From: a virus
Strand: one strand, 5' to 3'
UHGV virus genome: UHGV-1979868
Length of the DNA stretch: 17,516 bases
Shown: one piece after another, positions 1 through 17,516 of the stretch
How the letters are laid out: each line of letters starts with the position of its first letter
How positions within the stretch are numbered: position 1 is the first letter of the stretch
Program-made: the position numbers and the translations under genes
Notes under the pieces: generated by a model
Database searches by the model: none
What the model was told of the DNA's origin: nothing
The model's input: only the letters and a program-made list of their open reading frames with translations

Positions 1-31
1 CAACGGCCTGCTCAAGACCTTTTATGGCCAT
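1..31 (-). CDS. Z: Tail completion protein Z, N-terminal fragment (gene continues beyond the window start)
   Basis: Minus-strand ATG at 31-29 followed by codons for MAIKGLEQAV, which I recognise as the lambda gpZ N-terminus; it lies 11 nt downstream of the FII stop, as in lambda. Confidence 0.6.
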   Translation of the reverse strand, partial: MAIKGLEQAV

Positions 32-42
32 ACATCCCCCTT

Positions 43-396
43 TCAGCGGCGACGGTTAACGGCAGGCGGTACGCCCCGCCCAAGCCAGAGATGACAGCTT
101 CCGCCATCATCCGGCGAAATCCGGTCTATCCAGAAGTTTTCCTCACCGATGGTCAGCGTGTCGCCGCGCCGCAGCTGCCGCACATCATCAGTCCGGACAA
201 ACAGGGACGGGCTGGAGCCTTCAACGCGTACGCCCTGTCCGGCATAGCTGATATTTTCAGGGTCATCAAAAACACCACGTATTACTGCGCCGGACTGCTC
301 ACCGGATGTCATGGTGGCTGACGTTCCCATGTACCCGCGTATCGTTTCATCGGCGCAGGCAATGGCAGCATCGAACAGGTTATCGAAATCAGCCAC
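43..396 (-). CDS. FII: Head-tail joining protein FII
   Basis: 117-aa ORF MADFDNLFDAAIA...GRGVPPAVNRRR, near-identical to lambda gpFII as I recall it; position after FI matches lambda order. Confidence 0.9.
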   Translation of the reverse strand: MADFDNLFDAAIACADETIRGYMGTSATMTSGEQSGAVIRGVFDDPENISYAGQGVRVEGSSPSLFVRTDDVRQLRRGDTLTIGEENFWIDRISPDDGGSCHLWLGRGVPPAVNRRR

Positions 397-407
397 AGCG
401 CCTCCCG

Positions 408-803
408 TTATTGCATTCTGGCCAGGCCGCGCTCTGTCATTTCAGCTGCCACACCGGCAGAGACACGGAACGCCGTTCCCGGCAGCACAAATGCCACAGC
501 CTCATCCCGCGTGGCGTGAAGTGCATCAGTATGCAGCGTCACCAGTGCCACAACCGTGATCAGAGCAGCCGTATCAGTCACGGTATCCGTCTGTGCTGAT
601 ACCACCTCATTTTCATGTCCGGTCAGTGCATTTTCCGGGCTGACAGACGTGTCCTGACCGGCTGCGTCATCCGTGTCATCAAGCTCCTCTTCCAGCTCTG
701 CCACACGGAGCGCCAGTTCTTCTTTCGTCCCCGTCAGGCTGACATCACGGTTCAGTTGCTCACCCAGCGACCGGAGACGGGCAATCAGTTCATCTTTCGT
801 CAT
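408..803 (-). CDS. FI: DNA packaging / head maturation protein FI
   Basis: The track ORF 408..842 contains MTKDELIARLRSLGEQLNRDVSLTGTKEELALRVAEL, the lambda gpFI N-terminus, from the internal ATG at 803. The middle of the protein differs from lambda and is one residue shorter. Confidence 0.85.
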   Translation of the reverse strand: MTKDELIARLRSLGEQLNRDVSLTGTKEELALRVAELEEELDDTDDAAGQDTSVSPENALTGHENEVVSAQTDTVTDTAALITVVALVTLHTDALHATRDEAVAFVLPGTAFRVSAGVAAEMTERGLARMQ

Positions 804-844
804 GAACTCCTCCACAGAGAGAAAATGGCCCCGAAGGGCCACGA

Positions 845-1870
845 TTACGCCAGTTGTACGGAAACGAACTCATCAGGGTCAGCCAGCAGCATCAGCGGTG
901 CTGACTGAATCATGGTGAACTCACGCGCCGGATCGCCGGTGGTCACCCAGTTTTTCGGGTAACGGGCAGAGGCGTTAATGCCTTCGCGCTGTGCGTCCGC
1001 ATCCTGAATGCAGCCATAGGTGCGCAGACCGCGAGCCTGAGTGTTCCCCAGCACCATCGTGTTGTCCGGCAGGAAGTTCTTTTTGACGCCGTTTTCCACG
1101 TACTGTCCGGAATACACGACGATGGCCACATCGCCATACATTCCCTTATAGGACACCGCTTTGCCCAGGTCTTTTACCGCTGTCTCCAGCTCGGAATGAG
1201 AGCCGCGACGGGTATCCAGCTTCTCCCTGACGGCTTTGAAGGAACGGAACAGCGCCCAGCCTTTCGGATCAAACACGATGATATTCACCACGCCGCTGGC
1301 GTTCAGCGCGTAGGCTTCGATATCGTCGGTCGGGTCATACGTGGACTTGTCACGCTTGCTCCACTCCGTGCCGCCGGACTGCGTGATGTTATTCGCTTCA
1401 CTGCGACCCATATCCACCTCAACCGGATCGAAGGCTTCACCGGTCATGGTGTATTTGCCCTTAAGCACGGCAGAAACGGCCTGCATCTCTTCGACCTGAG
1501 CAATGGCCAGCTCTTCGTCTCGCATGTTCTGCAGGATGATGCGACGGCGGCGGTAAGCCGGGTCCGCCAGATTCTGTGGATCTTCATCCGGCAGGCGACG
1601 CAGGGTCATCTGCGGATTCACCTCATGCTTCGGCTTGACATATCCCGGTGTAAATTCAGAGGTGGAGCCGCCACGGGAGCGGATAACCTCACCGGAAACA
1701 ATCGGCGAAACGTACAGCGCCATGTTTACCAGTCCCGGAATTTGTGAGAGATAGACTTTCTCCGTGGTGAAGGGATAGCTCTCACGGAAAAAGAGACGCA
1801 GAAACAGCGGATCAAACTTAAATTTCTGCTCATTTGCCGCCAGCAGCTGGGCGGTTGTGTACATCGACAT
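845..1870 (-). CDS. E: Major capsid protein E
   Basis: Track ORF 845..1897; the lambda gpE sequence MSMYTTAQLLAANEQKFKFDPLFLRLFF... starts at the ATG at 1870, giving 341 aa with only a few substitutions relative to lambda as I recall it. Confidence 0.95.
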   Translation of the reverse strand: MSMYTTAQLLAANEQKFKFDPLFLRLFFRESYPFTTEKVYLSQIPGLVNMALYVSPIVSGEVIRSRGGSTSEFTPGYVKPKHEVNPQMTLRRLPDEDPQNLADPAYRRRRIILQNMRDEELAIAQVEEMQAVSAVLKGKYTMTGEAFDPVEVDMGRSEANNITQSGGTEWSKRDKSTYDPTDDIEAYALNASGVVNIIVFDPKGWALFRSFKAVREKLDTRRGSHSELETAVKDLGKAVSYKGMYGDVAIVVYSGQYVENGVKKNFLPDNTMVLGNTQARGLRTYGCIQDADAQREGINASARYPKNWVTTGDPAREFTMIQSAPLMLLADPDEFVSVQLA

Positions 1871-1905
1871 AAAAAAATCCCGTAAAAAAAGCCGCACAGG
1901 CGGCC
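1871..1905 (-). terminator. Hairpin plus T-tract in the D-E intergenic region (terminator-like element inside the late operon)
   Basis: Minus-strand reading gives GGCCGCCTGTGCGGC followed by TTTTTTTACGGGATTTTTTT, directly upstream of the E start codon. The same element is present in lambda as I recall it. Confidence 0.4.
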
Positions 1906-1925
1906 TTTAGTGATGAAGGGTCAGG

Positions 1926-2258
1926 TTAAACGATGCTGATTGCCGTTCCGGCAAACGCGGTCCGTTTTTTCGTCTCGTCGCTGGCAGCCTCCGGCCAGAG
2001 CACATCCTCATAACGGAACGTGCCGGACTTGTAGAACGTCAGTGTGGTGCTGGTCTGGTCAGCAGCAACCGCAAGAATGCCAACGGCAGCACCGTCGGTG
2101 GTGCCATCCCACGCAACCAGCTTACGGGTGGCGGTGTCCAGCATCAGCGGGGTCATTGCAGGCGCTTTCGCACTCAATCCGCCGGGCGCGGTTGCGGTAT
2201 GAGCCGGGTCACTGTTGCCCAGCGGCTGGTAATGGGTAAAGGTTTCTTTGCTCGTCAT
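1926..2258 (-). CDS. D: Capsid decoration protein D
   Basis: Track ORF 1926..2264; from the ATG at 2258 the product is [12 protein letters not shown]...AGTAISIV (110 aa), matching lambda gpD. Confidence 0.95.
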
Positions 2259-2267
2259 AAACATCCC

Positions 2268-2663
2268 TTACACTGGTGTGTTCAGCAAATCGTTAACGGC
2301 ATCAGATGCCGGGTTACCTGCAGCCAGCGGTGCCGGTGCCCCCTGCATCAGACGATCCAGCGCAGTGTCACTGCGCGCCTGTGCACTCTGTGGTGCTGCG
2401 GCCAGAATACGGCGGGCCGTTTCCACGGTCATACCGGGGGTTTCGGCCAGCACGCGCGCCTGTTCTTCGCGTCCGTGAGCCTCCTCACAGTTGAGGATCC
2501 CCATAATGCGACTGTTTTCTGCCGCAACCGCTGCGGTGATCTGCGCGTTCACGTCCGGCTGCGCCGCGCTGGCGTTCTCGCCCTCCGTCGCTTGCACCAC
2601 GCCAGTAACGTCAGCCTGCGAAGCAGTGGCTGAAACAGTTGTTGATTGAGTCTCTTTGGTCAT
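2268..2663 (-). CDS. Nu3: Scaffolding protein Nu3, nested in-frame in the 3' third of C
   Basis: Internal in-frame ATG at 2663-2661 preceded by AGGAGG; the product MTKETQSTTVSATASQ...DLLNTPV (131 aa) shares the C stop. This is the known lambda C/Nu3 nested arrangement. Confidence 0.7.
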   Translation of the reverse strand: MTKETQSTTVSATASQADVTGVVQATEGENASAAQPDVNAQITAAVAAENSRIMGILNCEEAHGREEQARVLAETPGMTVETARRILAAAPQSAQARSDTALDRLMQGAPAPLAAGNPASDAVNDLLNTPV

Positions 2664-3567
2664 TCGCCCTCCTGAGAGACGGGATTTACGTGCATCCAGT
2701 GCATCACGCATGACGGTGATCGCATCGGTACTGTTAACAAGTTCATCAGCCAGTCCGGCATCAATGGCCTCCTGACCGCTGTACACTGCAGCCTCGGTAT
2801 CCAGCACAGCCTGCACGGACAGGCCGGTATATGCCGACACCTTCTGCGCAAACATCCGGCGGGTTGCATCCATCCGGGACTGCAGTGTTTCCCGGACGTC
2901 ATCTGGTAGATGGCTGTAGGGGTTGCCATCCACCTTATGGCTGCCGCTGTAAATCAGCGTGATTTCCACGCCCTGTTTCTCCAGCGCAGCGCCGTAATTA
3001 CTGTGAGCCATCATGACGCCGATGGAGCCTGTCCGGGCGGTCTGCGTGACCAGACGCCGGGAGGCGGCGCTGGCAAGCAGCTGACCTGCACTGCAGTTCA
3101 TGTCGTTGGCCAGCGCCCATACCGGTTTTATGTCACGCACACGGGCAATGATGTCAGCGCAGTCAAATGCCCCCGCCACCATCCCGCCTGGCGTGTCCAT
3201 ATCGAGCAGAATGCCGTCCACCATCGGGTCGCTGGCAGCCTGTTGCAGACGGGCGATAATGCTGTTGTAACCGGTCATCCCCGAATACGGCTGCAGCGCC
3301 CGCGTCCGGCTGACCAGCGTGCCGGACACCGGCAGCACGGCGATGCCGTTCATGACCTGATAACTGCGGGCCTGTCGTGGCCCGTCATCATTACCGGATA
3401 ACGCCAGCGTCTCGGGTGCCTCTCCGGCAGTCAGGCTGTCACCGGACACCGCATCCGTCAGGCGGCTGATCCCCAGCTGGCCTGCAAGCGCACAAAAGAA
3501 AACCCGCGCATAGGCGGGTTCAAGCATCAGCGGCTCATTAAAAGCCATACTGGCAATATGCGGGAGA

Positions 3568-3587
<20 letters not shown>
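2268..3587 (-). CDS. C: Prohead protease / minor capsid protein C
   Basis: Track ORF 2268..3701 contains the lambda gpC sequence (V)TAELRNLPHIASMAFNEPLML... from the GTG at 3587-3585, which is preceded by GGAGGA 5 nt upstream. This gives 439 aa and a start 20 nt inside the end of B, as in lambda. Confidence 0.88.
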
Positions 3588-7268
<3,681 letters not shown>

Positions 7269-7294
<26 letters not shown>

Positions 7295-7814
7295 TCAGCA
7301 ACCCCGGTATCAGTTCATCCAGCGCGGCTGCTTTGTTCATGGCTTTGATGATATCCCGTTTCAGGAAATCAACATGTCGGTTTTCCAGTTCCGGAAAACG
7401 CCGCTGCACCGACAGGGGGATCCCGTCGAGAATACTGGCAATTTCACCTGCGATCCGCGACAGCACGAAAGTACAGAATGCGGTTTCCACCACTTCAGCG
7501 GAGTCTCTGGCATTCTTCAGTTCCTGTGCGTCGGCCTGCGCACGCGTAAGTCGATGGCGTTCGTACTCAATAGTCCCTGGCTGGAGATCTGCCTCGCTGG
7601 CCTGCCGCAGTTCTTCAACTTCCCGGCGCAGCTTTTCGTTCTCAATTTCAGCATCCCTTTCGGCATACCATCTTATAACGGCGGCAGAGTCATAAAGCAC
7701 CTCATTACCCTTGCCACCGCCTCGCAGAACGGGCATTCCCTGTTCCTGCCAGTTCTGAATGGTACGGATACTCGCACCGAAAATGTCAGCCAGCTGCTTT
7801 TTGTTGACTTCCAT
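7269..7814 (-). CDS. Nu1: Terminase small subunit Nu1
   Basis: 181-aa ORF MEVNKKQLADIFGASIRTIQNWQEQGMPVLRGGGKGNEVLYDSAAVIRWYAERDAE..., recognisably lambda gpNu1, and the first gene after cos. Confidence 0.95.
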
Positions 7815-7829
7815 TGTTCATTCCACGGC

Positions 7830-8040
7830 CAAAAACAGAGAAAGGAAACGACAGAGGCCCAAAAGCTCGTTTTCAGCACCTGTCGTTTCCTTTCTTTTCA
7901 GGGGGTATTTTAAATAAAAACATTAAGTTACGACGAAGAAGAACGGAAATGCCTTAAACCGGAAAATTTTCATAAATAGCGAAAACCCGCGAGGTCGCCG
8001 CCCCGTAACCTGTCGGATCGCCGGAAAGGACCCGCAAAAT
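7830..8040 (-). other. cos site (cosB with Nu1-binding repeats, cosN, cosQ), lambda type
   Basis: The plus strand carries aggtcgccgccc at 7992-8003, the reverse complement of the lambda cohesive end GGGCGGCGACCT. It is flanked by gaaaacccgcgaggtcgccgccccgtaacctgtcggatcgccggaaaggacccgcaaaat, which matches lambda cosN/cosQ as I recall it. A perfect inverted repeat aaaggaaacgacag (7842-7855) / ctgtcgtttccttt (7880-7893) and a third related copy near 7933-7952 correspond to the gpNu1 R sites. Confidence 0.8.
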
Positions 8041-8202
8041 GATAATAATTATCATCTGCATGTCACAACGTGCATCTACGCCATCAAACCACGTCAAATA
8101 ATCAATTATGACGCAGATATCGTATTAATTGATCTGCATCAACTTAACGTAAAAACAACTTCAGACAATACAAATCAGCGACACTGAATACGGGACAACC
8201 TC

Positions 8203-8436
8203 ATGTCAACGAAGAACAGAACCCGCAGAACAACAACCCGCAACATCCGCTTTCCTAACCAAATGATTGAACAAATTAACATCGCTCTTGAGCAAAAAGG
8301 GTCCGGGAATTTCTCAGCCTGGGTCATTGAAGCCTGCCGCCGGAGACTGTGCTCAGAAAAAAGAGTTTCTTCTGAAGCAAACAAAGAAAAGAGTGACATT
8401 ACTGAATTGCTCAGAAAACAGGTCAGACCAGATTGA
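8203..8436 (+). CDS. Small ribbon-helix-helix (CopG/Arc-like) DNA-binding protein, 77 aa; positional equivalent of K-12 Qin ynfO
   Basis: ORF MSTKNRTRRTTTRNIRFPNQMIEQINIALEQKGSGNFSAWVIEACRRRL...: an Arg-rich N-terminus, then a beta-strand-like segment (NIRFPNQMIEQ) and helices typical of an RHH fold. The family assignment is by eye only. The ATG at 8203 has only a weak SD. Confidence 0.55.
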   Translation: MSTKNRTRRTTTRNIRFPNQMIEQINIALEQKGSGNFSAWVIEACRRRLCSEKRVSSEANKEKSDITELLRKQVRPD

Positions 8437-8493
8437 AGCAATTTAGATAATCGTGCAGACTACGCCCCCTCATATCACATGGAAGGTTTATCT

Positions 8494-8904
8494 ATGGATC
8501 AGGTAGTCATTTTTAAACAAATATTTGATAAAGTTCGAAACGATTTAAACTATCAATGGTTTTATTCTGAGCTAAAACGTCACAATGTCTCACATTACAT
8601 TTACTATTTAGCCACAGAGAATGTTCATATTGTATTAAAAAATGATAATACAGTGTTATTAAAGGGCCTAAAAAACATTGTGTCTGTCAAATTTTCAAAG
8701 GATAGGCATCTTATAGAAACGACCTCTAATAAGCTGAAATCCAGAGAGATCACATTTCAGGAATACAGAAGAAACCTTGCTAAAGCAGGAGTTTTTCGGT
8801 GGGTTACAAATATCCACGAACAAAAAAGATATTACTATACCTTTGATAATTCATTACTATTTACTGAAAGCATCCAGAAAACTACACAGATCTTACCACG
8901 CTAA
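8494..8904 (+). CDS. ydfO: Uncharacterised prophage protein, DUF1398-like, 136 aa
   Basis: The track ORF starts at 8479, but the second ATG at 8494 has the SD GGAAGG 7 nt upstream; the product is [31 protein letters not shown].... Size and position (second gene after ynfO, beside cos) fit Qin ydfO; the symbol is from positional memory, not sequence recognition. Confidence 0.6.
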
Positions 8905-8912
8905 ACCATAAC

Positions 8913-8952
8913 GTCCGGCTTCTCTCACTCCTGAGCCGGACTGCATTGGTTT
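8913..8952 (+). terminator. Possible stem-loop terminator after the ydfO-like gene
   Basis: 8-bp stem gtccggct / agccggac (8913-8920 and 8934-8941) with a 13-nt loop, followed by a weak T-rich run tgcattggttt. Confidence 0.3.
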
Positions 8953-9055
8953 AATAAAAACCATCAACAATTGTGATTTAGATATTCGGAACCATTCAAA
9001 TATAACAAAACCCCGTAAAAACGAGGTTTATGGATAAATTTTATTATTGAATACA

Positions 9056-9232
9056 TCAGATTAAATTAATCTTGACATCATAGCTTTCAAGACCCGTCAT
9101 TTTTTCCCGTGCGGTAAACTGAATACTGGTAACTTCTTTCCCGGTCTTTTTCTTAAGTTCAATAATTTTTTTTGTTATATATTCAGAAATATCTGCTTCT
9201 GCTTTTGTTTTTAAGTTTTCAATATTCATCAT
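9056..9232 (-). CDS. gnsB: GnsA/GnsB-family small protein, 58 aa
   Basis: Found by hand, since it is below the ORF-track size cutoff. Minus-strand ATGATG at 9232-9227 preceded by AAGAGGAA; product MMNIENLKTKAEADISEYITKKIIELKKKTGKEVTSIQFTAREKMTGLESYDVKINLI, whose C-terminal half closely matches the GnsA/GnsB sequence as I remember it. Confidence 0.7.
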   Translation of the reverse strand: MMNIENLKTKAEADISEYITKKIIELKKKTGKEVTSIQFTAREKMTGLESYDVKINLI

Positions 9233-9400
9233 TTCCTCTTTTAGTCTGTTATGACTTTCCAGTTACACAGTAAGTCGATTATATGGTGCAAACGTGTAAA
9301 AGATAAGATGAAACATCGCAATAATCAACATACGATAGTCTAAATTTTACACAAACAGACAAAGAAAATTTTCCTGAATTATCAATACAATAGCATCAAA

Positions 9401-9631
9401 TCAACTCAAGAGCCTTATTGCTGCTTCCAGAATTTCTTCTGAAGTAACATGTCGATCCGCGGCTACATAAATGACTTTATGATCTCCGGTCAGAGATGGA
9501 AACCCTGCGGCCATTACAGTAAGGTGTGTTTTTTCGCCATTTGGATATTCACGCATGATGGTGTTAACTCCAGTCATCGCTGGCACTACCACTGCAGGTT
9601 CAGAGTTAAAAAAAACTATGATTTTTTTCAT
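9401..9631 (-). CDS. Small hypothetical protein, 76 aa if started at ATG 9631; positional equivalent of Qin ynfN
   Basis: The track ORF 9401..9673 begins at a TTG. The first ATG (9631-9629) gives MKKIIVFFNSEPAVVVPAMTGVNTIMREYPNGEKTHLTVMAAGFPSLTGDHKVIYVAADRHVTSEEILEAAIRLLS. No good SD precedes it, and a shorter 51-aa product from the internal MREYPNG start is equally possible. Confidence 0.45.
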   Translation of the reverse strand: MKKIIVFFNSEPAVVVPAMTGVNTIMREYPNGEKTHLTVMAAGFPSLTGDHKVIYVAADRHVTSEEILEAAIRLLS

Positions 9632-9673
9632 GATGTTACCGTAGTATGTGAGTATCCATCGAATAGATACCAA

Positions 9674-9696
9674 GCAAAAAAGCTCCCGAAGGAGCC
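9674..9696 (-). terminator. Rho-independent terminator downstream of cspI
   Basis: On the minus strand: GGCTCC-TTCG-GGAGC hairpin (GC stem, UUCG loop) followed by TTTTTTGCTT. Confidence 0.6.
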
Positions 9697-9902
9697 TTCA
9701 TTTTCACTTTTTTAAATCCAACGACAGACGGCTGGCATTTAAGTATTGTGAAATATTATCAAATGTAATCATCATTGATTTACAAAAGATACATTTTGCC
9801 CCGAAAGGATTCATGTCAGAAACATCAAAAGATGATGTTCTATACTGGGAACCATGACAACACGGGCATCTAAAGTGAATATGGTTTGTAATATTGTCTA
9901 CC

Positions 9903-10115
9903 TCAAAGCGCCACTACATGAACAGCGGCAGGACCTTTAGGTCCGTTCTCAATACCAAATTCAACTTCCTGATTCTCAGTTAATGTTTTGAAATCGTTGC
10001 TCTGAATTGCTGAGAAATGGACAAACACATCTTTGCTGCCATCTTTCGGCGTGATGAAACCAAAACCTTTTTCAGGGTTAAACCATTTCACTAAACCAGT
10101 CATTTTGTTAGACAT
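9903..10115 (-). CDS. cspI: Cold-shock protein CspI (CspA family)
   Basis: 70-aa [73 protein letters not shown] with RNP1/RNP2 motifs; matches CspI as I recall it. ATG at 10115 with SD, and a long 5' leader region upstream, typical of csp genes. Confidence 0.9.
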
Positions 10116-10478
10116 AATTATTACCTTTTGAAGAAATTAGCCCTTGGGCAGAATGGTCCGAAAAAAAATATCAGAGAGAAAAACCAACAAGGAAATCTCA
10201 AGAGGTACAAATAATAAAATTATAACAATGACTGCTTCAGATAAATTTGTAACAAACCAGAACACCATTAACGCATGATTAACCACCCATAGCAAGGATT
10301 ACTTTTGTAAAGAAAAACACAGCAATGAAAGAATAGCTTTATTTATTAATAATAACGTGTCATTCTGATTAAGACCTTTTATCTTACCCTTAAGATTTCA
10401 GGAATTTTGGCTCATGGAAGAGTCCTTTTTATTTAAATTTTACATTCCGCGATGTAAATGTTCCGATTTAATATTACC

Positions 10479-11502
<1,024 letters not shown>

Positions 11503-11506
<4 letters not shown>

Positions 11507-11814
11507 ATATATTTATGATGAGGACGCTCGTGCTTATTGGCAGGATTTTCAATCTTAAAGGAGTACTGATGCTGCAGATAAGACTCAACTTTTTCTGACA
11601 ATTTTTCTGCTACTTCCAGGAAGACTTGCCGGACGCTCCTTCTGGCTGCTGCCTCATAAAACTCCAGCGCAGCTCCTTCAACACGGTCCATGGCGACATC
11701 CAGGTCAAAAATTTCACCGTCAAAGCGTTCTTTGTCCTGTAAGGCTACAGTTACCGTAACTTTATTCTCAAAATTACGGACTCCTTTCACAACCAGTTCA
11801 TAGTCTTGAGTCAT
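11503..11814 (-). CDS. ydfR: Uncharacterised acidic protein (DUF1327-like, 103 aa) inserted between holin and endolysin
   Basis: ORF MTQDYELVVKGVRNFENKVTVTVALQDKERFDGEIFDLDVAMDRVEGAALEFYEAAARRSV...; ATG at 11814 with AGAGGAGA 8 nt upstream, 4 nt after the essQ stop. Its stop overlaps the rrrQ start (ATGA at 11503-11506). Symbol and family are from positional memory. Confidence 0.7.
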
Positions 11815-11818
11815 TGGA

Positions 11819-12034
11819 TTACTCTCCTCTCGCAGCCTTACGCCTGTCTTCTTTAATCTTGAAATAAAGATTTGTCAGATACGTCAGCAGGCCAAAAACC
11901 AGGCTACCCAGCACACCGATTGCAGCCCACTGTGACGGAGTTACTTTATCGAGTAACTGCAATGCCCAGAAACCAGCATTACCCGCCGATGTGCCATAGG
12001 CAACACCTGTTGTTAACTTATCCATTGATTTCAT
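11819..12034 (-). CDS. essQ: Pinholin / antiholin, phage-21 S-type, 71 aa with dual-start motif
   Basis: The track ORF extends to 12109, but the phage-21 S-like sequence begins [71 protein letters not shown] at the ATG at 12034. Met1-Lys2-Ser3-Met4 gives the two starts. It has two TM segments and a charged C-terminus. Confidence 0.85.
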
Positions 12035-12253
12035 ATCCTCACCCCGATGTACACGGATGGTGCAATATGTTTGAAAAGATCGGAGTCTACGGGGTAGTTT
12101 TGACAGCACACGTTGTTCTCAACGGCGCTAAAAAAACATACACATTAAAAATGTGGGTAATTATTTTGAAAGAAAGTCATATATAAAATAATAATACGAG
12201 AAATGTTTTCATATTTAGTGTACTGTATACGGCCATTTATACAGGAAAAGCCT

Positions 12254-12424
12254 ATGTCAGAACGTAAAAACTCAAAATCACGCCGTAATTATCTCGTTAA
12301 ATGTTCCTGCCCAAACTGCACCCAAGAGTCAGAACACAGTTTTTCAAGAGTACAAAAAGGTGCCCTTTTGATCTGCCCTCATTGCAACAAAGTATTCCAG
12401 ACAAATCTTAAAGCTGTAGCCTGA
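12254..12424 (+). CDS. Small zinc-ribbon protein, 56 aa (two CxxC pairs)
   Basis: Track ORF 12203..12424; the ATG at 12254 has AGGAAA 5 nt upstream. Product MSERKNSKSRRNYLVKCSCPNCTQESEHSFSRVQKGALLICPHCNKVFQTNLKAVA with CxCPNC ... CPHC. It is divergent from essQ. It may correspond to a small putative zinc-binding Qin protein of K-12, but I cannot confirm the name. Confidence 0.5.
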   Translation: MSERKNSKSRRNYLVKCSCPNCTQESEHSFSRVQKGALLICPHCNKVFQTNLKAVA

Positions 12425-12480
12425 TTGATTTTATTAGTAACAAGTATTTTTTATATTTTAATAATATATTTAAAGCAGAT

Positions 12481-12506
12481 AATAAAAAACCCGCCTGAGC
12501 GGGTTT
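12481..12506 (-). terminator. Rho-independent terminator
   Basis: Minus-strand AAACCCGCTCAGGCGGGTTTTTTATT: GC-rich hairpin plus T-tract, about 280 nt downstream of cspB and just beyond the 3' end of the plus-strand zinc-ribbon ORF. Confidence 0.6.
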
Positions 12507-12787
12507 GAGATTGTGGTGCTTTTTGTGGGAGTCATCCACTTACGCACTTTGTTTTGCCATGCCAGCAGTTAGCTTCTGCTGTAAAACTATTCATGCAGCA
12601 AACCTGCACTTCACCACAATGGTTAGCATACTTTTCCTGATTAAGATTTTGCCAAATATGCTAGCCATTGTTTCATGTATTGGACCTCCTTACTTTTTAT
12701 TAAAGAGATCCAATATTCACTACTCTGTCCGTATCTCTACTCAGGCATCAGCCTTCTTCGTTATCGTATACAGACGAGCGATGAATT

Positions 12788-13003
12788 TTAATCAGTAATG
12801 ATGACATTTGCTGCTGCAGGACCTTTAGCACCACTCTCTATAGAGAAGGTAACCTTTTGACCTTCAAATAAGGTTCGATAATTATCATTCTGAATCGCAG
12901 AAAAATGCACAAACACATCTTTACTACCATCAACAGGAGAAATAAAGCCGAAACCTTTATCAGCGTTAAACCATTTTACTAAACCAGTCATTTTATTTGA
13001 CAT
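12788..13003 (-). CDS. cspB: Cold-shock protein CspB (CspA family)
   Basis: 71-aa [74 protein letters not shown], matching CspB as I recall it; ATG at 13003 with TAAGGA 7 nt upstream. Confidence 0.9.
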
Positions 13004-13303
13004 TCTACATTCCTTAACTTGAGCCTTTCGGCATAAATGGTTTGCATAACAGAAACGACTTCGTACTTAATTGGAGAGACTCAAAGAAGGAATAAGTGAA
13101 TAACACCTGAAATGAGAACTGCTTTAGTAAACTACTTCGTATATCGTCTGTTCTTCAAACCGACGCAATCATTAACGCATAGTTGAACATATGAAGCAAT
13201 GTTTATTTTAGACATCCAGCCATCTTCAACCCCATCAAAAAACTATAGCTTTCTTCAGGAACGTGTGTATAGTGCGCCAAGTTATCAGTATTAAGGAATT
13301 TTT

Positions 13304-13516
13304 TTGTCCCGTAAAATGACAGGAATTGTCAAAACCTTTGACGGCAAAAGCGGCAAGGGTCTTATCACCCCATCCGATGGTCGTATCGATGTCCAGCTTC
13401 ATGTCTCAGCGCTCAATCTCCGCGATGCAGAAGAAATTACCACCGGATTACGCGTGGAATTTTGCCGGATAAATGGTCTGCGTGGCCCTTCAGCTGCCAA
13501 TGTTTACCTTTCATGA
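13304..13516 (+). CDS. cspF: CspA-family cold-shock-like protein, CspF/CspH type
   Basis: 70-aa ORF (M)[69 protein letters not shown]. The first codon is TTG (13304-13306) with AAGGA about 9 nt upstream. Divergent from cspB, as in Qin. I cannot distinguish F from H from memory. Confidence 0.75.
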
Positions 13517-13805
13517 GCTATATTAAAGCTTTAATTTCAGGCCCCATCGGATCACACATGGAGAGTTTTTATGAATAACCCCGTCTGTCTTGATGACTGG
13601 TTGATTGGCTTTAAAAGCTTATGCTGTACTTTGGCCGTAATAGCTCTGCTAATAATATAATAAGCAGACTCATTGTGTTTAGGGACATTGTACTGGAAGA
13701 AAACATTTTAAACATCAGGCAAATAACCAAGTCACCAGCTAAATAATAAGTTAACAGACATGAGTCCCGGGATGAGATTCAACATTACCATTGCCCCATT
13801 TAAAG

Positions 13806-13843
13806 CACAAAACCCGCTCATCAGCGGGTTTTCTACTTTTTCT
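13806..13843. terminator. Bidirectional stem-loop terminator (candidate tR' for the late promoter; also ends the plus-strand cspF unit)
   Basis: aaaacccgc-TCATCA-gcgggtttt palindrome (13808-13831) followed on the plus strand by tctactttttctt and on the minus strand by TTTTGTGCTTT. Confidence 0.5.
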
Positions 13844-13869
13844 TAACGTCGGGTATACAAAGCCCATCG

Positions 13870-13912
13870 TTGAAAAAATTTTATCCATATTTTTTGAAAA
13901 ATGCAAACATCA
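13870..13912 (-). promoter_or_regulatory. Candidate late promoter pR' / qut region directly downstream of the Q-like gene
   Basis: Minus strand reads TTGCAT - 17 nt - TAAAAT about 25-55 nt after the Q stop codon and about 45 nt upstream of the stem-loop terminator. Position and geometry only; not mapped. Confidence 0.3.
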
Positions 13913-13937
13913 TGTCGCCATCTTCAGCAAAAATCAT

Positions 13938-14690
13938 TTATCTCGTCACCTTCCTCAATTGCGCTTCCGCGTATGCTTCTTCCTGCCAGCACTTTGTTAC
14001 CAGTTTACCAATGACGTCCGCATACCCCTTATACCACTGATAATCGGTCAGGTCTGGTACCAGCTTCTGGACATGACGTCGTGCCAGCGTGGTCGGTAAA
14101 CGACTAAACCGGTTTCCATTACAACGCCCACAAATCTTATATACCGGTACGCCATGAAACCGGGTTCTTTTTTCATCCAGAACAATCCCTTTACCCTTAC
14201 ACCCTCTGCACGCTGTGCTGGCTTCGCCCTTACCATGGCAATGCTGACATAGTTCCTTCACCCATTCTTCCTTGATTACAGATTCCCCGCGTCTGTAGTG
14301 TTTCACCACTTCGCGCAATACATTATAAAATCCCGTACCTGAACAATGCTCACAGCGAGCCTTACTTGCCGCAGACCTGGAGTAATCAGCAAAGGCAAAA
14401 CTCACGAGGTAAGGAATAATCTGTAACCGGATTTCTTCACTCAATTTGTTCAATGTCGGGTTATCCAGTGCCATCGCGTAATTTAGCAGGCCTTCAATCG
14501 CAAACTGAGGGTCCTGAACACCAACTTTTGCCAGAAATAAGGCCAACCCAAGTGGTGCTTTCGACTGCACCATCCCCTGCGCTGCCATTACATCCGTAAT
14601 TGTTAAACAACCGGTGCCTGTCGCTGGAGCGTCATCGCTCAATTTTGGAGATTTTGGGGAGTAATATTTTGGTAAGGCTTCAAGGTTCAT
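13938..14690 (-). CDS. quuQ: Late-gene antiterminator Q-like protein, 250 aa, with four CxxCxGxG-type repeats
   Basis: Track ORF 13938..14720; the ATG at 14690 has GGAG 7 nt upstream, and the ydfU stop sits inside that SD region. It lies immediately upstream of the candidate late promoter and the lysis module. Contains CEHCSGTG, CQHCHGKG, CRGCKGKG and CGRCNGN. The symbol is positional. Confidence 0.75.
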   Translation of the reverse strand: MNLEALPKYYSPKSPKLSDDAPATGTGCLTITDVMAAQGMVQSKAPLGLALFLAKVGVQDPQFAIEGLLNYAMALDNPTLNKLSEEIRLQIIPYLVSFAFADYSRSAASKARCEHCSGTGFYNVLREVVKHYRRGESVIKEEWVKELCQHCHGKGEASTACRGCKGKGIVLDEKRTRFHGVPVYKICGRCNGNRFSRLPTTLARRHVQKLVPDLTDYQWYKGYADVIGKLVTKCWQEEAYAEAQLRKVTR

Positions 14691-14703
14691 GCTCGTTCTC
14701 CAC

Positions 14704-15753
14704 TTACGCCAGTACGCCAATTGCCAGCGCGCGATCGATAAAACGAAATATCAGCTCCAGTTGGGAGCCATACTTATCTTCAAATGCCACTGTATCCGTA
14801 TGCAGCTCGTTGTGATGCTTTCTGCACAAAGGCAACACAAAGAGATCATGTGCTTTTGTTCCCATTCCGCCCTGCCCGTGACCAATCAGATGATGCGGAT
14901 CGTCGGCTGGCATACCGCAGCAAGCACACGGCTGTGTCTTAACCCAACGTGTGTATTTCTCCTTAACCCAGCGGCGACGTTTAGGCAGCTTCATGAAAGA
15001 TTCCGGAGACTCTGGATCAACGGTGATGCTTACCACCGTCTTTTCCTGTGGTGATTTTTGTTGCTGGTGGGCGTAAGGCAACGGTGCAAGATTTTTTGTG
15101 CGTTGTTTCAATATGCTGGTGGCGGTCTGCTCTCCCGGTACGATGTCGCTTTCGCGGTACACCGAGCAGATTTTTTCCGCTGGTAATCCCAGCGAACGAC
15201 GCGATACAGCCTCAGGTAGTGCATCCACCACCTGATTGCAGACCGCCCACCAGGATAATTCAGCCAAAGATAATTCCCGCTCCTGCGTACCGCTTATTGC
15301 GTGACGGATGACGTCAATCACCCATGCTGTCAGATTTTGTTGAGCAAGCAGCTCCAGTGATTCCGATGTCTGGTCACGCAGTTGGTTGTCGCAGTGCCAG
15401 CACAACACCATTGCGCCGGTACCATAACGGTGAATGACTGTTTCAGTGTGATGGTAATCGCCATTAGGCCACTGGCAGGATGTAACATGACGTAATAGCC
15501 AGTCGGACAATGCGCCAACGCCGCCAGCAGCACGAATCACCCGTTCGTTACTAAAAAACGGCAGCAATGTTTTGTCTTCCGCCAGCGGCTGGCGAACGGC
15601 AGGAACGACTCCGGATGGCAGATTACGCATGCTTTTTGGTTCCGGTTCCACCAGCACTCGAGGATTATGAAATATCTGTATGGATTCACGGCCCGGCTTA
15701 AGGACCACCAGCCCAAGCTCAGGCACCAGAACAGGTCTAAGTAATACCCGCAC
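14704..15753 (-). CDS. ydfU: DUF968-like prophage protein with C-terminal HNH-type nuclease motif (NinG/Rap-position protein)
   Basis: Track ORF 14704..15792. The in-frame GTG at 15753-15751 is preceded by GGAGG 4 nt upstream and sits 1 nt after the stop of the upstream 92-aa ORF, giving 349 aa. The C-terminus reads ...QPCACCGMPADDPHHLIGHGQGGMGTKAHDLFVLPLCRKHHNELH (CxxC, HH, N, H). The start is uncertain (15792, 15753 or the internal ATG at 15630). Confidence 0.65.
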   Translation of the reverse strand: MRVLLRPVLVPELGLVVLKPGRESIQIFHNPRVLVEPEPKSMRNLPSGVVPAVRQPLAEDKTLLPFFSNERVIRAAGGVGALSDWLLRHVTSCQWPNGDYHHTETVIHRYGTGAMVLCWHCDNQLRDQTSESLELLAQQNLTAWVIDVIRHAISGTQERELSLAELSWWAVCNQVVDALPEAVSRRSLGLPAEKICSVYRESDIVPGEQTATSILKQRTKNLAPLPYAHQQQKSPQEKTVVSITVDPESPESFMKLPKRRRWVKEKYTRWVKTQPCACCGMPADDPHHLIGHGQGGMGTKAHDLFVLPLCRKHHNELHTDTVAFEDKYGSQLELIFRFIDRALAIGVLA

Positions 15754-15754
15754 G

Positions 15755-16033
15755 TTACCTCCAGATCCGTTGCTGGAAAGTGCGGGACGCACGTGGTGGG
15801 CGTTCGGAATAAGGCAGCCTGACAGAGATTATCCAGTGCCGATAGTCGAGACTGAGAGCTTTCTTAACCTCGAACCCGCGCCTGCGGTAAGAATGAATCA
15901 GCCATTCGGCCTGTTCTGCAGTGCATGGAGGGTGCTGGAACCATTCAGACTTGAATGCGTGAGAATACCGCCCGTGCGTGCAGGCAAGAACGGGCGAATT
16001 ATCAGAATTGTAATATTTTGCGTTGCGTGCCAT
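15755..16033 (-). CDS. Hypothetical protein, 92 aa, translationally coupled to the ydfU-like gene
   Basis: ORF MARNAKYYNSDNSPVLACTHGRYSHAFKSEWFQHPPCTAEQAEWLIHSYRRRGFEVKK...; ATG at 16033 with GGAGA 6 nt upstream. Its stop lies 1 nt before the ydfU GTG, and the ydfU SD is inside its 3' end. I recognise no family. Confidence 0.45.
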   Translation of the reverse strand: MARNAKYYNSDNSPVLACTHGRYSHAFKSEWFQHPPCTAEQAEWLIHSYRRRGFEVKKALSLDYRHWIISVRLPYSERPPRASRTFQQRIWR

Positions 16034-16099
16034 CGGTTTTCTCCGGTGGCACGGTGTTACTCAGCGGGAGTTCAGCCCCGCGCAAGATTGTAGATGAGT

Positions 16100-16351
16100 T
16101 TATTCTCCTGAAAAAGCAGAAAAGCCAGCTTTTATTCCGATCTCTTTCAATGCCTGTAATGAAGTGACAAACTCACCTTCGCGCAAGATAAATCCGTCCG
16201 TGACCCGAGCATCCACAAAATTAATTAACGCAGCCCCATTCTTTCGCAAACACATAATGCGGTAATGACTAACAAGATTTCCATTTTCAACGCACACAGC
16301 ATAGAGGCCATCTTCACAAAAAATTTTACGCAGTTCTTCGATGTTCATCAT
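16100..16351 (-). CDS. Hypothetical small protein, 83 aa (positional equivalent of Qin rem)
   Basis: ORF MMNIEELRKIFCEDGLYAVCVENGNLVSHYRIMCLRKNGAALINFVDARVTDGFILREGEFVTSLQALKEIGIKAGFSAFSGE; ATGATG at 16351-16346 with GGAAGGA 5 nt upstream. It lies between the hokD terminator and the 92-aa ORF. Confidence 0.5.
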   Translation of the reverse strand: MMNIEELRKIFCEDGLYAVCVENGNLVSHYRIMCLRKNGAALINFVDARVTDGFILREGEFVTSLQALKEIGIKAGFSAFSGE

Positions 16352-16467
16352 CAGAATCCTTCCGGATAATTAGCTCTCCCCTTTAAGGGACCATCCCTCT
16401 TATCCCTGCGCGCTACTTAAGTATTTTTGATTCTATTCCGGCACCGTCCAGAACTTCAAACGCGTTG

Positions 16468-16499
16468 AAAATAAAAACAAAAACCCGCCGAAGCGGGTT
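16468..16499 (-). terminator. Rho-independent terminator of the relB-relE-hokD operon
   Basis: Minus strand AACCCGCTTCGGCGGGTTTTTGTTTTTATTTT: GC hairpin with UUCG loop plus a long T-tract, about 70 nt after the hokD stop. Confidence 0.65.
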
Positions 16500-16567
16500 A
16501 AGTGCGGGTGCGTTGAGGATGCCTGCCACATCAGAGGTGGCGAGGGATTTCTCCCCCGCCGGGTCTC

Positions 16568-16723
16568 TTACTCCTCAGGTTCGTAAGCTGTGAAGACAGC
16601 GACCTCCGTCTGGCCGGTTCGGATTCGTACCTCGCAGAGGTCTTTCCTCGTTACCAGTGCCGTCACTATGACGGTTAAACAGATGACGATCAGGGCGATT
16701 AACATCGCCTTTTGCTGCTTCAT
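16568..16723 (-). CDS. hokD: Hok-family type I toxin HokD (RelF), 51 aa
   Basis: Found by hand, since it is below the track cutoff. Minus-strand translation MKQQKAMLIALIVICLTVIVTALVTRKDLCEVRIRTGQTEVAVFTAYEPEE; AGGAGA SD 8 nt upstream; directly downstream of relE. Confidence 0.88.
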   Translation of the reverse strand: MKQQKAMLIALIVICLTVIVTALVTRKDLCEVRIRTGQTEVAVFTAYEPEE

Positions 16724-16794
16724 AGCCTGCTTCTCCTGTCAACGCAAAGCAGAAGTGTCACCTTCGGTGCGAAACAGAGATGTCATGCTTTGGT

Positions 16795-17082
16795 TCAGAG
16801 AATGCGTTTGACCGCCTCGCTATATACTTCCGAGCGTTCTCTTTTCCCAACAGAAATCACGAAAACGACAACTTTCTCGTCTATAACCTGGTATACAAGG
16901 CGATAGCCTGAAGACCGGAGCTTAATCTTGTAACAATCAGGCATACCACGGAGCTTGTTTGCTTCAATCCGGGGTGACTCAAGTACTTCAACCAGCTTCT
17001 TTTTCAACTGTTCACGTACCGTCGAGCCCAGCTTTCGCCATTCCTTTAGTGCCCGCTCGTCAAAATCCAGAAAATACGCCAT
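16795..17082 (-). CDS. relE: Type II toxin RelE (ribosome-dependent mRNA endonuclease)
   Basis: 95-aa ORF MAYFLDFDERALKEWRKLGSTVREQLKKKLVEVLESPRIEANKLRGMPDCYKIKLRSSGYRLVYQVIDEKVVVFVISVGKRERSEVYSEAVKRIL, recognised as RelE. Its start overlaps the relB stop. Confidence 0.93.
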   Translation of the reverse strand: MAYFLDFDERALKEWRKLGSTVREQLKKKLVEVLESPRIEANKLRGMPDCYKIKLRSSGYRLVYQVIDEKVVVFVISVGKRERSEVYSEAVKRIL

Positions 17083-17321
17083 CAGAGTTCATCCAGCGTC
17101 ACACGTACTGGCTTAGGATTACGAAGCCGTTCTTTCACTATCTCCACAAGTTCAGCATCTTCATCACTCAGGAGTGTCTGTTTGAACGGCAAGCGTTCAT
17201 TGTCAGCGATATACTCGAGCATGAGACGAAGCGCTTCAGAAGGAGTTACACCCATTTTTTCAAGCGCGGCGTAAGAACGCGCTTTAAGTTCATCGTCAAT
17301 ACGCAGGTTAATGCTACCCAT
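17082..17321 (-). CDS. relB: Type II antitoxin RelB
   Basis: 79-aa ORF MGSINLRIDDELKARSYAALEKMGVTPSEALRLMLEYIADNERLPFKQTLLSDEDAELVEIVKERLRNPKPVRVTLDEL, recognised as RelB; ATG at 17321 with AGAGGTG 6 nt upstream. Confidence 0.93.
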   Translation of the reverse strand: MGSINLRIDDELKARSYAALEKMGVTPSEALRLMLEYIADNERLPFKQTLLSDEDAELVEIVKERLRNPKPVRVTLDEL

Positions 17322-17380
17322 GTCTTACACCTCTTGTAATTACAAATGTCATTACAAGTATCGCACTACAACATGCTTAG
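17322..17380 (-). promoter_or_regulatory. relBE promoter/operator (relO)
   Basis: Directly upstream of relB: a perfect 12-bp palindrome ttgtaattacaa (17334-17345) and an adjacent second inverted repeat tgtcattacaag (17347-17358). These are the TTGTAAT/ATTACAA hexad repeats of relO as I recall them. Confidence 0.7.
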
Positions 17381-17516
17381 GGCAAGTCACGAAGGAAGTC
17401 AGAAAGTAGTCGTAAGAACGGTGATCACTGTCCGCTTTGTGCCAGGAGCAGCCATTGCTAAGGAAGGTGCGAATAAGCGGGGAAATTCTTCTCGGCTGAC
17501 TCAGTCATTTCATTTC

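What the first reader, a model, noticed from the sequence alone, without database searches (positions are those of the whole stretch)
8041..8952. RHH-protein + DUF1398-like two-gene cassette on the opposite strand, right beside cos: candidate toxin-antitoxin or defence moron
Between cos and the lysis genes sit two co-oriented plus-strand genes 58 nt apart (8203-8436 and 8494-8904), opposite to every surrounding late gene. They have their own AT-rich upstream region and a downstream stem-loop. The first product looks like a ribbon-helix-helix DNA binder, the fold used by many antitoxins and autorepressors. The second (136 aa, Lys-rich, no TM segment) has no function I know of. A small DNA binder followed by a larger unknown effector, in a moron slot expressed from the repressed prophage, is the layout of many TA and abortive-infection modules. 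I cannot show that it is one.
Basis: partly seen in the sequence, partly recalled or inferred. Interest (0 to 1): 0.5.

Follow-up and report, generated by a model that had tools for sequence, protein, structure and literature searches.

The report
Known prophage genes ynfO and ydfO
The two genes are the already annotated ynfO and ydfO of Qin/lambda-type E. coli prophages, accessory genes of unknown function that turn up independently of each other, so they are unlikely to be a toxin-antitoxin or two-gene defence pair.

Summary
Two plus-strand genes (8203-8436 and 8494-8904, 57 nt apart) lie between cos (cosN 7992-8003) and the lysis genes, opposite to the late operon, and a strong stem-loop follows them. 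They are ynfO (YlcI/YnfO family, Pfam DUF3950) and ydfO (DUF1398, 135/136 identical to the solved structure 2HH8). The DNA is 100% identical to many E. coli chromosomes, and phage lambda carries the same genes.

The toxin-antitoxin/defence reading is not supported. YnfO-type genes occur in 155 phage records and YdfO-type genes in only 43. YnfO stands alone in Stx phages, phage 434 and PICI-like satellites. DUF1398 genes stand alone in other prophages and in non-phage chromosomal sites. In lambda and DLP12 an opposite-strand gene (ybcW) separates the two. The genes also differ in GC content and in divergence from their lambda counterparts. ydfO has its own upstream region, with a published PdhR-binding site. 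Neither protein matches a known toxin or defence family.

Most likely these are two independent accessory genes: a probable ribbon-helix-helix regulator, whose fold I could not prove, and a soluble basic protein of unknown activity. Already known; low interest.

The parts
7992..8003 (-). cosN, the 12-nt cohesive-end sequence GGGCGGCGACCT
   Evidence: Exact single match; 0 expected by chance.
8027..8033 (-). cosQ heptamer GGGTCCT
   Evidence: Read directly from the sequence. It is at the position annotated as cosQ in phage 434, whose sequence aligns here.
8039..8055 (.). Perfect palindrome ATGATAAT-A-ATTATCAT next to cosQ; role unknown (resembles a Fur box from memory)
   Evidence: Inverted repeat I5, 8-nt arms, 100% complementary. 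Conserved in lambda-type phages.
8101..8133 (.). Imperfect inverted repeat upstream of ynfO; candidate operator (inference only)
   Evidence: 13-nt arms, 85% complementary, 7 nt between them.
8203..8436 (+). ynfO: YlcI/YnfO family, DUF3950, 77 aa, pI 10.6. Conserved core is residues 1-49 (basic arm plus a strand-helix-helix pattern); the C-terminal tail is variable
   Evidence: Pfam PF13132 75.6 bits (cut-off 25) and NCBIfam NF041551 36.6 bits (cut-off 30). RefSeq annotation. Core invariant, tails variable. dN/dS about 0.1.
8417..8433 (+). PdhR-box-like palindrome AACAGGTCAGACCAGAT over the last codons of ynfO, 60 nt before the ydfO start
   Evidence: Exact match to the site reported by genomic SELEX in PMC7660256. 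TGGTCTGACC lies 64 nt before the ybcV start in lambda. Homology to ybcW-type loci starts at 8416.
8446..8451 (+). GATAAT, a possible -10 element for a ydfO-specific promoter (inferred)
   Evidence: Read from the sequence; not called by the consensus scan.
8481..8486 (+). Shine-Dalgarno GGAAGG, 7 nt before the ydfO ATG at 8494
   Evidence: Read from the sequence. The 8494 start matches the RefSeq annotation and residue 6 of the 2HH8 chain.
8494..8904 (+). ydfO: DUF1398 protein, 136 aa, basic, soluble
   Evidence: Pfam PF07166 157.7 bits (cut-off 22). 135/136 identical to PDB 2HH8 'Hypothetical protein ydfO'. dN/dS 0.15-0.33.
8913..8941 (+). Stem-loop after ydfO (9-bp stem, 11-nt loop); possible weak terminator
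   Evidence: dG -21.9 kcal/mol, z -5.35; no T-run.

Best explanation
These are two separate accessory genes of the variable region between cos and the lysis cassette of lambdoid prophages. They are neighbours here, not an obligate pair.

Shown: the first is ynfO (YlcI/YnfO, DUF3950) and the second is ydfO (DUF1398, solved structure 2HH8). Both evolve under purifying selection. Each occurs widely without the other.

Inferred: YnfO is a small, very basic Arc/Mnt-like ribbon-helix-helix protein. It would dimerise, bind DNA through its N-terminal arm and beta-ribbon, and act as a transcription regulator, probably a repressor. It is the conserved cos-proximal gene, and its relatives in PICI-like satellites sit divergent from the replication operon, where a repressor gene would be expected.

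Also inferred: ydfO is exchangeable AT-rich cargo with its own control region, a PdhR-bound palindrome and a -10-like element inside or just after the 3' end of ynfO. It is expressed from the prophage in response to host signals. Its biochemical activity is unknown. It is dispensable for lytic growth in lambda.
For: Identity:
- Pfam, NCBIfam, PDB and RefSeq all agree.
- The 7800-9300 segment is 100% identical to many E. coli chromosomes and matches 4844 of 5426 complete genomes.
- Lambda carries cos, a ylcI-like gene, ybcW on the opposite strand, ybcV, then bor.

Independence:
- tblastn against 50,697 phage records finds YnfO in 155 and YdfO in 43.
- YnfO is alone in Stx phage YYZ-2008 (between the HNH/terminase genes and Rz) and in phage 434 (cosQ, DUF3950, bor).
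- None of 80 viral loci fetched with a PICI-type YnfO relative (32 confirmed by my YnfO profile) has a DUF1398 gene within 3 kb.
- A 78%-identical YdfO lies in a ybcW-ydfO-gnsB arrangement with no ynfO (L034; the phage Tritos record L051 looks the same but ends there).
- A distant 177-aa DUF1398 occupies the same Nu1-Rz slot without ynfO.
- Chromosomal DUF1398 genes follow ketoacyl-synthase/ApeP-like biosynthetic genes, with no phage genes and no ynfO.
- In E. coli genomes the ynfO core has 9861 places, up to 12 per genome. Full-length ydfO-like genes are in 3011 genomes.

Different histories:
- Against lambda, dS is 0.08 for ynfO and 0.54 for ydfO. GC is 0.44 against 0.32.
- The homology breakpoint is at 8416.

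Separate control of ydfO:
- The PdhR SELEX site is at 8417-8433. ybcV mRNA is about 10-fold lower in a pdhR mutant (PMC7660256).
- ydfO was induced about 100-fold by an ionic liquid (PMC4077768).

Other:
- Lambda's homologue lambdap78 is non-essential by CRISPRi (PMC10695390).
- Lambda-vir can replace its ybcW-containing version with the Qin version by recombination (bioRxiv 10.64898/2026.09.04.749371).
- No defence or toxin family matches.

Ribbon-helix-helix pattern:
- IRFP strand, helix 19-32, helix from 34, with pLDDT 83-85 over residues 21-50.
- Register-correct but weak alignment to Arc.
- The only Foldseek hit is the ParD2 antitoxin, and it is not significant.
Against: - In sequenced lambda-like phages, 42 of the 43 records with YdfO also appear to have YnfO upstream in the same orientation (cross-reading). 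A functional link within that lineage is therefore not excluded.
- I have no direct evidence for a ynfO promoter, for YnfO binding DNA, or for a ydfO transcription start.
- Overexpressing the paralogue ybcV gave a glycogen-deficient phenotype, in the same table as the toxins hokA and yoeB (PMC2853380).
- TraDIS found too few insertions in ydfO (PMC5821084).
- Both results are compatible with some harmful activity.
Confidence: 0.7

Rival explanations
1. Regulator plus cargo. YnfO is the repressor of a cos-proximal promoter that drives whichever accessory gene lies downstream (ydfO here, bor in phage 434, nothing in some phages). YdfO is a single-gene effector acting on host physiology or on superinfecting phage.
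For: YnfO is the constant element and the downstream gene varies. The two genes share orientation and are 57 nt apart here. PICI-type relatives sit in a regulator-like position. An inverted repeat lies upstream of ynfO.
Against: ydfO keeps its own upstream region when ynfO is absent or when ybcW intervenes. YnfO is often followed by no cargo at all. There is no expression or binding data, and no defence family match.
Confidence: 0.15
2. Type II toxin-antitoxin or abortive-infection pair: YnfO is a ribbon-helix-helix antitoxin and autorepressor, and YdfO is the toxin or effector.
For: A small basic DNA-binder-like gene sits directly upstream of a larger gene of unknown function. The nearest, non-significant, structural hits of the YnfO model include ParD-type antitoxins. 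ybcV overexpression perturbs physiology. TraDIS found few insertions in ydfO.
Against: Each gene occurs widely without the other. An opposite-strand gene separates them in lambda and DLP12. GC, dS and the recombination breakpoint all differ between them. The variable C-terminal tail of YnfO, which is the part that neutralises the toxin in ribbon-helix-helix antitoxins, is not conserved even among alleles next to YdfO. There is no toxin or defence homology. YdfO was produced in quantity for NMR (2HH8).
Confidence: 0.07
3. YnfO has a packaging-related role at cos, for example binding near cosQ, which would explain its fixed position next to the packaging genes in phages with different terminases.
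For: It lies next to cos or the terminase genes in lambda-type and HNH/HK97-type Stx phages. A conserved palindrome sits beside cosQ.
Against: In PICI-like elements the relatives lie in the regulatory/replication region, not next to packaging genes. From established lambda knowledge (my memory, not tested here), about 200 bp of cos suffice for cosmid packaging. Many cos phages lack the gene: only 155 of 50,697 records have it.
Confidence: 0.05

Closest known systems
ynfO-ydfO of the E. coli K-12 Qin cryptic prophage (nohA-ynfO-ydfO-gnsB-ynfN-cspI)
   Same: Same genes in the same order and orientation. YdfO is 135/136 identical to the K-12 protein solved as 2HH8. RefSeq names are ynfO and ydfO.
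   Different: This window has intact-looking terminase and head genes instead of the truncated K-12 Qin. Function is as unknown here as in K-12.
Right end of phage lambda, and DLP12: cos, ylcI-like ORF, ybcW (lambdap79), ybcV (lambdap78), bor
   Same: The homologous slot. The YnfO core is 98% identical and YdfO/YbcV 79% identical. The cos-to-ynfO spacer is about 97% identical. A PdhR-like box precedes the DUF1398 gene.
   Different: Lambda has the opposite-strand ybcW between the two genes and bor after them. Its YnfO tail differs (64 aa). This window has gnsB/cspI genes instead of bor.
P22 Arc and Mnt repressors (ribbon-helix-helix)
   Same: Small size, an N-terminal basic arm, the [IL]R[FW]P strand motif, then two helices with a glycine turn. 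hhalign puts YnfO 9-27 on Arc 6-24 in the expected register.
   Different: The similarity is not statistically significant (probability 2-10%). No ant-type target gene is nearby. Dimerisation and DNA binding are untested.
Type II toxin-antitoxin modules with ribbon-helix-helix antitoxins (RelBE, ParDE)
   Same: A small putative ribbon-helix-helix gene lies upstream of a larger gene. The only Foldseek hit of the YnfO model is ParD2 (E 9.5).
   Different: The partners are not conserved together, a gene can be inserted between them, the downstream gene has its own control region, there is no toxin homology, and the YnfO C-terminal tail is not conserved.
Lambda bor and lom (classic prophage accessory genes, 'morons')
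   Same: Same genomic slot as bor, opposite to the late operon, with lower GC than the flanking genes. Present or absent among otherwise similar phages.
   Different: Bor is a lipoprotein with a known serum-resistance role. YdfO has no signal peptide or membrane segment and no known role.

Membership tests
YlcI/YnfO family (Pfam DUF3950, NCBIfam NF041551) | Score above the curated cut-offs of the family models | tested here: met
   PF13132 75.6 bits against 25; NF041551 36.6 bits against 30. PHROG 949, E 6e-34.
DUF1398 (Pfam PF07166; YdfO/YbcV/YcgX) | Score above the curated cut-off over the full-length domain, and identity to the solved family member | tested here: met
   157.7 bits against 22, profile positions 1-119 of 119. 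135/136 identical to 2HH8.
Ribbon-helix-helix superfamily (Arc/MetJ/CopG) | N-terminal strand with alternating pattern, followed by two helices joined by a glycine-containing turn | tested here: inconclusive
Ribbon-helix-helix superfamily (Arc/MetJ/CopG) | Obligate homodimer with an intermolecular two-stranded sheet that binds DNA | not testable with these tools
   Only monomer prediction was available.
Type II toxin-antitoxin system | The two genes are inherited together as a conserved pair | tested here: not met
   YnfO is in 155 phage records and YdfO in 43. Each occurs alone in several contexts.
Type II toxin-antitoxin system | One tightly coupled operon (overlapping or closely abutting genes under one autoregulated promoter) | tested here: not met
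   The gap is 57 nt here. ybcW lies on the opposite strand between the genes in lambda, DLP12 and O157. ydfO has its own conserved upstream region with a PdhR site. The transcripts themselves were not measured.
Type II toxin-antitoxin system | The downstream protein belongs to a toxin family or is toxic, and is neutralised by its partner | not testable with these tools
   No homology to toxin families in Pfam or PADLOC. Toxicity and rescue need experiments.
Known anti-phage defence systems (PADLOC-DB 2.0) | A match to a model of a known or candidate defence protein | tested here: not met
   0 families for YnfO, YdfO, GnsB and YnfN at E <= 1. Among 22 DUF1398 members there are only scattered matches at E >= 0.001 to unrelated models.
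Prophage 'moron' (accessory gene unit; definition of Juhala et al. 2000, from memory) | Present or absent between genes that are adjacent in related phages, with deviant base composition | tested here: met
   ydfO is absent in phage 434 and Stx phages but present in lambda and Qin at the same slot. GC is 0.32 against 0.53-0.54 in the terminase genes.
Prophage 'moron' (accessory gene unit; definition of Juhala et al. 2000, from memory) | Own promoter and terminator, and expression from the repressed prophage | tested here: inconclusive
   There is a stem-loop after ydfO, a -10-like GATAAT and a PdhR site. K-12 ydfO mRNA is detectable and inducible (PMC4077768). No transcription start was mapped, and the consensus scan found no plus-strand promoter.

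The most novel reading that the evidence does not exclude
YnfO-family proteins could be a so far unrecognised class of small Arc-like switches. They are shared by lambdoid phages, where they sit next to cos, and by PICI-like satellites, where they sit divergent from the replication operon. On this reading they would set the expression of accessory or replication genes during lysogeny. DUF1398 would be a single-gene effector, wired to the host pyruvate sensor PdhR, that changes host physiology or excludes other phages. That would assign functions to two uncharacterised genes present in phage lambda itself.
Probability: 0.1. Interest if true: 0.55.

Novelty: already known. Interest (0 to 1): 0.18.

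Why it matters
As it stands this is ordinary. The genes are annotated in E. coli K-12 and in lambda, one has a solved structure, and they are present in most E. coli genomes.

The useful result is negative. The 'small DNA binder plus unknown effector' layout arises here from mosaic recombination in a variable slot, and the toxin-antitoxin reading fails a co-occurrence test.

What remains of interest is that both families have no known function, although they sit in the best-studied phage and in thousands of genomes. YnfO relatives also occupy a regulator-like position in phage satellites.

Tried and rejected

3. hhalign of YnfO alignments against Arc, Mnt and CopG. The register was right but the scores were weak.

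4. A 233-aa 'DUF3950+DUF1398 fusion protein' with 761 database members looked like evidence that the two genes work together. The DNA has an in-frame TGA that was translated as Trp, so this is a gene-calling artefact. The shared reading frame is not conserved in L011 or L038.

5. The genome-contig scan with the YdfO alignment mostly returned lambda control-DNA contamination in unrelated taxa, not distant relatives.

6. The literature claim that YdfO overexpression raises oxidative-stress resistance (PMC4077768) traces to Wang 2010, which reports yfdO of prophage CPS-53, not ydfO. I rejected it as evidence.

7. The TraDIS 'essential' call for ydfO was not used as evidence of function. The gene is prophage-borne, has paralogues and is absent from many strains.

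8. A BRO-N/antirepressor association of PICI-type YnfO genes holds in only 17 of 80 loci.

9. Rfam found no known RNA in 7800-9300.

10. Casjens & Hendrix 2015 and Liu et al. 2013 (lambda ribosome profiling) are not held in the library.

Full report
**What is there**

The window is a Qin/lambda-type prophage of E. coli. The ORF list and sequence show 8203-8436(+) (77 aa) and 8494-8904(+) (136 aa), 57 nt apart. They are flanked on the minus strand by Nu1 (7269-7814) and the large terminase (5369-7294) on one side, and by gnsB (9056-9232), cspI (9903-10115) and Rz (10479-10976) on the other.

The lambda cohesive-end sequence GGGCGGCGACCT is at 7992-8003 on the minus strand. The cosQ heptamer is at 8027-8033. 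So the first gene starts 199 nt from cosN.

The stem-loop after the second gene is real (8913-8941, dG -21.9 kcal/mol, z -5.35), but it lacks a T-run. GC falls from 0.53-0.54 in the terminase genes to 0.41 upstream of the first gene, 0.44 in it and 0.32 in the second.

**Identity**

The first protein scores 75.6 bits on Pfam DUF3950 (cut-off 25) and passes the NCBIfam YlcI/YnfO model. The second scores 157.7 bits on DUF1398 and is 135/136 identical to PDB 2HH8, 'Hypothetical protein ydfO'.

Bases 7800-9300 are 100% identical to many E. coli chromosomes, where RefSeq names the genes nohA, ynfO, ydfO and gnsB. Some match to this segment exists in 4844 of 5426 complete genomes.

Phage lambda carries the same slot: cos, a 64-aa YlcI-like ORF, ybcW (lambdap79) on the opposite strand, ybcV (lambdap78, DUF1398), then bor.

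Both genes are real coding genes under purifying selection. dN/dS is 0.07-0.12 for the YnfO core against a Stx-phage allele at dS 0.7-1.0, and 0.15-0.33 for ydfO.

**Are they a pair?**

This is the test that matters for a toxin-antitoxin or abortive-infection reading, and it fails in both directions.

- Across 50,697 phage records, tblastn finds YnfO-type genes in 155 and YdfO-type genes in 43.
- YnfO stands alone in Stx phage YYZ-2008, between an HNH/terminase module of a different type and Rz.
- YnfO stands alone in phage 434, where bor follows directly.
- I fetched 80 viral loci with a PICI-type YnfO relative. My YnfO profile confirmed 32 of them, and none of the 80 has a DUF1398 gene within 3 kb.
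- A 78%-identical YdfO lies in a ybcW-ydfO-gnsB arrangement, next to a different small terminase and with no ynfO, in locus L034. The phage Tritos record looks the same, but it ends close to the gene, so its upstream side is not fully covered.
- A distant 177-aa DUF1398 occupies the same Nu1-to-Rz slot in other E. coli prophages, where only the cos segment is shared with this window.
- DUF1398 genes also sit in plain chromosomal contexts, after ketoacyl-synthase/ApeP-like biosynthetic genes, in Pseudocitrobacter and another enterobacterial contig.
- K-12 has a third paralogue, ycgX, next to bluR (PMC3509220).
- In complete E. coli genomes the ynfO core has 9861 places, up to 12 per genome and 8 in one O157:H7 strain. 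Full-length ydfO-like genes occur in 3011 genomes.

**Different histories and separate control**

Against lambda, ynfO has dS 0.08 and ydfO 0.54, and their GC differs by 13 points. Homology to the ybcW-type loci begins exactly at 8416, inside the 3' end of ynfO. Consistent with a joint there, residues 1-49 of YnfO are almost invariant while the C-terminal tails differ from allele to allele.

The segment that travels with ydfO contains AACAGGTCAGACCAGAT (8417-8433). This is the site a genomic SELEX study reported as bound by the pyruvate sensor PdhR. The same study found ybcV and ybcW mRNA about 10-fold lower in a pdhR mutant (PMC7660256). A matching TGGTCTGACC lies 64 nt before ybcV in lambda.

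A GATAAT at 8446-8451 and a good Shine-Dalgarno at 8481-8486 follow. I infer that ydfO is its own transcription unit; no start site has been mapped. K-12 ydfO mRNA was induced about 100-fold by an imidazolium ionic liquid (PMC4077768) and changed on DicC overexpression.

**Is the first protein a ribbon-helix-helix protein?**

The sequence has the pattern: a basic arm, an NIRFP strand, a helix, a glycine turn and a second helix. The strand motif resembles Arc (LRWP) and Mnt (FRMP).

- The AlphaFold monomer gives helices 19-32 and 34 onward, with pLDDT 83-85 over residues 21-50.
- hhalign aligns YnfO 9-27 to Arc 6-24 in the expected register, but at only 2-10% probability.
- Foldseek's single hit is the ParD2 antitoxin at E 9.5.

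I rate the fold as likely (about 0.7) but not shown.

In PICI-like elements the YnfO relatives are divergent from the primase/replication operon across an intergenic region of about 400 bp. That is where a repressor gene would be expected, and it supports a regulator role.

**What the second protein does**

This stays open. It is basic (pI 9.75), soluble and without membrane segments. It has no relative in the PDB other than itself, even with a diverse profile, and no defence-family match. It belongs to a small family: 272 clusters at 50% identity among 1.84 billion proteins. My model of it was too poor to use.

Lambda's homologue is dispensable for plaque formation by CRISPRi (PMC10695390). 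Lambda-vir can swap its version for the Qin version by recombination when selected to lose ybcW (bioRxiv 10.64898/2026.09.04.749371).

Two weak hints of a physiological effect exist. ybcV overexpression gives a glycogen-deficient phenotype, in a table that also holds the toxins hokA and yoeB. TraDIS found few insertions in ydfO.

A published statement that YdfO raises oxidative-stress resistance is a mix-up with yfdO.

**Verdict**

The most likely reading (0.7) is two independent accessory genes brought side by side by mosaic recombination in the cos-lysis variable slot. One is a conserved cos-proximal small regulator, probably ribbon-helix-helix. The other is an exchangeable AT-rich cargo gene with its own host-wired control region.

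- A regulator-cargo relationship is possible (0.15).
- A true toxin-antitoxin or abortive-infection pair is unlikely (0.07).
- A packaging role for YnfO is unlikely (0.05).

The genes are already known and annotated, so interest is low. What remains is that neither family has a known function.

Noticed in passing
window 8434-8436 and 8437-8493: ynfO and ydfO are in the same reading frame, separated by a single TGA with no other stop. Gene callers that read TGA as Trp produce a 233-aa 'DUF3950+DUF1398' protein with 761 database members. This is an artefact, and the shared frame is not kept in related loci.
   Followed up: yes
literature (PMC4077768, PMC3105296, PMC8711792): The statement that YdfO overexpression increases oxidative-stress resistance cites Wang et al. 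2010. That paper reports yfdK, yfdO and yfdS of prophage CPS-53 and never mentions ydfO. A later paper (PMC8711792) cites PMC4077768 as its reference for ydfO.
   Followed up: yes
window 8417-8433; L002 3681-3690: A PdhR-box-like palindrome reported by genomic SELEX sits 60-64 nt upstream of the DUF1398 start codon, both here and in lambda. This links a lambda-family accessory gene to the host pyruvate sensor.
   Followed up: partly
loci L014-L045: Many 'genomes' of unrelated taxa (Kitasatospora, Brevibacillus, Flavobacterium, Pedobacter, Cohnella and others) contain contigs of about 3.5 kb or 48 kb that carry lambda's right-end genes (ylcI-like plus ybcV at lambda-level identity). This looks like spiked-in lambda control DNA left in assemblies. 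It also inflates the protein databases with error-laden YlcI/YbcV variants.
   Followed up: partly
L053 2501-2701; L063-L093 around 3001-3200; L094-L142 around 3001-3180: PICI-like satellites encode YnfO-family proteins divergent from their primase operon. In L053 and L052 the match lies antisense to annotated genes, which suggests mis-annotation. A second small family shares the N-terminal MATKAVNAKS arm but has a different strand-helix-helix core and no Pfam match.
   Followed up: partly
window 8039-8055: A perfect palindrome, ATGATAAT-A-ATTATCAT, lies immediately next to cosQ and is conserved in lambda-type phages. It resembles a Fur box (from memory). A minus-strand promoter-like match overlaps it (8066-8039).
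   Followed up: no
window 9056-9232 (-): The convergent neighbour gnsB matches Pfam GnsAB_toxin (E 3e-35). It is the only gene near the finding that carries a toxin-antitoxin label. Its own terminator-like hairpin is at 9008-9029 (-).
   Followed up: no
window 9876-10261 (-) and 12772-13164 (-): Two full-length matches to the cspA thermoregulator RNA (Rfam RF01766, 113 and 159 bits). The first spans cspI and its leader. The second lies roughly where cspB sits in the related annotated locus L001. This prophage carries cold-shock gene cassettes with their RNA thermosensors.
   Followed up: no
L001 6570-8495: In the otherwise identical chromosome NZ_CP027462 the large terminase gene is annotated as a pseudogene with an internal stop. 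In this window it reads as an intact 641-aa ORF (5369-7294).
   Followed up: no
L046 (E. coli CP178306, 3293-4795): A third copy of the cassette in one E. coli genome is 94% identical in DNA, but the ynfO, ydfO and gnsB matches are broken into pieces in several frames. It appears to be a decaying pseudogene copy.
   Followed up: no

What the first reader, a model, noticed from the sequence alone, without database searches (positions are those of the whole stretch)
11503..11814. Unknown acidic protein inserted inside the lysis cassette between pinholin and SAR endolysin
In the phage-21 lysis cassette as I know it, holin is followed directly by endolysin. Here a 103-aa soluble acidic protein with no TM segment sits between them. 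It starts 4 nt after the pinholin stop with a strong SD, and its stop overlaps the endolysin start (ATGA). It is therefore co-translated with the lysis proteins at the time of lysis. It could modulate lysis timing or be a moron that uses late expression.
Basis: partly seen in the sequence, partly recalled or inferred. Interest (0 to 1): 0.5.

Follow-up and report, generated by a model that had tools for sequence, protein, structure and literature searches.

The report
ydfR: accessory gene in lysis cassette
The small gene between the holin and the endolysin is ydfR, an already catalogued E. coli prophage gene of unknown function (family DUF1327); it is an optional passenger in this slot, not a core part of the lysis machinery.

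Summary
A 103-codon ORF (11503-11814, minus strand) starts 4 nt after the pinholin stop, behind a GAGGAGAG Shine-Dalgarno, and ends in an ATGA overlap with the SAR-endolysin start. Phage 21 itself has no gene there.

The gene is not unknown as a sequence. It is ydfR of the Qin-type lambdoid prophage, 102/103 identical to E. coli K-12 b1555 and a member of Pfam DUF1327 (E 1e-53). ydfR-like DNA is in 66% of complete E. coli genomes, and the identical protein is in the sequenced phage Tritos.

It is a precise one-gene insertion. Homologous cassettes (VT2-Sakai, other Stx2a phages) join S directly to R. 100 phage records carry DUF1327 and 438 carry an S21-type holin.

Distant DUF1327 members sit in tail-tip gene clusters, so the domain goes with late expression, not with lysis.

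The model shows a 76-residue three-strand-plus-helix domain and a disordered, variable tail, with no significant structural relative.

The only functional data are a 2026 study: K-12 YdfR residues 1-72 bind the catalytic half of RNase E, and the protein co-purifies with RNA.

Best reading: a late-expressed accessory protein acting on host RNA decay. This mechanism is inferred. No effect on lysis timing has been tested. Novelty is low.

The parts
11503..11814 (-). ydfR coding sequence (103 aa plus stop), family DUF1327 / YdfR
   Evidence: ORF list. PF07041 E 1.1e-53, 179.9 bits against a cut-off of 25. Annotated as ydfR in 100%-identical E. coli genomes. 102/103 identical to K-12 b1555.
11587..11814 (-). 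Conserved DUF1327 domain, aa 1-76: strands 5-14, 18-27 and 34-43, then a helix from residue 50
   Evidence: Alignments A1-A4. AlphaFold2 model of aa 1-80 with pLDDT 87.8. This is the part shared by five PHROGs and the part reported to bind RNase E (aa 1-72, PMC13232886).
11503..11586 (-). Variable C-terminal tail (aa 77-103, basic, His-rich, predicted disordered) plus the stop codon
   Evidence: pLDDT below 50 for residues 76-103. Tail pI 8.45. Tails differ between family members of 72 to 287 aa.
11822..11829 (-). Shine-Dalgarno GAGGAGAG for ydfR, inside the last holin codons. The same element serves the endolysin in cassettes that lack ydfR.
   Evidence: Sequence read directly. Junction comparison with VT2-Sakai, H-19B and phage 21.
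11503..11506 (-). ATGA overlap: ydfR stop TGA and endolysin start ATG (translational coupling). No Shine-Dalgarno of its own lies upstream of the endolysin ATG.
   Evidence: Sequence read directly.
11819..12034 (-). S21-type pinholin (essD/essQ type), 71 aa, dual start M1/M4
   Evidence: PF04971 E 4.4e-34. phrog_9876 and phrog_20, holin. 83% identical to phage 21 S.
10973..11506 (-). SAR-type endolysin (rrrQ), 177 aa
   Evidence: PF00959 E 1e-23. phrog_7, endolysin. N-terminal Gly/Ala-rich segment 9-27 with KD mean 1.67. 89-90% identical to the R proteins of VT2-Sakai and H-19B, but only 33% to phage 21 R.
10479..10976 (-). i-spanin Rz (rzpQ). Its start overlaps the endolysin stop.
   Evidence: PF10721 E 7.7e-39. 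Annotation in IAI1 and K-12.
10529..10783 (-). Embedded o-spanin Rz1 (rzoQ), a lipoprotein
   Evidence: K-12 annotation transferred by offset. The translation has a lipobox, LTSC.
12487..12506 (-). Terminator-like hairpin after cspB, upstream of the lysis cassette. It is the only terminator-like site on the late (minus) strand between cspB and Rz.
   Evidence: Consensus scan.

Best explanation
The ORF is ydfR, a member of the small, mostly Escherichia/Shigella phage family DUF1327.

Shown here:
- It is a precise one-gene insertion at the holin-endolysin junction of a pinholin/SAR-endolysin cassette in a Qin/Tritos-type lambdoid prophage.
- It has no transcription signals of its own.
- It takes over the Shine-Dalgarno that serves the endolysin in cassettes without it.
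- Its stop overlaps the endolysin start.

Inferred from this: it is made from the Q-dependent late transcript together with the lysis proteins, and ribosomes finishing ydfR probably reinitiate on the endolysin.

It is not a core lysis protein. Homologous cassettes lack it, and distant relatives of its domain sit in tail-tip gene clusters. The common denominator is late expression.

The protein is cytoplasmic. It has a conserved 76-residue three-strand-plus-helix domain and a disordered, highly variable tail.

Most likely action (inferred from one published study of the 99%-identical K-12 protein, not tested here): the domain binds the catalytic N-terminal half of RNase E, and also RNase G and/or RNA. 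It would thereby adjust RNA decay or processing late in infection, as an optional fitness factor and not as a lysis clock.
For: Identity:
- PF07041 E 1e-53.
- 100% DNA identity to the essD-ydfR-rrrQ-rzpQ locus of E. coli genomes.
- One residue different from K-12 YdfR.
- The identical protein is in phage Tritos, between 'Lysis protein S' and the endolysin.

Optional insertion:
- Phage 21 goes from S directly to R.
- VT2-Sakai and many Stx2a phages do the same. The alignment shows a clean 312-nt indel with TAA + 4 nt + ATG kept.
- 438 phage records have an S21-type holin and 100 have DUF1327.

Fixed 5' junction and variable 3' side, in the 88 loci carrying a relative.

No promoter or terminator inside the cassette.

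Purifying selection: dN/dS of 0.2-0.45 between the more diverged alleles; some close pairs are higher.

Not tied to lysis: the stand-alone 72-94 aa members P0268 (Sodalis ligni), P0297 and P0269 lie before gpL or gpJ in tail clusters.

Fold:
- Three strands and a helix, pLDDT 87.8.

RNase E and RNA (PMC13232886):
- YdfR 1-72 was recovered three times in a two-hybrid screen.
- The full-length protein is positive with Rne 1-597.
- Rne 1-598 co-elutes with Strep-YdfR.
- DNase-resistant nucleic acid co-purifies with it.
- Overexpression is not toxic.
Against: - The RNase E link rests on one study. The co-purification was done in vivo without nuclease treatment, so RNA could bridge the two proteins.
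- Full-length YdfR gave a two-hybrid signal with only one Rne construct.
- Overexpression changed few transcripts.
- The authors themselves say a contaminant might explain the RNA.
- No sequence or significant fold relationship to any known RNase E regulator or RNA-binding family was found.
- The invariant residues (Y5, Y53, E54) are aromatic or acidic, which suggests a protein interface more than an RNA interface.
- The strict position directly after the holin in Escherichia phages is still compatible with a lysis-related role.
Confidence: 0.45

Rival explanations
1. Cytoplasmic lysis-timing modulator. The acidic domain would bind the basic cytoplasmic C-terminal tail of the pinholin (…[13 protein letters not shown]), or otherwise tune holin triggering or endolysin release, in the manner of a soluble antiholin.
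For: - In every Escherichia locus examined, the gene lies between the holin (of two holin families) and the endolysin. In nearly all of them it starts exactly 4 nt after the holin stop; in L110 a gap and in L112 a 217-aa gene intervene.
- It is translationally coupled to both lysis genes.
- The domain has pI 4.7, opposite a strongly basic holin tail.
Against: - Phage 21, the reference system, and the 933W/VT2-Sakai type lack it.
- Distant members lie in tail clusters with no holin nearby.
- All five matching PHROGs are labelled 'unknown function', not 'lysis'.
- No homology to any known lysis regulator was found.
Confidence: 0.2
2. Orphaned half of a two-gene mobile module. In many relatives, DUF1327 is followed at once by a convergent small gene on the lysogen-sense strand. 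DUF1327 might be the late-expressed regulator or antidote of that partner. The Qin copy has lost the partner and is then a remnant with reduced or changed function.
For: - Convergent ORFs of 58-104 aa directly follow DUF1327 in L012, L092, L096, L098, L101, L102, L104, L105 (PhiR12_1), L106 (Stx2 phage 86), L107 (Evi), L110 and L112. This holds in both lysis and tail contexts.
- Two partner families occur in sequenced phages only next to DUF1327, 9 of 9 records.
Against: - The partners fall into at least six families with no detectable similarity to each other, so the link is positional only.
- Most DUF1327 copies (Qin type, H-19B/Stx1a type) have no partner and are still under purifying selection.
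- No defence or toxin-antitoxin model matches either gene.
Confidence: 0.15
3. The protein is dispensable, and only the ORF matters. It would be a selfish or neutral insertion, kept in this cassette because endolysin translation now depends on ribosomes that terminate at the ATGA overlap.
For: - The endolysin has no Shine-Dalgarno of its own in this arrangement. The S-proximal one now serves ydfR.
- Overexpressing the protein has almost no phenotype.
- The C-terminal part is freely exchangeable.
Against: - dN/dS on the domain is 0.2-0.45 between the more diverged alleles, although some close pairs approach 1.
- The domain is kept in very different genomic contexts and down to 25-30% identity.
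- H-19B-type copies end about 50 nt before the endolysin, so coupling is not general.
Confidence: 0.1
4. Late-expressed counter-defence or host-takeover factor against a target other than RNase E, as a small single-domain protein inhibitor.
For: - It is a small, acidic, phage-restricted, optional gene with a variable tail.
- It lies next to accessory islands (ORF6N/Arc/HicB-like genes) in tail clusters.
Against: - Anti-defence genes are usually early genes, and this one is late.
- No PADLOC or other database match.
- The fold hits are not significant.
Confidence: 0.1

Closest known systems
E. coli K-12 YdfR (b1555, UniProt P76160), Qin cryptic prophage; Pfam DUF1327 / NCBI 'YdfR family protein'
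   Same: 102/103 residues identical, and the gene order essQ-ydfR-rrrQ-rzpQ between cspB and cspI is the same. Full-length Pfam match.
   Different: Only I103 against L103. The window's prophage still has its head genes and matches the sequenced phage Tritos, whereas K-12 Qin is defective.
Phage 21 lysis cassette (S21 pinholin, R21 SAR endolysin, Rz/Rz1)
   Same: The holin is 83% identical with the same dual start, and the order holin, endolysin, spanins is the same.
   Different: Phage 21 has no gene between S and R. Its endolysin is only 33% identical to the one here, which is of the H-19B / VT2-Sakai type.
H-19B and Stx1a/Stx2c-phage ORF between S and R (unannotated in AF034975)
   Same: A DUF1327 gene starts 4 nt after the S stop, in the same slot.
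   Different: 47% identity in the domain, a different 114-aa tail, and an end about 50 nt before R with no overlap.
Cytoplasmic antiholin-type regulators (T4 RIII; P1 LydB). Recalled from memory, not tested here.
   Same: Small soluble proteins that act on lysis timing from the cytoplasm. P1 lydB follows its holin gene.
   Different: No sequence or fold relationship was found. DUF1327 also occurs away from holins. No lysis phenotype is known.
Protein modulators of RNase E (host RapZ, RraA/RraB; phage T4 Srd, T7 gp0.7, phiKZ Dip). The phage examples are recalled from memory.
   Same: YdfR is reported to bind the RNase E N-terminal catalytic half, as RapZ does (PMC13232886). It is phage-encoded, like Srd, gp0.7 and Dip.
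   Different: No homology to any of them was detected. No effect on RNase E activity has been shown. Overexpression altered few transcripts.
Double-stranded RNA-binding domain (dsRBD)
   Different: The first helix of the dsRBD is missing. No dsrm match turned up in the Pfam scan of 28 members. The scores are below significance, and the K/R pattern is not invariant.

Membership tests
Pfam DUF1327 / YdfR family | Match to PF07041 above the gathering score | tested here: met
   179.9 bits against a cut-off of 25, E 1.1e-53, covering profile positions 1-93 of 93.
Pfam DUF1327 / YdfR family | Conserved N-terminal domain of about 75 aa, with Y5 and Y53-E54 conserved | tested here: met
   Alignments A1-A4. 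M1, Y53 and E54 are invariant across 28 members down to about 25% identity, and Y5 is nearly invariant. All 28 members hit PF07041.
Pfam DUF1327 / YdfR family | Encoded in the late region of a lambdoid (pro)phage of enterobacteria | tested here: met
   The window is a Qin/Tritos-type prophage. Family hits in species-representative genomes were Escherichia, Shigella and two probably mis-binned MAGs; that pattern scan finds close relatives only. Other searches also found members attributed to Sodalis ligni and Salmonella enterica. Only 89 hits were found among 1.84 billion representatives.
Phage 21-type pinholin/SAR-endolysin lysis cassette (as a core component) | Present in all functional cassettes of this type | tested here: not met
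   Absent from phage 21, VT2-Sakai and most Stx2a phages. 100 records carry DUF1327 and 438 carry an S21-type holin.
Phage 21-type pinholin/SAR-endolysin lysis cassette (as a core component) | Membrane or periplasmic location, as for holin, SAR endolysin and spanins | tested here: not met
   No hydrophobic segment (highest KD mean 0.67) and no signal sequence.
Soluble antiholin / lysis regulator (T4 RIII, P1 LydB type) | Constant genetic association with a holin | tested here: not met
   Met in Escherichia phages, but distant members lie in tail-tip clusters.
Soluble antiholin / lysis regulator (T4 RIII, P1 LydB type) | Changes lysis timing when removed or overproduced | not testable with these tools
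   This needs phage genetics. No published test was found.
Moron (autonomous accessory transcription unit in a lambdoid late region) | Presence/absence polymorphism with clean boundaries between conserved genes | tested here: met
   A 312-nt indel lies exactly between the S-R spacer and the R start codon.
Moron (autonomous accessory transcription unit in a lambdoid late region) | Own promoter and terminator, with expression from the prophage | tested here: not met
   A 4-nt spacer upstream and an ATGA overlap downstream. No promoter- or terminator-like site between holin and Rz. Almost no ydfR reads in growing K-12 (PMC13232886).
RNase E-binding regulators | Direct physical binding to RNase E | not testable with these tools
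   Reported for K-12 YdfR by two-hybrid and in vivo co-purification. No nuclease-treated in vitro test was done for YdfR.
RNase E-binding regulators | Measurable change in RNase E-dependent RNA decay | not tested
   The published overexpression RNA-seq found only a few changes. Nothing has been done in a phage infection.
dsRBD fold | alpha-beta-beta-beta-alpha topology and a match to the dsrm profile | tested here: not met

The most novel reading that the evidence does not exclude
DUF1327 may be the conserved, late-strand half of a small mobile module that inserts into late operons, either at the holin-endolysin junction or in the tail-tip cluster. Its other half would be a hypervariable, convergently transcribed small gene. 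The conserved domain, with its dsRBD-like core and its RNase E/G and RNA binding, could act on the sense/antisense RNA made by this convergent arrangement, or on late phage mRNAs in general. That would make it a new kind of phage-encoded RNA-decay modulator. The Qin copy in this window would be a partner-less derivative.
Probability: 0.1. Interest if true: 0.6.

Novelty: already known. Interest (0 to 1): 0.3.

Why it matters
If ydfR changes RNase E activity or RNA stability late in infection, it would be a temperate-phage counterpart of the RNase E modulators known from virulent phages. It would also give a function to a gene present in about two thirds of complete E. coli genomes and in many Shiga-toxin phages, just downstream of the toxin genes.

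If instead it tunes pinholin timing, it would add a soluble regulator to the best-studied pinholin system.

For now it is a well-catalogued gene of unknown function in a known position. The practical gain of this check is threefold:
- the gene is optional for lysis;
- the domain is not tied to lysis cassettes;
- an envelope phenotype reported for its Keio deletion may be a polar effect on the overlapping endolysin gene.

Tried and rejected
Searches that gave nothing for ydfR:
- NCBIfam: no model for ydfR.
- PDB sequence search with the family profile: nothing below E 0.28.
- Foldseek against BFVD: best E 0.011, all hits uncharacterised.
- The AlphaFold database library was not available.
- PADLOC: no defence model for YdfR, its long variants or the convergent partners.
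- Pfam at E up to 10 on 28 members: only DUF1327. The weak ROF and CENP-U hits (E about 0.15) were judged to be noise.
- Rfam: nothing inside the ORF.
- Promoter and terminator scan: no internal signals, and the counts are not above the shuffled expectation.

Literature:
- 'DUF1327' occurs in one genomics paper only.
- 'ydfR' gives one relevant paper.
- Searches on Stx-phage lysis cassettes, essQ/rrrQ and b1555 found no study of the S-R slot gene.

Envelope-integrity screen (PMC3879167):
- It lists ydfR only in supplementary tables.
- I do not take it as evidence of function. A resistance cassette that replaces ydfR sits directly upstream of, and overlaps, the SAR-endolysin start, so a polar effect is a simpler explanation. 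This is my inference.

Rejected idea: that the Veillonella and Bacillota MAG hits show a wider host range. They are 84-100% identical to E. coli loci and are most likely mis-binned contigs.

Full report
**Observation**

The minus strand of the window carries, in order:
- an S21-type holin (11819-12034, 71 aa, dual start MKSM);
- a 103-codon ORF (11503-11814);
- a lysozyme with an N-terminal Gly/Ala-rich SAR-like segment (10973-11506);
- Rz (10479-10976) with an embedded Rz1.

- The holin stop TAA is followed by TCCA and then the ATG.
- GAGGAGAG lies at -15..-8 from that ATG.
- The ORF's TGA overlaps the endolysin ATG as ATGA.

The product has no hydrophobic segment. Its highest 19-residue Kyte-Doolittle mean is 0.67, against 1.72 for the holin. 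It is only mildly acidic: pI is 5.56 overall, 4.7 for residues 1-76 and 8.45 for the tail.

ORF length alone is weak evidence, because about 11 open frames of this size are expected in shuffled sequence. Homology and conservation settle the question (see below).

In the complete genome OL657228, S21 (39866-40081) is followed directly by R21 (40081-40578).

**What it is**

The ORF is ydfR.
- It matches Pfam DUF1327 over the whole profile (E 1.1e-53).
- It matches five PHROGs, all of unknown function. They share its first ~76-99 residues (~76-79 in the three more distant ones) and differ in the C-terminal part.
- The 2.1-kb region is 100% identical to many E. coli chromosomes, for example IAI1. 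There it is annotated essD - ydfR ('YdfR family protein') - rrrQ - rzpQ, between cspB and cspI.
- It has the same order as the Qin prophage of K-12.
- The protein differs from K-12 YdfR (b1555, P76160) only at the last residue.
- The identical protein is encoded between 'Lysis protein S' and the endolysin of the sequenced phage Tritos.
- ydfR-like DNA is present in 3572 of 5426 complete E. coli genomes, and nearly full-length in 1789 of them.

So the gene is known and annotated. Only its function is unknown.

**An optional, precisely bounded insertion**

Cassettes with the same holin and the same endolysin type occur both with and without the gene.
- VT2-Sakai and many Stx2a phages go from S to R with a 4-nt spacer.
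- H-19B (where the ORF is unannotated), Stx1a and Stx2c phages, YYZ-2008, mEp460, Tritos and others carry a DUF1327 gene.
- Aligning the window with VT2-Sakai shows one clean indel that is exactly the ydfR ORF. The TAA + 4 nt + ATG geometry, and the Shine-Dalgarno inside the holin's last codons, are kept.
- In the phage collection, 438 records have an S21-type holin and 100 have DUF1327.

In the 88 related loci I fetched that carry a relative, the 5' junction is invariant and the 3' side varies. The holin stop is always followed by 4 nt and then the ATG.
- Family members range from 72 to 287 aa through different C-terminal tails.
- The allele sequences suggest recombination within the domain.

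The slot can also hold more or different genes.
- A 217-aa gene lies ahead of DUF1327 in L112.
- A holin of a different family (PF16080) precedes it in L110.

Between the more diverged alleles, dN/dS over codons 1-72 is 0.2-0.45; some closely related pairs are higher. This indicates a protein under moderate constraint.

No promoter-like or terminator-like site lies inside the cassette. The nearest terminator-like hairpin on the late strand is upstream of the holin, after cspB.

In this arrangement the endolysin has no Shine-Dalgarno of its own. Its translation therefore probably depends on ribosomes that terminate at the ATGA overlap. This is an inference from the sequence.

**The family is small and not tied to lysis**

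- A profile search that reads every one of 1.84 billion cluster representatives found only 89 proteins at E <= 0.001.
- Among one genome per species, only Escherichia, Shigella and two probably mis-binned MAGs were hit. This pattern-based scan finds close relatives only.
- Members attributed to Sodalis ligni and Salmonella enterica turned up in other searches.

The weakest hits include stand-alone proteins of 72-94 aa that consist of the domain alone. All of them still match DUF1327.

Three of these could be placed on long contigs, and none is in a lysis cassette.
- In Sodalis ligni the gene lies just before gpL.
- In two metagenomic prophages it lies just before gpJ.
- In two of the three it sits beside an accessory island with ORF6N-, Arc- and HicB-like genes.

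What the Escherichia copies and these copies share is a position inside the late operon. They do not share a link with a holin.

**Structure**

With a shallow alignment, the full-length model had pLDDT 67 and a disordered tail at residues 76-103. With the diverse alignment, residues 1-80 reached pLDDT 87.8 and pTM 0.73. The topology is strands 5-14, 18-27 and 34-43, then a helix at 50-79.

- BFVD gave nothing significant.
- The family profile has no sequence relative in PDB.

I treat the dsRBD resemblance as a lead only.
- The first dsRBD helix is missing.
- No dsrm match appeared in the Pfam scan of 28 members.
- The K/R-rich start of the helix is not invariant.
- The invariant residues are Y53 and E54, with Y5 nearly so.

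**Function: what is published**

The only relevant study is Göpel et al., RNA Biol 2026 (PMC13232886).
- A two-hybrid library screen with RNase G as bait recovered the first 72 codons of K-12 ydfR three times.
- The fragment interacted with RNase G and more strongly with RNase E.
- The full-length protein was positive only with Rne 1-597.
- Rne 1-598 co-eluted with Strep-YdfR from cell extracts.
- DNase-resistant nucleic acid co-purified with the protein.
- Overexpression did not slow growth and changed few transcripts.
- ydfR was essentially silent in growing K-12.

The interacting part is exactly the conserved domain. However, the co-purification was not nuclease-controlled for YdfR, and no effect on RNase E activity was shown.

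The same paper cites a Keio-collection screen for envelope defects. In that screen ydfR appears only in supplementary lists. The deletion cassette would sit on the overlapping start of a SAR endolysin, so I regard a polar effect as the simpler explanation. This is my inference.

**Most likely mechanism and rivals**

The best-supported reading has three parts.
- Shown: ydfR is an optional late-operon passenger gene.
- Inferred: it is co-translated with the lysis proteins and passes ribosomes on to the endolysin.
- Inferred from one paper: its domain acts in the cytoplasm on RNase E or G and/or RNA.

The rivals are these.
- A soluble lysis-timing regulator that binds the basic holin tail. For: the strict post-holin position in Escherichia. 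Against: its absence from phage 21 and the tail-cluster relatives.
- An orphaned half of a two-gene module (next section).
- A dispensable protein whose ORF serves only translational coupling. Against: purifying selection and the conservation of the domain in other contexts.
- A counter-defence factor. There is no positive evidence for this.

**A pattern outside the window**

In many relatives, the DUF1327 gene is followed within 10-30 nt, or with a short overlap, by a convergent ORF of 58-104 aa that encodes a soluble protein.
- This is seen in lysis cassettes: phages Evi, PhiR12_1 and Stx2 phage 86, and loci L012, L092, L101, L110 and L112.
- It is also seen in tail clusters and short contigs: L096, L098, L102 and L104.
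- The partners fall into at least six families with no detectable similarity to each other.
- Two of these families occur in sequenced phages only next to DUF1327, in 9 of 9 records.
- None of them matches Pfam or PADLOC models.

The window's copy has no such partner. This recurring arrangement is unexplained, and it is the basis of the most novel reading I cannot exclude.

**Verdict**

The gene and its family are already known and annotated, and the position is typical for the family in Escherichia phages. Interest is modest.

Noticed in passing
L107 1744-2040(-), L105 1958-2218(-), L106 2317-2631(-), L012 3500-3766(-), L092 3674-3955(-), L096 4243-4524(-), L098 4269-4445(-), L101 3244-3540(-), L102 1340-1639(-), L104 335-616(-), L110 2809-3048(-), L112 2913-3188(-): In many relatives the DUF1327 gene is followed directly by a convergent small ORF (58-104 aa, soluble, no Pfam or PADLOC match). 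This holds in lysis cassettes and in tail-tip clusters. The partners form at least six unrelated sequence families. Two of them (phrog_2572, phrog_25324) occur in sequenced phages only next to DUF1327 (9/9 records). The window's copy lacks a partner.
   Followed up: partly
window 12772-13164 (-) and 9876-10261 (-): Two full-length cspA-type thermoregulator RNAs (Rfam RF01766, 158.8 and 112.8 bits) sit in the 5' regions of cspB and cspI. They bracket the lysis cassette on the late strand. Together with cspF, ynfQ and ynfU, this makes a cluster of cold-shock genes around the lysis genes. PMC13232886 mentions cold induction of the ydfR cluster.
   Followed up: no
window 10973-11506 (-) compared with L005 40081-40578: The endolysin here is only 33% identical to phage 21 R21, although the holin is 83% identical to S21. 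It belongs to the 177-aa H-19B / VT2-Sakai type (89-90% identity). The cassette is therefore 'phage 21-like' in its holin only.
   Followed up: partly
L003 (H-19B, AF034975) 2501-2845 (+): The GenBank record of phage H-19B leaves a 114-codon DUF1327 ORF between S and R unannotated. Many Stx1a and Stx2c phage records likewise have no feature under the match.
   Followed up: yes
L094 1716-3398 and L098 424-3841: In non-Escherichia prophages the DUF1327 gene lies at the end of an accessory island inserted among the tail-tip genes (between gpM and gpL, or before gpJ). The island carries ORF6N-, Arc-, HicB-like and FtsK-gamma-domain genes.
   Followed up: no
L006 (Veillonella parvula MAG) and L009 (Bacillota MAG): Contigs binned to Veillonella and to an unnamed Bacillota MAG carry the E. 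coli Qin-type lysis cassette at 84-100% protein identity. This is most likely mis-binning of Escherichia phage contigs.
   Followed up: no
L112 1801-2454 (+): Some E. coli prophages carry a further 217-aa gene with no Pfam hit between the S21-type holin and the DUF1327 gene. The holin-endolysin slot can therefore hold up to three extra genes.
   Followed up: no
window 12203-12424 (+): ynfU/ydfK-type zinc-ribbon gene (PF23499, E 6e-31) on the opposite strand, between cspB and the holin, with a promoter-like site at 12166-12195 (+). The longest ORF (73 aa) starts upstream of the annotated 56-aa ynfU.
   Followed up: no

What the first reader, a model, noticed from the sequence alone, without database searches (positions are those of the whole stretch)
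12510..12787. Perfect Shine-Dalgarno plus tiny tandem ORFs in the 280-nt region downstream of cspB
Between the cspB stop (12788) and the terminator (about 12481-12506) there is an unusually long untranslated stretch on the late strand. It contains TAAGGAGGT, a 9-nt perfect complement of the 16S rRNA 3' end (plus coordinates 12684-12692), 7 nt upstream of an ATG at 12676. That ORF is only 11 codons (MKQWLAYLAKS). A second 12-codon ORF (MLTIVVKCRFAA, AGGAAA SD) follows 11 nt later, and a third 6-codon ORF follows that. This could be a leader-peptide-like regulatory element, a small protein gene, or a translated sRNA. By a rough estimate a perfect 9-mer SD with ideal spacing is expected about once per 10 such windows.
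Basis: seen in the sequence. Interest (0 to 1): 0.45.

Follow-up and report, generated by a model that had tools for sequence, protein, structure and literature searches.

The report
Conserved folded RNA after cspB
The "perfect ribosome-binding site plus tiny genes" downstream of the cold-shock gene cspB sit inside a conserved, heavily folded RNA tail that travels with mobile cold-shock genes across gut bacteria; this tail matches no Rfam family, and the tiny genes look like by-products of it.

Summary
The window here is 100% identical to the E. coli K-12 Qin prophage.

The roughly 280-nt cspB 3'UTR is a conserved, strongly structured RNA (MFE z-score -7.6). It has these parts:
- a hairpin just after the stop codon (H1);
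- a second hairpin (H2);
- a hairpin P0;
- a four-way junction (P1-P4, about 110 nt);
- a terminator.

Relatives occur in Escherichia, Shigella, Enterobacter, Klebsiella, Kluyvera, Kosakonia, Phytobacter, Leclercia and Citrobacter, on prophages, phage-plasmids, plasmids and chromosomes. 191 of 194 copies lie directly downstream of a csp gene. In the core, 13 of 36 pairs show compensatory changes. No Rfam family matches.

The "perfect SD" is entirely the 3' arm of a 15-bp, -18 kcal/mol hairpin found only in the Qin lineage. ORF1 is absent elsewhere, and all six substitutions seen in it are non-synonymous, one of them a stop. ORF2 and ORF3 overlie helices and junctions of the RNA, and their starts, stops and frames are not kept.

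Most likely this is a cis-acting 3'UTR domain that governs csp mRNA fate. That function is inferred, not shown.

The parts
12788..13003 (-). cspB coding sequence (71 aa). Its 5'UTR and CDS match the Rfam cspA thermoregulator over 12772-13164.
12725..12777 (-). H1: a conserved long hairpin starting 11 nt after the stop codon, with the conserved inner sequence CGAUAACGA.GAAGG...CCUGAGUAG. The single-sequence MFE extends it to about 12715-12786.
   Evidence: RNAalifold on 16 homologues gives 14 pairs, 10 with compensatory changes. It is also present in the MFE of the whole UTR.
12678..12715 (-). H2: a 15-bp hairpin whose 3' arm is the 'perfect SD' and whose 5' arm is GGAUCUCUUUA. This sequence is specific to the Qin lineage. 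Cyrano and L106 have a hairpin of unrelated sequence at the same place.
   Evidence: -18.3 kcal/mol, z -6.6, 0 of 200 shuffles fold as well. Variants C23U, C25U and G45A keep or improve pairing.
12684..12692 (-). All nine bases are paired in H2.
12641..12676 (-). Mini-ORF1, MKQWLAYLAKS plus stop. It overlaps the 5' strand of P0 and its extension. It is not conserved outside the Qin lineage.
12616..12671 (-). P0 hairpin: 10 bp, 12666-12657 paired with 12630-12621. It can be extended by 5 bp (12671-12667 with 12620-12616), and that extension competes with the outer half of P1.
   Evidence: The K-12 T at 12656+11 (Leu5 codon) restores a U-A pair.
12510..12620 (-). Four-way junction:
- P1: 12620-12612 with 12518-12510.
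- P2: 12608-12604 with 12598-12594.
- P3: 12581-12576 with 12568-12563, loop AAGCUAA.
- P4: 12539-12536 with 12528-12525.
- Conserved junction strands: GAAG, AUGAAUAGU, AAAGUGCGUAAG (12550-12539), AAAAGC.
   Evidence: 94.7% of cells paired, 13 of 36 pairs with changes on both sides, 0 of 500 shuffles as good, slid controls 24-56%. An independent metagenome set agrees. The same fold is the unconstrained MFE in several homologues.
12508..12671 (-). Extent of the covariance-model match (P0 plus the four-way junction). It is the only copy in the window.
   Evidence: 145 bits, E 8e-35 (the Qin sequence was in the seed alignment).
12591..12629 (-). Mini-ORF2, MLTIVVKCRFAA plus stop. It overlies the P0 3' arm, the P1 5' arm and P2.
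12540..12560 (-). Mini-ORF3, MAKQSA plus stop. It overlies the junction strand between P3 and P4, and its ATG is absent in the other types.
12487..12506 (-). Intrinsic terminator (8-bp stem, run of U) that ends the cspB transcript.

Best explanation
The flagged stretch is the 3' untranslated tail of the cspB mRNA. It is a conserved, multi-domain structured RNA, not a set of small genes. Its order is: H1 hairpin, H2 hairpin, P0 hairpin, a four-way junction (P1-P4) with conserved junction strands, then the terminator.

It has no promoter of its own, so it is made as part of the cspB transcript. In a phage it would also be part of Q-antiterminated late transcripts. The same module accompanies cspA-type cold-shock genes on prophages, phage-plasmids, plasmids and chromosomes of Enterobacteriaceae.

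In the Qin lineage, the variable H2 hairpin happens to carry UAAGGAGGU as its 3' arm, so the 'perfect SD' is buried in a 15-bp stem. The mini-ORFs are incidental reading frames across conserved helices.

**Shown:** conservation, covariation, strand (G-U pairs), linkage to csp, non-conservation of the ORFs, and sequestration of the SD.

**Inferred (about 0.4-0.45):** the module acts in cis on the fate of the csp mRNA. A compact 3' fold would set the transcript's sensitivity to processing and 3'-to-5' decay (RNase E/III, PNPase, RNase R), which is the level at which csp expression is known to be controlled. Competing helices (the P0 extension against the outer half of P1) would give it two states that temperature, Csp proteins or helicases could shift.

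The identity claim (structured RNA, ORFs incidental) I hold at about 0.85.
For: **Identity and annotation**
- The region is 100% identical to the K-12 Qin cspB region, and nothing is annotated between cspB and ynfU.
- Relatives at 75-82% identity lie behind csp genes in unrelated replicons.
- Pattern scans and a covariance model recover it in 9 or more genera.
- 191 of 194 DNA-ascertained copies have a CSD ORF ending 120-220 nt upstream.

**Structure**
- Whole UTR: -105 kcal/mol, z -7.6.
- Core helices: 94.7% paired, 13 pairs with compensatory change, 0 of 500 shuffles as good, slid controls 24-56%.
- The metagenome set agrees: 11 such pairs.
- H1: 10 of 14 pairs compensatory.
- G-U pairs fix the csp strand as the folding strand.
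- Unconstrained MFEs of single homologues give the same four-way junction.
- Columns 187-191 of alignment A1 covary with both possible partners. The two conformers are within 1 kcal/mol of each other in Qin, L106, Kluyvera and Phytobacter.

**Against coding**
- The SD is paired.
- The ORFs are not conserved, and the compensatory RNA changes are non-synonymous.
- There is no minus-strand promoter in the UTR.
- All members carry the cspA thermoregulator upstream, so they are cold-shock-type csp genes.
Against: - I found no expression, half-life or processing data for this UTR.
- The family is narrow (Enterobacteriaceae, about 7 sequence types), so the number of independent compensatory events is small.
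- Three conserved blocks were required by my search patterns. The metagenome scan, anchored elsewhere, did show variation in the P3 loop.
- Strongly conserved junction strands are more than a simple exonuclease barrier would need. They fit a specific protein or ligand partner, or a trans-acting RNA, at least as well.
- In several types conformer A is 5-6 kcal/mol better than B, so a switch is not general.
- In some types the element is followed by a same-strand ORF rather than a terminator, so it is not always 3'-terminal.
- Translation of ORF1 in E. coli was not tested.
Confidence: 0.55

Rival explanations
1. A trans-acting RNA. The tail, or its four-way junction plus terminator, is cut from the cspB mRNA and persists as a stable non-coding RNA. 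It would base-pair through its conserved unpaired strands (AAGCUAA loop, AAAGUGCGUAAG), or bind and titrate a protein such as a Csp, ProQ/FinO-type or Hfq chaperone.
For: - Junction and loop sequences are conserved, which stability alone does not require.
- A terminator with a U-tail directly follows in Qin, Cyrano and L106.
- The module is kept in very different replicons, with only csp as a constant partner.
- The compact fold has a very low z-score.
Against: - There is no internal promoter.
- Many types have no canonical terminator after the element.
- No report of an RNA from this locus turned up in the papers searched.
- The P3 loop varies in some members (AAGCGAG, AAACUAA).
Confidence: 0.25
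2. ORF1 really is translated when H2 is opened by a Csp protein, a helicase or temperature. The ribosome on ORF1 then unzips P0, which shifts the P0-extension/P1 equilibrium. That would be a translation-coupled RNA switch, or ORF1 would encode a small peptide.
For: - The SD is perfect, the spacing (7 nt) is ideal and the start is ATG.
- ORF1 runs exactly over the 5' strand of P0 and its extension (parts list).
- The SD, ATG and stop are kept in most Qin-type variants.
- The hairpin has U-G pairs, as RNA thermometers do.
Against: - H2 is very stable for a melting element (-18.3 kcal/mol, 15 bp).
- One variant, G45A, weakens the SD while improving the stem.
- All six substitutions in ORF1 are non-synonymous, including W4 to stop, and L5P is explained by P0 pairing.
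- The SD and ORF1 are missing from every other type, from a deletion variant, and from one E. coli copy where the ATG is AGG.
- Genome-wide, one such site by chance is plausible.
Confidence: 0.1
3. A read-through controller. The alternative helices act as a sensor (riboswitch-, thermometer- or Csp-responsive) that decides whether transcription or translation continues into what lies downstream: the lysis genes in Qin, or a 75-aa ORF in the Enterobacter/Klebsiella type.
For: - Mutually exclusive helices each have covariation support.
- In several types a same-strand ORF follows within 60-90 nt, without a clear terminator.
- In Qin the element sits between Q and the lysis cassette.
- Csp proteins are known antiterminators (established knowledge: Bae et al. 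2000).
Against: - The competing helices do not include the terminator stem in Qin.
- In phage-plasmids the next gene is convergent.
- In Qin the next gene, ynfU, is convergent.
- Only csp, not any downstream gene, is constant.
Confidence: 0.07
4. Nothing functional. On this reading the region is a decayed gene remnant, or holds a real protein gene on one of the strands (for example the 97-aa antisense ORF 12505-12798, or the 41-aa ORF annotated in phage PHB10), and the SD and ORFs are chance.
For: - Phage annotators have called ORFs here: PhiR42_1 XSB42601.1 and PHB10 QBJ00788.1.
- A decayed copy exists on a Klebsiella plasmid.
Against: - Compensatory changes occur in five helices and G-U pairs are specific to the strand.
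- 1-nt indels and stop changes break every long frame across types.
- Antisense ORFs are absent or short in other types.
- The antisense ORF has no Pfam match.
Confidence: 0.03

Closest known systems
cspA mRNA thermosensor (Rfam RF01766, cspA thermoregulator)
   Same: It is an RNA structure within a cold-shock mRNA that can take alternative folds, and it controls csp expression at the RNA level. It is present on the very same transcripts.
   Different: RF01766 covers the 5'UTR and coding region. Its match ends at 12772 and does not align to the tail. The element here is 3' of the stop codon, shares no sequence with that model, and has a four-way junction.
3'UTR-derived and prophage 3'-end RNAs (e.g. 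CpxQ, SroC, DapZ; IpeX from the nmpC 3' region of prophage DLP12)
   Same: It lies at the 3' end of an mRNA and shares its terminator. IpeX, like this element, sits behind a 'moron' gene between Q and the lysis genes of a lambdoid prophage (from my own knowledge; not tested here).
   Different: This element is much larger and more structured (about 280 nt, five helical domains). Many members have no canonical terminator. No processing, Hfq or ProQ evidence was found. K-12 holds no second copy detectable by BLAST, so there is no homology to IpeX.
Lambda sib retroregulation (a 3' hairpin cut by RNase III controls the upstream int gene)
   Same: It is a structured element 3' of a gene in a lambdoid phage whose fold could differ between terminated and antiterminated transcripts. 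Long H1 and H2 duplexes are present.
   Different: There is no sequence relation. The element is also found outside phages. RNase III dependence is untested.
Leader-peptide attenuators (trpL, hisL, etc.)
   Same: It has tiny ORFs, competing helices and a terminator within about 200 nt.
   Different: It lies after the gene, not before it. The ORFs are not conserved and have no regulatory codon runs. The competing helices do not involve the terminator. Rfam's Trp and Leu leader models score far below threshold and only on the terminator.
SD-sequestering RNA thermometers (FourU, ROSE)
   Same: In H2 the SD pairs with a U-rich strand that includes U-G pairs.
   Different: FourU scores 16.6 bits against a threshold of 60. 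The stem is far more stable than known thermometers. The ORF it would control is 11 non-conserved codons. The hairpin's sequence is not conserved in other members.

Membership tests
Any Rfam 15 family | A match at or above the family's gathering score over the element | tested here: not met
   The window and six other members hit only cspA (upstream of the element) and STnc100 (elsewhere). A permissive scan of 12440-12800 gives only sub-threshold, terminator-driven matches. ARAGORN finds no tRNA or tmRNA.
Leader-peptide attenuator | A short ORF conserved among homologous loci (start, stop, regulatory codons) | tested here: not met
   ORF1 occurs only in the Qin lineage, and all 6 of its substitutions are non-synonymous, including a stop. 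The ORF2 start is not conserved in position, and its stop is lost in the L245 and L260 types.
Leader-peptide attenuator | Located upstream of the regulated gene(s) on the same strand | tested here: not met
   In the window the element is followed by a terminator and then the convergent gene ynfU.
Leader-peptide attenuator | Alternative terminator and antiterminator helices coupled to the ORF | tested here: inconclusive
   Competing helices exist (P0 extension against outer P1) and ORF1 overlaps one strand. They do not include the terminator stem.
Small protein gene | An accessible ribosome-binding site | tested here: not met
   All 9 SD bases are paired in a -18.3 kcal/mol hairpin, both in isolation and in the full-UTR MFE and centroid structures. 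This is a prediction only.
Small protein gene | Evidence of translation (initiation peak, tagged product) | not testable with these tools
   The Stringer 2021 table that is held is truncated at plus-strand 1.13 Mb. No supplements are held for Weaver 2019 or Meydan 2019.
Hfq-type 3'UTR-derived sRNA | An intrinsic terminator with a U-tail immediately 3' of the RNA body, conserved across members | tested here: not met
   It is present in Qin, Cyrano and L106. The PHB10 and Enterobacter/Kluyvera types show no canonical stem plus U-run.
Hfq-type 3'UTR-derived sRNA | A discrete processed transcript, chaperone binding, or target pairing | not testable with these tools
   The literature searches found nothing for this locus.
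Conserved structured RNA motif (generic criterion used for new Rfam-type families) | Several helices supported by compensatory changes across diverged homologues, on one strand | tested here: met
   single-sequence MFEs agree.
FourU/ROSE RNA thermometer | A model match, and marginal stability that allows melting at 30-42 C | tested here: not met
   FourU scores 16.6 bits against 60. H2 is 15 bp at -18.3 kcal/mol.

The most novel reading that the evidence does not exclude
A previously unrecognised two-state riboregulator rides with mobile cold-shock genes throughout Enterobacteriaceae, including E. coli K-12. It is a four-way-junction RNA with conserved junction strands. It would sense temperature, a Csp protein, a helicase or a small ligand, and would couple that signal to the fate of the csp mRNA or to the release of a trans-acting RNA. 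In the Qin lineage it would have acquired a hairpin-gated SD and an 11-codon ORF whose translation flips the switch.
Probability: 0.2. Interest if true: 0.75.

Novelty: new member of a known kind. Interest (0 to 1): 0.55.

Why it matters
E. coli K-12 is the most closely annotated bacterial genome. A 160-280-nt RNA there, with a covariation-supported four-way junction and no Rfam family or literature that I could find, would be a real addition to the catalogue of bacterial structured RNAs.

It is tied to one gene class: cspA-type cold-shock genes, whose expression is controlled mainly through mRNA structure and stability. So it offers a testable 3'-end counterpart to the well-known 5'UTR thermosensor.

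Two practical points follow:
- Annotators have called spurious ORFs across this element in phage genomes.
- The essQ-cspB interval that contains it (and ynfU) is a widely used 'neutral' chromosomal landing pad.

For small-ORF discovery, it is a cautionary case. A textbook SD with ideal spacing can be the paired arm of a hairpin.

Tried and rejected
- **Ribo-seq evidence.** The Stringer 2021 supplement is stored truncated (plus strand to 1.13 Mb). No supplements are held for Weaver 2019 or Meydan 2019, and the mBio version is not in the library. Result: no answer.
- **Term-seq tables (Adams 2021).** They list only the cspB 5'UTR and internal 3' ends. They were useful only for fixing MG1655 coordinates.
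- **The search for related loci with CspB.** It returned 80 identical Qin copies and added no diversity.
- **RNAduplex between the csp 5'UTR and 3'UTR.** It gave meaningless whole-length duplexes, so I dropped it.
- **tRNA-like idea for the cloverleaf-shaped junction.** ARAGORN finds nothing, and loop and junction lengths do not fit a tRNA.
- **RNAalifold's alternative to P1** (GUGC with GCAY, GAU with GUC). It is compatible with the sequences but changes on one side only, whereas P1 has four pairs with changes on both sides. I kept it as a possible minor conformer.
- **Coding on the antisense strand, or in the Cys-rich frame (..DRCDEMQDCCMNSLKAEANCL).** Rejected because of 1-nt indels and stops between types and no Pfam hit.
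- **Homology to a second K-12 locus (e.g. IpeX).** BLAST finds one place per genome.

Full report
**1. The observation.** On the minus strand the sequence reads ...AAUAAAAAG-UAAGGAGGU-CCAAUAC-AUG AAA CAA UGG CUA GCA UAU UUG GCA AAA UCU UAA. The 9-mer lies at 12692-12684 and the ATG at 12676. ORF1 is MKQWLAYLAKS. ORF2 (MLTIVVKCRFAA, 12629-12591) starts 11 nt after the ORF1 stop, and ORF3 (MAKQSA, 12560-12540) follows. cspB is 12788-13003 and the terminator is 12506-12487. The 9-mer occurs once against 0.06 expected per window. So the description is correct and locally unusual. By my own arithmetic, though, a few such SD-plus-ATG sites are expected by chance in a whole genome.

**2. Where this is.** The 701 bases around the finding are 100% identical to E. 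coli K-12 MG1655, in the Qin prophage. The local gene order is quuQ, cspF (opposite strand), cspB, then ynfU (opposite strand), essQ and the lysis genes. RefSeq annotates nothing between the cspB stop and ynfU. About 30% of complete E. coli genomes (1,622 of 5,426) carry the stretch nearly full-length, and so do several inducible phages. Window coordinate w corresponds to U00096.3 coordinate w + 1,628,551, derived from the Term-seq table of Adams et al. 2021. The ORF1 ATG is therefore at 1,641,227.

**3. The lead.** BLAST at low stringency showed that the distal half of the tail (from ORF2 to the terminator) is 75-82% identical to DNA in unrelated replicons. One is the SSU5-like phage-plasmid Cyrano, next to dnaE. 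Another is phage PHB10. In both, the match lies directly behind a csp gene, which in Cyrano is unannotated.
- Pattern scans of viral contigs, one genome per species, and metagenomes, plus BLAST against plasmids, recovered the element in Escherichia, Shigella, Enterobacter, Klebsiella, Kluyvera, Kosakonia, Phytobacter, Leclercia, Atlantibacter, Pseudescherichia and Citrobacter.
- Three hits of the genome pattern scan were chance matches inside EF-G or ABC-transporter genes and were dropped. In the metagenome scan, 3 of the 67 pattern hits did not match the covariance model.
- Of 194 copies found by DNA alone with enough upstream sequence, 191 have a cold-shock-domain ORF ending 120-220 nt upstream of the P3 loop. 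One of the three exceptions has an IS element inserted.
- The replicon context otherwise varies: a lambdoid late region, phage-plasmids, conjugative plasmids among metabolic genes, and chromosomes.
- All members tested also carry the Rfam cspA thermoregulator on the same transcript. The constant partner is therefore a cspA-type, cold-inducible csp gene.

**4. Structure.** An alignment of 22 diverse tails (A1) shows five helical elements.
- I proposed the core by eye and then tested it. It consists of P0, a long-range closing helix P1, and three hairpins P2-P4 that form a four-way junction.
- 94.7% of cells are standard pairs (shuffles 88.7 +/- 0.5). 13 of 36 pairs have changes on both sides. 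No shuffle out of 500 does as well. Sliding the 3' partners by 1-3 columns drops pairing to 24-56%.
- P1 alone has four pairs with double changes: GC/AU, AU/UA, AU/GC and UA/CG.
- RNAalifold found P0, P2, P3 and P4 independently.
- The metagenome set was ascertained with a pattern that excludes the Qin type and leaves P0-P3 free. It gives 11 pairs with double changes, and no shuffle does as well. That alignment is fitted to the model, which is a caveat.
- The hairpin immediately after the stop codon (H1) has 10 of 14 pairs with compensatory change.
- G-U pairs are frequent, so the folding strand is the csp sense strand.
- The single-sequence MFE of the whole 313-nt Qin tail is -105 kcal/mol (z -7.6) and contains H1, H2, P0, P2-P4 and the terminator.
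- Unconstrained MFEs of the Kosakonia, PHB10, L094 and Cyrano cores reproduce the full four-way junction.
- A covariance model finds exactly one copy in the window, at 12508-12671. There is none behind the second csp gene, cspI.

**5. Competing helices.** Columns 187-191 of A1 (Qin AUUGU, 12620-12616) can pair in two ways: upstream with 131-135 (ACAAU, 12671-12667, extending P0), or downstream with 294-298 (the outer half of P1).
- Each alternative has two pairs with double changes, and the overall scores are equal.
- The two conformers are within 1 kcal/mol in Qin, L106, Kluyvera and Phytobacter. The full-P1 form is 5-6 kcal/mol better in PHB10, L094 and Kosakonia.
- A two-state element is therefore possible but not general.

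**6. The 'perfect SD'.** UAAGGAGGU is wholly the 3' arm of a 15-bp hairpin (H2, 12715-12678) whose 5' arm is GGAUCUCUUUA. The hairpin folds at -18.3 kcal/mol with z -6.6, and it persists in the full-length MFE and centroid structures.
- Cyrano and L106 have a hairpin of unrelated sequence at the same position. The structural feature is therefore shared, and its sequence, including the SD, is a Qin-lineage accident or innovation.
- Among Qin-type variants, C23U and C25U keep pairing through G-U. G45A turns a U-G into a U-A pair while spoiling the SD. A43C breaks both.

**7. The ORFs.**
- ORF1: the SD and ATG are absent in every non-Qin type. They are removed by an 82-nt deletion in the Escherichia sp. 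E1V33 type, and replaced (AGG, no SD) in E. coli ECGI0523.
- Within the Qin type, the six substitutions in ORF1 are all non-synonymous: W4stop, L5P, A9V, K10I, S11T and S11P. The L5P position is explained by RNA: the K-12 U restores a pair with the A on the P0 3' arm.
- ORF2's frame stays open because the nucleotides are conserved for P0, P1 and P2, but its features drift. The start moves (ATG, TTG or none), there is no SD outside Qin, and the stop is lost where GCAUGAA becomes GCACGAA.
- The compensatory RNA changes in ORF2 alter the peptide (V to A, R to G).
- ORF3's ATG exists only in the Qin, Cyrano and L106 types.
- Longer frames on either strand are broken by 1-nt indels and stops between types, and the 97-aa antisense ORF has no Pfam match.

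**8. What it most likely does.** There is no sigma-70-like promoter on the minus strand inside the tail, so the RNA is made as part of the cspB transcript. Established knowledge says that cspA-family expression is set mainly by mRNA structure and stability:
- rapid RNase E decay at 37 C;
- stabilisation in the cold;
- PNPase-dependent clearance after acclimation;
- RNase R induction;
- RNA melting by Csp proteins.

My best reading is a cis-acting 3' domain that sets how the csp mRNA is processed and degraded, possibly in two conformations. This is inference, and I give it about 0.4-0.45. The conserved junction strands would fit a specific protein partner or a trans-acting processed RNA about as well (0.25). 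A translation-gated switch in the Qin lineage (0.1) and a read-through controller (0.07) remain open.

**9. Comparison with what is known.** No Rfam 15 family matches, either at gathering thresholds on seven members or in a permissive scan. The sub-threshold hits (Trp leader, IsrK, FourU and others) rest on the terminator or on H2. Searches of the paper library for cspB with UTR, sRNA, Qin, ProQ, RIL-seq, O157 or ynfU found nothing about this tail. The nearest concepts are the cspA 5' thermosensor, 3'UTR-derived RNAs including prophage IpeX, lambda sib retroregulation, attenuators and SD-masking thermometers. The membership table shows which defining features fail.

**10. Verdict and caveats.** The peptide interpretation is not supported, but the hunch that this is an RNA element is. 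The real feature is a new family of structured RNA attached to mobile cold-shock genes.
- The family is phylogenetically narrow, with about seven sequence types, so few events are independent.
- Several conserved blocks were required by my search patterns. A scan anchored elsewhere did reveal variation in the P3 loop.
- The shuffle control is not a probability.
- No expression or translation data could be reached.
- The absence of prior description rests on Rfam plus a partial literature library.

Noticed in passing
window 9876-10261 (-): There is a second Rfam cspA-thermoregulator match (113 bits), which is the cspI gene. The covariance model for the 3' element finds no copy behind it, so only one of the two csp genes in this prophage carries the tail.
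   Followed up: partly
window 12254-12424 (+): ynfU (56 aa, Pfam YnfU, zinc-ribbon-like) converges on the same terminator as cspB. If it read through, it would make RNA antisense to the structured element. PHB10 has a 54-aa minus-strand ORF in the same position (L003 3144-3308), which I did not compare with YnfU.
   Followed up: partly
window 12505-12798 (+): A 97-aa TTG ORF lies antisense to the whole tail. It is annotated as a hypothetical protein in phage PhiR42_1 (XSB42601.1), and PHB10 annotates a 41-aa sense ORF across the junction (QBJ00788.1). Both look like annotation artefacts over a structured RNA.
   Followed up: yes
L002 2632-2845 (phage Cyrano OV696614): An intact 71-aa csp gene with a cspA-type 5'UTR (Rfam, 188 bits) is not annotated in the deposited phage record.
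   Followed up: partly
L003 4288-4489 and L239 1361-1556: Rfam STnc100 sRNA matches (49-53 bits; threshold 47) lie 0.5-1.2 kb downstream of the element in PHB10 and in a Klebsiella aerogenes plasmid. They follow a 75-aa same-strand ORF with no Pfam match. This may be a conserved csp / element / small ORF / STnc100 island.
   Followed up: no
window about 12110-12787 (essQ-cspB interval): This interval is used as a 'neutral' chromosomal landing pad in E. coli engineering (Kuhlman and Cox 2010, PMC2847246, and later MPRA and IM08B-type strains). It contains ynfU and the conserved RNA. I did not retrieve the exact insertion coordinate.
   Followed up: partly
L081 about 2950-3010; E. coli hits H1-H5: An IS3-family element ends exactly at the P0/P1 boundary in one viral contig. 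IS1A or IS200C copies interrupt the 701-bp region in several E. coli genomes. I did not map the insertion sites.
   Followed up: no
L235 700-860 (K. variicola plasmid pKp5-1): This is a decayed copy of the element (59 bits): P3 is broken, and P4 and the 3' arm of P1 are deleted. It lies behind an intact csp gene, so the tail is dispensable at least there.
   Followed up: partly
window 3568-7814 (-): Large ORFs of 181, 641 and 533 aa (7269-7814, 5369-7294 and 3568-5169) lie downstream of the lysis genes. From memory, not checked here, they look like small and large terminase and portal genes, and K-12 Qin is truncated there. If so, the window comes from a more complete Qin-like prophage. The region is 100% identical to the inducible phage PhiR42_1 over 12470-12790.
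   Followed up: no

What the first reader, a model, noticed from the sequence alone, without database searches (positions are those of the whole stretch)
14704..16033. DUF968-like protein with HNH nuclease motif, translationally coupled to an unknown 92-aa ORF
The C-terminus of the large ORF has the elements of an HNH nuclease (CxxC...DPHHL...N...CRKHHNELH). It occupies the slot between Q and the early/nin side where lambda has NinG/Rap, which I recall as a structure-specific endonuclease. The most likely start is the GTG at 15753, with GGAGG 4 nt upstream. The 92-aa ORF upstream ends 1 nt before that GTG (TAAcGTG), a classic translational coupling. The 92-aa product has no motif I can place, and I am not sure it is annotated in K-12 Qin.
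Basis: partly seen in the sequence, partly recalled or inferred. Interest (0 to 1): 0.45.

Follow-up and report, generated by a model that had tools for sequence, protein, structure and literature searches.

The report
Qin prophage HNH nuclease plus unannotated gene
This is the recombination ("nin") corner of the cryptic E. coli K-12 prophage Qin: ydfU encodes a computationally classified HNH-type DNA nuclease, and the 92-codon frame in front of it is a real, conserved phage gene missing from the MG1655 reference annotation whose function is still unknown.

Summary
The window is E. coli K-12 Qin. ydfU (14704-15753, minus strand, GTG start, 349 aa) is a strong DUF968 match. Its C-terminal ~90 residues carry a zinc-stabilised HNH (His-Me finger) nuclease motif, and published work had already placed YdfU in that superfamily.

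The 92-aa ORF (15755-16033) stops 1 nt before the ydfU GTG, with GGAGG 4 nt upstream of that start. This junction is essentially invariant across about 150 related loci.

The ORF is absent from NC_000913.3, but PGAP calls it a hypothetical protein in other K-12 assemblies. It belongs to phage family phrog_1212, normally 66 aa. Its core and tail are under strong purifying selection (dN/dS about 0.1).

Its 26-residue N-terminal extension is disordered and nearly neutral. The extension's leader and start codon derive from a lost upstream DUF1367 gene, which PHROGs labels NinB/Orf-like.

In relatives the small gene usually sits directly 5' of a junction nuclease: NinG, YbcO, DUF968 or RusA. It is not an obligate partner, because most YdfU homologues, including P1 PdcB, lack it.

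The predicted fold, a beta-alpha-beta-beta mini-domain, gives no clue to function. The module is ordinary, with one small annotation gap. Interest is low to moderate.

The parts
14704..15753 (-). ydfU (b1560), 349 aa, GTG start. A two-part protein: an N-terminal domain of unknown fold, a disordered linker, and a C-terminal HNH nuclease domain.
   Evidence: ORF and sequence. RefSeq coordinates. Pfam DUF968 E=1.4e-76 over residues 160-346. phrog_96 over the full length, E=2.8e-171.
14707..14952 (-). HNH / His-Me finger nuclease domain of YdfU, residues about 268-349: CxxC, DPHH, GTKAHD, CRKHHNELH.
15184..15753 (-). N-terminal domain of YdfU, residues 1 to about 190. It contains an invariant Cys/His cluster (C93, H101, C118, H120, C121) at 15385-15477. 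Fold and function are unknown.
   Evidence: phrog_11007 matches residues 2-134. Invariant columns. The AF2 model has low confidence here. No relation was detected to DUF1367 or lambda NinB.
15755..16033 (-). 92-aa ORF, a member of phrog_1212. It is not annotated in NC_000913.3 and is WP_012304870.1 in PGAP annotations.
   Evidence: dN/dS is 0.22 overall.
15956..16033 (-). Lineage-specific N-terminal extension, codons 1-26, predicted disordered and nearly neutral. The start codon and leader are inherited from a lost DUF1367 gene.
   Evidence: pLDDT below 50. dN/dS 0.71. The leader plus ATGGCGCA aligns to DUF1367 gene starts with score 67 against a shuffle maximum of 28. Homology to the 66-aa form begins at codon 28.
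15812..15949 (-). Conserved beta-alpha-beta-beta core of the small protein, residues 29-74.
   Evidence: AF2 pLDDT above 90. dN/dS 0.11. Family alignments.
15758..15811 (-). Almost invariant Pro/Arg-rich C-terminal tail (PYSERPPRxSRTFQQRIWR). Its last codons contain the ydfU Shine-Dalgarno sequence.
   Evidence: Invariant columns. dN/dS 0.08 with reduced synonymous divergence.
15751..15762 (-). Coupling junction GGAGG-TAA-C-GTG: the ydfU Shine-Dalgarno sequence, the small ORF stop, a 1-nt spacer, and the ydfU start.
   Evidence: Sequence. Kept in 148 of 150 loci from 51 alleles.
16034..16099 (-). Leader between rem and the small ORF, with GGAG at 16041-16044, 7 nt before the ATG. It is part of a C-rich, G-poor stretch (16120-15880 on the sense strand) where a published Rho-dependent terminator 'upstream of ydfU' most likely acts.
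   Evidence: Sequence. Composition. PMC9160355 text and supplement: rem is unchanged and ydfU rises in rho/nusG mutants and with bicyclomycin. The exact location of the terminator is inferred.
13938..14690 (-). ydfT/quuQ, the Q-type late antiterminator that follows ydfU after a 13-nt gap. It defines the 'last gene before Q' slot.
   Evidence: Pfam Antiterm E=4.2e-54. RefSeq coordinates.
16100..16351 (-). rem, the upstream neighbour of the small ORF in Qin-type prophages (phrog_340, function unknown).
   Evidence: Upstream ORFs in related loci.

Best explanation
The locus is the distal end of the early 'nin' operon of a lambdoid prophage, the stretch that carries accessory recombination genes just before the late regulator Q.

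**YdfU.** It is a DNA endonuclease whose C-terminal domain is a zinc-stabilised HNH (beta-beta-alpha-metal) module. The zinc site would be C276/C279/C310/H313. H288 would be the general base, D303 would hold the 'N' position, and H314/H318 would sit at the metal site. It occupies the position that NinG/Rap, or YbcO plus RusA, occupies in sister phages. It therefore most likely cuts branched or D-loop-type recombination and replication intermediates during lytic growth. That step is inferred from homology and position, not shown.

**The 92-aa ORF.** It is a genuine protein-coding gene of a small Enterobacterales phage family (phrog_1212, typically 66 aa). It has a beta-alpha-beta-beta core and a conserved Pro/Arg-rich tail ending QQRxW.

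**Origin of the long form.** In the Qin lineage the upstream DUF1367 gene, which PHROGs labels NinB/Orf-like, was lost. The small gene kept that gene's ribosome-binding region and first codons. This produced a 26-residue, unconstrained N-terminal extension.

**Expression.** The small ORF's stop lies 1 nt before the ydfU GTG, and the ydfU Shine-Dalgarno sequence lies in its last codons. Ribosomes finishing the small ORF are therefore positioned to initiate ydfU. This coupling is inferred from architecture. In the K-12 lysogen, Rho-dependent termination upstream of ydfU keeps both genes largely silent.

**Function of the small protein.** It is unknown. The most likely role is an accessory, non-enzymatic factor of the nin recombination module, for example an adaptor to a host or phage DNA-metabolism protein. 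It is not a dedicated partner of YdfU.
For: **Identity of the locus.** The 1.8-kb query around the finding (window 14600-16400) is 100% identical to K-12 Qin.

**YdfU as an HNH nuclease.**
- Pfam DUF968 at 256.8 bits; phrog_96 'HNH endonuclease' over the full length.
- Motif alignment to McrA and YbcO.
- Published classification of YdfU with YbcO in His-Me finger group 7 (PMC5714182).

**Slot equivalence.** In relatives the small gene is followed by NinG, YbcO+RusA, RusA or a mini-DUF968 HNH protein. YdfU homologues directly precede Q in cdtI, mEp390 and a Klebsiella phage, and precede the late activator lpa in P1.

**The small ORF is a real gene.**
- 129 close homologues, 76 representative clusters at 50% identity, and a phrog_1212 match.
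- dN/dS 0.11 in the core and 0.08 in the tail; length variants are 92 or 90 aa only.
- Conserved ATG with an upstream GGAG.
- Confident AF2 core.

**Origin of the extension.**

**Coupling architecture.**

**Silencing by Rho.** PMC9160355 and the C>G composition of the sense strand.

**Accessory nature.** P1 pdcB, a full-length YdfU homologue, is non-essential (PMC10695390).
Against: - No nuclease activity, substrate preference or protein expression has been measured for YdfU or the small protein.
- The YdfU model is poor overall (mean pLDDT 60), so only the HNH part is interpretable.
- The N-terminal domain of YdfU has no assignable fold.
- The recombination role of the small protein rests on gene neighbourhood alone. 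That neighbourhood is variable in one clade, where NinX-like, zinc-finger, methylase and pyrophosphohydrolase-like genes follow it.
- The DUF1367 = NinB/Orf label is the PHROG annotation only. My shallow hhalign against lambda NinB did not confirm it.
Confidence: 0.72

Rival explanations
1. The small protein is a dedicated regulator or inhibitor ('immunity' or chaperone subunit) of the downstream His-Me nuclease. On this view it is made in fixed ratio through translational coupling and keeps a potentially toxic nuclease in check or targets it to branched DNA.
For: - 69 of 93 distinct small-protein alleles sampled are followed directly (overlap or at most 3 nt) by a His-Me nuclease gene from one of three families: DUF968, NinG or YbcO.
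- Three more alleles are followed by a classical HNH gene (L265, L270, L277).
- The junction with ydfU is essentially invariant.
- The tail is conserved as strongly as a binding peptide would be.
- One phage record labels the ORF 'toxin to Rem', an annotation given without evidence.
Against: - Co-occurrence is one-sided. YdfU-family proteins occur in 173 phage records at near full length, while the small gene occurs in only 57. cdtI, mEp390, Klebsiella phage 1 LV-2017 and P1 have a YdfU homologue with no small gene within 2.5 kb.
- One partner would have to recognise three different nuclease families.
- In one clade the downstream gene is not a nuclease.
- In PY54 the gene sits between an RdgC-like gene and an unrelated ORF.
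- There are no PADLOC or toxin-antitoxin profile hits.
Confidence: 0.15
2. In K-12 the 92-codon frame is not a functional gene. It would be a decaying remnant, or mainly a cis-acting leader (rut site or nin-type terminator region plus the ribosome delivery site for ydfU), whose peptide product is irrelevant.
For: - It is not annotated in NC_000913.3.
- The first 26 codons are nearly neutral (dN/dS 0.71) and arose from a deletion.
- The region is C-rich and G-poor on the sense strand.
- A very strong Rho-dependent terminator is reported upstream of ydfU.
- Synonymous divergence is lower in the last 18 codons, as expected if the RNA itself is constrained.
Against: - Codons 27-92 are under strong purifying selection at the protein level across 51 alleles (dN/dS about 0.1).
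- The same 66-residue domain is conserved at 35-50% identity in Salmonella, Klebsiella, Citrobacter, Yersinia and Edwardsiella phages with unrelated flanks.
- The frame is intact in every locus sampled, and length changes are whole codons.
- AF2 predicts a compact, confident core.
- The K-12 allele is identical to alleles in many viral contigs, and a 98.9% identical copy occurs in phage PhiR42_1.
Confidence: 0.08
3. YdfU is not a recombination nuclease. It would be an Orf-like single-strand DNA-binding mediator fused to HNH, the single-strand-specific DNase proposed for Gram-positive DUF968 proteins, or a nuclease with another role such as host DNA degradation, anti-defence, or a packaging-associated HNH.
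For: - Curtis et al. 2014 describe DUF968 proteins of Listeria and Staphylococcus phages as Orf-like N-domains fused to HNH (PMC4118853).
- In the Qin lineage the separate NinB/Orf-like DUF1367 gene is missing, so YdfU's own N-domain could substitute for it.
- The closest solved structure is P1 Ref, a RecA-dependent nuclease.
Against: - hhalign of the YdfU profile against lambda NinB and against DUF1367 gives probabilities of 0.3% and 1.4%, though the profiles are shallow.
- The gene lies far from the terminase genes in lambdoid phages, so a packaging role is unlikely there.
- No PADLOC match.
Confidence: 0.05

Closest known systems
DUF968 / DUF1364 His-Me finger nucleases (group 7 of Jablonska et al. 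2017; YbcO of prophage DLP12, PDB 3g27)
   Same: - YdfU is itself a named member of this group.
- It matches PF06147 at 256.8 bits.
- It shares the CxxC...H...G(T)K..D...CxxH/C-H motif with YbcO.
- It sits in the same slot before RusA/Q.
   Different: YdfU is about 350 aa with an extra 190-residue N-terminal domain and a disordered linker, whereas YbcO is about 96 aa and is the bare nuclease domain. No biochemistry has been reported for either protein in the papers read.
Lambda NinG/Rap, a branch-specific endonuclease (PF05766)
   Same: - Same position in the nin operon.
- The homologous small gene (phrog_1212) is followed by NinG in Gifsy-2 and many Salmonella and Citrobacter prophages, exactly where Qin has ydfU.
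- Both belong to the His-Me finger superfamily according to PMC5714182.
   Different: YdfU has no PF05766 hit at E<=1, and its domain architecture differs. Rap's activity on D-loops and Holliday junctions has been shown experimentally, whereas for YdfU it is only inferred.
Phage P1 PdcB (P1_gp107) and P1 Ref (PDB 3plw)
   Same: - PdcB is a full-length homologue: 26% identity over 91% of YdfU, in the same phrog_96 and phrog_11007 families.
- PdcB also lies just before the late-gene activator and downstream of a toxin-antitoxin pair (phd-doc in P1, relBE-hokD in Qin).
   Different: - PdcB's upstream 66-aa gene pdcA is unrelated to the Qin small ORF (hhalign probability 0.1%).
- PdcB's function is unknown and the gene is non-essential.
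- Ref is a small single-domain protein that depends on RecA filaments. The Pfam RecA_dep_nuc match to YdfU is below threshold (17.8 bits against 26.9).
phrog_1212, a phage protein family of unknown function (e.g. Gifsy-2 STM1021.1n, mEp237_051, PY54 ORF47)
   Same: Residues 27-92 of the Qin ORF match the whole 66-residue profile (E=1.7e-35). The conserved positions are shared (W31, F32, Y49, D63, L73, P74, W91). All members lie in the nin or early region.
   Different: The Escherichia form carries a 24-26 residue N-terminal extension and lacks the preceding DUF1367 gene. Its downstream partner is DUF968 rather than NinG or YbcO.

Membership tests
DUF968 (PF06147) / His-Me finger (HNH) nucleases | Profile match above the curated threshold | tested here: met
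   PF06147 E=1.4e-76, 256.8 bits against a 27.8 cut-off, covering the full profile 1-171. phrog_96 'HNH endonuclease' E=2.8e-171.
DUF968 (PF06147) / His-Me finger (HNH) nucleases | Beta-beta-alpha-metal core with a catalytic His and metal-ligand His/Asp, conserved across the family | tested here: met
DUF968 (PF06147) / His-Me finger (HNH) nucleases | Structural zinc site made of two Cys/His pairs flanking the active site | tested here: met
   C276-x2-C279 and C310-x2-H313. C276, C279 and C310 are invariant. Metal binding itself was not tested.
DUF968 (PF06147) / His-Me finger (HNH) nucleases | Metal-dependent DNA cleavage | not testable with these tools
   This needs purified protein. No report of such an experiment appeared in the papers searched.
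NinG/Rap (PF05766) | Sequence membership in the NinG family | tested here: not met
   No PF05766 hit at E<=1. My NinG HMM did not hit YdfU ORFs, while it hit 89 NinG ORFs in related loci. YdfU is a positional analogue, not a member.
Orf(NinB)-HNH fusion proteins (Curtis et al. 2014, Gram-positive DUF968) | N-terminal domain homologous to lambda Orf/NinB | tested here: inconclusive
phrog_1212 (small ORF) | Full-length profile match and shared conserved residues | tested here: met
   E=1.7e-35, residues 27-92 against profile positions 1-66 of 66. An exhaustive HMMER search finds 76 representative clusters, mostly 66-69 aa. Alignments.
Protein-coding gene (small ORF) | Purifying selection on the frame, intact frame across alleles, and a plausible initiation site | tested here: met
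   dN/dS 0.11 in the core and 0.08 in the tail; lengths of 92 or 90 aa only. Conserved ATG with GGAG 7 nt upstream in the K-12 type. Translation itself was not tested.
Translationally coupled gene pair | The upstream stop lies within a few nt of the downstream start, with the Shine-Dalgarno sequence inside the upstream ORF | tested here: met
   GGAGG-TAA-C-GTG, essentially invariant in 150 loci. Whether ydfU translation depends on translation of the small ORF cannot be tested here.
Nuclease-inhibitor / toxin-antitoxin-like obligate pair | Consistent co-occurrence of the two partners in both directions | tested here: not met
   The small gene implies a nuclease neighbour in about 74% of alleles. 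The reverse does not hold: 173 phage records carry a near-full-length YdfU homologue against 57 with the small gene. Four checked loci lack the small gene. No PADLOC hits.

The most novel reading that the evidence does not exclude
phrog_1212 proteins would be a previously unrecognised general accessory subunit of lambdoid recombination modules. On this reading the small beta-alpha-beta-beta domain docks through its invariant Pro/Arg-rich ...QQRxW tail onto a common host or phage DNA-metabolism factor (for example SSB, RecA, or the NinB/Orf-like DUF1367 protein). It would thereby recruit or restrain whichever junction nuclease (NinG, YbcO, DUF968 or RusA) is encoded directly downstream. That would explain why the gene is kept immediately 5' of interchangeable nuclease cassettes and is translationally coupled to them.
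Probability: 0.2. Interest if true: 0.55.

Novelty: new member of a known kind. Interest (0 to 1): 0.3.

Why it matters
The practical value is modest but real in four respects.

1. The E. coli K-12 MG1655 reference annotation lacks a conserved 92-codon gene between rem and ydfU. That gene is under clear purifying selection and is widespread in Escherichia prophages, including O157:H7 prophages and PPompW elements recorded within Stx2a-phage entries. The 346-nt stretch treated as intergenic is therefore mostly coding. This affects how the Rho-dependent terminator reported there should be interpreted.
2. YdfU/PdcB-type proteins are among the most common uncharacterised nucleases of enterobacterial prophages. 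They sit in the slot held by Rap, YbcO and RusA, so they are obvious candidates for the still incomplete biochemistry of phage nin-region recombination.
3. The small gene gives a clean example of how mosaic phage evolution builds a new N-terminus, by reusing the translation-initiation region of a deleted neighbour.
4. Nothing here suggests a new kind of system.

Tried and rejected
- **The search for related loci with the family alignment** failed because no stretch was conserved enough. I used six single-protein scans instead.
- **Sequence-only PDB searches** with YdfU, as a single sequence and as a profile, gave only sub-threshold hits: McrA E=0.6 and YbcO E=1.6.
- **NCBIfam** gave nothing for YdfU or the small ORF. 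**PADLOC** gave nothing. **Rfam** gave nothing in the region.
- **Idea: YdfU's N-domain is a displaced DUF1367/NinB domain.** No support was found.
- **Idea: the middle of the N-terminal extension is the 3' end of DUF1367 read in another frame.** No DNA similarity beyond the leader and first three codons.
- **Idea: P1 PdcA (66 aa, upstream of the YdfU homologue PdcB) is the same small protein.** Rejected.
- **Idea: lambda NinD, NinE, NinF or NinH is the same family.** Rejected, as they fall in different PHROGs.
- **Domain fusions as functional clues.** The few long proteins containing the domain (P0306, P0273, P0288) look like deletion or frameshift chimeras or spurious repeats.
- **Weak phrog_4916 match** of the small ORF. 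That family otherwise matches the NinG C-terminus. I judged it a chance helix similarity.
Full report
**Where we are.** The 1.8-kb query around the finding (window 14600-16400) is 100% identical to E. coli K-12 chromosomes. The annotated records place it in the cryptic lambdoid prophage Qin. On the minus strand the order is relB, relE, hokD, rem (16100-16351), the 92-codon ORF (15755-16033), ydfU (14704-15753) and ydfT/quuQ (13938-14690, a Q-type antiterminator; Pfam Antiterm E=4.2e-54).

- The junction reads TGGAGGTAACGTG. That is GGAGG at 15758-15762, the TAA stop of the small ORF at 15755-15757, one C, and the ydfU GTG at 15751-15753.
- The C-terminus of the large ORF reads CACCG...DDPHHLIGHG...GTKAHDLFVLPLCRKHHNELH.
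- The GTG at 15753 is the start RefSeq uses for the 349-aa protein NP_416078.4. An older 362-aa model, cited in the phage P1 record, corresponds to the upstream GTG at 15792.
- In MG1655 (NC_000913.3) nothing is annotated between ydfU and rem. PGAP calls the 92-aa frame a hypothetical protein (WP_012304870.1) in a DH5a assembly, and the equivalent frame a hypothetical protein in O157:H7 and many other genomes.

**YdfU.**

- Pfam DUF968 matches residues 160-346 at E=1.4e-76. HNHc_6 falls just below its cut-off (26.3 bits against 26.6), and RecA_dep_nuc matches weakly.
- PHROGs place the whole protein in phrog_96, 'HNH endonuclease', at E=2.8e-171. Residues 2-134 also match phrog_11007.
- A profile of 35 homologues aligns the motif region to the HNH domain of EcoKMcrA (6ghc) and to YbcO (3g27), though below significance.
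- The AlphaFold model is poor overall (mean pLDDT 60). Its linker at residues 194-269 is disordered and its C-terminal region is moderately confident.
- Invariant residues fit a zinc site of C276/C279/C310/H313. H288 would be the catalytic histidine, D303 would hold the 'N' position, and H314/H318 would sit at the metal site.
- This assignment is not new. Jablonska et al. (PMC5714182) list YdfU with YbcO in His-Me finger group 7 and suggest a recombination role. Curtis et al. (PMC4118853) discuss DUF968 proteins of Gram-positive phages as Orf-like domains fused to HNH.
- For YdfU I could not confirm an Orf-like N-domain. hhalign gives probabilities of 0.3% against lambda NinB and 1.4% against DUF1367. 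The test is weak because the profile is shallow.
- The N-domain carries an invariant Cys/His cluster (C93, H101, C118, H120, C121). Its fold is unknown.

**The 92-aa ORF is a real gene.**

- It has no Pfam or NCBIfam family, but residues 27-92 match the entire 66-residue profile of phrog_1212 at E=1.7e-35.
- Close homologues of 90-92 aa are abundant in Escherichia and Shigella.
- An exhaustive HMMER search of 1.84 billion representatives finds only 76 clusters, mostly 66-69 aa. Named members found by a further search and in phage records come from Citrobacter, Klebsiella, Salmonella, Raoultella, Enterobacter, Yersinia and Edwardsiella.
- Across 51 distinct Escherichia alleles drawn from about 150 viral contigs, dN/dS is 0.11 for codons 27-74 and 0.08 for codons 75-92. 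It is 0.71 for codons 1-26. Lengths are 92 or 90 aa only.
- AlphaFold, run with a 53-sequence alignment, predicts a disordered N-terminus (residues 1-26). It predicts a confident beta-alpha-beta-beta core (residues 29-74, pLDDT above 90) and an extended tail.

**Origin of the long form.**

- In most relatives the 66-aa gene is immediately preceded by a DUF1367 gene, and the two are contiguous in the gene calls (the same coordinate ends one gene and starts the next). PHROGs label that family (phrog_319) 'NinB/Orf homologous recombination mediator'. That is their label; my shallow hhalign against lambda NinB did not reproduce it.
- Qin-type loci lack DUF1367.
- The approximately 45 nt upstream of the 92-aa ORF, plus its ATGGCGCA start, align with the leader and start of DUF1367 genes. 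The local alignment score is 67, against a maximum of 28 in 500 shuffles.
- Similarity to the short gene begins only at codon 28.
- So the long form arose when DUF1367 was lost and its initiation region was joined to the small gene through about 24 unconstrained codons.

**Neighbourhood census.** I collected 278 loci and classified the neighbours of the small gene with HMMs built from my own alignments.

- Of 93 distinct small-protein cores, 35 are followed directly by YdfU/DUF968, 30 by NinG, 3 by YbcO/DUF1364 and 1 by a 100-aa mini-DUF968 protein.
- Ten run into contig ends.
- The remaining 24 are followed by RusA, a classical HNH gene (L265, L270, L277), NinX-like genes, zinc-finger genes, a methylase, or other genes. 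Most of these belong to one divergent clade, the one recovered with query P0301 (loci L259-L280 and L014).
- In PY54 the gene lies between an RdgC-like gene and an unrelated ORF.
- The reverse association is weak. tblastn finds near-full-length YdfU homologues in 173 phage records, but the small gene in only 57.
- Phage cdtI, mEp390, Klebsiella phage 1 LV-2017 and P1 (pdcB) have a YdfU homologue and no small gene within 2.5 kb.
- P1's 66-aa pdcA, upstream of pdcB, is unrelated. P1 pdcB is non-essential and of unknown function.
- The small protein is therefore a nin-region gene that usually sits directly before an interchangeable nuclease cassette. It is not an obligate YdfU partner.

**Expression logic.**

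- The stop-start junction GGAGG-TAAC-GTG is kept in 148 of 150 loci, while synonymous changes accumulate just upstream. That is the architecture of translational coupling, but coupling itself is untested.
- A hairpin followed by a run of T at 16482-16499 ends the relBE-hokD unit.
- The sense strand from about 16120 to 15880, covering the leader and the first half of the small ORF, is C-rich and G-poor. rem, by contrast, is G-rich.
- PMC9160355 lists the terminator upstream of ydfU among the strongest Rho-dependent terminators in E. coli. Its supplement shows rem unchanged while ydfU rises by about 1.4-2.8 (units not stated in the table) in nusG and rho mutants and with bicyclomycin.
- I infer that the terminator acts in or near the small ORF, as the nin-region terminators do in lambda (established knowledge, not tested here). 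I also infer that both genes are largely silent in the K-12 lysogen.
- Absence of Ribo-seq signal in ordinary K-12 cultures would therefore not show a pseudogene.

**Verdict.**

- The HNH assignment was already in the literature and databases.
- The 92-aa ORF is a real, conserved but uncharacterised phage gene that the MG1655 reference annotation misses.
- Its long N-terminus is an evolutionary by-product.
- Its function remains unknown. The best guess is an accessory factor of the nin recombination module (about 0.7 for the overall picture). A dedicated nuclease-regulator role is a less likely rival (0.15).
- There are no defence-system, toxin-antitoxin or RNA-family signals.
- Interest is low to moderate.

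Noticed in passing
window 15880-16120 (minus strand sense): The leader and the first half of the 92-aa ORF are C-rich and G-poor (C minus G up to +0.14), while the adjacent rem gene is G-rich (-0.15). This coincides with the interval in which PMC9160355 reports one of the strongest Rho-dependent terminators in E. coli ('upstream of ydfU'). That paper treats the interval as upstream of ydfU, yet most of it is coding.
   Followed up: partly
window 16482-16499 (minus strand): An intrinsic-terminator-like hairpin (AACCCGCTTCGGCGGGTT followed by a run of T) lies just downstream of hokD and upstream of rem. It probably ends the relBE-hokD transcription unit. A weak promoter-like site follows at 16430-16459.
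   Followed up: no
L286 (phage P1, NC_005856.1 88046-89902): P1 carries phd-doc, then pdcA (66 aa), then pdcB (a full-length YdfU homologue), then the late activator lpa. This parallels Qin's relBE-hokD, rem, small ORF, ydfU and Q. PdcA is nevertheless unrelated to the Qin small protein. The recurring arrangement of a toxin-antitoxin pair, a YdfU-type nuclease and a late regulator is unexplained.
   Followed up: partly
L006 (phage vB_EcoS-689R5, ON470583.1 15700-15978): The depositors labelled the homologue of the 92-aa ORF 'toxin to Rem'. I found no evidence or source for this label, and there were no PADLOC or toxin-antitoxin profile hits.
   Followed up: partly
window 12772-13164 and 9876-10261 (minus strand): Two full-length matches to the Rfam cspA thermoregulator 5'UTR (158.8 and 112.8 bits). 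They belong to the prophage cold-shock genes cspB and cspI.
   Followed up: no
window 13938-14720: The longest frame for the Q antiterminator starts at a TTG at 14720 and overlaps the end of ydfU by 17 nt (260 aa). RefSeq uses the ATG at 14690 (250 aa), leaving a 13-nt gap after the ydfU stop.
   Followed up: no
window 15758-15811 (tail of the small ORF): Synonymous divergence in the last 18 codons (pS 0.23) is about half that of the core (0.42). This suggests an extra constraint on the RNA itself, such as the ydfU ribosome-binding site or a structure, on top of protein-level selection.
   Followed up: no
P0273, P0306 (proteins): These are single chimeric ORFs. In P0273 the small domain runs into a mini-DUF968 HNH gene. 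In P0306 a replication-protein-O-like N-terminus is joined to the small domain. They look like frameshift or deletion products in decaying prophages rather than real fusions.
   Followed up: partly
L265, L270, L277 (viral contigs): In the divergent clade recovered with query P0301, the slot after the small gene is hypervariable. It holds NinX-like genes, Cys-rich zinc-finger genes, a classical HNH endonuclease, a methylase, or a pyrophosphohydrolase-like gene. Each starts at an ATG that overlaps the small gene's stop.
   Followed up: partly
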